This document shows positions 1 through 64,000 of a stretch of 64,000 nt of DNA, piece by piece. Within the stretch, counting starts at the first letter, position 1. Every line of letters begins with the position of its first letter. Under the pieces are notes generated by a model, which was not told the DNA's origin, searched no databases, and was given only the letters and a program-made list of their open reading frames with translations. The stretch is taken from assembly GCA_977020255.1 (NCBI GenBank), contig CDROCS010000506.1, forward strand, positions 744,001 through 808,000, given 5' to 3'. This DNA comes from Obrimoposthia wandeli. Its lineage: Eukaryota. The translations under genes were made by a program, and so were the position numbers.

Positions 1-680
1 AATCTGACTTTGCATTCATGACCCGTGCTGGTACTGAAATTGGCGTTGCTTCAACGAAAGCATTCACCACGCAACTATCAGCTTTATTAATGCTAGTAAC
101 TGCATTAGGTAAAGAGAAAAAGGTAATTAACGCAGAGAAAGAAGCAGAGATTGTGACTGCATTACACGCTTTACCTGCACAAATCGAAACGTCATTATCA
201 TTTGATAAAGAAATCGAAGCCCTTGCAACAGATTTTGCCGATAAGCACCACACATTATTCTTAGGTCGCGGTGAGTTCTACCCTATCGCAATGGAAGCAG
301 CACTTAAGCTGAAAGAGATCTCTTACATTCACGCTGAAGCATACGCAGCTGGTGAATTGAAACACGGTCCTTTAGCACTAGTCGATGCCGACATGCCAGT
401 TGTGGTTATTGCTCCGACGAATGAATTACTAGAAAAACTTAAATCGAACATTGAAGAAGTACGTGCTCGTGGCGGCCTACTGTATGTATTCGCTGACGCA
501 GACGCTGGTTTTGTGGAATCAGAAGGCATGAAGATCATCACTATGCCGCATGTAAGTGAAATTACTGCACCAATCTTCTACACACTACCTATGCAGTTGC
601 TTTCATACCATGTAGCACTGATTAAAGGTACGGATGTGGATCAGCCACGTAACCTAGCGAAAGCTGTAACGGTTGAGTAA
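1..680 (+). CDS. glmS: Glutamine-fructose-6-phosphate aminotransferase, C-terminal part (gene starts before the window)
   Basis: SIS-domain motifs [38 protein letters not shown] and C-terminal [15 protein letters not shown]. The frame is open upstream of the Met at 18. Confidence 0.98.
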
Positions 681-720
681 AGATTACCTTAAAAATTGTT
701 TTAAAAAATAAGTTTAAAAC
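640..720 (+). other. attTn7-type target (TnsD recognition sequence in the last glmS codons); no Tn7 inserted
   Basis: Established knowledge: TnsD binds the sequence coding PRNLAK-VTVE at the glmS 3' end. No tns genes or target-site duplication are seen downstream. Confidence 0.7.
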
Positions 721-780
721 ATAATTTAGAATACCGAATACCAAGCCCCAATCGTTGAGCAATCAGCATTGGGGCTTTTT
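721..780 (+). repeat. 60-bp direct repeat, copy 1 (copy 2 at 3710-3769)
   Basis: ataatttagaataccgaataccaagccccaatcgttgagcaatcagcattggggcttttt versus ataatttaaaatactgaatactaagccccaatcgttgagcaatcagcattggggcttttt; 3 mismatches in 60 bp, all outside the hairpin. Confidence 0.95.
743..780 (+). terminator. glmS intrinsic terminator (copy 1)
   Basis: AAGCCCCAAT-c-GTTGA-GCAA-TCAGC-ATTGGGGCTT hairpin followed by a T-run. Confidence 0.9.
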
Positions 781-863
781 GGTTTATGGCTATAGTTGAT
801 ATATAATCAAAATAAATTTAGGGTCACTTTATAGTATTTATTGATATTAAGGGGGTAATAGGC

Positions 864-1769
864 GTGAATATAGAGCACCTGAAACTATTTGTGCAATTGG
901 CTACCACCAATAATATTAGCTTAGCTGGACAAGAGTTTAATTTATCTCCTGCTGTCGCAAGTTCGTATATAAGTAAACTTGAAAAGAGCCTCAGGGTACG
1001 TTTAGTTTACCGAACAACTCGGAAAGTATCATTAACCGAAGATGGTCATGCCTTTCTTCCTCATGCCAAAGAAGTTCTGAGCACTATTGAAACAGCTTTA
1101 GCATCGGTGGGCGTAGGAGATATAAGCCCTAGAGGAACCTTAAGAATTGCAGCTCCCGCTTCATTTGGTCGCATGCATATTGTCCCTATCATAAAAGAAT
1201 TTTTATCTCGTTATCCGGATCTTAACATTGACATACGACTTACCGATAAAGTTGTCGATTTAGTCGAAGGTGGGTTTGATGTCGCGATCCGTAACGCACC
1301 GCTAAAAGATTCTAATTTAGTTGCTCGTCGACTTGCTCCCGACAAACGTATTATATGCGCATCTCCAAGTTATCTTGCCGAGTTTGGAGAGCCCAGTTCA
1401 CCCAGCGAGTTATTAGATCACCAATGCGTTATATTAACGGGTATTGAAACTTGGGGATTTGATACCGCAGAGGGTCAGATAAACATTAGAGCACGCGGTA
1501 ATTTTAGAACCGATAATGGCGAAGCGATGAGAGATGCATGTGTGAGCGGTTTAGGTATAGCCATCAATGCAACATGGAGTGTATACCAGAATATAGAGCG
1601 CGGCGAATTAGTACAAATATTAAAGGAGCACACTCTCGTGCCAAGCAGCGCAATTTGGGCGGTGTACCCAAGTACACAATTATTAGCCCCAAAAGTAAGA
1701 GCTTTCATCGATTATTTATCATCCCAATACGGTGATCACCCATACTGGGATAATAAACTTGATTGCTGA
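864..1769 (+). CDS. LysR-family transcriptional regulator (DmlR/CrgA-like)
   Basis: N-terminal HTH (LSPAVASSYISKLEKSLRVRLVYRTTRKVSLTEDG) and PBP2 domain (DLVEGGFDVAIR, SPKVRAFID-type end). Confidence 0.93.
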   Translation: MNIEHLKLFVQLATTNNISLAGQEFNLSPAVASSYISKLEKSLRVRLVYRTTRKVSLTEDGHAFLPHAKEVLSTIETALASVGVGDISPRGTLRIAAPASFGRMHIVPIIKEFLSRYPDLNIDIRLTDKVVDLVEGGFDVAIRNAPLKDSNLVARRLAPDKRIICASPSYLAEFGEPSSPSELLDHQCVILTGIETWGFDTAEGQINIRARGNFRTDNGEAMRDACVSGLGIAINATWSVYQNIERGELVQILKEHTLVPSSAIWAVYPSTQLLAPKVRAFIDYLSSQYGDHPYWDNKLDC

Positions 1770-1804
1770 TGTTATTCACTTAATAGCGAGTCATTTGATT
1801 AGCT

Positions 1805-2686
1805 CTATATTTGCTTTGCTTCTCTGCTCAATACAGCCCTCAGCAATTTCTCCGTGTGCAGCCACAAGGCTTTCTGAACATCTATATCGTATGCCTGCTC
1901 ATTCGCTTTAGCGAGTTGCAACAGTGAGAAATATTTTCCTGTCACACCATTAAGTTCAGGCCTGCACGCTAAATATAATTGTGTAAGCGCGCCAGATTCA
2001 GCGTCACCAGCTGAAAAGCCATAAGCTTGCTGTACCATACTGGTATTTAAAAATGACCCAGGGTTTAACGCATTAACACTCACATTATTATCTTTGACCA
2101 ATTCAGCAAAGAAAAAACTAAACATGATCACAGCTAATTTACTCTTAGCATAAGCTTCTGGCGCACTAAATCCATGCTCTATCATCAAATCAGATAATTG
2201 TAATGACTGCTGCGCCTCAGAAGCTATATTAATAATACGTCCTTGAGTTAACGTTAAGGCTGGTAACAATTTCTGGCACAAAAGTACCGTCACCAAATAG
2301 TTAACTTGAAAACGTAGTTCATAGCCATCTTCGCTAAGTAGTCGATTAAATTTATCATCGCTTGCGCCAGGACCCACGCCCGCATTATTAATCAGCACAT
2401 CCAATTTCGGGTGTTCTGACATAAGCTTATCCGCAAATAAATTCACTTGTAAAAGCGAGTTAAAGTCAGCTTGATAACTAAATATTTTCATATTACCTGT
2501 CGTTTGCTTAATACTGTCGACGGTCGCTTGCAGTTTACCCATTGAGCGACCGTGTATTAATACTGTAGCACCACGACTAGCGAGTTTTTCAGCTGTGATC
2601 CTGCCAATACCATCCGTCGCCCCCGTGATAAGCACCGTTTTATCTCGCATAGAAAGATCACTCGTAACAATCGAAGCTTTATGCAT
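1805..2686 (-). CDS. Short-chain dehydrogenase/reductase (retinol-DH-like subgroup)
   Basis: TGATDGIG Rossmann motif, LINNAG, catalytic YAKSK. Confidence 0.92.
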   Translation of the reverse strand: MHKASIVTSDLSMRDKTVLITGATDGIGRITAEKLASRGATVLIHGRSMGKLQATVDSIKQTTGNMKIFSYQADFNSLLQVNLFADKLMSEHPKLDVLINNAGVGPGASDDKFNRLLSEDGYELRFQVNYLVTVLLCQKLLPALTLTQGRIINIASEAQQSLQLSDLMIEHGFSAPEAYAKSKLAVIMFSFFFAELVKDNNVSVNALNPGSFLNTSMVQQAYGFSAGDAESGALTQLYLACRPELNGVTGKYFSLLQLAKANEQAYDIDVQKALWLHTEKLLRAVLSREAKQI

Positions 2687-3531
2687 TATTTAATGTCCTG
2701 AATACCCATCACTAATTGATCCCAATTACGCTGATTCTCGATATCGTTTTGCGCGCCGTTATCGTCAGCATACTGGAAACGTTTCTGCGCAGGTGTCTTA
2801 CTCATTGATTGATAAAGCCAATAAGCTTCTTCCTTAAGTGCCGATTTTATCGGTAAATCAATAGATGCATAAACAACCCGTTTACATGCCTCAATAGATT
2901 CGGCAGGGAATTGAGCAATACGGTTTGCCAATTCATCAACATAAGGACCAATTTTATCTGCATCTAAAGCTTGGTTAATAGTGCCGTAAGCTTGTGCTTG
3001 GTCAGCATCAAAATCTCGAGCACTCAAAATTATCTCTAACGCTCTACCTAAGCCAACCTGGCGCGCCATTCTTGACGCACCACCACCACAAGGTAAGATA
3101 CCCATACCCACTTCCATTTGCATAAACTTCGCTTTACCACGAGCCGCAAAACGCATATCACAAGCCAGCATAAATTCATGACCGCCGCCACGTGCAAACC
3201 CTTCTACTTTGGCAATAGTGGCCTGCGGTAAAGCACTAATACGTTGTAATACTTCCTGCAAATATAATAATCTTACATCTTCTTTCGCAACCGCTGTTGT
3301 TGATATATTTTTGAGAAAACCAGTATCTGCATGGGCAATAAATATCTCAGAATGTGCCGATTGGAAGACCACAACCTTGACACTACGATCATTTTCCAAC
3401 GTTTCAGCAAGACGGTTAAGCTCATCCAGCATAGGAATATCTTGAATATTAACTGGTGCATTATCAAAAGTGACCGTCATAATACCCACTGATTGGACTA
3501 TATTAAATGTGGTGTAATTTGCATGCGTCAT
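2686..3531 (-). CDS. Enoyl-CoA hydratase/isomerase family protein
   Basis: AKVEGFARGGGHEFMLACDMRFA and MEVGMGILPCGGG crotonase motifs. Start placed at the ATG at 3531 behind a GGAAG RBS. The stop overlaps the SDR start (TAATG). Confidence 0.92.
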   Translation of the reverse strand: MTHANYTTFNIVQSVGIMTVTFDNAPVNIQDIPMLDELNRLAETLENDRSVKVVVFQSAHSEIFIAHADTGFLKNISTTAVAKEDVRLLYLQEVLQRISALPQATIAKVEGFARGGGHEFMLACDMRFAARGKAKFMQMEVGMGILPCGGGASRMARQVGLGRALEIILSARDFDADQAQAYGTINQALDADKIGPYVDELANRIAQFPAESIEACKRVVYASIDLPIKSALKEEAYWLYQSMSKTPAQKRFQYADDNGAQNDIENQRNWDQLVMGIQDIK

Positions 3532-3647
3532 TGCTACTTCCTTGAATTTATCAATATCATTAAGTTGTGAGCTAAAGCTTAACACTGCTTTTATTTATTT
3601 ATAATATAGCCAAATAAACATTCAGTTTATGCTTTTCATTGATAATA

Positions 3648-3676
3648 AATAGCTACATCAACAACGCCTTAACCAA
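3648..3676 (+). repeat. Partial copy of the peroxiredoxin upstream region (other copy 5394-5435)
   Basis: aatagctacatcaa (3648-3661 = 5394-5407, exact) followed by caacgccttaaccaa (3662-3676) versus caacgtcttaaccaa (5421-5435); a 13-nt segment is missing from the left copy. Confidence 0.7.
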
Positions 3677-3709
3677 GTTCAATATCGACACTTTTAGCCT
3701 TTTTCAAAA

Positions 3710-3769
3710 ATAATTTAAAATACTGAATACTAAGCCCCAATCGTTGAGCAATCAGCATTGGGGCTTTTT
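3710..3769 (+). repeat. 60-bp direct repeat, copy 2 (duplicate of the glmS terminator region)
   Basis: See copy 1; the hairpin is identical and no plus-strand gene lies upstream of it to terminate. Confidence 0.95.
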
Positions 3770-3870
3770 TTTCGCCAAAAAACTAGCATGATCCAATGTA
3801 AATAATTGCTAAGAAATGTCGACTCTGAACCCAATTAAAAAGATTAACAAAAGTCTTTAGCCCAAGATCT

Positions 3871-3893
3871 AAAAAGCCTCCGGCTAGGAGGCT
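3871..3893 (-). terminator. Intrinsic terminator of the small minus-strand ORF
   Basis: agcctcc-ggcta-ggaggct hairpin with an A5 tract on the left (U-tract on the minus strand). Confidence 0.8.
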
Positions 3894-3924
3894 AAATACA
3901 TTGATAACTATAATTTGAGTAATC

Positions 3925-4095
3925 TTATCCCTGTAACTTCAACTTCTTATGGTGGAGCGAAGCCAGTACCATCTTACAGGCGACGTTGAATGATACATCC
4001 ATACATTCTGAGACTGATTTATGAGAATTAGTTTTCTCAAATATACGCAGCGCCATGTCGCACTTATCTTTACCATATTTATCTAATGAATCCAT
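3925..4095 (-). CDS. 56-aa small protein with possible HTH (below the ORF-track cutoff)
   Basis: Manual translation MDSLDKYGKDKCDMALRIFEKTNSHKSVSECMDVSFNVACKMVLASLHHKKLKLQG; AGGGAAG RBS; own terminator about 30 nt downstream. Confidence 0.6.
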   Translation of the reverse strand: MDSLDKYGKDKCDMALRIFEKTNSHKSVSECMDVSFNVACKMVLASLHHKKLKLQG

Positions 4096-4471
4096 ATCTT
4101 CCCTAATACTTTATTCATACTATTTTATTATAGTATTAGAATTTTTATTTACGTTCAATCAACATCGTTATTTTTTCAGAAAGATCGGTTCAATGGATAT
4201 TCAAGCAGTCACTTAGGGTTGTCGAGTGGCTTTAAACTTCGTTATTGTTCCATATTCTGCTGTCATAACAGAAACGTATCTCACTTTTTACCCAAAGTGG
4301 CTTAGAGTTATTACTCTTCCCATAATATAATTATCTATTACAATTATATTGAATTTATCTAATTGTAATAAATGATTAATATTGAATTTATTGATGATTA
4401 TTTAATAATCATTATACGTAATTCTGTATAATGTGCAGTTAGCCTTTCCTTGAGTTTAAGTGAAATTAACA

Positions 4472-5233
4472 ATGAAGAAGATCCTGTATTGTAATGAATG
4501 TAGTTATAGAAACCTCGAAGAAATCGATGATGATGGTATTTATTTATTCGAATGTAGATCTTGTAAAAAAACTAATTTCATAAATATAGATCAAGAAAAG
4601 TTTGGGCTATTAATTGATCATGGCGTTCTTTCATTTATTGATGGGTACCCTAGAGACGCAACTACTTGTTTTGCCGTAGGCTTAGAACGGTTTTATGAAT
4701 TTGTTATAAAAATAATTTGTAACCGTCAAAACATATCTAGATCTACCTATTTCTCCGTCTGGAGGAGTATGAAAAATTTGTCTGAAAGGCAGAGTGGAGC
4801 TTTTTCAATGTTACTGGCTGTTAACTTTCCTGAAAAAAAACTTACTCTATTAGATAACGAAAAGCCAATAATTGAAGGTGTATCTAGATCTAATACTAAA
4901 ACATGGAAAGAGTTCAGAAATGCTGTTGTGCATAAAGGGTATATTCCTAAATCTCCAGAAGCCAAACCATATTTAGAAATGGTATACCAATATATGGTTG
5001 ATATTTTGTCGGAACTTCAGTTAAATGAAAATGATAGTAATGCCAAATTACAGTACTGGGATTTTGACCGTTATCTCAAACTATCCAAAGATCTCGATCA
5101 TCTTCAGGTACCTCGGAGTTCTATCTATGGAGGTGAGTTCATTAAACCATTAGCTGCTAACCTTAAGTACCCATCGTTTGAGCAGAGAATTGATCACTTT
5201 CTTAAAATGATCCCTATAACATATAGTCGATAA
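4472..5233 (+). CDS. Hypothetical protein: N-terminal CxxC...CxxC Zn-ribbon plus HEPN-like domain
   Basis: CNEC and CRSC pairs; helix [20 protein letters not shown]; RxxxxH motif FRNAVVHKG; AT-rich coding sequence. Confidence 0.65.
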
Positions 5234-5330
5234 AACTTTGTCTGCTGACAGCATTATAGATCAGCGCTTAAATAAAAAATCTATCTCGATAGCTAAAACC
5301 AATCGAAATTTCATTATTGATAGATTTAAC

Positions 5331-5367
5331 ATAGCTTTTACCTATCAAAAGAAAAGATTCAATCGAT
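5331..5367 (+). promoter_or_regulatory. OxyR-type binding site upstream of the peroxiredoxin
   Basis: ATAG-cttttac-CTAT-caaaaga-AAAG-attcaat-CGAT fits ATAGntnnnanCTAT-N7-ATAGntnnnanCTAT; hybrid Prx-Grx genes are known OxyR targets. Confidence 0.65.
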
Positions 5368-5501
5368 TAGACCAATACTGTGATATTTTGCATAATAGCT
5401 ACATCAAGACGAGGCAGACACAACGTCTTAACCAAATACTGTTTATAACAAACACTTTAAATAAAAGTAGCTTAATTAAGAGCTACACTAAGGAATATAT
5501 T

Positions 5502-6236
5502 ATGACTACATTAGTATCGAAAGAAGGCCAAGCAGTTCCTCAAGTTACATTCCCAATCCGTCAAGGTGACGCATGGGTAAACCGTACAACTGAAGAGCTA
5601 TTTGCTAACAAAACTGTGATTGTATTCAGCCTGCCAGGCGCATTCACACCAACTTGTTCATCAAGCCATTTACCACGTTACAACGAACTAGCTAGCGTAT
5701 TCTCTGCACACGGTGTTGATGACATCCTATGTGTATCAGTTAACGATACTTTCGTAATGAACGCTTGGAAAGACGCACAAGAAGCAGAAAACATTACTTT
5801 CATCCCAGACGGTAACGGTGCATTTTCTGAAGGTATGGGCATGTTAGTAGACAAGTCTGATATCGGTTTTGGCAAGCGTTCATGGCGTTACAGCATGCTG
5901 GTTAAAAACGGCGTGGTAGCAAAAATGTTCATCGAAGCTGACGAACCAGGCGACCCGTTCAAAGTTTCTGATGCTGATACTATGCTTGCTTATGTAGCAC
6001 CAGAATACAAAGTACAAGAGTCAATTACCGTATTCTCTAAACCTGGTTGCCCGTTCTGCGCTAAAGCAAAACAAACGTTAATCGACCAAGGTCTAAGCTA
6101 CGAAGAAGTTGTACTAGGTAAAGACGCAACAACAGTAAGTCTACGTGCTGTAACCGGTCTTAGCACAGTGCCACAAATCTTCATCGGTGGTAAACACATC
6201 GGTGGTAGCGAAGAATTAGACGCACACTTCGCTTAA
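5502..6236 (+). CDS. Hybrid peroxiredoxin (Prx5)-glutaredoxin
   Basis: [17 protein letters not shown] peroxidatic motif, [14 protein letters not shown]-terminal Grx CPFC and TVPQIFIGG. Start at the ATG at 5502 after an AAGGAA RBS. Confidence 0.96.
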
Positions 6237-6328
6237 GTATTTCGTTTCAGTCATTACAAGATAAGACTGAGATCATAGTCAAAAGCATACTAACGAATAG
6301 TCATACTCACATGCCATGTTCGTCAATT

Positions 6329-6355
6329 AAGGAAGCAGCAATGCTTCCTTTTTTT
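6329..6355 (+). terminator. Intrinsic terminator after the peroxiredoxin
   Basis: aaggaagca-gcaa-tgcttcctt plus T-run. Confidence 0.85.
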
Positions 6356-6645
6356 TCGTCTGTTTTTTATCTTTTTTGATCAAAACTTTTCTATCGATTA
6401 CTTATCAATAACCTTAACAATAAAGCCCTTTCCGCCTTAAAATAAACAAACACTAATAATCACTAAAACAGCCAACCTTAATTATATTATTTATCAACGC
6501 TAGCTCACAAACACATCACGGGAATGATATTTAAACGCCAAGCGTCGTAAAAACACCATAAAACTTACTACACTTCTATAAATTCAGTAATTTACTCTCA
6601 AGTTTATTCTCCACAGCACCATTACAGGACGTAAAGCGAGGCGCT

Positions 6646-8328
6646 ATGCTAAAAAATCTTAAATTCACAACCAAATTATATGCCGGGTATGCCGTAATAT
6701 TATCACTCATGGTGAGTATTACACTCGTTGTCTTATTTAGTGTTAAATCACTAGAAAATAACTTTAGTTGGGTCAATCATACCCACGAAGTCCTCGCCAA
6801 AGCATCCAAAATAGAAGCAGCAGCCGTTGATATGGAAACAGGCATGCGCGGTTTTTTACTCGCAGGAGAAAATCAATTCTTAGACCCTTACAATCAAGGT
6901 AAATCTCAGTTTGATAAATTGAGTGATGAACTTGCTAACGCGGTCGCCGATAACCCAGTACAAGTAGCGTTAGTCACAGAAAGTAAACGTACGATAGATA
7001 ACTGGATAAACCTTATCGCCGAAAAACAGATCGCATTACGACGTCAGGTAGGCAATGGAAAAACCATGGATGACGTGGCAGCCTTGGTTGGAGAGGCAAA
7101 AGGTAAACAGTATTTTGATAAGTTCAGACAACAAATAGCCACCTTTAAAGAAACCGAATCTAGTTTGATGGCCAAGCGTATGGTGGCATTAACTGAAACC
7201 GAATCAGCAGTCATCAACGTCACGGTATTAGGTACGCTTTTTGCTGTGATCATGGGTTGTTTAATTGCGATGTGGTTAACCCGCCATATTATGAATCTAC
7301 TCGGTGGAGAACCAACTTATATTGCCGAGATAGCTAAATCCGTCGCGGCTGGTGATTTAACCATAGAATTAAAAAGTGATGGTAATGACCGTGGTATTTT
7401 CGCTGAAATGAAAAACATGATCGCCAACCTACAAGATAAGGCCAAACTCGCACAGACCATTGCTGCGGGAGACCTTAATAATAAAGTGATACTCGCCTCT
7501 GACCAAGATTCGGTTGGTCTCGCACTGCAAGCAATGACTAATAATTTAAATGAAGTACTCGGTCAAACTCAATTAACCAGTATTGAAATATCACAAGGTA
7601 GTTATAGCGTTTCAGAAACCAGTTCTGCGCTATCTGAAGGTGCCTCAATACAAGCGTCAAGTTTAGAGAATATTTCAGCGTCGTTAAATCAGTTAAGCAC
7701 GCAAATCAATGTCAATGCTCAGAACGCTAACCAAGCACAAGAGCTCGCCATGCTAGCGCAAACGTCAGCAGAGCAAGGTATCGAGAAAATGGAAACTATG
7801 ATTGCTGCCATGTCTGAGATTTCACAGGCCAGTGAAAGTATTGCAGAGTTCATTAACACCATTGATGACATTGCCGCGCAAACCAATTTACTTGCTCTAA
7901 ATGCTGCTATTGAAGCTGCTCGAGCAGGTGAGCAAGGTCGTGGTTTTGCCGTAGTAGCAGATGAAGTCCGCAACTTAGCCGCTAGAAGTACAACAGCAGC
8001 AGAAGAAACCTCAAAACTGATTGCCAGTTCTGTCGATAAAACTAAAAATGGTAGCTTGATTGCCAGTGAAACGGCACACAGTTTAAAAAGTATTTTTGAA
8101 AGTATCAGCCAAACTGCAGCACTGGTTGATCAAATTGCCAATGCCAGTAATGAGCAAGCGATTGGCGCTGAAGAAATTAACCAGGGCGTTAGCGAAGTCG
8201 ACGGGGTCACGCAACAAAATAACAGCGCAGCACAAGAAAGTGCCGCAGCGGCAGAGCAATTATCGCAGCAAGCTGAGTTACTCAAATCTATGTTGTCTCG
8301 TTTTAAGCTTGCTTCAACCTGCGCATAA
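6646..8328 (+). CDS. Methyl-accepting chemotaxis protein with CHASE3 sensor domain
   Basis: Two TM helices, CHASE3 signature (WVNHTHEV...[13 protein letters not shown]...FLDPY), signalling hairpin [37 protein letters not shown]. Confidence 0.96.
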
Positions 8329-8342
8329 CACACCAAAATATA

Positions 8343-8379
8343 AAGCTGTAGCGGTTAAAGAATAATAACGCTACAGCTT
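8343..8379 (+). terminator. Hairpin after the MCP
   Basis: aagctgtagcg...cgctacagctt inverted repeat. Confidence 0.6.
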
Positions 8380-8715
8380 CATCTCTAGATATCAGCAATT
8401 ATTGCCGAACATTCCCGTAAACAGCCGCATAATATTATTAAATCCATTCATAATTACAATTCCCCCCTCTCTAAATAGCCTTAAACTCGCCATTAACAAC
8501 CTCTTCTCCACTGATAATTACCTTTAAATACAACATCAATTGAAAATAAAACAGTAAGTTAAAACCGCATTATTACCTTTAAGGTAACAATCTTTTACCA
8601 TTTCAGTGTATTGTTTTGTTCTCGTCCAAATGTAGAATGCCCCCATCGAAACCGAAACAACTTTCCAAACTCAATAATCAACACACATGTGACTTGATTA
8701 AATAAAGGATATTAA

Positions 8716-9111
8716 ATGTCTACATTAACCAAAAAACCAGGTATTTTTCTTTTAAAGTCAGGTTCATTCAAATTAAATGACCTAAGCAAATTACTTGAAG
8801 TTGAAGGCCTTAAAAGTGACATGGCAGAAGTTGCTGTCACCAACAATAGCAACGCATTAACGATTGGTCACTTTACAATGGAACCGGGTGTTGAATTTGA
8901 ATACGCTTACGATTCAGTTGAATACAAAGTTATCACTAAAGGTAAGATCGTTGTTCGTGATACAGACAATAACAAATACGTTGCCGAAGTTGGTGATGTA
9001 CTACTGTTCTCACCATATACAGTCGTAATTTTTGATGCAGAAAGTAATGGCGAAGCTATCTACACGGCGCACAGAAACGCTGACGCATCATTCGCACCTG
9101 CATCAAACTAA
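8716..9111 (+). CDS. Cupin-fold protein (EutQ/DUF861-like)
   Basis: IGHFTMEPGVEFEYAYDSVEYKVITKGKIVV...AEVGDVLLF cupin pattern. Confidence 0.75.
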   Translation: MSTLTKKPGIFLLKSGSFKLNDLSKLLEVEGLKSDMAEVAVTNNSNALTIGHFTMEPGVEFEYAYDSVEYKVITKGKIVVRDTDNNKYVAEVGDVLLFSPYTVVIFDAESNGEAIYTAHRNADASFAPASN

Positions 9112-9123
9112 TTGGAATTAAAA

Positions 9124-9729
9124 ATGATAAATAAAATCATCAGCAAATGTAAAAGTACATTTTGCACAGCAAGTAACATCAATATCCACCCAGCAATGGA
9201 CAAGGGTATCGCACCAACAGCAAGTAACTTTAATGGCGGTACTCTGCAGTGTCACTGTAGCAGCAATAAAGTAACAGTTAAAATAGACAGCCAAACAGCA
9301 CATAACCATGCTTGTGGTTGTTCGAAATGCTGGAAGCCTAAAGGCGCTTTATTCTCACAAGTTGCTGTAGTTTCAAAAGATAAATTAAGCGTAACAAACA
9401 ACGCTAAGAAACTAAATGTGGTAGACGAAACTGCAACTATCCAACGCTTTGCGTGTAAAGATTGTGGCGTGCACATGTATGGCCGCATTGAAGATAAGAC
9501 ACACCCATTCTTTGGTTTAGACTTCGTTCATACAGAACTGTCTGCTGATAAAGGTTGGTCTGCACCAGAGTTCGCTGCATTTGTTTCATCAATCATTGAA
9601 ACAGGTACAGATCCAAAAGACATGGCTGCAATCAGAGCACAACTGAACGCACTCGGTCTTGAGTCTTACGACTGTCTATCGCCAACATTGATGGATGTGA
9701 TCGCAGCACACGTTGCTAATAGCAAATAA
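9124..9729 (+). CDS. gfa: Glutathione-dependent formaldehyde-activating enzyme (S-(hydroxymethyl)glutathione synthase)
   Basis: CHC...[51 protein letters not shown]. Confidence 0.93.
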
Positions 9730-9746
9730 TCCATAAAATTGCATAA

Positions 9747-9778
9747 AAAAGCCCGCAAGAACCTTCTTCGCGGGCTTA
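9747..9778. terminator. Probable bidirectional terminator between convergent gfa and the protease
   Basis: aaaaaagcccgc...gcgggctt hairpin. Confidence 0.75.
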
Positions 9779-9810
9779 ATTCATTTATTCATGTCTGTGA
9801 CTATAAATAC

Positions 9811-11871
9811 TTACTGACACACATCTAGATACTGCCAGACACTACTATAAGTGAAAGGGTCCAGACCCGCTGATGCTTGAAGCGCAGTAAACATATACCC
9901 ATTATATTGCACTATTTCACCGTAGTAATAGTTGTAATACGAGCTCCACTCTGGCACATAAGCACAGTTACCTTCAGGTTGTGGTAATGGTGGCGTTGGC
10001 GGCAGCGGTTGCTCACTATCGTTTCCATATGCTGTTAAGCTCACACCAGAAAAATCAGACTTACCCACGATTAATATATGATAACGATTTGCAGGAAAAT
10101 CTAAAAACAAGCAACTTTCAAATGTCCCGAGATTGGTAGACGCACAATCGTAATCACTTTCCGAAGGTTGGCGCTCGATCGCAATAAACATATCAACATC
10201 ACCTTGCCCCCCTTCAGTCTCAATAGTGACATAACCTTGTGTGGGTGCGTTGTTTAAAACAAAGCGTAAATTATCTCCGTAAGCGCCTTTAATTATCGCC
10301 GGTTTATGAAGTTCTAAATCAGTTTCACCGCTTGGTGTAGGTGGATTTGGCAAAGGATTTGGTGTTGGTACTGGTACTGGTACTGGTACTGAACCATCAC
10401 AATCCTGTGCAGTAACCCCAACTTGCTGAAATGCATTCATAACAGATTGTGTCTCATACCCCAACTGCTTTGCAGCCTGACAGACACCGTTAGCCCCTTC
10501 AACAAAGGTTGAACGTGGTTGCCAAAACAATTTATTCGCCGTTGCATATACTAAGAAAGCTTGCTTTATATCCCACCCTTGGCTCGTCGCTAAATGGTAA
10601 AATGCTTTATTGAAAACACCAGAGCTATTGTGCACATCCATACCGCTATAATACGCACTAGCATGTCCGATCGACGCGCCATCATTTTCAGGATTAATGA
10701 AAAAACGCATCGCTTCTGTCCGCTTCATGACATGTTCACCCATTTTCCAATTAAACGAACCATGGATGTAATAGCTCAAAGCAGCCGCTGCAACATCAGA
10801 AAATGATTCATTCATTCCACCCGACATACCGCGATATTCTAGGTTTGAATTTTGCTCGGTATAGCCATGACTCACTTCATGTGCAATAACATCCCAAGTG
10901 GCTAATGGATACATAGACCAGCCGCCATCACCAAACGTCATTTGTTGGCCATCCCAAAACGCATTACCGTAATCATTACCATAATGCACACGCATCTTAA
11001 GTTTTTGACGAATAGGTCGACTATTTAGCCAGTCACGATACATATCAAAAACACGCTGGCCAAAATATTGCGCATCGTTCATTGGCGCATAAGCACCATT
11101 AGCAGAACGAGTGAAATTAACAGGACAAGTGAATTGATGAATGCGCCCGCCAGATTGACGACTATTCATATCGATTGTAACGACATTAGGGCTATCCATT
11201 TGGCAATAATCATTTACTTCAAAGGTGCCAAATTTGGTCTCATTACCAAAATAATAACGTCCACTTTTTTGATTACCACCAGGTCCTTCAGCTTGCCTAA
11301 ACGCGATGCCATCCCAACGGTCTAGAATTCGACCATCTTTAGCATCCACAAACGTTATTGGGCGCGATGGTTCCATCCCCTCAGTTGTTAGATAAGAAAC
11401 TCTATATACTAATTGTGCAACATTCTGCTCATCCATAAGAATCATTAGATCTGCTGCATCTGTATCCGCTGATGCAACCAGACTTTTAGCATTTTTTTTA
11501 GACGCCCCTTGGGCAAGTGCAATAGCTTGTTCCTTATTGATGAACGGCAACATAGAGTCGATATCTTGCTCTATACCTTGCACCATTCGACCTGCAATTG
11601 GTTTGGCTATGCCCTGTTGATTTTTCAGTGATACCACCGACTCTCCATATATAGGAATACCCCGATATCGTTGCTGATGACGAATCCATTCCTTGCCTTG
11701 TTGTTGAGCTCGAGTTTGCTCAGTAAAGCTATATTCAGAGGCTTTTATACTCGTCACTGACGGGTTTAATAGTGCAGTAATGTCAACGTTCTCCACATTA
11801 ACAAAAGTCGCACTCTGTACCGAAAACGCCAAAGACGTCAATCCTAACAAGATAGTATGTTGTTTTTTCAT
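9811..11871 (-). CDS. Secreted M4 (thermolysin/vibriolysin-like) zinc metalloprotease with FTP/PepSY propeptide, PPC domain and C-terminal CBM5/12-like module
   Basis: Signal peptide, NAFWDG, HEVSH, GGMNESFSD, DVHNSSG; Pro-rich linkers; terminal VPEWSS..Y.YGEIVQYNG...W. Confidence 0.93.
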   Translation of the reverse strand: MKKQHTILLGLTSLAFSVQSATFVNVENVDITALLNPSVTSIKASEYSFTEQTRAQQQGKEWIRHQQRYRGIPIYGESVVSLKNQQGIAKPIAGRMVQGIEQDIDSMLPFINKEQAIALAQGASKKNAKSLVASADTDAADLMILMDEQNVAQLVYRVSYLTTEGMEPSRPITFVDAKDGRILDRWDGIAFRQAEGPGGNQKSGRYYFGNETKFGTFEVNDYCQMDSPNVVTIDMNSRQSGGRIHQFTCPVNFTRSANGAYAPMNDAQYFGQRVFDMYRDWLNSRPIRQKLKMRVHYGNDYGNAFWDGQQMTFGDGGWSMYPLATWDVIAHEVSHGYTEQNSNLEYRGMSGGMNESFSDVAAAALSYYIHGSFNWKMGEHVMKRTEAMRFFINPENDGASIGHASAYYSGMDVHNSSGVFNKAFYHLATSQGWDIKQAFLVYATANKLFWQPRSTFVEGANGVCQAAKQLGYETQSVMNAFQQVGVTAQDCDGSVPVPVPVPTPNPLPNPPTPSGETDLELHKPAIIKGAYGDNLRFVLNNAPTQGYVTIETEGGQGDVDMFIAIERQPSESDYDCASTNLGTFESCLFLDFPANRYHILIVGKSDFSGVSLTAYGNDSEQPLPPTPPLPQPEGNCAYVPEWSSYYNYYYGEIVQYNGYMFTALQASAGLDPFTYSSVWQYLDVCQ
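10367..10390. repeat. (GGTACT)x4 in-frame tandem repeat coding the VP-VP-VP-VP linker
   Basis: Four perfect 6-bp units read directly from the sequence. Confidence 0.9.
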
Positions 11872-12217
11872 AGTTGTTTTTTCCAATTTATTTTATATAA
11901 ATTATTTTATTTATTTTTATTGCTCCGCATTATCAACTAATTAAAATGGACCTCTAAGTAGGTATTTTTTAATTTATGAGCTTGATCAATAAAGTTTTTT
12001 TATAAAAAAATAAATAATGACAACTTGTCACGATAAGTTTAAGGTGAGCAAAGAGCGAAAATATAACTTAATGATATTTCGGGGTTTTAACGGCAGATAA
12101 TGGTATTTAATGAAATGTAGCGGAATATTGCGGAGTAAGTTAAACGTAAAAACTTAGAATAAGCGTATATAGACTCACTCATTAAGGAGTAAGTCTATAT
12201 TTTATATATATATGAAA

Positions 12218-13435
12218 CTAAGCTTGGTAACCAAATGGGTCATCAATCGAATGTGATGGTTGCGTAAACCACTGTGGTCCAGCATCTGTCATGTAGAAAT
12301 GATCTTCTAAACGAATACCAAACTTACCAGGAATAACCAACATAGGTTCATTACTGAAACACATACCTTTCACCAGTGGCGTCGTATCGTTACCCACTAA
12401 ATATGGCCATTCATGAATATCTAAGCCAATACCATGACCTGTTCGGTGCGGCAGACCCGGTAAATCATAACCCGGTCCAAAACCATCAGCTTCTAGGGAT
12501 ACGCGCGCGGCAGCATCCACATCCTGACAAGCAACATTAATCTGCGCTGCATCAAACGCGGCTTGCTGGGCATTTTTTTCACTTAACCAAGCAGCGCGCA
12601 CTTCGTCACTTGCTTCACCAAATACATAAGTACGCGTAATGTCAGAGTTATAGCCGTGTAACTGACAACCAGTATCAATCAATACTACGTCATCTTGTTT
12701 TAGGAATTGCGCATCTTTCACACCATGCGGAAACGAGCTCGCTTTACCAAACAACACAATGCAGAAATAAGAACCTTTTGGCGCGCCAACCACTTTGTGG
12801 GCTTGATGAATAAATTCTTCCACTTCTGTAGTACAAATATCTAAACGTAAGATACGTGCAGCGGCTTTATGCACTTCTAAAGTCATGTCTTTTGCACGTT
12901 GTAATAATGCAATTTCAGTGTCTGACTTTTGCTGACGACAACCTGCAGTCACCACTTTCGCATCGATATATTCAAACTGTGGATTAGCATGACGGATGTT
13001 ATTAAACATAAAGAAAGCGGTTGCTTCATCAATACCGACAACACCCGTTGTTACATTCAGTTGTGCAAGCACTTCACCAAACAACTGTGCAGGGCTTTCA
13101 TGTTCATGCCAGCAATGCAGCGGACCTTGTACAACCATGAATTCATTAATGGTATCTTGTTCAAAACGCGGTGCAATAAATTGAACATCACCGATAGCAG
13201 GTAATATTGCGCCAACCAGTCGTTCACCCGCGCCCCAACGCATACCAGTGAAGTAATACAAGTTTGTACCCGCATTAAGATAAATAGCGTTAATGCCTTC
13301 TCGTTGCATAATGGCTTGAGCCTGTACGATACGATCATTGAATTCTTGTAACGAGACAGCTTTAACGCTTGCAGTCATATCTGCCAGTTTAGCTAATTCT
13401 AATTCAGCAGTTGAACCACCAATACCAATAGTCAT
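12218..13435 (-). CDS. M24B Xaa-Pro dipeptidase/aminopeptidase
   Basis: SFPHG, DTGC..GYNSDITRT, HRTGHGIGLDIHEWP, FSNEP, GIRLED. Confidence 0.93.
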   Translation of the reverse strand: MTIGIGGSTAELELAKLADMTASVKAVSLQEFNDRIVQAQAIMQREGINAIYLNAGTNLYYFTGMRWGAGERLVGAILPAIGDVQFIAPRFEQDTINEFMVVQGPLHCWHEHESPAQLFGEVLAQLNVTTGVVGIDEATAFFMFNNIRHANPQFEYIDAKVVTAGCRQQKSDTEIALLQRAKDMTLEVHKAAARILRLDICTTEVEEFIHQAHKVVGAPKGSYFCIVLFGKASSFPHGVKDAQFLKQDDVVLIDTGCQLHGYNSDITRTYVFGEASDEVRAAWLSEKNAQQAAFDAAQINVACQDVDAAARVSLEADGFGPGYDLPGLPHRTGHGIGLDIHEWPYLVGNDTTPLVKGMCFSNEPMLVIPGKFGIRLEDHFYMTDAGPQWFTQPSHSIDDPFGYQA

Positions 13436-13523
13436 AAAAATCCTTATTATACAGCTTGATTAACGAGATATAGATGAATTCACTGTAGCATACCTTTATA
13501 GCGAGATGTAGCACCAAACTGCG

Positions 13524-14417
13524 CTAACTTAATTCTGCTTCACACTTGCTGCGTAACATATCGCGCAACATCAGCATAGCTGGTGTAACTTGAGTACGAT
13601 TAGGGCAGATTAGCCATAAACTAATAGGCGGAGAAGTAAAATCAGACAGTAATTTAACCACATTACCTTTACGTAAATCTGCCGCCATATCTAATCGTGA
13701 TTTCATCGTGATACCCTTCCCAGCCACGACCCACCGATGGACGACATCGGCATCATTACTCAAGCGATTACCCGACACTTTCACTGCATATTTTCCAGTA
13801 CTATCTGCAAACGGCCAGGTATCATAAGCGCGATCAGCAAAACGATAGAGCAAGCAGTTATGCTGTGTTAATTCACTTGGGTGTTTAGGCTCGCCGTATT
13901 GCGCTAAATAAGCTGGTGAAGCACACACCACCCGATCAATCTTAGCAATCAGAAATGCCACTAGCGATGAATCTTCCGGCTCACCATAACGTAATGCCAT
14001 ATCGACTTTATCATGGAAAAAATCCGCCAAACTATCGCCAACATTCAGCTGTATAGAAAGCTCAGGGTAAACATCCATCACTTCATCCAGCCAAGGTAAG
14101 ACGATATTCCGCCCTAAATCAGACGATGTTGATAAGCGAACTTCACCCGCAATTTTACCCTGCATCTGATTTAATGATGCCTTGCCTTTTTCTAGTGCAG
14201 CGAGTGCTTCCGTGCAGTGTAATAAATAACGCTCACCTTCAGCTGTAATACGCAGTTTACGTGTAGAGCGGATAAAGAGTTGTACGCCGAGCTGTTTCTC
14301 TAGGCGCTTTAAGGCAGCACTCGCTGCAGCCGGGCTCATGTCCAACTGCAATGCGGATGCGGTGATATTGCATGTCTGTGCTGTACGCACAAATAGAGTG
14401 AGATCTTGAATATTCAT
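13524..14417 (-). CDS. LysR-family regulator divergent from the ABM/nitroreductase genes
   Basis: HTH SPAAASAALKRLEKQLGVQLFIRSTRKL; PBP2 domain. Confidence 0.93.
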   Translation of the reverse strand: MNIQDLTLFVRTAQTCNITASALQLDMSPAAASAALKRLEKQLGVQLFIRSTRKLRITAEGERYLLHCTEALAALEKGKASLNQMQGKIAGEVRLSTSSDLGRNIVLPWLDEVMDVYPELSIQLNVGDSLADFFHDKVDMALRYGEPEDSSLVAFLIAKIDRVVCASPAYLAQYGEPKHPSELTQHNCLLYRFADRAYDTWPFADSTGKYAVKVSGNRLSNDADVVHRWVVAGKGITMKSRLDMAADLRKGNVVKLLSDFTSPPISLWLICPNRTQVTPAMLMLRDMLRSKCEAELS

Positions 14418-14527
14418 TATCAAATAATTTTTGAAACTGTTAGTTGCATTACCATCTTTTTAGAATAGCAATAATCAGTAATAATGTCGCCACTCACGCA
14501 ATACTTACCCATGAAAGGTAAATTTAT

Positions 14528-14821
14528 ATGACTACGCCATTAACCCTTGTCGCCAATATCGAAGCAAAAGCAGAACAAGTTGAGTTTGTCAAAAGTGAAC
14601 TATTAAAATTAGTTGCACCAACACGACTTGAAGCAGGTTGCATCCAATATGATTTGCATCAAGATAATAGCAATCCAGCGTTGTTTACTTTTGTTGAAAC
14701 TTGGGAAAGTAAGGCATTATTACAGGCTCATCTCAATAGCTCACATTTAGCAATGTATGTGCAAGCGACCGAAGGTGCTGTAATCAATTTTCAGTTAAAC
14801 GAAATCACTAAGATCGCATAA
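14528..14821 (+). CDS. Putative quinol monooxygenase (ABM domain)
   Basis: LVAPTRLEAGCIQYDLHQD...FTFVETWES...HL. Confidence 0.88.
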   Translation: MTTPLTLVANIEAKAEQVEFVKSELLKLVAPTRLEAGCIQYDLHQDNSNPALFTFVETWESKALLQAHLNSSHLAMYVQATEGAVINFQLNEITKIA

Positions 14822-14911
14822 GCAGCTAGAAAACTAGACCAGATTGCACATGATCACGACTTGTATACCTAAGCTACTTTATTATAAGTACAAATTTATT
14901 AAGGTTTTATT

Positions 14912-15568
14912 ATGACACACCAAATTATCAAAGATTTAAGCAACCGTTATACAACTAAAAAGTTTGATGCTACAAAAAAAGTATCGCAAGACGATCTTGC
15001 CGTGATCATGGAAGCAATGCGCTTATCAGCATCGTCAATTAACTCACAACCGTGGAAATTTATCTTTATCGAAAGCGATGCAGCAAAACAGCGTATGCAC
15101 AATACCTTTGCTAACAAATTCCAATTTAACCAACCACATGTAATGACGGCGTCACACATTATTATCTTTGCGCACAATCCTGCTTATACACGTGCAAACT
15201 ACGAAGCCGTGATCGACAAAGGAATCGAAGATAAACGTACTAAACCAGAAGACAAAGAAGCTGCATTTGGCGCATTTGCTTTTGTTGAATTAAACACAGG
15301 TGAAGATGGCGACACATCCGCTTGGACTAAAGCACAAACGTATCTAGCACTAGGTAACACGATGCACACATTGGCACGTTTGAATATTGATTCAACCCCA
15401 ATGGAAGGCATTGATACCGACTTAGTAAGCAAAGAATTTGCTGTCGAGTTAGACGGTTACGTAACAGATGTTGCACTTGCAATTGGTTACCGTGATGCAG
15501 AAAATGATTACAATATCGCACCACCTAAGTCACGCTTAGCAATGGCAGACGTGATCGTAAAACTGTAA
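14912..15568 (+). CDS. Nitroreductase (NfsB/FRase I-like)
   Basis: RYTTKKFD, SASSINSQPWKF, IDSTPMEGID, PKSRL. Confidence 0.92.
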   Translation: MTHQIIKDLSNRYTTKKFDATKKVSQDDLAVIMEAMRLSASSINSQPWKFIFIESDAAKQRMHNTFANKFQFNQPHVMTASHIIIFAHNPAYTRANYEAVIDKGIEDKRTKPEDKEAAFGAFAFVELNTGEDGDTSAWTKAQTYLALGNTMHTLARLNIDSTPMEGIDTDLVSKEFAVELDGYVTDVALAIGYRDAENDYNIAPPKSRLAMADVIVKL

Positions 15569-15601
15569 TATTTTCTAGTCTCGAATAAGCACTACAGTAT
15601 T

Positions 15602-15633
15602 ACCCCTTTGCAGCATATTGAGCTGCAAAGGGG
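15602..15633. terminator. Terminator hairpin between convergent genes
   Basis: acccctttgcagc...gctgcaaagggg. Confidence 0.8.
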
Positions 15634-15658
15634 TTCTATCAAATCGAAATAGCAATAA

Positions 15659-16606
15659 CTAATACAGCGCACTTCTATCCAACTCATTCTGCAATAATTC
15701 CCTACCATTGGTTTCAATATGCTTTAAAAAAGCAGACGCAATCAATGTCGGACGTTTCGATGTTAACCACAAGAAGAACCAATGAGAATCAATCGGTAAC
15801 TCCTTCACAGGCAAACGCACCAAACCACTTTGACCACCATAAGTAAGCGTATGAGCAGAAATAATGGTGATGCCTAATTTAGACATAACAGCGTGTTTAA
15901 TGGCTTCATTACTTTCGATTGTCATTTTTATATTCGGTTTCAAATCATGCTTTTTAAACAATTCTTCAATCGCGTATCGCGTACCCGAGCCTTTTTCTCG
16001 CATTAAAAAAGGTTCATCACACAAATCCGCTAAACTGATTGATTTACGCTTGCCGAGTGGATGGTCTTGATGGGCAATAGCCACCAAGGGGTTGTCTAAA
16101 AACTCAAGGCTTTGCGCATCAATATCTTGCGGTGGATGACTAAAAACATAAAAATCATCAACGCCCTGCTTCATCCGTTCAATGGTTTTCTCCCGATTAC
16201 CAATATTTAATTGAATATCAATGTCAGGAAATTGCTCGCAGAATGGTCCCAGTAAATGCGGAATAAAATACTTCGATGTAGTCACCACGGCCAACCTTAA
16301 AGTACCAGGTTTCACCTTACGAATATTACCCAGAGTCATGTCTAAACGCGCAAAGCTATCGAGTACTTCTACCGCGGTTTTCACTAACTCTAAACCCACA
16401 TCGGTAAAAACAAGCTGACGATTTACAAATTTATACAAGGGTTCGCCAATCGCATCGCTCAGTTTACGCATCTGAATTGACACGGTAGGCTGGGTTAAAA
16501 ATAACGCTTTAGCTGCTTCATTAATACTGCCCTGATCATGTACAGCCAACAAGATCTCAAGCTGCCTCATTGTGCCAACATGCGCGTGAATACGTGACTT
16601 CATCAT
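15659..16606 (-). CDS. LysR-family regulator, CbbR/CmpR-like
   Basis: LFLTQPTVSIQMRKL, TTSKYFIPHLLGPFC, FLMREKGSGTR, ESNEAIKHAV. Confidence 0.88.
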   Translation of the reverse strand: MMKSRIHAHVGTMRQLEILLAVHDQGSINEAAKALFLTQPTVSIQMRKLSDAIGEPLYKFVNRQLVFTDVGLELVKTAVEVLDSFARLDMTLGNIRKVKPGTLRLAVVTTSKYFIPHLLGPFCEQFPDIDIQLNIGNREKTIERMKQGVDDFYVFSHPPQDIDAQSLEFLDNPLVAIAHQDHPLGKRKSISLADLCDEPFLMREKGSGTRYAIEELFKKHDLKPNIKMTIESNEAIKHAVMSKLGITIISAHTLTYGGQSGLVRLPVKELPIDSHWFFLWLTSKRPTLIASAFLKHIETNGRELLQNELDRSALY

Positions 16607-16673
16607 AACTCCAAACTCGATTACCCTATTACTCTGTTATTGCTTACTAAAGTAAACTAAAAACAAACCACAT

Positions 16674-16721
16674 ATAGATATTAGTCTATAGCTTAGATAG
16701 ATAATATCTATTTTTATCTAT
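16674..16721. promoter_or_regulatory. Palindromic LysR-type boxes between the CbbR-like regulator and SulP
   Basis: ATAGA-tattag-TCTAT and ATAG-ataatat-CTAT inverted repeats in the divergent intergenic region. Confidence 0.55.
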
Positions 16722-16807
16722 TCTAATTTATTGCCATAATACTCTCGACTCAAACCATTAATAAAGTCAGCCCTTTCATTGCAGTTTTAGATACGGAGAT
16801 GTAGATT

Positions 16808-18451
16808 TTGTTGGGACAGCGTTTTGCAAGTATGAATTTAAAAGGTGATATATTTGGCGGTGTCACCACAGCGATCATCTCGCTACCATTGGCATTGGCC
16901 TTTGGTGTGGCCTCTGGCGCAGGTGCGGAAGCAGGTCTTTGGGGCGCCATTATGGTCGGCTTTTTTGCGGCGCTGTTTGGTGGCTCAACAACGCTAATTT
17001 CAGAGCCTACCGGACCAATGACAGTGATCATGACGGCTGTACTCACCAGCATGATGGCTAAATATCCTGAAACCGGTATGGCGATGTCCTTCACTGTCGT
17101 GATGATGGCGGGCGCCTTTCAAATATTACTCGGTACCTTAAAACTGGGGAAATATGTCACCTTAATGCCTTACAGTGTTATTTCAGGGTTTATGTCTGGT
17201 ATCGGCGTTATTCTCATCATCTTACAATTATCACCACTATTAGGTCATGCTGCGCCGTCAGGAGGGGTTACAGGTACCTTATCTGCCTTGCCGAATACCT
17301 TAGCCAATGTCAGTTTCAGCGAACTATTTTTAGGTTTACTCACTTTAGCTGTACTGTTTTATTTTCCCAAACAATACCGTAAATACGTGCCTGCTCAATT
17401 GGTCGCGTTAGTGGCTGTAACATTGTTATCAGTACTGCTTTTTGATACTGACAGTATCCGTCGCATCGGTGAGATACCAGCAGGCTTACCGTCATTAGTA
17501 TTACCGCATTTTAATGCCGATATGTTCACTACCATGGTTATTGATGCCTTAGTACTTGGCACGCTAGGCTGTATTGATACCTTGTTAACGGCGGTCATTG
17601 GTGACTCGTTAACACGTAAAGAGCATGATTCAGATAAAGAACTGCGCGGCCAAGGCATTGCCAACATGCTATCAGGATTATTCGGCGCACTACCAGGTGC
17701 AGGTGCAACGATGGGCACAGTGACTAACATACAAGTCGGTGCACGTTCACCGCTATCAGGCATGGTTAGAGCACTAGTATTAGCACTGGTGGTATTAGTT
17801 GCAGGCGGATTAACAGAACCCATCCCAATGGCGGTATTAGCAGGTATCGCTGTGTATGTGGGGTTTAATATTTTAGATTGGAGCTTCATTCAACGCGCGC
17901 ACAAGGTCAGTATTCAAGGTATGGCGATCATGTATGGCGTGATGTTCCTTACCGTATTTGTCGATTTAATTGTGGCAGTTGGTTTAGGTGTCTTTATTTC
18001 CAACATCATCATTATTGAGCAATTAAGTCGAGCACAAGCACGCCAAGTTAAAGGCATTAGCGATACTGATAACGATGTGCCATTGACCAAAACTGAACGC
18101 GCTATATTAGATAAAGCCAATGGCAAAGTATTATTTTTTTACTTATCAGGCCCGATGATATTTAGTGTATCCAAAGCAATATCGCGCCAGCATGCCAGCA
18201 TTGGCGATTATGATGTGATGATATTAGATTTAAGCGATGTACCTATGATAGATGTAACTGTCGGCCTGGCTCTGGAAAACGCCATAAAAGATGCATTAGA
18301 TGCTAACTGTGAGGTGTTATTGTTATGCCCTAATACCGATACACGTGAACGGTTAGAGAAATTGAACGTATTAAATTTAATCCCAAATGACAATCACTGC
18401 ACGTCGCGAGAGCAGGCATTACAATCAGCACTTGAGCATGTGGCAAGGTAA
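16808..18451 (+). CDS. SulP/SLC26 anion transporter with STAS domain, BicA-like
   Basis: GDIFGGVTTAIISLPLALAFG, LISEPTGPMTV, GAGATMGTVTNI, C-terminal STAS (YLSGPMIF...LDLSDVPMID). Confidence 0.9.
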   Translation: MLGQRFASMNLKGDIFGGVTTAIISLPLALAFGVASGAGAEAGLWGAIMVGFFAALFGGSTTLISEPTGPMTVIMTAVLTSMMAKYPETGMAMSFTVVMMAGAFQILLGTLKLGKYVTLMPYSVISGFMSGIGVILIILQLSPLLGHAAPSGGVTGTLSALPNTLANVSFSELFLGLLTLAVLFYFPKQYRKYVPAQLVALVAVTLLSVLLFDTDSIRRIGEIPAGLPSLVLPHFNADMFTTMVIDALVLGTLGCIDTLLTAVIGDSLTRKEHDSDKELRGQGIANMLSGLFGALPGAGATMGTVTNIQVGARSPLSGMVRALVLALVVLVAGGLTEPIPMAVLAGIAVYVGFNILDWSFIQRAHKVSIQGMAIMYGVMFLTVFVDLIVAVGLGVFISNIIIIEQLSRAQARQVKGISDTDNDVPLTKTERAILDKANGKVLFFYLSGPMIFSVSKAISRQHASIGDYDVMILDLSDVPMIDVTVGLALENAIKDALDANCEVLLLCPNTDTRERLEKLNVLNLIPNDNHCTSREQALQSALEHVAR

Positions 18452-18529
18452 CAAAATGACAGCTAAGATCTGTGCTAAGGTAAAGTAATGACCAGTGGGA
18501 TTGCCGATAAGAATTACTGCGGTTAAATA

Positions 18530-18606
18530 TGGTGTCCCCTACAGGATTCGAACCTGTGGCCTGCTCCTTAGGAGGGAGCCGCTCTATCCAGCTGAGCTAA
18601 GGAGAC
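18530..18606 (-). tRNA. tRNA-Arg (anticodon CCT)
   Basis: Reverse complement GTCTCCTTAGCTCAGCTGGATAGAGCGGCTCCCTCCTAAGGAGCAGGCCACAGGTTCGAATCCTGTAGGGGACACCA folds as a 77-nt cloverleaf with encoded CCA. Confidence 0.97.
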
Positions 18607-18690
18607 ACATAAGATAATGAGAACTATACTATATCCTTTCATTTATCGAAAGTACTTGGTGGTATTTTTGGATAGCTAATCACTCCAAAA

Positions 18691-20367
18691 TCAAGCCCCA
18701 ATGCTTATTTTACCAAGAGCAAGGTGAAATAATTCATGGGTACAACGTTTCTCTTCAGTCGTGGGACGATTATCATTTTCGTAAATCCAATCACAAGATT
18801 TAAGGATAGTTTCACGCTCATGAATACTCGTTTCAGTCCGTGATTCGGACGGTGTCGCCAGTGCCGTTAATTCAATAATTAAACGACAATTATTATAATT
18901 AAACGGGACGCGCTGAAAGGCTTTATAGGCATATTTGATAGCCAGGTTGGCTGCATTTTCATGCCTTTTTTCTTGTGCTTTATCAGTTAACTCTCTGCCT
19001 TCTTGCAACCGCTGTTGAATTTCACTTTTAGCACCTTCTAGCATCTTGATTTGGCTCAACATTAAGATATCATCATTGGTCTCTTTACATAGCATCTGCG
19101 CGCGTCCAACCGATTCCTCATATAATTCGGGGATACCACATAGCCCAAACAAACGTGCAATGTTTAATTCGGTATAAAAGTCTGCAACAACTTGTTTCCC
19201 GTCTTTTATTTTGTGTATAACAATCAACGCATTCTTAATATCACCATTAATATAGGCTAGGATGCCAAGCCCGACTAACAAATTAAACTCCGCAGCACTA
19301 TCAACGTCAGTATTAACACTATAACCATGGATCTTATGCTGTGCCTCACTGAGCAGCTCAGCGTGTTCTTGAATCGAATCTGTATATAAACTTGCCAGCA
19401 AAAGAGATACATAGGTATTCATTGCCACACCATAACTATAACGACTCGTACTCTCAACTTTGGTAATAAAGCGTTGAAACCCTGCAGCGGCCTTACTGTG
19501 TTGTTGAAGTGCGGTATACAAATTTGCGAGTATTAACTCACGATGTGGATTGGCAGGATTAATCTTATGCACCGTATTAAACTCTCGGATCGCATCCGGT
19601 AATTTATTTCTTACCATCATACAATTTGCAAGGCTTTGTCGGGCTACTGGTTGACGAGGATGTTTCGATAATATTTTGTTGAAAATATCTTCCGCTTTAT
19701 CTAAATCCCCTAATGATTGGTAAGTTTGCCCTAATCCTATTTCAGACCAAATGCTGTTAGTTTCTTTGCAGGATTGTCGGTAAAAAAATAATGCATCATC
19801 GTGGCGCTTTAATCGTAATAAACAATCACCATAAATACGGTTTATATACGTCACATACTCAGGATTACTATCACGGAACTGGTCACATAAACTTAAAACT
19901 TGCTGATAATCTTGACTCTCCATCCCTAATAATAAGGGAGCGATGATCGTTTTACGCGCTAACACAACGTCAATACGATGAATAAAATCTTTTGCACAGA
20001 AAGGTTTAAGTAAATAATCATCTGGTTCTAATTCAATAAAATGCGTAACCACAGCAAGGGTGCTATCCCCAGTCACACAAATAAAGACAGTATCGGATGC
20101 GATTAACTTACGCTGCTTGGCTTCATCAAAAATAAGCGCGCCATCAATATGATGATTCATATTATAATCGCAAATAATCACATCATAACGATGCTGAGAC
20201 AGTAAACGAATGGCTTTTAAACTGTCCGTTGTGCTATCAATAAGTTCATTTGCAACTCCTGCACCATTTAAAATCCATCGCATTAAAGAAATCGCGACGA
20301 CTGAGTCATCAATAACTAAAAATCGTTTTTTATTAATCACATTACACTCCAAATCCATCTGAAACAT
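18691..20367 (-). CDS. Response regulator with N-terminal receiver and TPR repeats (VieB-like architecture)
   Basis: VIDDS, IICDYNM phospho-Asp, YLLKPF; TPR-like helices (GLGQTYQSLGDLDKAEDIF); no DNA-binding output domain. Confidence 0.8.
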   Translation of the reverse strand: MFQMDLECNVINKKRFLVIDDSVVAISLMRWILNGAGVANELIDSTTDSLKAIRLLSQHRYDVIICDYNMNHHIDGALIFDEAKQRKLIASDTVFICVTGDSTLAVVTHFIELEPDDYLLKPFCAKDFIHRIDVVLARKTIIAPLLLGMESQDYQQVLSLCDQFRDSNPEYVTYINRIYGDCLLRLKRHDDALFFYRQSCKETNSIWSEIGLGQTYQSLGDLDKAEDIFNKILSKHPRQPVARQSLANCMMVRNKLPDAIREFNTVHKINPANPHRELILANLYTALQQHSKAAAGFQRFITKVESTSRYSYGVAMNTYVSLLLASLYTDSIQEHAELLSEAQHKIHGYSVNTDVDSAAEFNLLVGLGILAYINGDIKNALIVIHKIKDGKQVVADFYTELNIARLFGLCGIPELYEESVGRAQMLCKETNDDILMLSQIKMLEGAKSEIQQRLQEGRELTDKAQEKRHENAANLAIKYAYKAFQRVPFNYNNCRLIIELTALATPSESRTETSIHERETILKSCDWIYENDNRPTTEEKRCTHELFHLALGKISIGA

Positions 20368-20518
20368 ATCCCTTTATAAATATAGGACAAGCAAATGTAT
20401 CTGCCAGCATTAACCTTATATATAAAGCGGTTAAAGTGTTTTAAATATAAAAAAGCCAGCTTTCGCTGGCGTTATACTAATACCCTGATCTAACAGAACA
20501 GGACTAAATTAATTGATA

Positions 20519-21643
20519 TTATTTATAATTAATACTAGCAATCACTCGACGATTTTCTAAACGACCTTCTTTAGTACTATTACTGGCAATAGGTTGCTCT
20601 TCCCCATAACCTACAGCAGAAACACGTGAAGCCTCAATACCATATTCACTCACGATAGTATCGCGAACCGCATCAGCACGGCGTTGTGATATCTTCTTAT
20701 TGTAATCAGCATTACCACTACTGTCCGAGTGTCCTTCAATTTCAACATAAGCGTTAGGGAACTGCGTCATTAACTCAGCAACTGCTTTAATTTCATCTCC
20801 AGCACTTTCTGGCACTTCTACTGAATTATTGGCAAAATGAACATCCAATTTAATCGTTGCAGGTTGCTCGATTACAGCAACAACAACAATCGCACAGCCA
20901 TTAGCATCTAAGTTCTCGAGTGACGGGCTATCAGGGCATTCGTCAAGATAATCTGCAACACCATCGCCATCACGATCGAATGCACAACCAGCAGCATCAA
21001 CATAAACATCGCTTGGCGTACTAGGACATTGATCATTTTCATCCAATACGGCATCACCATCACCGTCAAGTAATACAACGGCAGCCACTGGCGCGGCCTT
21101 ACTCTTACCACCAAATGCATAACTGATGCCTGCTGTCACTAATGAGTCCCAGCGCTCGTCATCTAAACTATTAATAAATTTAGCTTGTAACCGTGCAGAC
21201 CATTGTTCATTAAAATGATAGCGACTACCAAGACCGAGATTAAGTTGGGTTTCTTTAGCATCGGCAGGTCCAACATCAAATGTGCCATGACCAACACCCG
21301 CATTTAAAAACGGCTGCCAATTACCCATTTCAGGTGTGTAATACAGTCCATCAAGAGTGTATTGCGAAACATCAGCATCAGCATTTCCAGATTTCGCATC
21401 GGGATTACTGTAAAGGTAGCTGATTTCTGTACCAAATTTAGGACTGATGACATATTCGCCACCAATAACTAGCGCTGCACTATCATCAGCACCCGACTCC
21501 GAGCCGAACATATGATAACCAACAGCTGGGTTTAAATAAGTTTTACCCGCGGTTTCAGCTAATGCTGGCTGTAAAGACGCAACCATACCGAACATAATTA
21601 AACTTAACTTTCCACTTCGCTTTATATTTAAATTGTTCATCAA
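20519..21643 (-). CDS. OmpA/OprF-family outer membrane protein with Ca-binding TSP3-like repeats
   Basis: Signal peptide, beta-barrel, DGDGDAVLDENDQCP and DRDGDGVADYLDECP, OmpA C-terminal domain (IEGHSDSSG...SQRRADAV...GYGE..NRRV). Confidence 0.93.
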   Translation of the reverse strand: MMNNLNIKRSGKLSLIMFGMVASLQPALAETAGKTYLNPAVGYHMFGSESGADDSAALVIGGEYVISPKFGTEISYLYSNPDAKSGNADADVSQYTLDGLYYTPEMGNWQPFLNAGVGHGTFDVGPADAKETQLNLGLGSRYHFNEQWSARLQAKFINSLDDERWDSLVTAGISYAFGGKSKAAPVAAVVLLDGDGDAVLDENDQCPSTPSDVYVDAAGCAFDRDGDGVADYLDECPDSPSLENLDANGCAIVVVAVIEQPATIKLDVHFANNSVEVPESAGDEIKAVAELMTQFPNAYVEIEGHSDSSGNADYNKKISQRRADAVRDTIVSEYGIEASRVSAVGYGEEQPIASNSTKEGRLENRRVIASINYK

Positions 21644-21974
21644 CTATCTCCTTGTTTTTTAACAAGGCTAGTTGATGAATGAGAAAAATGCTTAGTTTAA
21701 TAAATACATATTACAAATATGATTATGCCGACCGTATAATTCCATCGAATGAGATAAGTGTATGAACAATAAAATGAAATAACTAGTTAACATAAATAGG
21801 TCATTACCAGCGGTAAAATAAGCACTAAAAATACCTCAGGTTAAATTAGCGTATAAACTCTACTCCCAAATGCATATTTAAGTATTTATGTGACAACATC
21901 TGTTTAAACACATGTGTATTTACGTATAATGCCCCCACTATAAGTATGACTATAAACATTTTTAATGGGCTATT

Positions 21975-22190
21975 ATGATTCGGCAATATTGCAAGTTTTC
22001 AATCGCAAATCCAGCACTACATAAACTACACATTTTGATATTAGCACTCATCCCTTTGTACTCAACTTATGAGCTACTTGAAAACCAAGAATTGATGTTT
22101 GCATTCGGTTTTTTAGTCGTCATTCCATCAATGGTAGTACTAGCCAAATCAGCGGAATACGCAAGAAAATACTTTCCTTCAAGTCGCTAA
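21975..22190 (+). CDS. Small two-TM membrane protein, unknown function
   Basis: 71-aa ORF with two hydrophobic segments filling the intergenic gap. Confidence 0.6.
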   Translation: MIRQYCKFSIANPALHKLHILILALIPLYSTYELLENQELMFAFGFLVVIPSMVVLAKSAEYARKYFPSSR

Positions 22191-23467
22191 TTCTGTGCGG
22201 GGTTAACATTTAACTTCGCGCTGCAACCTACCTGCACATTATCCGTTAAAGCAAAAGACCAACCGTAACTCGTACATAACCGATTTACGATTAACAGTCC
22301 TAATCCATGGTCGCTGTCATTTCCATGTTGTAAGCCACTACCAGTATCTACAACACTAATCGCATCTGTGGAAATCGAAACCTGAATACAACCTTGAGTA
22401 GTAAAACGTGCTGCGTTATTGATTAAATTTTTCAGTATCATCGACAATACCGCTGGCGGTAAATTAATTTCACACGGCTGAGTAACATTTACGCTTAGTT
22501 GTACACCATGTTGTAATCCACCTTGGTATTGATGACCGCTAATATCTTGTTCGGTAACAGCGTAGAGCTTATCGATGCAATTTACATTTTCTTGTTTAAC
22601 AATATTCAAGAGTATTTCGACAGTGGCCTGCATATTGGTAGCCGCAGTGACAATACGCTCTCTTTGCTTGGCTTGAAATTCGCTATCATCCTTCATTCCC
22701 TGCAGATTAGCCGCGCCGAGTACTATCGCAATAGGGGTTTTTAATTCATGGCTGGCGTATTTAGCAAACATCATTTCTTGTTTCACTAACCGCTCTTTCA
22801 TCTGCTTGTAGCTATTAAGATGCGCACTCAATTGTTGCAATTCATCCACCGCGTGTTCTGACACCACAAATTCAGCGATATTATCTTCACGAAGTTGATC
22901 TCCTAAACCAGCAACAGGCGCCATTAAACCATCAAATACACGACGTAATGAAACTCGTAAAAAGCCAATGAGGAATACCATTAACCCCAACGATATCAGC
23001 ATCAATATATCCCAAGAATCGTCACCAAAGTTAACCGAACGAGTGCTAATAGAAAGGTACAAGGGGATTGTATTGCCCGCCTTGTTAATAAAAGGACGGT
23101 AGAACACCATAAAACCATTTTCAGAAAATCTGTCTAAAATTGTAACCACACCTTCCTCATAAGGCATTTCAGCTCGAATGGCATCCGTTAAGGTAGTCAC
23201 ACTGTAATAGGCTTGAACATAAGGGCCGAGCGCTGCTTTATCATCTTTAGCTAAGGTATAGTGGTCGATAGCAATACTTTCAAACGACTTAAGGTGTTTC
23301 TCTATCTGCCTGTCTTCATTAAAAATAAGATGTAGCGAAAAAGAGAAAAAAACCAGAAATGCAGAGACGAGTGCAATAACAGAAAAGACAAAAATCAGCC
23401 TAGATTTCACGTCGTCAATGGAATTACCGAGTGGTTTACGTCGTAAAAAAGCATAAATCCGTTTCAT
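22187..23467 (-). CDS. Sensor histidine kinase
   Basis: Two TMs, H-box FAKYASHELKTP, N-box NLINNAARFT, DTGSG and GLGL. Confidence 0.92.
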   Translation of the reverse strand: MKRIYAFLRRKPLGNSIDDVKSRLIFVFSVIALVSAFLVFFSFSLHLIFNEDRQIEKHLKSFESIAIDHYTLAKDDKAALGPYVQAYYSVTTLTDAIRAEMPYEEGVVTILDRFSENGFMVFYRPFINKAGNTIPLYLSISTRSVNFGDDSWDILMLISLGLMVFLIGFLRVSLRRVFDGLMAPVAGLGDQLREDNIAEFVVSEHAVDELQQLSAHLNSYKQMKERLVKQEMMFAKYASHELKTPIAIVLGAANLQGMKDDSEFQAKQRERIVTAATNMQATVEILLNIVKQENVNCIDKLYAVTEQDISGHQYQGGLQHGVQLSVNVTQPCEINLPPAVLSMILKNLINNAARFTTQGCIQVSISTDAISVVDTGSGLQHGNDSDHGLGLLIVNRLCTSYGWSFALTDNVQVGCSAKLNVNPAQN

Positions 23468-24163
23468 TTATTTTTCCAACCTAAAACCTAATTTAGGTAC
23501 AGTCACTAGCATGGGATGGGCAAACGGTTTATCGACTGCTGCACGTAATAAATAAATATGACCTCGTAATAAATCTTTATCAGGCACTTCATCGCCCCAC
23601 ACCGCATTGATTAATGTTTCTCGAGAGACAACATCCGGCGCTACTTTGATCAGTTGAACAAGTAATTGATACATCACTGGCGTAAGGGTAAGTACTACCC
23701 CTTCCCTTGTTACCTTATGTGCACTTTGATCTATAGTCAGTGAACCAAAATGAACAATGTTACTCGCAACTTCACCACGATAACGCTTTATTAATGCAGA
23801 TAGACGCATTTCTAATTCAATAAAATTAAATGGTTTGCTAACAAAATCATCGGCACCAGAACCAAAACCTTGGATTAAGTCTTCTGGGCCATTAAGCGCT
23901 GTTAACATTAAGATAGGTGTCGTACAGCCCTGTTCTCGCAATGTAGAAGCAACTTGATGACCGTCTTTTTTCGGTAACATGACATCTAAAATGATCACGT
24001 CAAACTCATGCTCTAATGCTAATTTTATACCCAATTCGCCATTGTCGGCAAAATCGGTATTTGCACCTTTGATTTCCAAGAAGTCAGCGAGTATTCCTTG
24101 TAATTCAGTATTGTCTTCCACGACTAGAATATTTTTATTATTCAATACATCAGTATTTTTCAT
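23468..24163 (-). CDS. OmpR-family response regulator
   Basis: LVVEDN, ILDVMLP, GADDFVSKPF, winged helix LRGHIYLLR...TVPKLGFRL. Confidence 0.94.
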   Translation of the reverse strand: MKNTDVLNNKNILVVEDNTELQGILADFLEIKGANTDFADNGELGIKLALEHEFDVIILDVMLPKKDGHQVASTLREQGCTTPILMLTALNGPEDLIQGFGSGADDFVSKPFNFIELEMRLSALIKRYRGEVASNIVHFGSLTIDQSAHKVTREGVVLTLTPVMYQLLVQLIKVAPDVVSRETLINAVWGDEVPDKDLLRGHIYLLRAAVDKPFAHPMLVTVPKLGFRLEK

Positions 24164-24369
24164 TTAACTCACTCTCTTAACCATTTCTGTCATAGCCATG
24201 ACGTCATAACAAGTCGTATTTATTAATCTAACTTATTAGATACTTATTTTATCAAACCGATGTCGAATTTATGTCAATTACCCCTTACCCTTTAGTATTA
24301 TCACCAAATTCAAAAGACAAAAAAGGCTACAAAATGTAGCCTTTATGCTTATAAAAACTAAAATAGAAC

Positions 24370-25839
24370 TTAGTTTGGTAATATCGTTTTACGTTTAGTA
24401 TGCACGAAGATCAAGGCGACTAGGCCCATAACACCAACTACAATACCTGCTGGCTGACTCATTTCTTGCGGTAAGCCAAGACCAATACCAGCTGTCATAA
24501 TGTAAGACACCGTAATACTAGTACCGATAACCGCAGGTAAACTCACGATCCAATGGAACGCACCGCGATCAAATAAGTACTTAGTCGCTAACCATAATAC
24601 GCTGGTAGAAAGCAGCATGTTTGAGAATGCAAAATAGCGCCAAATCAATGAGAAATCGATTTTAGTCATGAAATAAGCTATCACTAAAATTGGTATTGCC
24701 ACTAATAAACGGTTACGCATGCTTTGTGGAATCTTGAACGCATCGATAATGGTTAAACGCAGCGAACGAAAAGCAGTGTCACCAGATGTAATTGGGAAAA
24801 TAGCCACGGCAATAATTGCCATAATGCCACCAGCAGCGCCAAGATAAGTCGTCGCGACTTGGTTAACCACTAAACCAGGACCACCTGCATCAAGAATACT
24901 TTTTAGCTCAACATAACCACCAGGGAATGCCGCAATACCAGCTAACGCCCATACACAAGCCACAATACCTTCACACATCATCGCACCATAATAAACAGGG
25001 CGAACATATTTCTCATTCGTTAAACAACGCGCCATGATCGGTGCTTGTGTTGAATGAAAACCACTAATAGCACCACAAGTAATCGTCACAAACAATAACG
25101 GCCAAACCGGCAATCCATCTGGATTTGGTTCTAACAAATCGTTGTTGTAATGACTGTGATCAAAATAAGCAAATATATCACCCATTTCAGGTAACTGCGG
25201 TGCTGACAAGATTAACGCCACTGCCATAGACACTGTCATCACGATCATTAACAAACCAAAGATTGGGTACAATTTAGTAATAATTTTATCAATCGGCAAC
25301 ATAGTAGCTAAGAAGTAATAGCCTAAAATAACTAATACCCAAAACACATTATTAGCCAAAAAAGTGCCTTCAAAATATTCTAAATTACTGAGCAAACCTG
25401 CTGGGCTCATAATAAAGACCACACCAACAAAGAATAACAACATGGCAGTAAATACCAGCATCACCCCTTTGAAATAGACATTAAAATAATGCCCTGCGAT
25501 CTCGGGTAAACTTTTACCGTCTTCTTTAATACTCAGTACACCAGAGTAATAATCATGCACTGCACCACCAATAATATTGCCTAATACGATCCACACTAAC
25601 GCTATCGGACCATATAAAGCACCTAAGATAGGTCCAAAAATGGGACCAACGCCAGCAATATTAAGAAATTGAATCAGGAAGGCTTTGACTGGGTGAACAG
25701 GTACATAGTCCACGCCATCTGCAAAGCGGGATTGCGGTGTTTTTGCGAGTGGGTCGATACCCGCTTGACGTTCTACAAACGGACTGTAGAACTTGTAAGC
25801 GAGCAGCAGCAGTGCAATACAAATAAAGAAAATCAGCAT
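24370..25839 (-). CDS. cstA: Carbon starvation CstA-family peptide/pyruvate transporter
   Basis: DGVDYVP, QFLNIAGVGPIFGP, ITCGAISGFHSTQ, PITSGDTAFRS; start placed at the ATG at 25839. Confidence 0.9.
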   Translation of the reverse strand: MLIFFICIALLLLAYKFYSPFVERQAGIDPLAKTPQSRFADGVDYVPVHPVKAFLIQFLNIAGVGPIFGPILGALYGPIALVWIVLGNIIGGAVHDYYSGVLSIKEDGKSLPEIAGHYFNVYFKGVMLVFTAMLLFFVGVVFIMSPAGLLSNLEYFEGTFLANNVFWVLVILGYYFLATMLPIDKIITKLYPIFGLLMIVMTVSMAVALILSAPQLPEMGDIFAYFDHSHYNNDLLEPNPDGLPVWPLLFVTITCGAISGFHSTQAPIMARCLTNEKYVRPVYYGAMMCEGIVACVWALAGIAAFPGGYVELKSILDAGGPGLVVNQVATTYLGAAGGIMAIIAVAIFPITSGDTAFRSLRLTIIDAFKIPQSMRNRLLVAIPILVIAYFMTKIDFSLIWRYFAFSNMLLSTSVLWLATKYLFDRGAFHWIVSLPAVIGTSITVSYIMTAGIGLGLPQEMSQPAGIVVGVMGLVALIFVHTKRKTILPN

Positions 25840-25925
25840 TTTAAAGGTCATCCATGTTATGAAATTAATAGCGCTTGTTATTAACGTCATCAACTTACAC
25901 CTACCTATTAAGTAATCAACCCTTA

Positions 25926-26155
25926 ATGGGTACGGTCGTGCACTCTGTCGTGTTTTTACTGCTTTCCATCGCAAATACCGCGCCGCTTACCTTGAAATTC
26001 AGCAACACAGTGCCGACGATTACGCCGTACTGTGGAAAGCACCCTTCCGTGGATTAGATAAAAATCGCCTTAACGGACTGGCCAGAACAGCCATTACCAT
26101 CGCAGGATTAGCCACCATAAAATCAGTCTATTCGGCCATGGTCAACCCGTTATAA
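25926..26155 (+). pseudogene. Frameshifted remnant resembling the N-terminus of a HupE/UreJ-type membrane protein
   Basis: One frame gives a signal-like MGTVVHSVVFLLLSIANTA; an adjacent frame gives AYLEIQQHSADDYAVLWKAP before ending at about 26155. Confidence 0.4.
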
Positions 26156-26375
26156 TTTATAAGACACAGACTCTAAATAAGCAATGCCTACTATTTGTGA
26201 CAATGATTCAGCTTTATATCTATAGATACATTTATCTAGTAAATGTCCCATTTCTCTTCTTTCTCGATACCTTGATATTCATTACATTTACAGGCAAGAG
26301 AAAAGCTATTTAATTAATATCAATTTTCTAACTGATTTCATTAACTTAAATATCACATAAATAAAGAGAGCAATA

Positions 26376-26807
26376 ATGATTACAACTCTTGTCAATACTA
26401 GCCTAATTAAAATTAACCTACAGGCCACAACTAAAGATGAAGTTTTCGCCGAATTAGCAGAGATGCTATTGAAAGAAAAGCGAATTAATAATAAAGCAAA
26501 GTTCTTAGATGATGTTTATACCCGTGAATCGCAGTGCGTAACTTGTGATATGGGGATCGCTTATCCTCACGCAAAAAGTGCTGCTGTGATTGAGCCCGCA
26601 ATTGCAATCGGGGTTGTAAAAACGGCAATCCAATATGACGCTGATGATGAACAGCCAACGGTATTCTTTATGATTGCTTCACCAGAAAGCGGTGACCACC
26701 ACATTTATGCGTTACAAGCACTGTTCGAAAAATTTGGCGATGACTTAATCGAAAATATGCAGAAAGCAACGACTACACAACAAATCTTAGATCTACTTTC
26801 TAATTAA
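26376..26807 (+). CDS. PTS fructose-family EIIA
   Basis: IAYPHAKS phospho-His motif. Confidence 0.9.
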   Translation: MITTLVNTSLIKINLQATTKDEVFAELAEMLLKEKRINNKAKFLDDVYTRESQCVTCDMGIAYPHAKSAAVIEPAIAIGVVKTAIQYDADDEQPTVFFMIASPESGDHHIYALQALFEKFGDDLIENMQKATTTQQILDLLSN

Positions 26808-26837
26808 TTATTTTAATTCACTTAAGGGAATATTTTT

Positions 26838-28247
26838 ATGTCTACAATGACTGCGACGCAAAAACACAGCGAACGGCAACAAAGCGATTGGAAAAAAACA
26901 CTGGCTACATTAAAAGGTCACTTGCTCTTTGGTACCTCACACATGCTGCCATTCGTGGTCGCCGGTGGTGTATTATTAGCACTGGCTGTAATGGCGACAG
27001 GCCAAGGTGCGGTTCCTGACACTGGTATTCTAGCCGACATTTCTACTATCGCGATCAAAGGTCTGGTTCTTTTCCCTATCATTTTGGGTGGTTTCATTGG
27101 CTATTCAATCGCCGATAAACCAGCGTTAGCACCTGCTTTTATTGCCTCAGGTATCATGGCCGATGCAGGTGGTGGTTTCCTTGGTTGTATCTTAGCTGGG
27201 TTCATCGCTGGCGGTGTAGTTCTGCAGCTTAAGAAACTCCCTATTCCTGCTCATCTAAGCGCATTGGGTGTTTACTTCATCTACCCGCTAGTTGGTACTC
27301 TAGTTTCTGCCGGTATCGTAATGTGGGGACTCGGTGCTGCTATTTCTTCTTTCATGATCGGCATGAACGAATTCCTAGCATCAATGGCTGGTTCTTCTAA
27401 AGCGGTTCTTGGTGCCATCTTAGGTGGTATGACTGCATTCGATATGGGTGGTCCAATCAATAAAGTAGCGACATTATTTGCTCAAACACAAGTTGATACA
27501 CAACCGTGGTTGATGGGTGGTGTTGGTATCGCGATCTGTACGCCACCACTTGGTATGGCACTTGCTACCTTCATGTTTAAGAAAAAATTCTCTAAAGAAG
27601 AACAAGAAGCAGGTAAAGCGGCTGCAATCATGGGTTCAATTGGTATCTCTGAAGGTGCTATCCCTTTCGCTGCAAACGATCCAATGCGCGTACTACCGTC
27701 TATCGTTATCGGTGGTATGGTTGGTTGCGTATTCGGCTTCACAACCGACGTACTATTACACGCACCTTGGGGCGGTTTAATCACAGCACCAGTATCAAGC
27801 AACATTCCTATGTACGTTGTTGGTATCGCACTTGGTTCTTTAACAACCGCACTCATCGTTGGTTTCTGGAAACCGATTGTAGTTGAAGAGGAAGATGAAG
27901 TAGTGGCAAACGCACAGCAAACTCAAACAGCTGCTCCAGTCGCTGGTGAAGGCGAATACGATGTACTTGCAGTTACTTGTTGCCCTTCAGGTGTTGCCCA
28001 CACATTCATGGCAGCTAAAGCTCTGGAAAAAGCCGGTATAGCCGCTGGCATCAAGATTAAAGTTGAAACCCAAGGCTCTAATGGTTTGGTGAATAAGCTA
28101 ACAGCTAAAGATGTAGCTAACGCTAAATTCATCATTCTGGCTCATGATATTCCCGTAAAAGAGTCTGGTCGTTTCACAAATATTCATCAAGTTGAATGTT
28201 CAACAAAAGAAGCGATGAAAAATGCATTAACGCTTATTAAAGGTTAA
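26838..28247 (+). CDS. PTS fructose-family EIIC-EIIB fusion
   Basis: HLLFGTSHMLPFVVAGG, AFDMGGPINK, GISEGAIPF; C-terminal EIIB VTCCPSGVAHTFMAA. Confidence 0.93.
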   Translation: MSTMTATQKHSERQQSDWKKTLATLKGHLLFGTSHMLPFVVAGGVLLALAVMATGQGAVPDTGILADISTIAIKGLVLFPIILGGFIGYSIADKPALAPAFIASGIMADAGGGFLGCILAGFIAGGVVLQLKKLPIPAHLSALGVYFIYPLVGTLVSAGIVMWGLGAAISSFMIGMNEFLASMAGSSKAVLGAILGGMTAFDMGGPINKVATLFAQTQVDTQPWLMGGVGIAICTPPLGMALATFMFKKKFSKEEQEAGKAAAIMGSIGISEGAIPFAANDPMRVLPSIVIGGMVGCVFGFTTDVLLHAPWGGLITAPVSSNIPMYVVGIALGSLTTALIVGFWKPIVVEEEDEVVANAQQTQTAAPVAGEGEYDVLAVTCCPSGVAHTFMAAKALEKAGIAAGIKIKVETQGSNGLVNKLTAKDVANAKFIILAHDIPVKESGRFTNIHQVECSTKEAMKNALTLIKG

Positions 28248-28262
28248 TCGCTAATCTACTCA

Positions 28263-28284
28263 ATGGGGATCTTTCGGTCCCCAT
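28263..28284 (+). terminator. Hairpin after EIICB
   Basis: atggggatc-tttc-ggtccccat. Confidence 0.65.
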
Positions 28285-28333
28285 ACTCTACCCACCTAAT
28301 TTCAAATCGAACAGTTTAAATCATAGTCGGTTA

Positions 28334-28355
28334 TATTGAGATCTTTATCACATAT
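28334..28355. promoter_or_regulatory. CRP-like site
   Basis: TGAGA-tcttta-TCACA, one mismatch to TGTGA-N6-TCACA, upstream of the EIIC gene. Confidence 0.65.
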
Positions 28356-28490
28356 CCTCATGGGTCGGTACAATAATCCAGTGAATGCCGCATTTATCCC
28401 ATTTATTCGCCTTTTAATTAACGACATAATTAAGCTCAAGAAAGAGCATTATGCTACCAATCGCAATGATAGATAATTGGAGAAAGTCTA

Positions 28491-29546
28491 ATGAAAGCAA
28501 AAATCACCGAACTAAAACGACATCTATTAACAGGCACAAGTCACATGCTGCCGTTTATTGTTGCCGGTGGTGTATTGCTTGCTTTGTCTGTCATGTTAAG
28601 TGGTAAAGGCGCTAAACCTGAAGGCATATTCCTCAATGGTATTTGGGATATGGGGATTGCTGGTTTTACTCTTTTTGTACCCGTTCTTGGTGGCTATATT
28701 GCTTATTCAATTGCAGACCGCCCCGCTCTTGCCCCTGGTATGATTGGCGCTTACCTTGCAAACCAAGTCAATGCTGGTTTCCTTGGTGCAATTATTGTCG
28801 GGTTCCTTGCTGGTTACATCGTTAACTTACTAAAGAAAATTCCATTATCTAAAAAATTACGTGCCGTATCGACATTCTTCATTATTCCAATTGGCGGCAC
28901 CTTTATTGTCTCAGGACTCGTCATATGGGTAATCGGCGGTCCAATTGCTGCTGCAATGGAAAACATGAATGAATTGCTACAAGGCATGGCTGGCGCATCC
29001 AAAATAGCTCTTGGTATGGTCCTTGGTGGTATGACAGCATTTGATATGGGTGGCCCAATCAATAAAGTAGCGACCTTATTTGCACAAACTCAAGTATTCG
29101 AAAATCCGGCATTAATGGGTGGTGTTGGTGTTGCAATCTGTGTACCGCCACTGGGGATGTTCTTGGCAACAACATTGTCTCCAAAACGTTATAGCCCAGA
29201 AGAGCGAGAAGCAGGTAAAGCTGCAGGCATCATGGGTTGCATTGGTATTACTGAAGGTGCAATTCCTTTCGCAGCGACAGATCCTATTCGCGTCATTCCA
29301 TCAATAGTGGTTGGGGCAATGGTTGGTAATGTTACCGCCTTCATGCTTGATGTACTTAATCATGCTCCTTGGGGTGGGTTAATTGTACTACCCGTCGTTG
29401 ATGGGCGTATTTATTATATATTGGCGACCGTCGTGGGTTCGTTAACAACAGCGCTGATGGTTAATACATTGAAAAAACCTATCGACCAACGTGAAGATAA
29501 AAAATTAAATACTGACAATGACGATCTTGTTGTTGAATTCGAATAA
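28491..29546 (+). CDS. frwC: PTS fructose-like EIIC (FrwC-like)
   Basis: HLLTGTSHMLPFIVAGG, AFDMGGPINK, GITEGAIPFA; followed by a stand-alone EIIB. Confidence 0.8.
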   Translation: MKAKITELKRHLLTGTSHMLPFIVAGGVLLALSVMLSGKGAKPEGIFLNGIWDMGIAGFTLFVPVLGGYIAYSIADRPALAPGMIGAYLANQVNAGFLGAIIVGFLAGYIVNLLKKIPLSKKLRAVSTFFIIPIGGTFIVSGLVIWVIGGPIAAAMENMNELLQGMAGASKIALGMVLGGMTAFDMGGPINKVATLFAQTQVFENPALMGGVGVAICVPPLGMFLATTLSPKRYSPEEREAGKAAGIMGCIGITEGAIPFAATDPIRVIPSIVVGAMVGNVTAFMLDVLNHAPWGGLIVLPVVDGRIYYILATVVGSLTTALMVNTLKKPIDQREDKKLNTDNDDLVVEFE

Positions 29547-29565
29547 TACACTTTAGGAATCAGTT

Positions 29566-29880
29566 ATGAAATTACTAGGCGTTACATCTTGCCCATCAGG
29601 CGTTGCACATACTTACATGGCGGCAGAAGCACTTGAAACTTCGGCAAAGAAAAAAGGTTGGGAAGTTAAAATTGAAACCCAAGGCTCCATTGGTATTGAA
29701 AACGAAATCACCATGGACGACATAGCAAGTGCAGATGTCATCATCCTTACTAAAGATATTGCTATTAAAAATGAAGAACGCTTTAAAGGCAAAAAGATAA
29801 TACGTATTGGGGTTGCTGACGCAGTAAAAAAAGCACCGCAAATAATAGACAGAATCGAAGGTTTATTCGCGATGATATAG
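29566..29880 (+). CDS. frwB: PTS fructose-like EIIB (FrwB-like)
   Basis: GVTSCPSGVAHTYMAAE, VKIETQGSIGIEN. Confidence 0.8.
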   Translation: MKLLGVTSCPSGVAHTYMAAEALETSAKKKGWEVKIETQGSIGIENEITMDDIASADVIILTKDIAIKNEERFKGKKIIRIGVADAVKKAPQIIDRIEGLFAMI

Positions 29881-30022
29881 CTAAGTAATCAGCAAGAACA
29901 ATAAAGGATGATCTTAAACAACTGAGTTATCCTTTATTATAGATAAATACACTACCAGTGAATGAAACAGTAATATAATAACCCTAATTTGGTACCTACC
30001 CTAAAATCAGAAGAATCCGCGA

Positions 30023-30865
30023 ATGAATAATACATTTTCTAATTTACTTGATAGCGCATTAACAGAAAGTGATAGTTTCGATACTATTTGGTTTGCAGGT
30101 CAACAAACAACACCACCAACGGGCAGCTATCAAGTACACTTCCCTCGTCTTGAAATTGTTTTTCAAGGCCGCTATGAAAATCAATTAGAAAATGATTCTC
30201 AGCAAATAGATAATATCTGTTTAGAGCGAGGTCATGCCATGTTTATTCCAGCAAATGCTTGGAACAAACCAAGCTGGGATCATGAATGTTCAGTTCTCAG
30301 TTTACTTTTTGGTAAGAGCCAGCTTGGTCTTAGTCTTGTCAGTAAACATGCAAACGAAGACGGTTTTTATGATGTGGTTAAACACTCAGTTCCCCAACGC
30401 ACAGGACATGCAATTGACCATATTTTATTGGCATTAACGACGCTTGCCCATGAAAAAGAAAAACAACCTGTTGGTCAGTTCTTATTAAAAGCACTGCTAA
30501 GCTATTGCAAGCAAATGTTAGATCAACCATCAAGTCAAACCAGTCGCCGTTGCGAAGGTTTATATAAAAGTATTTGTATCTACGTACAAGAAAATTTTCA
30601 TAACAATATTAATCGTAATACCGTTGCTGCTCATTTTAATATATCCCCCAATCATTTATCCCGATTATTCCGACAAGAAGGCCATATGCGCTTTGCTGAT
30701 TATATATCCTGGGTTCGTCTAGAACGGGCCAAGTTTATGCTCAAACGTTATAACTTCCGCCTCGGTGATATTGCCCAACGCTGTGGTTACCACGACACCA
30801 ATTATTTCTGTCGGGTATTCAAAGTAAAAACGGGGAAAACCCCAACTGAATACAGAAGTAACTAA
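30023..30865 (+). CDS. AraC-family regulator (YijO-like)
   Basis: YQVHFPRLEIV, PANAWNKP, C-terminal double HTH (YFCRVFK..TGKTPTEYR). Confidence 0.88.
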   Translation: MNNTFSNLLDSALTESDSFDTIWFAGQQTTPPTGSYQVHFPRLEIVFQGRYENQLENDSQQIDNICLERGHAMFIPANAWNKPSWDHECSVLSLLFGKSQLGLSLVSKHANEDGFYDVVKHSVPQRTGHAIDHILLALTTLAHEKEKQPVGQFLLKALLSYCKQMLDQPSSQTSRRCEGLYKSICIYVQENFHNNINRNTVAAHFNISPNHLSRLFRQEGHMRFADYISWVRLERAKFMLKRYNFRLGDIAQRCGYHDTNYFCRVFKVKTGKTPTEYRSN

Positions 30866-30881
30866 CTTTTGTTTTGGTAGT

Positions 30882-30903
30882 AAAGTCGATCTAGATCACG
30901 TAG
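30882..30903. promoter_or_regulatory. CRP-like site
   Basis: aaa-GTCGA-tctaga-TCACG-tag with a consensus spacer. Confidence 0.55.
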
Positions 30904-31013
30904 CTAAAGCGAGGTTACAAATCTCCAGTAAAAGCATGATTTATCTTCTACCTAAGTTTTCCTTAACACTTTAATATTAAACCTAATAAACAGATCTCCA
31001 TAAGGAATTTAAA

Positions 31014-31331
31014 ATGAGAGTTGTAGCAATCACGGCCTGCCCGACAGGCATTGCTCATACTTACATGGCAGCAGATAAGTTGACCGAAACAGCGAAGAAA
31101 CTAGGTATTACTATAAAAGTCGAAACGCAAGGTGCGATGGGAATCGAAAACCGTTTATCAGAGCAAGACGTACAACGAGCAGATATAGTCTTATTTGCCG
31201 CTGAGATTAACATTGAACACAGCGAACGTTTTGCCAACAAAAAATGTTTAAAGGTATGTATTCAAGATGTAATACGACGCCCTAAGTCAATACTTTCAGA
31301 ATGCGAAGCAATGCTTGCAGCGAGTAATTAA
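31014..31331 (+). CDS. frwD: PTS fructose-like EIIB (FrwD-like)
   Basis: AITACPTGIAHTYMAA, KVETQGAMGIEN. Confidence 0.75.
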   Translation: MRVVAITACPTGIAHTYMAADKLTETAKKLGITIKVETQGAMGIENRLSEQDVQRADIVLFAAEINIEHSERFANKKCLKVCIQDVIRRPKSILSECEAMLAASN

Positions 31332-31340
31332 GGTAATACT

Positions 31341-33830
31341 ATGGATCATAATTTTCATTTTACATGTGTATTAAAAAATGGCATTCATGCGCGTCCAGCA
31401 ACGCATCTTAAACAAGTTTGTAGTCCGTTCGATTGTGATATTAAATTTACTAATTTACGCAGTGAACTGACAGCCGATGCAAAAAGTATATTGGCTCTTA
31501 TTAGTACAGATACGTTAATCGATGACGGTTGTTTACTGACATTTTCTGGTAATGATAGTGAACAAGCGATAGCCGTTGTTAAAACTTATATCGCTAACGA
31601 ATTCCCGCATTGCGACGAAGAATTAAATACACAAAAAAAAGATGATTCCATCGTATTACCACAGTCTTTATTACGTCACCAGCCAACACTAATCGCAGGT
31701 AAAAATTTAGTTCCTGGTATTGCTAAAGGCGAACTAGTCAACCACAACACAGTTGACTTAAATAGCTTTGTTACTGAACGACAGGATAATGAAGTCGCTC
31801 GCTTTGAACATGCTTTCCATCAAGTCAGCAAGTCTCTAACACAGCGTATAGCGATAGCGAATGAGCACGAAAAAGAGATCATTAAATCTCACTTTGAAAT
31901 TTTACAAGATGCTAGTTTTATTGATGACATCAATCAGCGCCTTGCACATAACTCAACAGCAAATGCGATTCTGGCGAGTGCAGATAAAATCAACCAGCAA
32001 TTACAAAAATCATCAAGCAGCTATTTACGCGAACGCTGCCTCGATATTAAAGATATTGCCACTCAGCTATTAACTGCTGCTTACCCTGAAAAGCAGCACG
32101 TTGAAACGTTAGTATTGACGCAACCAAGTATTGTTATTGCACCAGAACTCACTCCCAGTCAATTTTTAGGTTTAGATAAAAACTTGCTACAAGGGTTGAT
32201 ATTAACTAAGGCAAGCAAAACGTCCCACACGATTATTTTAGCGCGCGCATTTAATATACCTACACTATCAGCCGTTACTTTAGCGCAATGTGAAAACGCG
32301 ATTAATAGCTCAGCTTATCTTGATTGTGCTCTTGGGGTGTTAGCAACCATGCCAAATAAAGGTTGTTGTGATTACTTCGAACGTGCAATTAAATTACACC
32401 AACAAGAACAGCTCAATAAAACTAATTTTTCAGCACAAAAAGCACAAACCCAAGACGGTAAAAAAATCGAAGTCGCAGCCAATATTACGAGTCCAACTGA
32501 AGCACTAGCCGCGTTTAAAAAAGGAGCTGAAAGTATTGGTTTATTCCGAACTGAAATGCTCTTTATGATGCAAAATAATGCCCCTACAGAATCAGAACAG
32601 TTTGAACAATATCGTGACGTATTAATAGCCGCAGGTGATAAATCAGTCATCATTCGCACCGTAGATATCGGCGGTGATAAACCCCTTGATTATCTCAATC
32701 TTCCCCATGAGATTAATCCATTCTTAGGTTATAGAGCGGTACGTATTTACCCACATTTTTTAACTTTATTCCATACTCAAATTCGCGCTATTTTACGCGC
32801 TTCTGCATTTGGTCATGCCAAGTTAATGATACCAATGATCCAAAGTATCGAAGAGATCCGTTGGGTTAAAGAGCAAATAACCTTGGTAAAAGCACAACTA
32901 CGCCACGACGGAATTGCGTTTAACAATGACATCCCTGTCGGCATTATGGTCGAAATACCCGCGGTTGCTTTTATCATGGAACAGTTTTGCCTTGAAGTTG
33001 ATTTCTTTAGCATAGGGTCAAATGACATGACTCAATACTTACTTGCGGTTGACCGTGATAATGATGCAGTTGCGCATCTATATAACAGCTTAACCCCTGC
33101 ATTTTTACTCATGTTAAAACAAATTATTAGTATCGCGCATCAACATGGTCGTCGGGTTGGTCTATGTGGGGAATTGGGGGCTGATATAAAGATGTTGCCT
33201 TTACTTGTTGGCGCAGGGCTAGACGAAATAAGCATGAACGCATCTAACATTCTAAATACGAAAGCAGCATTGAACGATCTTGATAGCGAAACTTGCAATA
33301 TATTGTTCCAAGAAGCTTGTTGCTGTTCGACAACGGCTGAAATTGAAGCGTTATTAGCACAAGCGAATAATAACAAACCACCCAAGCCTCTACTCAGCCT
33401 AGATTGTGTATTTAAAAATGCAGAGTTTCAAAGTAAAGAAGAAGTCATTCAAGCGATGGTAGGGAACCTTACTGTTGTAGGCCGAGCGCTAAACAGTAAC
33501 AAATTAGAGGAAGATATCTGGGCTCGCGAAGCCATATTCTCAACCGGACTTGATCATGGATTTGCGATTCCACATACCCAGTCTGAACATATTCAAGATT
33601 CCAGCATTAGTATTGCACAGTTAGCCACACCAATTAACTGGGACTCAGATACCGGCGATGTAGACTTCATTATCATGTTGACGTTAAACAAAGCTCAAGG
33701 TGATCAACATATGCGTATCTTCTCAAATCTCGCTCGTAAACTGATCCACGACTCATTCAGGCAAAAGCTTAAATCGTGCCAAAGTGATGTTGACATCATC
33801 GCGATGCTCACAGCAGAACTCGCCATATAG
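31341..33830 (+). CDS. ptsA: Multiphosphoryl transfer protein HPr-EI-EIIA (PtsA/FryA-like)
   Basis: HPr GIHARPA; EI SKTSHTIIL, GLFRTE, RTVDIGGDK, SIGSNDMTQY; EIIA FAIPH. Confidence 0.85.
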   Translation: MDHNFHFTCVLKNGIHARPATHLKQVCSPFDCDIKFTNLRSELTADAKSILALISTDTLIDDGCLLTFSGNDSEQAIAVVKTYIANEFPHCDEELNTQKKDDSIVLPQSLLRHQPTLIAGKNLVPGIAKGELVNHNTVDLNSFVTERQDNEVARFEHAFHQVSKSLTQRIAIANEHEKEIIKSHFEILQDASFIDDINQRLAHNSTANAILASADKINQQLQKSSSSYLRERCLDIKDIATQLLTAAYPEKQHVETLVLTQPSIVIAPELTPSQFLGLDKNLLQGLILTKASKTSHTIILARAFNIPTLSAVTLAQCENAINSSAYLDCALGVLATMPNKGCCDYFERAIKLHQQEQLNKTNFSAQKAQTQDGKKIEVAANITSPTEALAAFKKGAESIGLFRTEMLFMMQNNAPTESEQFEQYRDVLIAAGDKSVIIRTVDIGGDKPLDYLNLPHEINPFLGYRAVRIYPHFLTLFHTQIRAILRASAFGHAKLMIPMIQSIEEIRWVKEQITLVKAQLRHDGIAFNNDIPVGIMVEIPAVAFIMEQFCLEVDFFSIGSNDMTQYLLAVDRDNDAVAHLYNSLTPAFLLMLKQIISIAHQHGRRVGLCGELGADIKMLPLLVGAGLDEISMNASNILNTKAALNDLDSETCNILFQEACCCSTTAEIEALLAQANNNKPPKPLLSLDCVFKNAEFQSKEEVIQAMVGNLTVVGRALNSNKLEEDIWAREAIFSTGLDHGFAIPHTQSEHIQDSSISIAQLATPINWDSDTGDVDFIIMLTLNKAQGDQHMRIFSNLARKLIHDSFRQKLKSCQSDVDIIAMLTAELAI

Positions 33831-33930
33831 CGGTTACTCCCACCGCAATTTGCAATAACCAAATAAACCTACTCTTTGTCTCTTTAGATGAAGAGCGATT
33901 CTCTGATGATAATTTTAATGGACGGCAACG

Positions 33931-35160
33931 ATGACACCATCATATACACAGTGTTTTTTCCGTATGAACAACCCGATTCAAAATTATGAATGGGGTAGTA
34001 AAACATGCTTAAAGCAATTATTTAATATCAATAATGACGATAATAAACCACAAGCTGAAATGTGGATGGGTGCGCATAAAAATGGTTGTTCTCGCATTAC
34101 GTATGCCGGTAAAGAAATCCTATTGAGTCAGTTTATTGAGCAAGCGCCAACGCAAATACTCGGCGATAATACCGTAACAAAATTTGCCGGTTTACCTTAT
34201 TTGTTTAAAGTATTATCAGCCGAAAAGGCCCTGTCAATTCAAGTTCACCCAAATAAAGCCATGGCTGAAAAAGGCTTTCTATCAGAAGAGGCAAAAGGTG
34301 TTCCTTTAACAGCAGCAAACCGTAACTATAAAGATTCAAACCATAAGCCAGAGCTGATCTATGCATTAACTGATTACATGGCACTTAATGGTTTTCGAGA
34401 ATTCAGCACTATCTTAATTCTGTTTAAGCTTATTAATATTCCAACCATTAAACTATTAGTTAATGAATTTGAAAAAAATCAAACAGAACAAGGCTTAGCA
34501 CATTTTTTTAGTGCGCTGCTTAGCTTAACTGGCACAACAAGAGTCGATACACTAAACAGCTTAATTTGTTATATAGAACGACATACTTACAATCCTATTT
34601 TTGCCTTAATCAGTACACTATCAACGCAGTTCCCCGGAGATATAGGCCTATTATCGCCGCTATTACTCAATGTCGTGAAACTTAAAAAGGGTCAAGCGAT
34701 GTTTCTTAATGCTAATACACCACATGCTTATATTAAAGGTACTGGATTAGAAATAATGGCCAATTCAGATAATGTATTACGTGCTGGTTTAACACCGAAA
34801 TACATAGATGTAGCAGAGCTGATTGAAAACACTGTATTTAAGCCAAAACTGAATAACGAGATTATTTTTGAGCCCGAAAAAATACAAGATACGACCTACT
34901 TTAACCTACCAATAGCAGACTTTCAGTTTAATATTTACGAACCAAGTTTTACCTTTGTTGAACAGGACATCGTAATCTCAACAACATTGTTAAAGACTGA
35001 AAGTGCCGAAATTATTTTTGCGATCGATGAGGAGTTGTACCTGTCATCTTCACTCGGTGATGAGTTGACAATTAAAGCGGGAGAATCTGCATTTATTCCC
35101 GCATATGCTGGTGATTACCAGGTTCAAACAAAAGGTAATTTCGCGCGGGTATACAATTAA
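33931..35160 (+). CDS. manA: Mannose-6-phosphate isomerase, class I
   Basis: QNYEWGS, AEMWMGAH, LSIQVHP, YKDSNHKPE, HAYIKG, MANSDNVLRAGLTPK. Confidence 0.95.
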   Translation: MTPSYTQCFFRMNNPIQNYEWGSKTCLKQLFNINNDDNKPQAEMWMGAHKNGCSRITYAGKEILLSQFIEQAPTQILGDNTVTKFAGLPYLFKVLSAEKALSIQVHPNKAMAEKGFLSEEAKGVPLTAANRNYKDSNHKPELIYALTDYMALNGFREFSTILILFKLINIPTIKLLVNEFEKNQTEQGLAHFFSALLSLTGTTRVDTLNSLICYIERHTYNPIFALISTLSTQFPGDIGLLSPLLLNVVKLKKGQAMFLNANTPHAYIKGTGLEIMANSDNVLRAGLTPKYIDVAELIENTVFKPKLNNEIIFEPEKIQDTTYFNLPIADFQFNIYEPSFTFVEQDIVISTTLLKTESAEIIFAIDEELYLSSSLGDELTIKAGESAFIPAYAGDYQVQTKGNFARVYN

Positions 35161-35182
35161 ATAAAGAAATAACACTATAAAA

Positions 35183-35216
35183 AATAGGCACCCATATTCC
35201 TATGGCTGCCTATTTT
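35183..35216. terminator. Bidirectional terminator between manA and glgB
   Basis: aaaataggca...tgcctatttt. Confidence 0.75.
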
Positions 35217-35236
35217 ACGTTTAATAACACGATTAC

Positions 35237-37168
35237 TTATCCGCGTTGCCAACGATAAAATACCGTCGATAACGGCGGCAGAGTTAATCGTACTGAATCA
35301 GCTAATCCCTGACTCTGTACTTTCTCACTATCAGCGCTGCTTACTAGTGGATAATTACTCCCCGCGTAACAGCCAGCATCGGTATTTAATAACAGCTCAT
35401 AACGGCCAGAATTCGGTACACCAAGACGGAAATTATCTCTTGGTATCGGCGTGAAGTTACTGATCACCAAGATACGTTCGCCATTGTCACTAATACGTTC
35501 ATGGGCGAGTACACTTTCAGATTTATTGTCTTGTAAGCGCCATTCAAAACCAGCAGGATCACAATCCAATTGATACAAGGCCGCTTGTGCCTGATAAAGT
35601 TGATTTAAATCTGCCGTTAAGCGCTGAACACCGGCATTATTGGGATTAGCCAATATACCCCAATCAAGCTGGGCATCATGGTTCCACTCGGCTAACTGGC
35701 CTAATTCAGCGCCCATAAAGTTGAGTTTTTTACCCGGTTGACCGTACATATAACCGGTATAAGCACGTAAATTAGCAAACTTCTGCCATTCATCACCCGG
35801 CATTTTACCCAACAACGAACCTTTACCGTATACAACTTCATCATGCGACAAAGCCAACACATAGTTTTCACTAAATGCATAAACTAACGGGAACGTGATG
35901 GTATCGTGATGGTATTGACGGTTAATAGGCTCTTCTTGCATATAGCTCAAGCTATCGTGCATCCAGCCCATGTTCCATTTAAAACCAAACCCTAATCCGC
36001 CCAAGAAAGTCGGCTTCGATACACCTGGATAGGCTGTCGACTCTTCTGCAATCGTCATCGCATTAGGAAAGTGGGTATACACTTCTTCGTTCATCCACTT
36101 TAATACCTTAATGGTATCGTAGTTGTGATTACCGCCATCGCAATTGGGGATCCACTCGCCATCATTACGCGAATAATCCAGATACAACATCGACGCGACT
36201 GCATCAACGCGGATACCATCAACATGAAATTGTTCTAGCCAATACAAGCTATTTGAAACTAAAAAGCGTTGTACATGGTCACGGCCACAATCATAAATAT
36301 AACTGTGCCAATCTTGATGCCAACCGCGTTTCGGATCTGGATCGTTAAATAATGGCGTGCCATCAAAATTAGTTAAACCGTGGTCATCTTCAGGAAAATG
36401 CGCAGGTACCCAATCGATGATCACGCCAATGCCTGCTTGGTGACACTGATCGACAAAAAACTTAAAGTCATCGGGATTGCCAAAGCGGCTAGTCGGCGCA
36501 AACATGCCAATAGGTTGATAACCCCAAGAACCGTAAAATGGATGTTCTGAGATCGGCATCAATTCGACATGGGTATAATGCATTTTTTGTAAGTACGGGA
36601 TCAGCTTTGCGGCCAATTCTCGGTATGTTAAGAACTCACCCTCGTCATTGCGTAACCACGAACCAACATGCAATTCATAAAATGATAATGCTTGTTTATG
36701 CTTAGCTGTTACAGGGCGTTGTTGCCATGTATCATCTTGCCATTGATAGCTGTCTTGCTGATATACCAATGAGGCAAACGACGGATACTGCTCTGCATGT
36801 GCGCCCCATGGGTCGGCTTTATGTGGCAAGCTTTTACCAGCATGGTCAACGATAGCAAATTTATAACGCTCGCCAACCTGTAAGTCTGTAATGAATACAC
36901 CCCACAGGCCCGCATCTAATTGGCGCAGCGCATGATCGTTGGTATTCCAGTCATTAAAATCACCAATAACACTGACTTTGCTGGCATGCGGTGCAAATAC
37001 TAAAAAGCGTACACCCGAAACACGCAGGCCATTATGCATAAAGCTAACACACTGCGCGCCCATTTCTTTGTGCATGAGCTTTGGGGTATGTAATGTTTCC
37101 ATACTCGGCATTAAACCCGAATATGCTTCAAGATTGTGGATCACAACTGCTTTTGAAGTTGCCTGCAT
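35237..37168 (-). CDS. glgB: 1,4-alpha-glucan branching enzyme (GH13_9), short N-terminus
   Basis: [47 protein letters not shown]. Confidence 0.95.
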
Positions 37169-37197
37169 TGAAATATCCTTCTTCTCATTAAAGCAAA

Positions 37198-37229
37198 ACA
37201 AGGAGGCTGGTAAACCAGACTCCTTGTTT
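37198..37229 (-). terminator. Hairpin between malQ and glgB
   Basis: aacaaggag-gctggtaaaccaga-ctccttgtt. Confidence 0.6.
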
Positions 37230-37306
37230 CATTAACTAATATAATGCTTAATTTAAATTTATATCGTAATTAACTTAAACTGTTGTCGTTGCTAATTTAT
37301 CACAAA

Positions 37307-39502
37307 TTAAACTAATTCATCTGTACATTCGCTGGCTTTAGCACGTGCGGCTGTCAATTCTGCCGCTAAATAATTCACATTCGGGCAGCTAAACATATCA
37401 TCTAATGTAGCAGATAGCTTACGACGCCAGTTCGGGTATTCATCCACCGTTCCAGGGACGTTAACAGGCTTATCCATCGCTAACCAATCTTCGAGCTGTA
37501 AGCTCAGCAAACTACTTGAACCTGCCGCTAAATGTAATTGTAGGCTGTTACTCAGCGCTTGATCCATCGGCACATAATCAGCATTACGACCAACAGATTC
37601 TGCCAATTTACCATGCCAAGAGACACTGTTGAGTATTTCTTGTTTCGACTTACTACGATCATCAAACAGACCATTTAGCTGAGATTGATCTGGGTATAGT
37701 CCGATGGTTTGGCCTAATTTAAGATCTTCACAATGCCAGAAGCCGCGTAATGTTGGCATGTCATGCGTACATAAGGTTGCCATTGATTGCGGTTGGTAAT
37801 GCGCAGGTGAAAAGTAACCACCATCTTCCGCAGTTTCAAAAAAGAATACTTTGTAAGAATGAATACCCGCTTCACTTAACAAGCTCACGATCTCGTCAGG
37901 CACTGTACCCAAGTCTTCACCTATCACAGCGCACTGATGACGTTGGCTTTCTAACGCCAAAATAGCCAGCATATCTTGCACTGGATAATACATGTAAGCG
38001 CCAGACGTGGCTTTTTCACCTTTCGGTATCCACCACAGACGTAATAAACCTAATACATGGTCGATACGCAACGCACCACAATGCTGCATGTTGGCACGTA
38101 ATAGTTGAATAAAGGCATCATAAGCAGTGGCTTTTAACTGCGCTGGATTCAGCGGTGGTAAGCCCCAGTTTTGCCCTAAAGGACCTAATACATCCGGCGG
38201 CGCACCAATGCTAACGTCTTGACATAAAGTACCGTCATCAGCCCACACTTCAGCACCACTATCAGCAACACCCACCGCTAGATCGCGGTAAAGTCCCATG
38301 TGCATGCCTTGCGCTAACGCAAACTTTTGCACATCGCCAATCTGTTCATCAGCAATCCACTGCAAGTACATATATTGCTGAATGGCAGGCTGATTTTGTT
38401 TAATAAATGTTTGTACTGCATCACTGTTGATATCACGTAGTTCAGCAGGGAAAACTTGCCAACCCCACACGCTATCATCTTTATCATGTAGCTGTTGATG
38501 CAATGCATCGAAGGTTGCTTGATGCATTAAGCTTTCGCCACCTTTGGCTACAAACGCAGTGAACGCTTGCGCACGAGCGCTATTAGTCGCCAAATGACGT
38601 TGTTGGAACTCGGTAAATAGCAGCGGTAACACACTCATTTTTAAGCGTGATACTTCGCTGTAATCTACCCACTCCGTTGCACGTACTGCGTGTAAACCTT
38701 GTTGAAATTCATTGCTACCAACACGCTGTTGCGCGGCAGAACATAAAGCAAACTCAGGTACTGCAGATACGTCAATGTATAACAGGTTTAACCAGCGACG
38801 TGATGATGGGCTGTACGGGCTAGCGCCTTCAGGGTTAGCTGGGAATAAAGAATGAATTGGATTTAAACCAACAAAGTCACCACCACGGGCAGCAATATCA
38901 GCCACCAGCTGTTTCAAATCGCCAAAGTCACCGATGCCCCAGTTATGATCGGTTTTCAGGGTATACAGCTGAATGCTTGGGCCCCAAGACTTATTGCCTT
39001 GTTCAATCGCGGGCTGTTTGTAGCACGCTTTCGGCGCAACAATCAGCGTCATTTCATACGGTGATTTACGACGACGGCGTAATACCTGTAATTGGTGATA
39101 ACCCAAGGCTAAATCACCCGGTAAAGAAAAGGTCAGCACCCCGCCTTCATCACGGGCATCGCTAACGATTTGTGATTGTAGGTAACCTTCAATCACTTCA
39201 CCTTGTTCTGTGGTTAGCTGCCAACTAAAATCACTGATTCGGGCACTGCTGCCCAAGTTCAATTCTATGTGAATAGCTTCGCCTGCTTTAACGACTTTTA
39301 CCGCCGCTAAAATTGGTGTTTGGTGTTTCTTATCAGCTGACGCCAGTAGTGTTTGTTCAGATTCAGTGTCATACCCTAGCGCTGCTAATAAACTGGTTAG
39401 CGTTTCATCAGAAACTAATTCATTGTTACCCCAAGCGTTGGTATAGCTATCTGCTATACCCGCCTGTGCAGCAACTTGTTTCAGCACATTACTTTGTTCC
39501 AT
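37307..39502 (-). CDS. malQ: 4-alpha-glucanotransferase (amylomaltase, GH77)
   Basis: GIGDFGDL, SPYSPSSRRWLN, DLAVG, GQNWGLPP, RIDHVLG, GEDLG, NVPGT. Confidence 0.96.
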   Translation of the reverse strand: MEQSNVLKQVAAQAGIADSYTNAWGNNELVSDETLTSLLAALGYDTESEQTLLASADKKHQTPILAAVKVVKAGEAIHIELNLGSSARISDFSWQLTTEQGEVIEGYLQSQIVSDARDEGGVLTFSLPGDLALGYHQLQVLRRRRKSPYEMTLIVAPKACYKQPAIEQGNKSWGPSIQLYTLKTDHNWGIGDFGDLKQLVADIAARGGDFVGLNPIHSLFPANPEGASPYSPSSRRWLNLLYIDVSAVPEFALCSAAQQRVGSNEFQQGLHAVRATEWVDYSEVSRLKMSVLPLLFTEFQQRHLATNSARAQAFTAFVAKGGESLMHQATFDALHQQLHDKDDSVWGWQVFPAELRDINSDAVQTFIKQNQPAIQQYMYLQWIADEQIGDVQKFALAQGMHMGLYRDLAVGVADSGAEVWADDGTLCQDVSIGAPPDVLGPLGQNWGLPPLNPAQLKATAYDAFIQLLRANMQHCGALRIDHVLGLLRLWWIPKGEKATSGAYMYYPVQDMLAILALESQRHQCAVIGEDLGTVPDEIVSLLSEAGIHSYKVFFFETAEDGGYFSPAHYQPQSMATLCTHDMPTLRGFWHCEDLKLGQTIGLYPDQSQLNGLFDDRSKSKQEILNSVSWHGKLAESVGRNADYVPMDQALSNSLQLHLAAGSSSLLSLQLEDWLAMDKPVNVPGTVDEYPNWRRKLSATLDDMFSCPNVNYLAAELTAARAKASECTDELV

Positions 39503-39520
39503 TCTATCCTCCATGAATAC

Positions 39521-41977
39521 TTAACGGCTAACCGCGTTTAATTGCCAAATGTTGTTAGCATAATCACGAATACTGCGATCAGAGCTGAACTTACCATTAC
39601 GTGCTGTGTTTAAAATTGCCATTTTTGCCCAGCCTTGCTGGTCGCAATATTGCTTATCAATGCGTGCTTGCGCTTGTACATAATCAGCAAAGTCAGCTAA
39701 TACCAGATACGGGTCGCCGCCTTCTAATAAGCTATGGCGGGTGGCATTCAATAAACCAGGTTGACCCGGCGTAAATTCATCACCTTGTAATAAATCTAAC
39801 GATGCACGCAGTAATTGGTCTGAATTATAATAATCATTGGCGTTATAACCTTGCGCCTGTAGTGCTTGCACTTCATCAACATTAAGACCAAAAATAAAGA
39901 TGTTGTCGTCACCGACTTCTTCACGGATCTCCACGTTAGCACCATCCATCGTACCAATCGTCAATGCACCATTAAGCGCCATCTTCATATTACCGGTACC
40001 AGAGGCTTCTTTACCCGCTGTCGAGATCTGTTCAGACACATCTGCTGCTGGGATAATGATTTCTGCTAGACTGACACGATAATCCGGCATAAATACTACT
40101 TTTAAGGTATCACCGATTCGCGGATCGTTGTTAATCTTTTCTGCCACCTTGTTAATTGCAAAGATAATTTCTTTAGCTAGCTCATATCCTGGCGCTGCTT
40201 TTGAAGCAAAAATAAACACCCTTGGCTGCATGCTGAAATCTGCATCGTTAATTAAACGGTGATACAGCGACAAAATATGTAATAAATTAAGGTGCTGGCG
40301 CTTATATTCATGCAGACGTTTTATCTGTACATCAAAGATGGCATCAGGATTTAAGGTAATATCCATGTGCTCAGCAACCCAATCCGCTAAACGCTGTTTG
40401 TTGGCTTTTTTCACTTGCATAAAGTCAGCTTGGAATTGACTGTCCTCGGCAAACTTTTCTAATTTTGTTAACTGGTCGAGATCTTTAATCCAACCATTAC
40501 CAATTTTACTGCTAATTAAATTAGACAATAACGGGTTACAGAACTTCACCCAACGACGTGGCGTAACACCATTGGTAACGTTATGTAATCGACCAGGGAA
40601 AAGCTCATTAAATTCAGGGAATAAATCACGTTTCACTAACTCAGAATGCATCGCAGCAACACCGTTTACCGCATACGTACTGGCAACACATAAGTTCGCC
40701 ATGCGTACGCGGCGCTCGCTACCTTCTTGGATAATAGACAGCTTGCGTAATTTATCTAAATCGTTTGGCCATTTGTCTGCAACTGCGCCCATTAGACGTA
40801 AATTGATATCAAAGATGATCTCCATGTGACGTGGTAATAACGTCATCATCAAGTTTTCACCCCAAGTCTCTAGTGCTTCAGGTAACAAGGTATGGTTAGT
40901 ATAAGCAAAGGTTTTTGAGCTAATCGCCCACGCGTCATCCCAGCTTAATTTATGCTCATCAAGCAAGATGCGTAATAATTCAGGAATAGCTATCGTTGGA
41001 TGGGTATCGTTAAGTTGAATAGACTCTAACTTAGCTAAATCCGTGATGGCATGACCAGCCGCTTTATGACGACGTAAAATATCGCCAACTGAACAAGCAC
41101 AATGGAAATACTGCTGCATTAAGCGCAGTTCTTTACCTTTATCGTGATTATCATTTGGGTATAATACTTTGGTTAGGTTGCCAGCTTGAATATTGCTCGC
41201 TTGCGCTGCAACATAATTACCTTCGTCAAAACGATCAAGATTAAACGGTGCAGGCGCGCGACATTCCCATAAACGCAGTGGATACACCGAATTATTGTTA
41301 TAACCAACAATCGGTAAATCCCACGCCATACCTTCTACTTGTAAACCTGGTACCCAGCGGCGTTGGCTGATGCGATCATTATCTGTGTATTCTTCAACAT
41401 GACCATAAAAACCGACTTTTTGCGCTAACTCAGGACGAATAACTTCCCAAGGATAACCCGTTTCATCACGCCATACATCCGGCGCTTCTTGTTGACGTCC
41501 GTCATCAAAGCTTTGCTTAAATAGACCGTATTCATAATGTAAGCCATAACCTACCGCAGGATATTCTTCCGCTGCCAATGAATCCATGAAACAAGCAGCT
41601 AAACGGCCTAAACCACCATTACCGAGTGCAGGGTCGCGCTCTTCTTCTAATAAGTCAGTCAGGTTTTGACCAAACTCAGCCATCGCGACAGTAACTTCTT
41701 CATACAGACCCATGCTGATCAGGTTATTACCAGTCAAGCGGCCAATCAGGAATTCTAATGATAGGTAGTTAACGCTACGGGCATTTTTTATTTTCGGATC
41801 TTGCTCTGTAGCCAACAAGTTCATCGTGGTTGTTTCTGCTAGTGCATATTCCATTGCTAAGCGCCACGTATGGGCATCTGCTTGCGCTGGTACTGTGACT
41901 AATTTTGTCGTTAGGTATCTATTAACGGCGGCTTGGAATGCTGTTTTATCAAAGCTTTTGTTTACTGTCGATTTCAT
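39521..41977 (-). CDS. malP: Maltodextrin/glycogen phosphorylase
   Basis: LGNGGLGRLAACF, QLNDTHP, KRLHEYKRQ, EASGTGNMK, FSSDRSI. Confidence 0.96.
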   Translation of the reverse strand: MKSTVNKSFDKTAFQAAVNRYLTTKLVTVPAQADAHTWRLAMEYALAETTTMNLLATEQDPKIKNARSVNYLSLEFLIGRLTGNNLISMGLYEEVTVAMAEFGQNLTDLLEEERDPALGNGGLGRLAACFMDSLAAEEYPAVGYGLHYEYGLFKQSFDDGRQQEAPDVWRDETGYPWEVIRPELAQKVGFYGHVEEYTDNDRISQRRWVPGLQVEGMAWDLPIVGYNNNSVYPLRLWECRAPAPFNLDRFDEGNYVAAQASNIQAGNLTKVLYPNDNHDKGKELRLMQQYFHCACSVGDILRRHKAAGHAITDLAKLESIQLNDTHPTIAIPELLRILLDEHKLSWDDAWAISSKTFAYTNHTLLPEALETWGENLMMTLLPRHMEIIFDINLRLMGAVADKWPNDLDKLRKLSIIQEGSERRVRMANLCVASTYAVNGVAAMHSELVKRDLFPEFNELFPGRLHNVTNGVTPRRWVKFCNPLLSNLISSKIGNGWIKDLDQLTKLEKFAEDSQFQADFMQVKKANKQRLADWVAEHMDITLNPDAIFDVQIKRLHEYKRQHLNLLHILSLYHRLINDADFSMQPRVFIFASKAAPGYELAKEIIFAINKVAEKINNDPRIGDTLKVVFMPDYRVSLAEIIIPAADVSEQISTAGKEASGTGNMKMALNGALTIGTMDGANVEIREEVGDDNIFIFGLNVDEVQALQAQGYNANDYYNSDQLLRASLDLLQGDEFTPGQPGLLNATRHSLLEGGDPYLVLADFADYVQAQARIDKQYCDQQGWAKMAILNTARNGKFSSDRSIRDYANNIWQLNAVSR

Positions 41978-42111
41978 CTTACATCCTAATGTTAATACGG
42001 CACTTTTGTGTTAGTCCGGTTCTAATCTGGTTTTAAGATCAAAACGGCAGGTTCAAAGTTAAGGCTAAAGTTAAGGTTAAATTTAAAGTTAAAACTAAAT
42101 AAATTTTCGAT

Positions 42112-42174
42112 GGATGAATCTTGCCTTAATCCGTAAATGCCAACATCCTCCTACGCCTACAAATTCAAGGAGGA
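42112..42174. promoter_or_regulatory. MalT boxes in the malP promoter
   Basis: GGATGA (42112), TCCTCC (about 42146), GGAGGA (42169) match GGA(G/T)GA. Confidence 0.65.
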
Positions 42175-42178
42175 GTGG

Positions 42179-42222
42179 TTTAGGTGTAGTTTAGGTTTAG
42201 TGTAGGTTTAGCCTAGGCGTAG
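42179..42222. repeat. Four imperfect 11-bp tandem units (NNTAGGYKTAG)
   Basis: tttaggtgtag tttaggtttag tgtaggtttag cctaggcgtag. Confidence 0.8.
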
Positions 42223-42251
42223 ATGTGTCGACTTCGAGGTTGCATGCGAGT

Positions 42252-42273
42252 CGGCGTGATATGACTCGCATTT
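42252..42273. promoter_or_regulatory. CRP-like site upstream of malP
   Basis: CGTGA-tatgac-TCGCA; a second weaker site AGTGA-tttaag-TCGCG at about 42298. Confidence 0.6.
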
Positions 42274-42427
42274 TATGGGGGTGGATGAATTAATTTAAGT
42301 GATTTAAGTCGCGTTATTCGCCAATCTAGATCACCTTTCACTTGCCTAAACGGTAGATAGTTAAGCGAGAGTTAAACAAGTGCCGGAGATTAAAAAGCAC
42401 TAACCTAAGGAATTAATATTAAAACGG

Positions 42428-44188
42428 TTATGAAACAGTCGACATAATGATCGCACGACTGCTTAGTCCTGCTGCCAGCTTTACCGTTAAGCTAGCGGTT
42501 GGCCGTGGATGCAACGCCTCACCAGTCCAGAGATCTCGCCACATCACCGGAGAATCAGCCACCAAGGTGTGTTCAACGGCTTCACTATCGGCGTAATTAA
42601 ACAAACAGTGCAGTTGATACTGATGCGCTAATTGCAAAATACTGTGGTTATTAGCTAACGATTGGAACTGTGCCGATTCTTGGCTTAAGCGCTGACGAGT
42701 AAGTAGCTTAGCCCAAGTCTGTCGAGCAAATCCCGTTAATAACGGTAAGGGATCGCCGGATAAGGTTAAGCCACCAGCAGCCAAGATCACATCACGATGA
42801 AATTCATAATTATCTTGATCTGTCTCTTGGTCAACTAACGAGGTTAAGGTAATGCAATCAGGATCTATTTGCCATAATTGGCGATGTTGCCAACTGCGAT
42901 TAAACGTTTCTTTGGCTATTTGTTCAAAACGTTCAGGTCGTCGTTCAACATCATCAGACACTCGCATCGCATCGACTAATCCCAGCGACGGCCACATCGG
43001 TGCATTACAACCAAGCACCAACGCATCACCCGCACCGTCAATAATCGCCTGCATGCCTAAACGATACGCTTCAACACCCGTGATGCCTTTCTGTAATCGC
43101 TGACCGCGTAAGCTCCCCCAATAATTTGCGTCTAACTTAAATAGCTCTACGCCCCACTCTTGCTGCATAGTGCGAACAACTTTGGTTAAATGTCTTTGCA
43201 CTTCAACATTGGAAGTATCAAGAATATACCAAGGTGTGCAACGCCAGCCGCCATAAGTAATGTCTTCCGCTTTTAATAAGTCGTCTTTTAACAAGTCATC
43301 ATTAGCATGACGAATAAACCAATCAGGATGTTGTTTAAATATTTCAGATTCAGCTTGAGCGATAAACGGCGCTAACCAAATCGCAGGTTTTTTGCCTTTG
43401 GCTTTAATCGACTGTAATAAGCTTTTAATCCCGTGTGGGAATTTATCTGATGGTGTTAACCAATCCCCCATGAAAGCCTGATAACCATCATCAAGCAGCA
43501 CCCACTCCAATTCAGTTTGGCCGTGGCACATCACATCCACATTATCTAAAATATGTTGCTCAGTTACCTCGGCATAATAAGCATACCAAGAACACCAACC
43601 GACAGGTGCATCGGCAGTTACCCCAGCACGACGTGGATGTTGCTGCTGGATCTTAGCGCTATAGTCAGCATAGACATCCGCTAACACCGTACCCTTAATG
43701 ACAGTAATAGCTTCCATCTGTTTACTGCGCCAATCTTGCGTCTGCGTATGTTCACCATCGATAAAGGCAATGATGTTCATACCAGCTTGCTGTTGCTGGA
43801 TCTCAAAATAACCAGCAAAGCGGTGACACGAGGTAAAACCAAACAAGGTAAACCCATCCGTTTGTTCAATGACTAAATAATTATAAAAACGCTTCGCTGC
43901 ATGTTCAGGGTATAAACGATAACTGGCATTATTATCGGGGCAACGGCCAATATCTTGCGGTGCATTCAGCTGGCCACCCGTTTGCGCCAACATCTGAAAT
44001 CCATCACCGAGGATTTTGGCATCCTGTTCAAGCAGCGTCGGAAACTGCAGCACAGCAAAGTGATCATCAATTATCTGGTTATCTAGCCCATTAAATTGCA
44101 GCGTAATTTGCTCATTAATGAGTGCATAACTGAGGTCGGATTGCAGTGGAATAGCGATTTGAGAATTAGCAAATATCATTGAAGTCAT
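42428..44188 (-). CDS. Glycoside hydrolase family 36 (alpha-galactosidase-like)
   Basis: PVGWCSWYAYY, LLDDGYQ, IWLAPF, LFKLDANY nucleophile, MRVSDD acid/base. Confidence 0.85.
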   Translation of the reverse strand: MTSMIFANSQIAIPLQSDLSYALINEQITLQFNGLDNQIIDDHFAVLQFPTLLEQDAKILGDGFQMLAQTGGQLNAPQDIGRCPDNNASYRLYPEHAAKRFYNYLVIEQTDGFTLFGFTSCHRFAGYFEIQQQQAGMNIIAFIDGEHTQTQDWRSKQMEAITVIKGTVLADVYADYSAKIQQQHPRRAGVTADAPVGWCSWYAYYAEVTEQHILDNVDVMCHGQTELEWVLLDDGYQAFMGDWLTPSDKFPHGIKSLLQSIKAKGKKPAIWLAPFIAQAESEIFKQHPDWFIRHANDDLLKDDLLKAEDITYGGWRCTPWYILDTSNVEVQRHLTKVVRTMQQEWGVELFKLDANYWGSLRGQRLQKGITGVEAYRLGMQAIIDGAGDALVLGCNAPMWPSLGLVDAMRVSDDVERRPERFEQIAKETFNRSWQHRQLWQIDPDCITLTSLVDQETDQDNYEFHRDVILAAGGLTLSGDPLPLLTGFARQTWAKLLTRQRLSQESAQFQSLANNHSILQLAHQYQLHCLFNYADSEAVEHTLVADSPVMWRDLWTGEALHPRPTASLTVKLAAGLSSRAIIMSTVS

Positions 44189-44339
44189 GTCAATAACCTT
44201 ATAAATATTGTTGAAATAATAATACGTTACTCCTAATCACTAGAATTAGGGAATTTTAATGTCTTTTTTATGTCATTTAAATGTAACAAAGTGAAACAAA
44301 CAGTGGGTTTATCACCGTTTTTCCTATCATATTTAGGTA

Positions 44340-44416
44340 TTATTTAGTTATTGTTTATTACTTAGTTATTACTTAGTTATTTATTACTGAGTTGTTACTG
44401 AGTTATTACCTCGTTA
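44340..44416. repeat. About six imperfect 11-bp tandem units (TTACTKAGTTA) between GH36 and malT
   Basis: ttatttagtta / ttacttagtta x2 / ttactgagttg / ttactgagtta / ttacctcgtta. Confidence 0.85.
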
Positions 44417-44493
44417 TATAAGTAAGTAATGACAAGACTAGAAAAGCAGTAAGACGCTGTCTCGCCTTCATACTCGGAAAAATAGAATAGCTT

Positions 44494-47205
44494 ATGTGGA
44501 TAACATCAAAATTAAATCGCCCAACTCGCCTGCACAACTCGATCACTCGCACACGCATTTTAGATCATCTCCAAGAAGCGGCATTTAATAAATTAGTCTT
44601 ATTTCGCTCTCCTGCTGGTTACGGTAAAACCACCATGGCCGCCCAATGGCTTAAAGATAACAGCCAAGTTGGTTGGTTTAACATTGATGAAACCGATAAC
44701 GATACCTTTCGTTTTGTGAACTATTTTATTCAAGCAATTAATAAGGTTACCGAGCAATCTTGCCTCAATTCGCAAGCATTAGCCGAACGTCGCCAATACA
44801 GTTCGCTGCCGAATTTATTCAGTGAATTGTTTGCCGAACTAGCGAATTATCAAAGTGACTTTTACCTAGTATTGGATGATTATCACTGTATTAACAATGA
44901 TGAGATCCATGAAGGTCTACGTTTCTTCCTTAAATACATGCCAGCGAACTGCACGTTAGTCGTCACCAGCCGCACCCTACCACCGCTGAATACCGCTAAT
45001 TTACGTATTCGCGATTTGCTCATTGAACTAGACAGTGAACTGTTAGCATTTGATGACCAAGAAATAGCGCAATTTTTTGAACAACGGATCGGCTCTATCC
45101 TGGGCGATACCGAGATCAAAGCATTACAGGAAAAGATAGAAGGCTGGCCATCGGCATTACAACTAATCGCCCTGCAAGTAAAACAGAAACAGCACAGTGT
45201 CGCCGAATCGACAGAATGGATATCGCAAATCAAGCAATCGCATTTGTGGGACTATTTGGCCGAAGAAGTATTTGATTTATTGGACGAGCCATTACAAGTA
45301 TTTTTAATGCAGTGCTCAGTCTTTACTATTTTCAATACCAGCTTAATCACTGAGTTTTTTGATAATGAAGCAGCCAATAATTTACTCGAATCATTAGATA
45401 AGCACGGACTATTCCTGCATTCCCTTGAGGGGGAACAGCACTGGTATCGATTCCATAATCTGTTCGCTGATTTTTTGAAACACCAACGCCATACCAAGCT
45501 AGCCCAAAGTAGCAAACAGTTACATAAAGATGCCGCGCGTGCTTGGTTAAAACATGATAATCCCCAGCAAGCCCTGTTCCATGCCCAACGTGCGAAAGAC
45601 TGCGAACTAACCGCCGAGATCTTATTAGCACACGGCTGGCACATGTTTAATCAAGGTGAATTAGAAAACTTAGAAACGACCATAAGTCTACTGCAACCAG
45701 AGACCTTATATCAAAGCCCACGCCTGCCGTTATTACGAGCTTGGTTAGCCCAAAGCCAACACAGTTATGATCAAGTTGGCGATTTATTGGCACAAGCATT
45801 AATCGAATTAACACAGCGTAATATCGAGCTTAGCATAGCCGAACAAGGCGAGTTCAATGCGCTGCGTGCACAAGTAGCAATGAACCAGAACAACCCAGAA
45901 TTAGCACTGCAACTGGCTGAAAATGCCCTTGAACAGTTAGACCCAAGTAATTACCGTAGCCGCATTGTCGCCACTTCGGTGATTGGTGAAGTAAACCATG
46001 TGATCGGTCATTTAGATCGCGCGTTATCTATGATGCAGCAAGCTGAACGCATGGCACGTCAATATCATGTTTATCCGCAAGCATTGTGGTCGCTGTTACA
46101 ACAAAGCGAGATTTTAATTGCTCAAGGTCATATCCAATCGGCGTTTGAATTACTCGACAGTGCCGATCAACTGGCTGACAAACAACACCTACAACAATTA
46201 CCCTTGTATGAATTTTTACAACGTATTCGCAGTCAAATTTACTGGCGCTGGAATCATTTAGACCTAGCGGAGGAATATGCGCATAAAGGCTTAAATGTAT
46301 TACCGAAATATTGCCAATCTAAACACCTACAATCGTATGCAATCTTAGCCCGCGTACACATATCACGTGGAGAACTGGATAAAGCCGGTCGTTACATCGA
46401 CTTGTGTGGTGAGCTTATCGAACAGTCAGACTTCCATGCCGACTGGATAGCCAATGCTAACTTTTCGCAATTGCTGTATTGGCAAGCAAAAGGCATGACG
46501 AGCGCTGTAGAACTATGGTTACAACAAAGCCTGCCAGTTGCTGACAACGCCTGTAATCACTTTACCCAGAGTCACGGGCGTAATATCGCCCGTGCTTACT
46601 TGCTGACAGAGAATTACAGCCAAGCATTGCAAACGTTAGCGTATTTACAACAGGCTGCTACGCAACATCAACTGGCCTTTGAACAACAAAAAAATGCCAC
46701 TTTAGAAGCCGTTGTTTACAGCCAAGCAGGCGATGAAGCTCAAGCGCTAGATAAATTACAGACCGCGTTGACGATGGCCAATAGCACCAGCTCTATTTGT
46801 GACTTTTTGATTGACGCTAAAGTGATTGCAGAATTACTTAACAGCTTATTAAAACAAGGCAATATGGCGGAATTAGAACGCTATCGCGCTGAAAAACTAC
46901 TCGCAGAAATGTCGATAAAACGTCACAACCGAGCGGTTTATTTTGATAAGGATTTTGTGCATAAACTATTGAACAATCAAGATGTGCCAGAACTGATCCG
47001 TACTAGTCCATTGACCCATCGAGAGTGGCAAGTGTTGGGGTTGATTTACTCGCGTTACAGCAATGAACAGATCTCGATAGAATTAGACGTCGCGTCAACG
47101 ACCATCAAAACTCATATTCGCAATCTGTATCAAAAGTTGAATATTGCGAATCGTAAAGAAGCGATTGAAACTGCAGAGAACTTATTGAAGATGATTGGCT
47201 ATTAA
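44494..47205 (+). CDS. malT: HTH-type transcriptional activator MalT (STAND ATPase, LuxR HTH)
   Basis: SPAGYGKTT, LVLDDYH, WYRFHNLF, C-terminal IRTSPLTHREWQVLGLIYSRYSNEQI. Confidence 0.97.
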   Translation: MWITSKLNRPTRLHNSITRTRILDHLQEAAFNKLVLFRSPAGYGKTTMAAQWLKDNSQVGWFNIDETDNDTFRFVNYFIQAINKVTEQSCLNSQALAERRQYSSLPNLFSELFAELANYQSDFYLVLDDYHCINNDEIHEGLRFFLKYMPANCTLVVTSRTLPPLNTANLRIRDLLIELDSELLAFDDQEIAQFFEQRIGSILGDTEIKALQEKIEGWPSALQLIALQVKQKQHSVAESTEWISQIKQSHLWDYLAEEVFDLLDEPLQVFLMQCSVFTIFNTSLITEFFDNEAANNLLESLDKHGLFLHSLEGEQHWYRFHNLFADFLKHQRHTKLAQSSKQLHKDAARAWLKHDNPQQALFHAQRAKDCELTAEILLAHGWHMFNQGELENLETTISLLQPETLYQSPRLPLLRAWLAQSQHSYDQVGDLLAQALIELTQRNIELSIAEQGEFNALRAQVAMNQNNPELALQLAENALEQLDPSNYRSRIVATSVIGEVNHVIGHLDRALSMMQQAERMARQYHVYPQALWSLLQQSEILIAQGHIQSAFELLDSADQLADKQHLQQLPLYEFLQRIRSQIYWRWNHLDLAEEYAHKGLNVLPKYCQSKHLQSYAILARVHISRGELDKAGRYIDLCGELIEQSDFHADWIANANFSQLLYWQAKGMTSAVELWLQQSLPVADNACNHFTQSHGRNIARAYLLTENYSQALQTLAYLQQAATQHQLAFEQQKNATLEAVVYSQAGDEAQALDKLQTALTMANSTSSICDFLIDAKVIAELLNSLLKQGNMAELERYRAEKLLAEMSIKRHNRAVYFDKDFVHKLLNNQDVPELIRTSPLTHREWQVLGLIYSRYSNEQISIELDVASTTIKTHIRNLYQKLNIANRKEAIETAENLLKMIGY

Positions 47206-47242
47206 CGCTAATCAGTAAAGATTAAGATGCTAGCTGGCGATT

Positions 47243-47566
47243 TTAACAAAGTACTGTTAGCATCTTTTTTATATTATCTAGGCTAATGCCGCCCATCTGT
47301 TCTGGGTCTGCTAACGCGTAGATATAACCTTCGATATCGCTGTATTCCAGCTCATCTCGACATTCGATAAAATTAGCCCAAAGTTCTAAATCATCGGCGT
47401 CGATGTCACCTGACATGTACTTGGTTAATACCAGTATCAGCGCGTGACTATCGACACTCATCACTTCGAAACTCGGATCCCAACCAAACTTGGCCAAGGC
47501 GCTAACCGCCATGTCACGTTGTTCACCAAATGCTATAATCTGTTCTAATGCTTGTTGTCTGTTCAT
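47243..47566 (-). CDS. Hypothetical 107-aa acidic protein
   Basis: Clean ORF filling the gap; DLELWANFIECRDELEY; no motif I can assign. Confidence 0.7.
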   Translation of the reverse strand: MNRQQALEQIIAFGEQRDMAVSALAKFGWDPSFEVMSVDSHALILVLTKYMSGDIDADDLELWANFIECRDELEYSDIEGYIYALADPEQMGGISLDNIKKMLTVLC

Positions 47567-47729
47567 CGTTTAAGGTGTCCGTAAACATTAACTGAGTATG
47601 AATAAGTTACTCAGTCTGGATTCAGTATAGGTGTTATATAGTCGTCACCTAAAGCAATATATAGAAACGACATATATCGCTGCCGAGGTAGATCTAGAGC
47701 CTCGCATTTATCAACCGAGAAGTCACTCA

Positions 47730-49064
47730 ATGAAATCTATTCATTATGCTTTTATAGCAATTTTAACTACTTCCTTAGCACTCTGGTTAGGCACTGAACA
47801 TGCGCTATCCACCCCGCTACAATTTTGGCCGCTGCGTAAAACTATTATCTATGGTTCAGGTATTATTGCGACCATCGCAATGTCATTCTCGACCTTATTA
47901 GCCATTAGACATTTTTTCTCTGATTCCTTTTTAGATGGCTTGGATAAACGTTATAAATTGCATAAATGGCTGGGAATCGCCGGATTCGTTGCAGCGGTGA
48001 CGCATTGGTTATTTATCAAAGCGCCAAAGTGGTTAGTGGATTTAGACATATTGATCAAACCAATCAAAAACAAACACGGCAACGGTGAAACCCTGTCTTG
48101 GCTTGGCAATTTTTTCGACTACCAGCGTCACTTTGCTAAAGACATTGGCGAGTGGGCATTTTACGCCTTGATTATCTTGGTGTTGATGATGCTGAGCAAA
48201 AAAATAACCTATAAACTCGCACGCCAAAGTCATAAGTTAATGCCTGTCGTTTATCTGGTACTCGCTTATCATTCGCTGGTATTGATGAAGATGGCTGATT
48301 GGTTTACCCCTCTGGGCATTTTTCTGATGTTGGTATTAGTCGTCGGCAGCATCAGCGCCTGCATCGCCTTGCTCGGTAAAATCGGTCATTCAAAGCAAGC
48401 TCATGGCGAGATAAGCGCGCTGCAGCATTATACCGATAACAAAGTGCTCGCGGTGACTATCAAACTCACCACCCCATGGCCGGGTCATGATGCAGGCCAA
48501 TATGCCTTTGTGACATTTGATAAGAAAGAAGGACCACACCCATTTTCTATTACTTCAAGCTGGGATGACAATGGCGAGATAGGCTTTAATATCAAGCAGA
48601 TTGGCGATTACGTTAATACCTTGCCTCACAGCCTTGCTATTGGTGACAATGCGGTTGTCGAAGGCCCTTATGGTAATTTTAATTTAGACAGTGGCAAGCA
48701 ACAACATATTTGGATTGCAGGCGGTATCGGCATCGCGCCATTTTTATCGCAGCTGGACAATTTAACAGGCAAACAGCAGCAAGCGGATATCAACCTATTT
48801 TACACCACCAATATGCCGGATGAGGCCTTTATTCAGCAGTTACATGAGCGTTGTGAACGAGCTGGCGTCACCTTACATATTATTAATACCAACCAACGTG
48901 GCGTATTGACGGCTACTGAAATAGCAACTGCAATTAATCATTACCCTACTACCGATGTTTGGTTTTGTGGCCCGGCCAAATTCGGTCATGTACTTAAATC
49001 ATATTTTGTTAAGGCGGGATTAGCACAGCATGATTTTCATCAAGAAGCATTTGATATGCGTTAA
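47730..49064 (+). CDS. Ferric-reductase-like transmembrane plus FAD/NAD-binding oxidoreductase
   Basis: His-bearing TMs (LHKWLG, THWL, SHKL, AYHS), HPFSITS, EGPYG, IAGGIGIAPF, FCGP; start placed at the ATG at 47730. Confidence 0.88.
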   Translation: MKSIHYAFIAILTTSLALWLGTEHALSTPLQFWPLRKTIIYGSGIIATIAMSFSTLLAIRHFFSDSFLDGLDKRYKLHKWLGIAGFVAAVTHWLFIKAPKWLVDLDILIKPIKNKHGNGETLSWLGNFFDYQRHFAKDIGEWAFYALIILVLMMLSKKITYKLARQSHKLMPVVYLVLAYHSLVLMKMADWFTPLGIFLMLVLVVGSISACIALLGKIGHSKQAHGEISALQHYTDNKVLAVTIKLTTPWPGHDAGQYAFVTFDKKEGPHPFSITSSWDDNGEIGFNIKQIGDYVNTLPHSLAIGDNAVVEGPYGNFNLDSGKQQHIWIAGGIGIAPFLSQLDNLTGKQQQADINLFYTTNMPDEAFIQQLHERCERAGVTLHIINTNQRGVLTATEIATAINHYPTTDVWFCGPAKFGHVLKSYFVKAGLAQHDFHQEAFDMR

Positions 49065-49090
49065 CGGCATGCTCATCGTTTCAGCTTTGG

Positions 49091-49795
49091 TTATAAATTT
49101 TTCAGGTAAGCTGTCCCACCTAATGATCGCACTGCCTTTTTAATTTGTGCCGCGCGGCTTAATACATAAGAGGAAGGGTGTGCAGCAGACATTCGTTTTG
49201 GATTCGGTAATACCGCAGCTAACAACGCGGCCTGATGAGCACTAATACGTGCGGCTGAACGGGAAAATAATTTTCGACTCGCAGTTCCAACACCATACAC
49301 TGCGGGTGCGAATTCAACTACGTTAAGATAAACCTCTAAAATTCTGCGTTTCGGTAAAAACACCTCTATCAAGATGGTGAAGTATGCTTCGACCCCTTTT
49401 CTAACTAGGCTGCGTCCGGGCCACAAATAAAGGTTTTTAACCAGTTGTTGGCTAATGGTGCTCGCTCCACGCGTTTGTTTTCTATTTTCTGTTAATGCTT
49501 TATAAAGAGAATCAAAATCAAAACCTAAATGGTCGGGGAATTTCTGATCTTCCGATGCAATGATCGCAATTGGCAGCGTTTTAGCAATGTTTTCATAGGC
49601 CACCCAATCTAGATAGATTATGTTTTTATCGGTAAACATCTCTTGAATAATAAAGGTGGTGGTAAAAGGATTCAACCAACGTAAAGGCAGGGTCAGCATG
49701 ATACTAGCCATAAACAAGCTAGAGAGAGTAATCATTACATAACCTAATATGCGCTTTTTAAAACTCTTCTTATGAGACTTTCTGTTATTTTTCAT
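49091..49795 (-). CDS. mtgA: Monofunctional peptidoglycan transglycosylase
   Basis: IIASEDQKF, RGASTISQQLVKNLYLW, RKGVE, ILEVYLNVVEF, LAAVLPNP. Confidence 0.95.
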   Translation of the reverse strand: MKNNRKSHKKSFKKRILGYVMITLSSLFMASIMLTLPLRWLNPFTTTFIIQEMFTDKNIIYLDWVAYENIAKTLPIAIIASEDQKFPDHLGFDFDSLYKALTENRKQTRGASTISQQLVKNLYLWPGRSLVRKGVEAYFTILIEVFLPKRRILEVYLNVVEFAPAVYGVGTASRKLFSRSAARISAHQAALLAAVLPNPKRMSAAHPSSYVLSRAAQIKKAVRSLGGTAYLKNL

Positions 49796-50032
49796 TGTTA
49801 AGAATCTAAGGAGAAATTAGTTTTATTATAGCAATAATATTTATTTTTAATGATTAAATCAGTGATGTTGAAGTGGATGAGTAAAACTAGTGATGAGTTT
49901 GTAGGTTGCTATATGCACTGTGAGTGCAAAATAGTTTAGGTTGAACATCCTAAGCCATTAATGGACAGGAATGGCTTAGAGTTTGGTCTTTAAAGGGTAT
50001 TGTTCGCATTACAGAAAGTATGGGTAAATTGA

Positions 50033-50127
50033 GATTGACGCCGCGTTAAGTAATGAGCAATGCAAACACCCAACCTTGAACCAAGAATACTAAACGTTGG
50101 GAGCCAGTCTTAAACGCTATGTTATGT
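50033..50127 (+). mobile_element. Degenerate integron attC-like site (VCR/VXR-type)
   Basis: R'' GATTGAC (TAAC changed to TGAC), spacer gccgc, L'' GTTAAG ... L' CTTAAAC, spacer gctat, R' GTTATGT. Confidence 0.7.
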
Positions 50128-50146
50128 TGGTCTTCCAAGCAAGTGT

Positions 50147-51058
50147 CTAACTTATCTTCTTTTTGATATAGTCAAGCAAATAACTCGGTGAGATAACCTC
50201 ACAGACATCTTCAATTTGACCTAACTCTAAGAACTCTGGCTCGAATAGTTTCTGAGACCCAATACCTTGGCTTGCTAATCTAAACTCAAATTCCTCAGAG
50301 TACGATTCGTCTTTAATAAATGAGCACAAGATACCATTTGCCCTACCAACAACGCCTTCAGGTAAGTAATAAACTTCACCGAACTCCATATGTGAATGCA
50401 AATTTAACACTTGCTCTACAAACTTTATCGGATTATGTATTACAACAACGCTGTATTCTTTATCTTTGTCATCCTGAAATTTTGTCACATCATATTCCTC
50501 CAAAAATCGATCGACATTATGCTTCGTCACTTGACTAAAGCAGAGGATCTTATATAAACCGCCAATCGATAGCTCCATTAATTTCAAATCCATACCTGGC
50601 ATTTTTACATTTTCAACTTTGACTGCTTGATGTGGGCGGTTTTCATCCAAGTCATACCAAGGGCCTTCACTTTTAGGCTTTCGGTAATTTTTTGTAGGCA
50701 CAAACCGACCTAAATTTTCTTTAGTAAAATTTTCAACGTATTTACTTTCTATAACTCGAAATAAAACTGTATTTTCCAAAGAAGATAGGTCGCGTTTACG
50801 ATAAAGCTCCCTATTGATAAAGCTAGAAAATTGTTCTATTCCTGTTTTATTACCAAATTGAGAAATTAATGAATTATGTAAACCTTGCCAAACAATGCTC
50901 AGCTTCTTAAAGTGTTCAGCATCTTCTAGCTTATAAACAAAATAATGAGTGTAGTAACAGTTTGGGCTAAGTTTTAATTGTTCAACACAAGCCTCTAGCA
51001 ATATAGGAGAAGAAAACTCCTTATTTTCAATGATCTCTTTAAGCACGTTAGTCTCCAC
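50147..51058 (-). CDS. Hypothetical cassette protein; C-terminal half resembles DUF2971-type proteins
   Basis: AT-rich ORF between attC-like sites; ILCFS and SFIKDESYSEEFEFRL motifs. Confidence 0.6.
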   Translation of the reverse strand: METNVLKEIIENKEFSSPILLEACVEQLKLSPNCYYTHYFVYKLEDAEHFKKLSIVWQGLHNSLISQFGNKTGIEQFSSFINRELYRKRDLSSLENTVLFRVIESKYVENFTKENLGRFVPTKNYRKPKSEGPWYDLDENRPHQAVKVENVKMPGMDLKLMELSIGGLYKILCFSQVTKHNVDRFLEEYDVTKFQDDKDKEYSVVVIHNPIKFVEQVLNLHSHMEFGEVYYLPEGVVGRANGILCSFIKDESYSEEFEFRLASQGIGSQKLFEPEFLELGQIEDVCEVISPSYLLDYIKKKIS

Positions 51059-51121
51059 TATTACTTTCGGATTATCTTATCATAATGTTAGCGTAGAAAA
51101 TTTTCCCTAAGCCGATTAAGC

Positions 51122-51153
51122 ACATAACCGTTTACTATACAGAATTCTGTATA
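51122..51153 (+). mobile_element. Left half of a second, truncated attC-like site
   Basis: R'' ACATAAC is the exact reverse complement of the GTTATGT at 50121-50127; followed by the perfect palindrome TATACAGAATTCTGTATA (51136-51153). Confidence 0.55.
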
Positions 51154-51555
51154 AGGCGAATTCCATTTCAATTTAATTGTTATCAACAATATGAATCTAC
51201 TATAAATTACAAATGAATGGTGACAATAGTAATTGATAAAGAAGGATTTATCGCGCAGGGCAATGTGTTCCTGCCATCTTTATAAATCATATTATGCCGA
51301 AATATAATCACAGTAGTTGTGATTAATCAGCAGAATTATGCATAACAAAATATATGACCAATTAAGGTGAGAATATTGAGTATGAGTAACTACCCTAAGC
51401 CATTTAGGGGCAAAACCTTCTTAGAATGATTAAGCTAGCTAACAGTAATTACCACCTCACTCACCCCACAAACAACAAAGCCAGCGAACAACGCTTCTTT
51501 CAACAAAGAAACATCATCCACTGGCTTAAATTATACAAGTACCGTTACAAGCTAA

Positions 51556-52446
51556 CTAACCTTTAACACCACCAGACGTTAAACCGCCAACTAACCAACG
51601 CTGTGCCACTAAGAACACCGCAGTGATAGGTAATGCTGATAACACGGCTGCTGCTGCAAAGTCACCCCACAGGTAGTTTTGTGGATACAAGTACTGCTGC
51701 ATGCCAACCGCTAACGTGTAGTTGTTCACATCAGACAATAATAACGAAGCCACTGGCACTTCGGTTACTGCCGCAATAAACGCGAGGATAAATACCACCG
51801 CCAGAATTGGCACCGACAATGGCAACAACACCAAACGGAATGCTTGCCAAGGCGTCGCGCCATCCAATGCCGCCGCTTCTTCTAATGAACCGTCAATCGA
51901 TTCGAAGTAACCTTTAATCGTCCATACATGCAGTGCAATACCGCCAAGATAAGCGAAGATCAAACCGCCGTGGGTATTCAGCCCCAAGAACGGCACATAC
52001 TGACCTAACTTATCAAACAAGGCATACAAAGCCACCAGCGCTAATACTGCAGGGAACATTTGGAAGATCATCATCGCTTTTAAGATAGTGTCTTTACCAC
52101 CGAAGCGTAAACGTGCAAACGCATAAGCCGATGTAGTCGACAGCGCTACAATCATCACCGACGATATCGCCGCGACTTTTACCGAGTTCCACAACCACAA
52201 CAACACAGGGAATGGCGGCGGTGTAATACTGCCATCTGCATTCGTTACCGAGAATCCTAACGCTAAACGCCAGTGATCTAATGTCGGTGATGTTGGGATA
52301 ATGCCACCTGTTGCGAAGTTACCTTCACGAAACGAAATTGCCACTACCATTACCAATGGGAAAATAATCACTACTAGCAGCGCGCAGAGCGCCAAATGGG
52401 CAGCCCACACACGATATTTTAATGATTTCCCTTGTACCATAGCCAT
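51556..52446 (-). CDS. malG: Maltose ABC transporter permease MalG
   Basis: [20 protein letters not shown] loop [24 protein letters not shown]. Confidence 0.96.
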
Positions 52447-52496
52447 ACTGTTATTCCTTCTAATTTGTCTGTTACTACTGTCAGTTACTGCTGCGA

Positions 52497-54098
52497 TTAT
52501 TTTTCTGACAACTTAGTGAAACGTAAGTTAAAGAGTGCTAAACCACCCACTAACAAGAAGATAAGCGTCGTGATTGCACTAGCTAAACCAAAGTCTTGAC
52601 CACCAGCACCTTCAAAGGCGATGCGATAGGTATAGTTCACTAACAAGTCGGTATAACCTGCAGGCTCACTCGTACCAATCATGTTCGGTCCACCCTGTGT
52701 TAACAGCTGAATCAATACAAAGTTATTAAAGTTAAACGAGAAGCTGGCAATCATTAACGGCAACAATGGTTTCATCATCATTGGGAACGTAATGTTTTTG
52801 AAGTTCTGCAGAGGCCCAGCACCATCAAGCGCCGATGCTTCGTATAAATCATCCGGGATTGATTTCAACATACCCATGCTTAAGATCATCATGTACGGGA
52901 AACCTAACCAAATATTCACCATCAATACCATGGCTTTGGCAGAGATAGGATCCGAGAACCAACTTGGTGACAGGCCAAACATAGCCTCTAATACCATATT
53001 AATTTCACCGAAGCTTTGGTTAAACAAACCTTTAAAGATCAGGATAGAAATAAATGACGGTACCGCGTAAGGTAAAATTAATAGCATGCGGTAGACAGCA
53101 CGGCCGCGTAACGCTTCCCACTGCACAATACTTGCCAGTACTAGTCCGATGATCACAGTCGCAAGAACCGATAAACCAGAGAAGATAATCGTCCAAAAGA
53201 AAATACTGATGAAAGGTTCTTTAATACCATCATCTTGCCAAATACGTTCGAAGTTAGCCGTACCAATAACCACGGTAAAACCAGGCGCTAACGGATCGCC
53301 AATATAGTTACCTTCAGCATCAATCGTTTGATAAAAGCCAGTATCCATATTAGGAATCAATACCGTATTATCTTTATTATTAACTAATGTCGTACCATCG
53401 CTTTCAACACGATAAAGCGGTTGTACTGCGGCAAATTTACGTAACCCGCTCATGCGAATTTCGTTACCGTTTGGTAATACTAAATCAACGTTATTTAACG
53501 TCGCACGGTTTTTGATAATGTCTTTTATTTTCGCTTTGCTGCCGACAACATCATCTGTCGCGTTAAGTGTTAAGCGCAAGCTTTCCGGCTTGGTTAAATT
53601 AATTTCATTGGTTACTAATAATTGCCCGCCGTCTTTCACTGCTAGACGATAGCCATTTTCACTGCGATACAAATCAAATTTATAGCTGTCACCACTTTGA
53701 TAAGTATTATCAAGCAGTACAGATTGAGCACGTTCAAAAGACAGCTGATTAGTAGCACTGTAATTGGTAAAAGCGATACCAACCGTATAGACCAAAGGGA
53801 AAATAATAAACAAGATCATACCCGCAACACCAGGGTAAATATAACGGTGTGCGTAAGTCTTTTTACTACCAAAAATATACAAGGCTAACGAAGTTAATAT
53901 CAAGGTTAATACGGCAAACGACGTCTCACCACGTGAGTACATCAATATTGACGCGTAACCATTCATTAACCCAATAAGCGTAAGGGTGCACCATTTAATA
54001 AAATGCGGAGATATAAATCGAGAATTGACTTGGTCGGGAGTCTGTTGAGAGTCTGGTGTATCATCACCCAGAATTTCAGCTACTTTAACAGTCTGCAT
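52497..54098 (-). CDS. malF: Maltose ABC transporter permease MalF
   Basis: AFTNYS, P2 loop, [33 protein letters not shown]. Confidence 0.96.
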
Positions 54099-54122
54099 GG
54101 AAGAACCTACCTAATAAACAGC

Positions 54123-54147
54123 AAGAGGAGAGATGACCCCTCCTCTT
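54123..54147 (-). terminator. malE-malF intergenic stem-loop
   Basis: aagaggag-agatgaccc-ctcctctt. Confidence 0.6.
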
Positions 54148-54230
54148 ATCTCAGTACTTCCGATGATTAAACAAAAGTACTAAACAGAGAGTATTAAAAC
54201 AAAGAAGACTTAAACAAAAGGGCTTAAAGC

Positions 54231-55409
54231 CTATTTAGTCATCTGCTTTTCTGCATCACTTAATGCCGCATCAATCGATTGACGACCATCGACAATATTA
54301 ATGATGGCATTTTTAGTTGCGCCCCAGAATGCATTCATCTGTGGGATGTTCGGCATAACTTCACCGTTCATAGCATTGTCCATTGTTGCAGCAATACGAC
54401 TATCACTCGCTAACTCTTCTTGGTATGACGTCAGAGCCACAGCGCCCAGCGGTTTATCATTGTTCACTTTAGCCAGACCTTCATTGGTCAATAGATAGTT
54501 TTCGATAAACTCAACCGCTAAATCTTTGTTTGGTGACGCAGTACTGATACCTGCCGTTAACACGCCAACAAATGGTTTAGAGTGATTACCGTTAAATTTA
54601 GGTAACTGTGCAACCCCGTAATTAATCTCAGACTTATCGATATTGCCCCATGACCACGGACCATTAATAGTCATCGCAACATTACCTTTGATGAACTCAG
54701 ATTCTGATACCGAGTAATCCATATCAGGTGAAATGACTTTATCGGATAATAATTTTTGCACTAGCGCCATGCTGCTTTTAACGCCCGCATTGTTTATGCC
54801 GACATCTTTTACATCGTAACCAGTCGCATTAGTTTTAAATGCATAACCACCATCAGCGGCCATCAGAGGCCAAGTGAAGAACGGTTCTTTTAGATTCCAC
54901 ATAATCGCAGATTTACCCTGCTTCTTAAATTGCTTGTCTAAAGCCGCAATATCTTCCCAGTTCTTCGGTGGGGTTTTAATTAAATCTTTATTATAGATAA
55001 GTGATAATGACTCAACCGCGACAGGGTAACCAACATACTTACCGTTGTACTTAACTGCGTCCCACGTAAAATCAACCATGCTGTCTTTTAATTCTTTCGA
55101 TGGTTTAATTTCAGCTAATAAGCCTGCTTGTGCATAACCACCAAAACGATCATGTGCCCAAAATACGATATCAGGACCGTCGCCAGTAGCAGCAACTTGT
55201 GGAAACTTGTCTTGTAAGCTATCTGGATGTGCAACCGTCACCTTGATGCCAGTATCAGCTTCAAACTGTTTACCAACTTCAGCAAGACCGTTATAACCTT
55301 TGTCACCGTTAATCCAAATCGTTAACTGGCCTTCTTCAATAGCAGCAAAGGCAGAAAAAGAGTTCATTGCAGTTAGGAGTGCAACTGCCGTTAAGGTTTT
55401 TCTCATCAC
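54231..55409 (-). CDS. malE: Maltose/maltodextrin-binding protein
   Basis: [48 protein letters not shown]. Confidence 0.97.
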
Positions 55410-55497
55410 TTTATATCCTTATTAAATTAGCGTTCAAACTGTCCAGACAAGCTGTCTGTGTTGGATGGTATAGTCATACAAAAAGTCATCACCAACA

Positions 55498-55716
55498 TCA
55501 TCCTTTACCCTACGCCTAACCCCTGCAAAGCCAAAAGCGTGAACTTGAACAATATATTTTACTTAGTTGATTAATAAAGGCGATAAAAATGCGATGGCTC
55601 GCACACTAATGCGCAATAAATTACCTATTTAGAGTGATAATAAAGCAACCATCAATAAAATGTGATCCATGCACTCCTCCTATCTACTCCCCCCTAAAAA
55701 TGTTGACCAAGGATGA
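55498..55716. promoter_or_regulatory. Divergent malE/malK control region with MalT boxes and a CRP site
   Basis: TCATCC 55498-55503, TCCTCC 55675-55680, GGATGA 55711-55716; CRP-like TGCGA-tggctc-GCACA at 55590-55605. Confidence 0.7.
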
Positions 55717-55803
55717 TGCAGTTAAGACCCGTATAAAACACACTATCAACATCGAAGAATGCTGTGTAAGATATTCTAATTAGTCATAAAAAGGACTCGC
55801 GAG

Positions 55804-56913
55804 ATGGCAACTGTCACGTTAAACAATGTATGTAAAGCCTATGATGATGTACTTATTTCCAAAAACGTAGACCTCGAAATAAACGATGGTGAATTTGTCG
55901 TTTTCGTTGGTCCGTCAGGTTGCGGTAAATCAACCCTGTTACGTTGTATTGCTGGGCTTGAAGATATCACCTCGGGTGATTTATTTATTGGCGGCAAACG
56001 CATGAACGATGTCGAACCCTCTAAACGTGGTGTCGGTATGGTATTTCAATCTTATGCGCTTTACCCACACTTAGATTTAACCGATAACATGTCGTTTGGC
56101 TTAAAATTAGCAAAAGCAGATAAACAGTTAATTAAAGATCGCGTCGCACATGCCGCAGATATTCTACAACTAACGCCTTTATTAGATCGTAAACCAAAAT
56201 CATTATCTGGTGGTCAACGTCAACGTGTTGCTATTGGCCGTACGTTAGTATCACAACCAGAAGTATTTTTATTAGATGAACCACTATCAAATCTAGATGC
56301 AGCATTACGGGTAAAAATGCGTATTGAATTAGCCAAACTGCACAAGCAATTAGGCTGCACTATGATCTACGTGACGCATGATCAAGTTGAAGCGATGACC
56401 ATGGCTGATAAAATTGTGGTACTCGACGGTGGTAATGTAGCGCAAGTCGGTGCCCCACTGGATATTTATCATTATCCAAAAAATATCTTTGTCGCTGGTT
56501 TTATTGGTTCACCAAAAATGAACTTCATCGACGTGCATGTTCAAACTGTCAAATCCCAACGTGTCGAAGTGCTATTGCCTAATTGTCAAAGCATTTGGAT
56601 CCCTATTGATGGTAGTACTGTTAATGCCGGTGATGAAATGACTCTAGGTATTCGTCCTGAACATTTAGTTCCAGTCGAGCAAGCTGATATCGTGATTACT
56701 GGTGAAACCATTGTGGTAGAAAAACTGGGTAACGAAACCCAAGTTTATTTACACATTGAAGGCAGTGATGAAGATGTGATTTATCGGGTTGCTGACACAT
56801 TATCTATTGATGCAGGCGAGAAATTAGATATTGGTATTCCAGCACACCGCTGTCACTTGTTCCACAAAGACGGCCAAGCTTGCCAACGTTTACATAAAGA
56901 AACAACGAGTTAA
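55804..56913 (+). CDS. malK: Maltose ABC transporter ATPase
   Basis: [38 protein letters not shown]-terminus. Confidence 0.97.
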
Positions 56914-57149
56914 CCAGCTGCTAATTTAAAACACTTCAATCAACTCAGCCAATATGCAAGGTATTGGCTATTTCCTCTTATATTTATTTGTGCATCATTT
57001 AGGGCACTTTAACTTACCTCTACAATACTTAACCTTTACGCCCTAATAGCTTGTTGCTATGAGCTTTATCACATTGATGTTCAATATAAAGGTGATCTTA
57101 AATTACGCGGACTACAATTAAAAAGGATCATCTATAAAAGGAAGTATGC

Positions 57150-57992
57150 ATGTATTCATTTAAATTACGCTTATTACTGATCACTTTATTTAGTGCTAAG
57201 TTGCTCTTTTCGACGCTAGTACACGCTGAGGATAAAGTCTATATCGTGGGCATGGTGCCACAGTTTGAAGCAAGGAAATTAACCGCTATTTGGGTGCCTA
57301 TACTTGAACAACTAACGGTTGAAACTGGTCTCAAATTTAAATTGGAAGGTGCGCCAAATATAAATGAATTTGAGAAAAAGTTTATGGCTGGAACGTATGA
57401 TTTTGTTTATATGAATCCTTATCATTTTGTCTTAGGCAATCAGCTACAAGGTTATATTCCCCTAGTCAAAGATGGTTCAAAAAAATTACACGGCGTATTG
57501 GTCGTTCAAAAAGACAGTCCAATACAAAATGTAGCACAGCTCAACGGTGCTAAAATCGCATTCCCTTCACCCAATGCCCTTGGTGCATCACTACAAATGC
57601 GCCAAGAACTACATGATATCTTTAATATCCAGATTACCCCTGTGTATGTAAATACCCATGGTTCTGTCTATCTCAATGTACTCCTTGGTGACACCCTAGC
57701 CGGTGGCGGAGTCGGTAAAACCCTGCAAAAACAAAAAGCAGAATATAAGCAAGCCTTAAGAGTAATACATAAAACCACGCCAGTAGCATCACACCCAATA
57801 GCAGCACATCCTCGTGTACCCAGCGCCGATATTGAAAAAGTAACTGCTGCGTTAATCAACATGGGGAAAACGGAGGCCACTGCAGCATTACTGCAAGGCA
57901 TTCCTATTCAGGAAGTAACCATAGCTACATTTTCAGATTATGAACCGCTGAAAAACATGAATCTAGAAAGATTTTATATCCAGCCTAAGTAA
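57150..57992 (+). CDS. Phosphate/phosphite/phosphonate-type periplasmic binding protein without transporter genes
   Basis: Signal peptide, [35 protein letters not shown]. Confidence 0.8.
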
Positions 57993-58000
57993 GGGTTTCA

Positions 58001-59995
58001 ATGAGCATTAAATTAAAGTTAATGGTCCCAGTCATTGTTGGATTTCTCGTTTTCACCAGTGTGATTCAGTGGTATTGGGCCCCGAAATTATTTAATTATG
58101 CCCAGGCAGATTTTAGAGAACAGATGCAAAATGAAATCAGATCTATCGAAAGTGATGTGATTAGGCATCTAATCGCGAGTGATTTTTCAGCATTATATTC
58201 ATCATTAGATTATCAAAAACAATTACACCAACAAAACTGGGCCCATCTCACTCTATACAACGCCGATAAAAAACAAAAGTATCCGATTTTTTCATCAAAT
58301 AAGCTCATCCTAGCAGAGCAGCATGCCAACCATATTCGGGTTGACTACCCACTGGTGAATGAAAATATAACCATAGGTTACCTTGTCCTACACATAGATT
58401 GGACCGCCAAACACGAATTTACCGATCAGCGTATTACCGAACTTAAAATATTTTTAACATTCATGATGCTATTAATTATCTGCATTGAACTATTTATGCA
58501 AAACCGATTAATACAATTACCCATATTAAAACTAAAACAAGCGACGAAAGAATTAGCCAACGGTAATTTTGACATTAGTTTACCGCCCGTTTCAAAAGAT
58601 GAAATTGGTCAACTAACCGAAAATTTTAATATCATGCGTAACAATATTTTAAATAGCCAAGAATCACTACTTATCAGTAAAAATGAAGCCATGCAATCTG
58701 CACTACAGGCCAGCAATGAAAAAACCCGCGCCAATATCATGGCAAAGAAAATTAGTGATATGAATGAAGAGCTACTGGAGAATATTGTAACAACTCACAT
58801 ACTGGCTAAAAAAGCCGAAGAGTCGAACAGTGCCAAAAGTGAATTTCTCGCGAATATGAGCCACGAGATCCGCACGCCCATGAATGGGGTTATCGGCATG
58901 CTAGGTTTGTTACTCGATACACAACTCAAAGATGAGCAACGCAATTATGCACAGATCGCTCGCGCCAGCGGCGAGTCACTCCTGAGTCTCATTAACGATA
59001 TTCTCGATTTTTCAAAAATAGAAGCGGGTCAGCTTGATCTCGAAATCATTGATTTTGATTTACATAAAATGATTAACGATTTATCCACTCTTTACGCCCA
59101 GCAAATTAAAACCAAAGGATTAGGGTTTAGTTGCGCAATTTCCGCCGAAGTACCCGCATTTATCCAAGGCGACCCAGGGCGCTTACGACAAGTATTCACA
59201 AATCTACTCGGTAACGCGATTAAATTTACCGCACAGGGTGAAATAATCATTACGGTAAATTTATTATCAACCACCGAGCATGATTCGCTGATCCGCTTTG
59301 CCATAAAAGATACTGGTATAGGTATACCGAAGAGTAGACAAGAATTATTATTTGATAAATTTACGCAGGTTGATTCATCCACTACACGTCAATATGGCGG
59401 TACCGGTTTAGGCCTCTCGATATCAAAGCAGTTATCTGAATTGATGGGCGGCGAAATAGGCATTATCAGTGAAGAAGGTAAAGGGGCTGAATTCTGGTTT
59501 ACCGCTCGCTTTATCAAGGCTCAAGCACAATTAGTCCCCATCCCTGAAACTAAACACGTGATAGCCCCCACTACGCATAAAAATGCACGTATTTTACTTG
59601 CCGAAGATAGCCTGACTAATCAATTGGTCGCAATGGGTATTCTTAAGAAATTAGGACTTTTCGCAGATGTCGTTAATAACGGTGAGGAAGCTGTGCATGC
59701 GCTTGAAACTAAAGCTTATGACTTAGTACTTATGGATTGCCAAATGCCGATAATGGATGGTTACGAGGCCGCAACACTCATTCGCAGTACTCAGACAAAG
59801 ATGAATCATCAAATCCCTATTATCGCCATGACAGCCAATGCAATGCAGGGTGACCGAGAGGAATGCCTTGCCGCTGGGATGGATGATTACGTCACTAAAC
59901 CGATTTCTCCAGAAACACTTAGCAAAGCGCTTAGCACATGGTTACCGGGCGATAACACCAATGAGCCCTTTTCAACCAAACAAAAAAATACCTAA
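58001..59995 (+). CDS. Hybrid sensor histidine kinase (HAMP-HisKA-HATPase-receiver)
   Basis: [37 protein letters not shown], receiver LMDCQMP. Confidence 0.95.
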
Positions 59996-60110
59996 CAGCA
60001 TTCACTGTTAGGCATCTTTATGACTAGGGGTTTTTGCTGCAAACAAAAATGGTTCCCCTTTAACTATCTTGCATTGTTAAGTATAGCGTATAGAGGCAAT
60101 TTGCAAGGGG

Positions 60111-61391
60111 TTAGAACCAAGCTTCAACTTGCATACCGACAGAGTAGTCGCTATCGCCTTTACTTGAACCCATAGTTGTACCTTCATCATCTGTTAAGTA
60201 TGACGCAAATACACGGATTTCAGGTCGAGCCCAGAAGCTTTCGCCCATTGACCATGCTTGTGCGATAGTTGCTTTACTGCCGCCTTTATCAGTAGAGCCT
60301 TGTGATTCAGAAAATACACCTAACTCTAAGATGGTTTTCATGTTCTGGTTCCATTTGTACATAGGACGAACCACAGCACTAAACAGCTCATGTTCTTCTT
60401 TAGCTAAACCTACATCAGCAGAGTTTGCATACATTAACTGATGACCAACTTCGATATTTTCGCCAACGCTCACAACACCCCAGTTAATCACACGATAACC
60501 TGTCGCATCATTCTGTTCGCCTGAACGATCAAACCAAGCACCACTGCCTAGGTCAGCCATTTGCGTACCATAAGAGCTAGTACCATATTGCAATACAGTT
60601 TGGTTAAAACCGTTGCTTAGACCTTGTTGTAAAATAGCGGTTGCCATCACACCATCATCAGCTTTAACGTTTTGCCCTTCACTTTCGTTAGCAAAGTTAT
60701 ATACAGCAGCAAGTTCTAGCGTAGCATCGCTCCATAAGTTAAGGCCTGCGTAACGTACATCAAAGATATGGCCGTTTACGCTTTCTGATTTTTTACCAAT
60801 TAGACCCCATACTGGTGGCCCGTTAGGATTTGCAGGGTCAGTTACGTAACCATACTCATCTGCATCGCTCTTTTGGCTACCATCATCTAACATCCATGCT
60901 GCAGATAATTTACCTGGACCAACACTAACATTTTCGATACCACCACCAGCGCCGCCAGACGTATTTAGGTAATAGAAATCGGTAATGTGAATATCTTTAC
61001 GTTGGTAATAACGTTTACCGGCCCATAATGTCGCCTCTTTATCGCTAGCAAATAGTCCTGTCGCTTGTACGTTAAATTGTGCGACATTGAAGTCACCGTC
61101 TTCCCAACCATTATTACCTGAGTTGCCTTGCGCTATCATGGCATCAACAACCCATTTTTGATCTTCCATTCCCGTTATTTTTGGTAATTCTTGGCGGAAA
61201 CCAAACTCTGCATATAAGTCATTTTCATTACCTAAACGACCAATCTTATTTTTTTCAAACGAATAATTTTCGCCATTATTACCGCTAAGACCAGTACCAG
61301 CTCGCATGTAGCCATTAAAATCCACAGCGCCTGCAGCAGAAGTAAGTAACGCTGCAGAAACAGCAATTGCAACACGATTTAAATTTTTCAT
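60111..61391 (-). CDS. lamB: Maltoporin
   Basis: VDFNGYMRAG, GRLGNE, WAGKRYYQRKDIH, SFWARPEIRVF, terminal QVEAWF; start placed at the ATG at 61391. Confidence 0.95.
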   Translation of the reverse strand: MKNLNRVAIAVSAALLTSAAGAVDFNGYMRAGTGLSGNNGENYSFEKNKIGRLGNENDLYAEFGFRQELPKITGMEDQKWVVDAMIAQGNSGNNGWEDGDFNVAQFNVQATGLFASDKEATLWAGKRYYQRKDIHITDFYYLNTSGGAGGGIENVSVGPGKLSAAWMLDDGSQKSDADEYGYVTDPANPNGPPVWGLIGKKSESVNGHIFDVRYAGLNLWSDATLELAAVYNFANESEGQNVKADDGVMATAILQQGLSNGFNQTVLQYGTSSYGTQMADLGSGAWFDRSGEQNDATGYRVINWGVVSVGENIEVGHQLMYANSADVGLAKEEHELFSAVVRPMYKWNQNMKTILELGVFSESQGSTDKGGSKATIAQAWSMGESFWARPEIRVFASYLTDDEGTTMGSSKGDSDYSVGMQVEAWF

Positions 61392-61498
61392 ATTTTCTAA
61401 ATCCTTGAAAGAGTTTGGTTTCATTTTTTAAAGGCGGTAATCATATCGTTACTGCCCTGAAGACAAATTCATATTAAGGATTTTTTCAATCACCGACC

Positions 61499-61527
61499 TC
61501 CTCCACCCCCCAATAATTTGAGGAGGA
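61499..61527. promoter_or_regulatory. MalT boxes upstream of lamB
   Basis: TCCTCC 61499-61504 and GGAGGA 61522-61527. Confidence 0.6.
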
Positions 61528-61853
61528 TTAAAAAGGCTGAGAAAAAAATAATCGCTGTTTTTTATGTGTCAGATCACTTAACTAAGGCGTATTTATGTTA
61601 CCTGGGAATAATCACTCTCAGAAGAGTGTTAGCTAGATCATGTTTCATCATATAAATCATTATTATCCTCCCAAGATTTCAAAAAATAACATATTTATAA
61701 AGTGTGATCTAACTGGCAAAGACCATAATTAATGTATGCAATTAAATCAGAAAATGAATTTTATATCTTTAAAGCGCTAAATTTATAATTGTCCCCGTTT
61801 ACAAGGACATATTAGCAAAATGCAAATTCATAATTGCATTTTGCATTTTTCAA

Positions 61854-61868
61854 TTCTCATTTTGCAAT
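61854..61868 (+). promoter_or_regulatory. SypG-type enhancer sequence
   Basis: TTCTCA-TTT-TGCAAT fits the Vibrio fischeri SypG enhancer consensus TTCTCANNNTGMDWN. Confidence 0.55.
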
Positions 61869-61930
61869 CATATTTAGAACGCTAGAACTTAAAAAAGCAT
61901 AAGCCATTGTTTATAAACATTAAAAAACAT

Positions 61931-61945
61931 TGGCACGCTATATGC
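61931..61945 (+). promoter_or_regulatory. Sigma-54 promoter (-24/-12), with an IHF-like site at 61900-61912
   Basis: TGGCACG-ctat-ATGC with exact GG-N10-GC spacing; TAAgccaTTGTTT resembles TAAnnnnTTGATW. Confidence 0.7.
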
Positions 61946-62005
61946 CTTATATTAAGGGACAAATGTTAAGTTAATAATACCTTTACCTAATACAAAGGAA
62001 TGATT

Positions 62006-64000
62006 ATGAAAGAATATCAGTACAAATCTTTACTATTGATGTCTTCATTATTTTATAGTTTGAGTGCTGTATCAGCGCCTTTTGATAGCTGTCCTACAGA
62101 AGCGTTTTTATCTCAATATAAAAATGGTGCAACACACTATAAGTCAGTCGATCTTAGTTCAGGCCTAGTAACTACCTTACAAACCGATGATAACCTAGGC
62201 TCAGATTCAATTAATGCCATAGCATTCAACAATACTGACAAATATATCTACGGTTTTGACCGCAACAAATTAGCCCTCGTAAAATTAGATAGTGATTTTA
62301 AAGCTACAGTATTAAACTTTACTAACCCACCAAATAATAATTTCTATGTCGGTGATATTGACGACAACAAATTTTATTTTTATCGCCGTTATCTTGGCCT
62401 TTTCTACACGAATCTTGATAGTAGCGCAGCTGATTACCTTACTATCACAAGCGTTACAGGTTCAAATAAATCGATCAATATTGCCGACTTTGCCTTCCAT
62501 CCAATCAATAAAAAAATATATGCTGTGGAAGGGAAAAGTGGCATTTTATATGAAATAGATCCAGCCACGGGTATTGCCACTAATGTTGCAAATACGGGTG
62601 TCACATCGCCACGTAGTGCATTTGGGGCAGCCTATTTTGACTCGTCGGGTTTCCTTTATTTTCTTCGTAATAATGACGGTAATATTTACCGTACCGACAT
62701 CACCGACCCGAATAATATCACGGGTGATACAGTCTACTTCGCGAAAGCAGCAGCAAGTAACAGTAATGACGGTGCACGTTGCTCTGAAGCTGCAGTAGTA
62801 TCAACGGGTACCGATTTTGGTGACGCCCCTGATTCATATGGTACGAGCTTATCGGCTAATGGTGCTCGTCATCTTGTTAATTATAATAACTATATTCTCG
62901 GTAATATCATTGATGCTGAAGACGACGCGAAACTATCACCAAGCAGTGATGATACAGATAACCTTGCTGATGACGATGGCATTTTATTTCAAACAGCGCT
63001 GGTTACTGGTTTTGATAGTCAAATCAATGTCACCGTTAGTGGTGGTCAGGAATCAGCTTATTTCAATGCTTGGTTTGACTGGAATCAAGACGGTGACTTT
63101 GAGGATGCCGGTGAACATGTATTTGATGGCACCAGTCTAACGACAGACTCTCATAACTTAACATTAAGCGTACCACCGACCGCACTACAAGGTAACACAT
63201 GGGCTCGCTTTAGAATTGGTAATCAGGAAGTAATGAGTAGTACAGGTGGTTACAGCACAGGGGAAGTTGAAGATTATCCAATTTCAATCGTCGATGGTAA
63301 TACAACGAACATTTATTACCCAAGTGAAAATGACTTCGTTACACTTGCATTTGAAGACCTCTGGCCTGAAAACGGTGATTATGATTTTAATGATGTTGTA
63401 GTCCATTACCGTATTGTACAAACCATTAAAAACAATCAAGTTACTCGTGTCGATATACAAGGGGAGCTAATTAACTACGGCGCAGGTTATTTCAATGGTT
63501 TCGCTGTTCACCTTCCCGGGATACTACGCAGTAATGTAAATCAAAGTTTATTAAACGCGAGTTACAATTCGATACCTGCAGCAACAACAGGTTTATTAGA
63601 AGAGAATCAGACTGATGCGGTTATCATTGTTTCTGACAATTTGAAAGGCGAGTTCACATCGACCTGTGGTAGTCATTTCTTTAATACCGAATCTGGTTGT
63701 ATGGATAGCAGTAGTGTTTATACATTCGAGATTAATGTCCCGATGAATAATCCTGTTGATATTGCTAACATGCCCGCGATGCCATTAAACCCCTTTATTT
63801 TTGCGACCGAGAACCGTAGCCGAAATGATTTCTTTGGTGGCCCAATGGGACGTGATTTAGAAATTCATTTACCTGACCAACCTATTACAGATTTAGGCAG
63901 TTCGGATTACTTCGGTCTTTTAGATGATAACTCTAACCCTCCGACTACAACATTCAGAAATGCAGAAAACTTACCTTGGGCGATTGAGGTTGGTAATACT
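62006..64000 (+). CDS. Secreted LruC-domain protein (beta-propeller-like N-terminus, GEVED domain, LruC/DUF4842); runs off the window end and is absent from the ORF track
   Basis: Manual translation MKEYQYKSLLLMSSLFYSLSAVSAPFDSCPTEAF...DFGDAPDSYGT...WARFR...GEVEDY...TLAFEDLWPENGDYDFNDVV...NLPWAIEV; AAGGA RBS. Confidence 0.88.
   Translation, partial: MKEYQYKSLLLMSSLFYSLSAVSAPFDSCPTEAFLSQYKNGATHYKSVDLSSGLVTTLQTDDNLGSDSINAIAFNNTDKYIYGFDRNKLALVKLDSDFKATVLNFTNPPNNNFYVGDIDDNKFYFYRRYLGLFYTNLDSSAADYLTITSVTGSNKSINIADFAFHPINKKIYAVEGKSGILYEIDPATGIATNVANTGVTSPRSAFGAAYFDSSGFLYFLRNNDGNIYRTDITDPNNITGDTVYFAKAAASNSNDGARCSEAAVVSTGTDFGDAPDSYGTSLSANGARHLVNYNNYILGNIIDAEDDAKLSPSSDDTDNLADDDGILFQTALVTGFDSQINVTVSGGQESAYFNAWFDWNQDGDFEDAGEHVFDGTSLTTDSHNLTLSVPPTALQGNTWARFRIGNQEVMSSTGGYSTGEVEDYPISIVDGNTTNIYYPSENDFVTLAFEDLWPENGDYDFNDVVVHYRIVQTIKNNQVTRVDIQGELINYGAGYFNGFAVHLPGILRSNVNQSLLNASYNSIPAATTGLLEENQTDAVIIVSDNLKGEFTSTCGSHFFNTESGCMDSSSVYTFEINVPMNNPVDIANMPAMPLNPFIFATENRSRNDFFGGPMGRDLEIHLPDQPITDLGSSDYFGLLDDNSNPPTTTFRNAENLPWAIEVGNT

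What the first reader, a model, noticed from the sequence alone, without database searches (positions are those of the whole stretch)
721..5435. Two accessory modules stacked between duplicated boundary sequences in the glmS-peroxiredoxin slot
Seen: the order is glmS - T - [LysR, SDR, ECH] - P' - T' - [56-aa ORF, Zn-HEPN] - P - prx. T and T' are 60-bp copies of the glmS terminator region (721-780, 3710-3769). P' (3648-3676) is a gapped copy of the prx upstream sequence P (5394-5435). Each module therefore starts with a terminator copy and ends with a prx-upstream copy. No integrase, transposase or tns gene is present. Established: the glmS 3' end is the Tn7 hotspot. Inference: this is a cassette-exchange or cassette-accumulation locus at attTn7 that does not look like Tn7, with alternative fillers of the slot added in tandem by recombination at short conserved flanks.
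Basis: partly seen in the sequence, partly recalled or inferred. Interest (0 to 1): 0.72.

Follow-up and report, generated by a model that had tools for sequence, protein, structure and literature searches.

The report
Two alleles stacked at glmS hotspot
In this marine Moritella bacterium the gap between two housekeeping genes (glmS and a peroxiredoxin) collects foreign genes across the whole genus, and here two alternative fillings were joined end to end by one imprecise recombination that left duplicate copies of the gap's edges. It is a clean natural example of a known process, not a new gene-shuffling machine.

Summary
T (713-780) and T' (3702-3769) are 68-nt copies at 93% identity, with identical 35-nt terminator hairpins. 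They are the only two copies in the assembly. P' is a real but decayed copy of the prx promoter and 5'UTR core.

The glmS-prx gap is hypervariable in Moritellaceae. Twelve species genomes give two empty gaps (129 and 199 nt) and eight or more different fillers, including true Tn7-like elements in two species.

A metagenome contig (L128) carries glmS, a single T, and the 56-aa-ORF unit directly after it, which is a module-2-only allele. Other strains (runs X1, X3 and X4, and a second JGI contig) carry LysR-SDR-ECH and the 56-aa-ORF unit but no HEPN gene; X1 also shows P' and T', and the JGI contig's spacing fits the same stack.

P' and P are linked to different upstream haplotypes. The stack therefore most likely joined two alleles by one duplicative recombination, probably anchored by homology in glmS and illegitimate at the other end.

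T is a lineage-specific form of the glmS terminator, not a general cassette boundary. No recombinase or Tn7 end is present. "Module 2" is composite: a rare 56-aa ORFan unit that also lies in IS- and toxin-antitoxin-rich regions elsewhere, plus a strain-specific zinc-ribbon/HEPN-fold gene.

I class it as a known kind, an integration hotspot with a recombination scar. Interest is moderate to low.

The parts
1..680 (+). 3' part of glmS (SIS domain), the left core flank of the slot
   Evidence: Pfam SIS. It is 84-94% identical in 12 Moritellaceae genomes, and homology ends at the stop codon.
681..712 (+). AT-rich spacer with a 13-nt unit whose copy number differs between strains
   Evidence: Direct repeat D6. 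Run X1 has one extra 13-nt unit and X3 has two (table 4).
713..780 (+). T: the glmS intrinsic terminator (hairpin 743-777 plus U run), copy 1
   Evidence: Related 'AAGCCYC...GGGGCTTTTTT' terminators follow glmS in G001, G008 and G012.
864..1769 (+). Module 1: LysR-family regulator
   Evidence: Pfam HTH_1 plus LysR_substrate. Homologous to the LysR of the same module in L132.
1805..2686 (-). Module 1: short-chain dehydrogenase/reductase
   Evidence: Pfam adh_short.
2686..3531 (-). Module 1: enoyl-CoA hydratase/isomerase family protein. ATG at 3531; a GTG at 3585 is also open.
   Evidence: Pfam ECH_1. No ortholog in 13 Moritellaceae genomes. The same ECH-(SnoaL)-SDR plus convergent LysR module occurs in an unrelated contig.
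3629..3692 (+). P': deletion-decayed relic of a prx upstream region. It comprises a 17-nt piece of the G007/L090-type extension, the -10/5'UTR core with 13 nt missing, and a weak tail.
   Evidence: Run X1 keeps the 13 nt plus 28 more. The JGI contig's ECH-to-ORF56 gap is 48 nt longer. The small 5'UTR hairpin is lost.
3702..3769 (+). T': second copy of the glmS terminator (hairpin 3732-3766)
   Evidence: In L128 a single T carries the left flank of T and the right flank of T'.
3770..4283 (-). Sequence shared with the L128 allele. It includes the ~330-460-nt 'unit56': terminator 3875-3893, 56-aa ORFan 3925-4095, and its upstream region.
   Evidence: 94% identical to L128, where it lies directly after glmS-T. 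89% identical to a copy elsewhere in G002. Depth is 5-9x in X1. Only 6 relatives in 5.8 billion proteins. Other copies sit beside RelB/ParE, IS3 and IS21.
4284..5238 (+). Strain-specific segment carrying the zinc-ribbon plus HEPN-fold gene (ORF 4472-5233), with a 20%-GC upstream region containing a palindrome at 4338-4368
   Evidence: Zero depth in X1, X3 and X4, and an X1 joint from 4283 to 5239. Absent from JGI contig 3300045300. GC is 0.33 against 0.40 for the window. Motifs and fold.
5239..5501 (+). prx upstream region (right flank). 5250-5288 is a haplotype shared with G013, PE36 and G006. The conserved block starts at 5289. A promoter-like site lies at 5368-5396, and the P core (-10 and 5'UTR hairpin) at 5394-5435.
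5502..6236 (+). Peroxiredoxin-glutaredoxin fusion gene (244 aa), the right core flank
   Evidence: Pfam Redoxin plus Glutaredoxin. 100% identical to the M. dasanensis protein.

Best explanation
The short gap between the glmS terminator and the prx regulatory region is a genus-wide integration and replacement hotspot in Moritella. In the lineage of this window, two different alleles of that slot were concatenated by a single duplicative recombination.

One allele was glmS-T-[LysR, SDR, ECH]-prx upstream-prx. The other was glmS-T-[56-aa ORF unit]-prx upstream-prx. The event joined the prx 5'UTR of the first allele (about 55 nt before the start codon) to the spacer just after the glmS stop codon of the second. 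This gave glmS-T-M1-P'-T'-unit56-P-prx.

The simplest route is one homologous crossover in glmS or T plus an illegitimate or short-homology join at the other end. That is homology-facilitated illegitimate recombination of incoming DNA, or equivalently Campbell-type insertion of a circular fragment.

P' lost its function and is eroding by deletions. Both terminator hairpins are kept intact. The zinc-ribbon/HEPN-fold gene was added later, in this strain only. No element-encoded recombinase is involved.

Shown: the repeats, the hotspot, the module-2-only and stacked alleles, the strain-specific HEPN gene, and the different haplotypes linked to P and P'.

Inferred: the order of events and the recombination pathway.
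For: Hotspot: in 12 Moritellaceae species the gap ranges from 129 nt to 42 kb. Two gaps are empty and at least eight have different fillers. Homology to the window stops at the glmS stop and resumes at 5251-5342.

Stack shared by strains: X1 shows M1, P' and T'. X1, X3 and X4 show M1 and unit56 without the HEPN gene. JGI contig 3300045300 has the gene order LysR-SDR-ECH-56aa-prx.

Allele without M1: L128 reads glmS, one T, then window 3770-4239 at 94%.

M1 once abutted prx: P' holds the prx -10/5'UTR core and a 17-nt piece that in G007/L090 lies next to the prx regulatory block. X1 keeps 41 nt more of it.

Two alleles rather than one duplicated allele: P' carries the L090-type extension, while P carries the G013/PE36/G006-type extension at the same position.

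T is not a dispersed repeat: there are two copies in the assembly and one T-like hairpin in 13 family genomes.

No mobility genes and no TnsB-type end repeats.

M1 is a coherent transferable module found in an unrelated context.

Concept: hotspots between the same two core genes mostly lack integrases, and alleles spread by flanking homology (PMC2617782, read).
Against: No M1-only allele was found, so the donor allele is inferred only from P'.

L128 could equally be a derivative that lost M1 by T x T' recombination. Its T is exactly the hybrid such a deletion would leave, so the direction of the event is unresolved.

The junction (about 3690-3702) is AT-rich, and no convincing microhomology can be demonstrated.

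Natural competence or another DNA-entry route in this Moritella was not examined.

Only 17 nt support the L090-type assignment of the P' extension in the window itself. The longer support comes from X1 contig ends reported by read laying.
Confidence: 0.66

Rival explanations
1. In-situ tandem duplication. Unequal sister-chromosome exchange duplicated either the whole filled slot (T-M1-P) or a still empty intergenic region (T-spacer-P). The two copies were then filled or replaced independently.
For: It produces the same P'|T' novel joint. T and T' were closer in the past: X1 shares the T' state at one T position and the T state at one T' position, which leaves about 3 of 68 ancestral differences. 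Empty slots exist. Weak AT-rich similarity between the prx 5'UTR and the glmS-T spacer could mediate unequal exchange.
Against: It needs at least one further replacement to explain why P' and P carry different upstream haplotypes and why the contents are unrelated. No remnant of M1 follows T'.
Confidence: 0.17
2. M1-P' is a non-autonomous integrative element (CIME-like). It is flanked by 68-bp att repeats (T and T') and is mobilised in trans by a recombinase encoded elsewhere, so modules accrete site-specifically at the glmS terminator.
For: M1 is bounded by direct repeats at the 3' side of a conserved gene, and an 'empty site' allele with a single hybrid repeat exists (L128). Earlier notes of this scan report recombinase-linked site families in this genome. 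In another Moritella contig, unit56 lies between two copies of such a palindromic site.
Against: No integrase lies in or next to the slot. T occurs only at this locus. The palindromic site family is absent from the window. The 'element' ends in a relic of the neighbouring chromosomal promoter, which a site-specific element would not carry. Other species' fillers lack T.
Confidence: 0.08
3. The stack is the decayed remains of successive Tn7-like insertions at attTn7 whose tns genes and ends have been lost.
For: Intact TnsABCDE elements sit at this site in PE36 and G006, with a 5-bp duplication in PE36. G005 and G007 keep a truncated Tn7 right end after glmS.
Against: No TnsB-site-like repeats are found in the window even at 3-4 mismatches. 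The TnsB query found no match in the assembly, although the tool marks an empty answer as uninformative. Tn7 inserts between the glmS stop and the terminator, whereas here the cargo lies downstream of the terminator. Stacking of Tn7 elements would not place a prx promoter relic between modules.
Confidence: 0.05
4. Assembly artefact that merges two co-occurring strains' alleles.
For: Run X18, probably the source sample, contains a second Moritella allele at low depth (table 5c).
Against: The P'|T' joint is unique sequence, spanned by an independent contig with 0 differences. The joint is also present in another study's run, and a JGI contig has matching gene order and spacing.
Confidence: 0.01

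Closest known systems
Chromosomal integration hotspots between two fixed core genes (E. coli; Touchon et al. 2009, PMC2617782)
   Same: Unrelated inserts occupy the same interval between the same two core genes in different genomes. Most lack integrases. Alleles can spread by homologous recombination in the flanks.
   Different: This slot is a single short terminator-to-promoter gap that is also an attTn7 neighbourhood. One lineage preserves a sequence-level scar (duplicated terminator and promoter relic) of an additive event rather than a replacing one.
Tn7 and Tn7-like elements at attTn7 downstream of glmS (PMC2918618; island formation in PMC11014353)
   Same: The same chromosomal address. 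Two Moritella species carry bona fide TnsABCDE elements there, and two more carry a right-end relic.
   Different: The window has no tns genes, no end repeats and no 5-bp duplication. Its cargo lies on the other side of the glmS terminator.
Homology-facilitated illegitimate recombination during natural transformation (known from Acinetobacter, Streptococcus and Pseudomonas stutzeri; recalled from the literature, term found in PMC8116780 and PMC5312590)
   Same: One homologous anchor plus one illegitimate join adds foreign DNA and can duplicate the sequence next to the anchor. This is the geometry seen here.
   Different: It is inferred from sequence only. Competence of this Moritella, and microhomology at the joint, are not shown.
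Tandem accretion of integrative elements and CIMEs flanked by att repeats (for example phage-ICE tandems, PMC13651849)
   Same: Modules lie in tandem, separated by a repeated boundary sequence, and an allele with a single repeat exists.
   Different: There is no integrase. The repeat is the host gene's own terminator and occurs nowhere else. The internal boundary also contains a relic of the neighbouring host promoter.

Membership tests
Tn7-like transposon at attTn7 | tnsA/B/C plus a target selector (tnsD/tniQ) within the element | tested here: not met
   Pfam and NCBIfam on all slot ORFs give none. The positive control is met: PE36 ORFs hit TnsA, TnsC, TnsD/TniQ and TnsE.
Tn7-like transposon at attTn7 | Terminal TGT...ACA ends with multiple TnsB-binding repeats, and a 5-bp target duplication about 25 bp after the glmS stop | tested here: not met
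   The PE36-type 20-mer has no match at 3 or fewer mismatches anywhere in the window, and only one chance-level match at 4. PE36 itself shows the repeats and an ATTTA duplication. Only this one end-repeat type was tested.
Integron-type cassette array | An integrase with an adjacent attI, and cassettes each ending in an attC-type imperfect palindrome repeated many times | tested here: not met
   No tyrosine recombinase in the slot. T has 2 copies only. The palindromic site that flanks unit56 in L126 is absent from the window.
Integration hotspot (sensu PMC2617782) | [quoted passage not shown] | tested here: met
   Twelve genomes give 2 empty gaps and at least 8 different fillers between glmS and prx.
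Integration hotspot (sensu PMC2617782) | Spread of alleles by homologous recombination in the flanks | not testable with these tools
   This needs population genomes and phylogenetic incongruence of glmS and prx. The only hints are uneven divergence between X1 and the window (M1 99%; 3661-4046 93%).
Integrative element or CIME flanked by att repeats | Direct repeats at both ends, and an empty-site allele with one repeat | tested here: met
   T and T' flank M1-P'. L128 has one hybrid T.
Integrative element or CIME flanked by att repeats | A cognate site-specific recombinase (in cis or trans) acting on the repeat | tested here: inconclusive
   None in cis. A trans-acting enzyme cannot be excluded. 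T is unique to this locus.
HEPN-domain protein (the 253-aa ORF) | Rx4-6H motif in a four-helix up-down bundle | tested here: met
   RNAVVH is invariant in R, N and H across 30 homologues. The AF2 model has pLDDT 79. Top structural matches are HEPN domains: 4nqf Z 9.1, 2hsb Z 8.7, sacsin HEPN Z 8.0, and the AbiA HEPN region Z 7.8. These Z values are below the tool's caution line for helical bundles, so the fold is likely but not proven.
HEPN-domain protein (the 253-aa ORF) | RNase or toxin activity | not testable with these tools
   No PADLOC or Pfam family. Relatives occur in phrog_19381, in SPbeta-like phages and in an integrase-linked island.

The most novel reading that the evidence does not exclude
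The duplicated glmS terminator is a working recombination handle. The 38-nt perfectly identical stretch of T and T' would let M1-P' loop out as a circle and re-enter any chromosome that carries T. The population would then switch between 'with M1' (window, X1) and 'without M1' (L128-type) states, and could pass the module on. That would be a recombinase-free, terminator-bounded cassette shuttle at a hotspot that other fillers could also use.
Probability: 0.13. Interest if true: 0.6.

Novelty: new member of a known kind. Interest (0 to 1): 0.36.

Why it matters
Hotspots that gather accessory genes without any mobile-element machinery are common, but how DNA gets added to them is rarely visible at the sequence level.

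Here the scar survives: a second terminator fused to a decaying copy of the neighbour's promoter. The allele without the insertion also survives, and so do strains that differ in how far the scar has eroded. Together these make a small, well-resolved natural case of additive recombination at a hotspot.

The slot also sits beside an active Tn7 attachment site, and in different species it collects metabolic, metal-resistance and defence genes. It does not reveal a new mechanism.

Tried and rejected
- **T as a dispersed repeat:** rejected. There are 2 copies in the assembly and one T-like hairpin in 13 family genomes.
- **T as a Tn7 end relic:** rejected for the PE36-type repeat. T instead resembles the native glmS terminators of species with empty slots.
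- **Rfam families in 1-7000:** none found.
- **5250-5288 as a copS remnant:** considered and dropped. It is a shared upstream haplotype containing a palindrome in PE36 and G013.
- **11-8-11 palindromic sites** reported elsewhere in this genome: none in the slot.
- **Metagenome scans** for the T hairpin and for unit56: both blank, possibly because near-identical records are withheld.
- **Exact-protein look-ups** of the HEPN, SDR and 56-aa proteins: blank.
- **Source of M1 within the family:** no ortholog found.
- **M1-only allele:** searched for and not found. A low-depth X18 contig at first looked like one, but the depth arithmetic shows it matches only about 17 nt on the left, so it is a different (L090-like) allele.
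- **Second example of terminator duplication:** sought in G013 and not found.


Full report
**Where the window comes from.** The window is G000:C506:744001-808000, in a 1.35-Gb assembly of 6912 contigs. The assembly contains several different bacteria, because glmS homologues at 68-78% identity lie on other contigs. The contig itself is a Moritella. The Prx-Grx protein (true start 5502, 244 aa) is 100% identical to that of M. dasanensis ArB 0140, and the six best loci in the species collection are all Moritella.

- T (713-780) and T' (3702-3769) are 68 nt long and 93% identical.
- Their 35-nt hairpin core is identical. It occurs twice in the window against 0 expected by chance and twice in the whole assembly.
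- Both copies fold into strong hairpins followed by U runs, so they look like intrinsic terminators.
- P' matches the prx upstream core as 13/13 plus 15/16 positions around a 13-nt gap. The local alignment scores 36, above every one of 500 shuffles (maximum 31).
- Pfam and NCBIfam confirm LysR, SDR, ECH and Prx-Grx. They find no family for the 56-aa ORF or the 253-aa ORF, and no integrase, transposase or Tns family in any slot ORF. PADLOC also finds nothing for these two ORFs or for LysR.
- The junction is not an assembly error. A Logan contig of run X18 covers 751-3718 without a difference. Run X1, from a different study, shows P' running into T'. A JGI contig has the matching gene order and spacing.

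**What P is.** The P core lies at the -10 element and the start of the prx 5'UTR. A promoter-like site ends at 5396. The core, with a small hairpin, is conserved in every Moritella prx copy, including paralogues. By eye, 5331-5367 fits the OxyR-type consensus that I recall from the literature. That is a lead only and was not tested.

**The slot is a genus-wide hotspot.** Homology between the window and every other species stops at the glmS stop codon (680) and resumes between 5251 and 5342. The glmS-to-prx gap in 12 Moritellaceae species genomes is:

| Genome | Gap | Content |
|---|---|---|
| G012 | 129 nt | empty |
| G008 | 199 nt | empty |
| G009 | 1.1 kb | a LysR gene |
| G010 | 1.8 kb | an MFS transporter |
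| G007 | 2.4 kb | an SNF transporter |
| G005 | not measured (contig break) | left flank like G007 |
| G001 | 5 kb | AraC, a beta-lactamase-family gene, CMD and an unknown |
| G002, G003 | 6.4 kb | copper-resistance genes |
| G013 | 10 kb | reverse transcriptase plus AAA_21 ATPase, ahead of the copper genes |
| G006 | 30 kb | Tn7-like element |
| G004 (PE36) | 42 kb | Tn7-like element plus copper genes |

. The two empty slots show the basic architecture: glmS, a terminator of the form AAGCCYC...GGGGCTTTTTT, a short spacer, and the prx regulatory block. T is this lineage's version of that terminator and is not a shared cassette boundary.

**Tn7 is real here, but it is not this.** PE36 carries TnsA, TnsC, TnsD/TniQ and TnsE hits, a TnsB-sized ORF, three TnsB-type repeats next to glmS, a TGT...ACA element and an ATTTA duplication. 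The element is inserted between the glmS stop and the terminator. G006 has the same five-gene set. G005 and G007 retain a truncated right end. The window has no such repeat even at 3-4 mismatches. Its cargo lies on the far side of the terminator.

**Relatives of the stack.** Four runs were laid on 500-5700.
- X1, X3 and X4 contain M1 at about 99% identity and a multi-copy signal over 3806-4153.
- All three have zero depth over 4328-5197, so they lack the HEPN gene. X1 has a joint from 4283 to 5239.
- X1 also has T' at single-copy depth. Its P' still has the 13 nt missing in the window, plus 28 further letters.
- JGI contig 3300045300 shows LysR-SDR-ECH-56aa-prx. Its ECH-to-ORF56 gap is 48 nt longer, and its ORF56-to-prx gap is about 830 nt shorter.

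So the stack predates the split of these strains, P' is eroding, and the HEPN gene was gained or kept only in this strain.

**The key relative is L128** (JGI 3300055726). It reads glmS (93% identical), one T, and then window 3770-4239 at 94%. There is no M1 and no P'. In the three-way alignment, its T has the left flank of T and the right flank of T'. It is either the state before M1 was inserted or the product of a T x T' deletion.

**Two alleles, not one duplicated allele.** Just upstream of P', the window has a 17-nt stretch. In G007/L090 the same stretch begins a 53-nt extension that abuts the prx regulatory block. X1 retains more of that extension. The functional P is preceded by a different sequence at the same position (5250-5288), which is shared with G013, PE36 and G006. 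M1 therefore once sat directly beside a prx of one haplotype, while the unit56 allele carries another.

The joint links the prx 5'UTR to the spacer a few bases after the glmS stop. The most economical history is one event with a homologous crossover in glmS or T and an illegitimate join at the other end. The alternatives are given as rivals: tandem duplication followed by replacement, a trans-mobilised element with T as its att site, and decayed Tn7 stacking.

**The modules.**
- **M1** has genome-like GC (0.41-0.42) but no ortholog in 13 family genomes. The same ECH-(SnoaL)-SDR plus convergent LysR set occurs in an unrelated contig at 70-78% nucleotide identity over coding sequence only. A LysR-ECH pair lies on a Vibrio fortis plasmid. 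The ECH itself is 75-86% identical across several phyla.
- **unit56** encodes an ORFan with only six relatives in 5.8 billion proteins. Other copies lie next to RelB/ParE and IS3, between two copies of a palindromic site (L126), next to IS21 (L131), or near IS110 fragments and a caspase-like gene (G002).
- **The 253-aa protein** has an N-terminal four-cysteine ribbon and invariant DGY.R, LERFYE, SERQ and RN...H motifs. Its model has pLDDT 79. The best structural matches are HEPN domains at Z 9.1, 8.7 and 8.0; Foldseek alone was weak. Relatives occur in phrog_19381, in SPbeta-like phages and in an integrase-linked island.

**Comparison with what is known.** The locus behaves like the integration hotspots described for E. 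coli. There, unrelated inserts recur between the same two core genes, most hotspots lack integrases, and alleles spread by flanking homology (PMC2617782). It shares its address with attTn7 islands (PMC2918618, PMC11014353). It fails the membership tests for Tn7-like elements and for integrons. It meets the structural half of the test for an att-flanked integrative element, but not the recombinase half.

**Verdict.** This is a new member of a known kind. It is moderately interesting as a well-resolved scar of additive recombination at a hotspot.

Noticed in passing
L083-L085 (G004:C110:16500-62500) and L102-L103 (G006:C1:540400-572500): Two Moritella species carry intact Tn7-like elements (TnsABCDE) at attTn7. 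The PE36 element is about 32 kb with NRPS cargo and an ATTTA target duplication. The G006 element is about 30 kb with a type I restriction enzyme, a kinase-helicase and a cellulose-synthase-like gene.
   Followed up: partly
L088 (G005:C137) and L090/L104 (G007), just after the glmS stop: A truncated Tn7 right end remains: the terminal TGTATTCGAGTAATAA and one TnsB-type repeat instead of three. This is a fossil of an earlier Tn7-like insertion beside the SNF transporter filler.
   Followed up: partly
L101:1009-3628 (G013): A reverse transcriptase (RVT_1) plus an AAA_21/AbiEii-like ATPase, a likely defence pair, is inserted between glmS and the copper-resistance module. It replaces the terminator instead of duplicating it.
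   Followed up: partly
L126:6440-7510; own genome C506:1165068 and C506:3437551: In another Moritella contig, unit56 lies between two copies of a palindromic site (GTTCGCTA..TAGCGAAC, followed by CACAAT) next to RelB/ParE and an IS3. The same palindrome core occurs at a few places in this assembly. It may be the site family noted in earlier findings s1-237367 and s1-241126.
   Followed up: partly
window:681-712: A 13-nt AT-rich unit between glmS and T differs in copy number between strains (X1 has one more, X3 two more).
   Followed up: no
window:9735-12211: A second variable spot 3.5 kb downstream of prx. The window has a 691-aa ORF on the minus strand, M. dasanensis has a PAS-GGDEF gene, and GCA_002836355 has nothing.
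   Followed up: no
window:2686-3531: The ECH-family protein is 75-86% identical to proteins from cyanobacteria, Bacteroidota, Planctomycetota and alpha- and gammaproteobacteria. That is unusually high conservation across phyla for an unnamed crotonase.
   Followed up: no
window:5405-5430 and prx upstream regions of L003-L008 and L085: The prx 5'UTR core, with a small hairpin (AAGACG..CGTCTT), is nearly invariant in all Moritella prx copies, including paralogues. It is followed by a variable number of ~14-nt AT-rich repeats.
   Followed up: no
L085:3830-3900 and L101:10888-10950: A perfect 11-9-11 palindrome (GGATTAGATCT..AGATCTAATCC) lies just upstream of the prx regulatory block in PE36 and G013. 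The window keeps only a decayed version at 5250-5288.
   Followed up: no
G000 contigs C6357, C253, C1564, C1089, C2834: The 1.35-Gb assembly holds glmS and prx homologues at 66-79% identity on other contigs, so it contains several different bacteria besides this Moritella. Run X18 also holds a second Moritella slot allele at low depth.
   Followed up: partly
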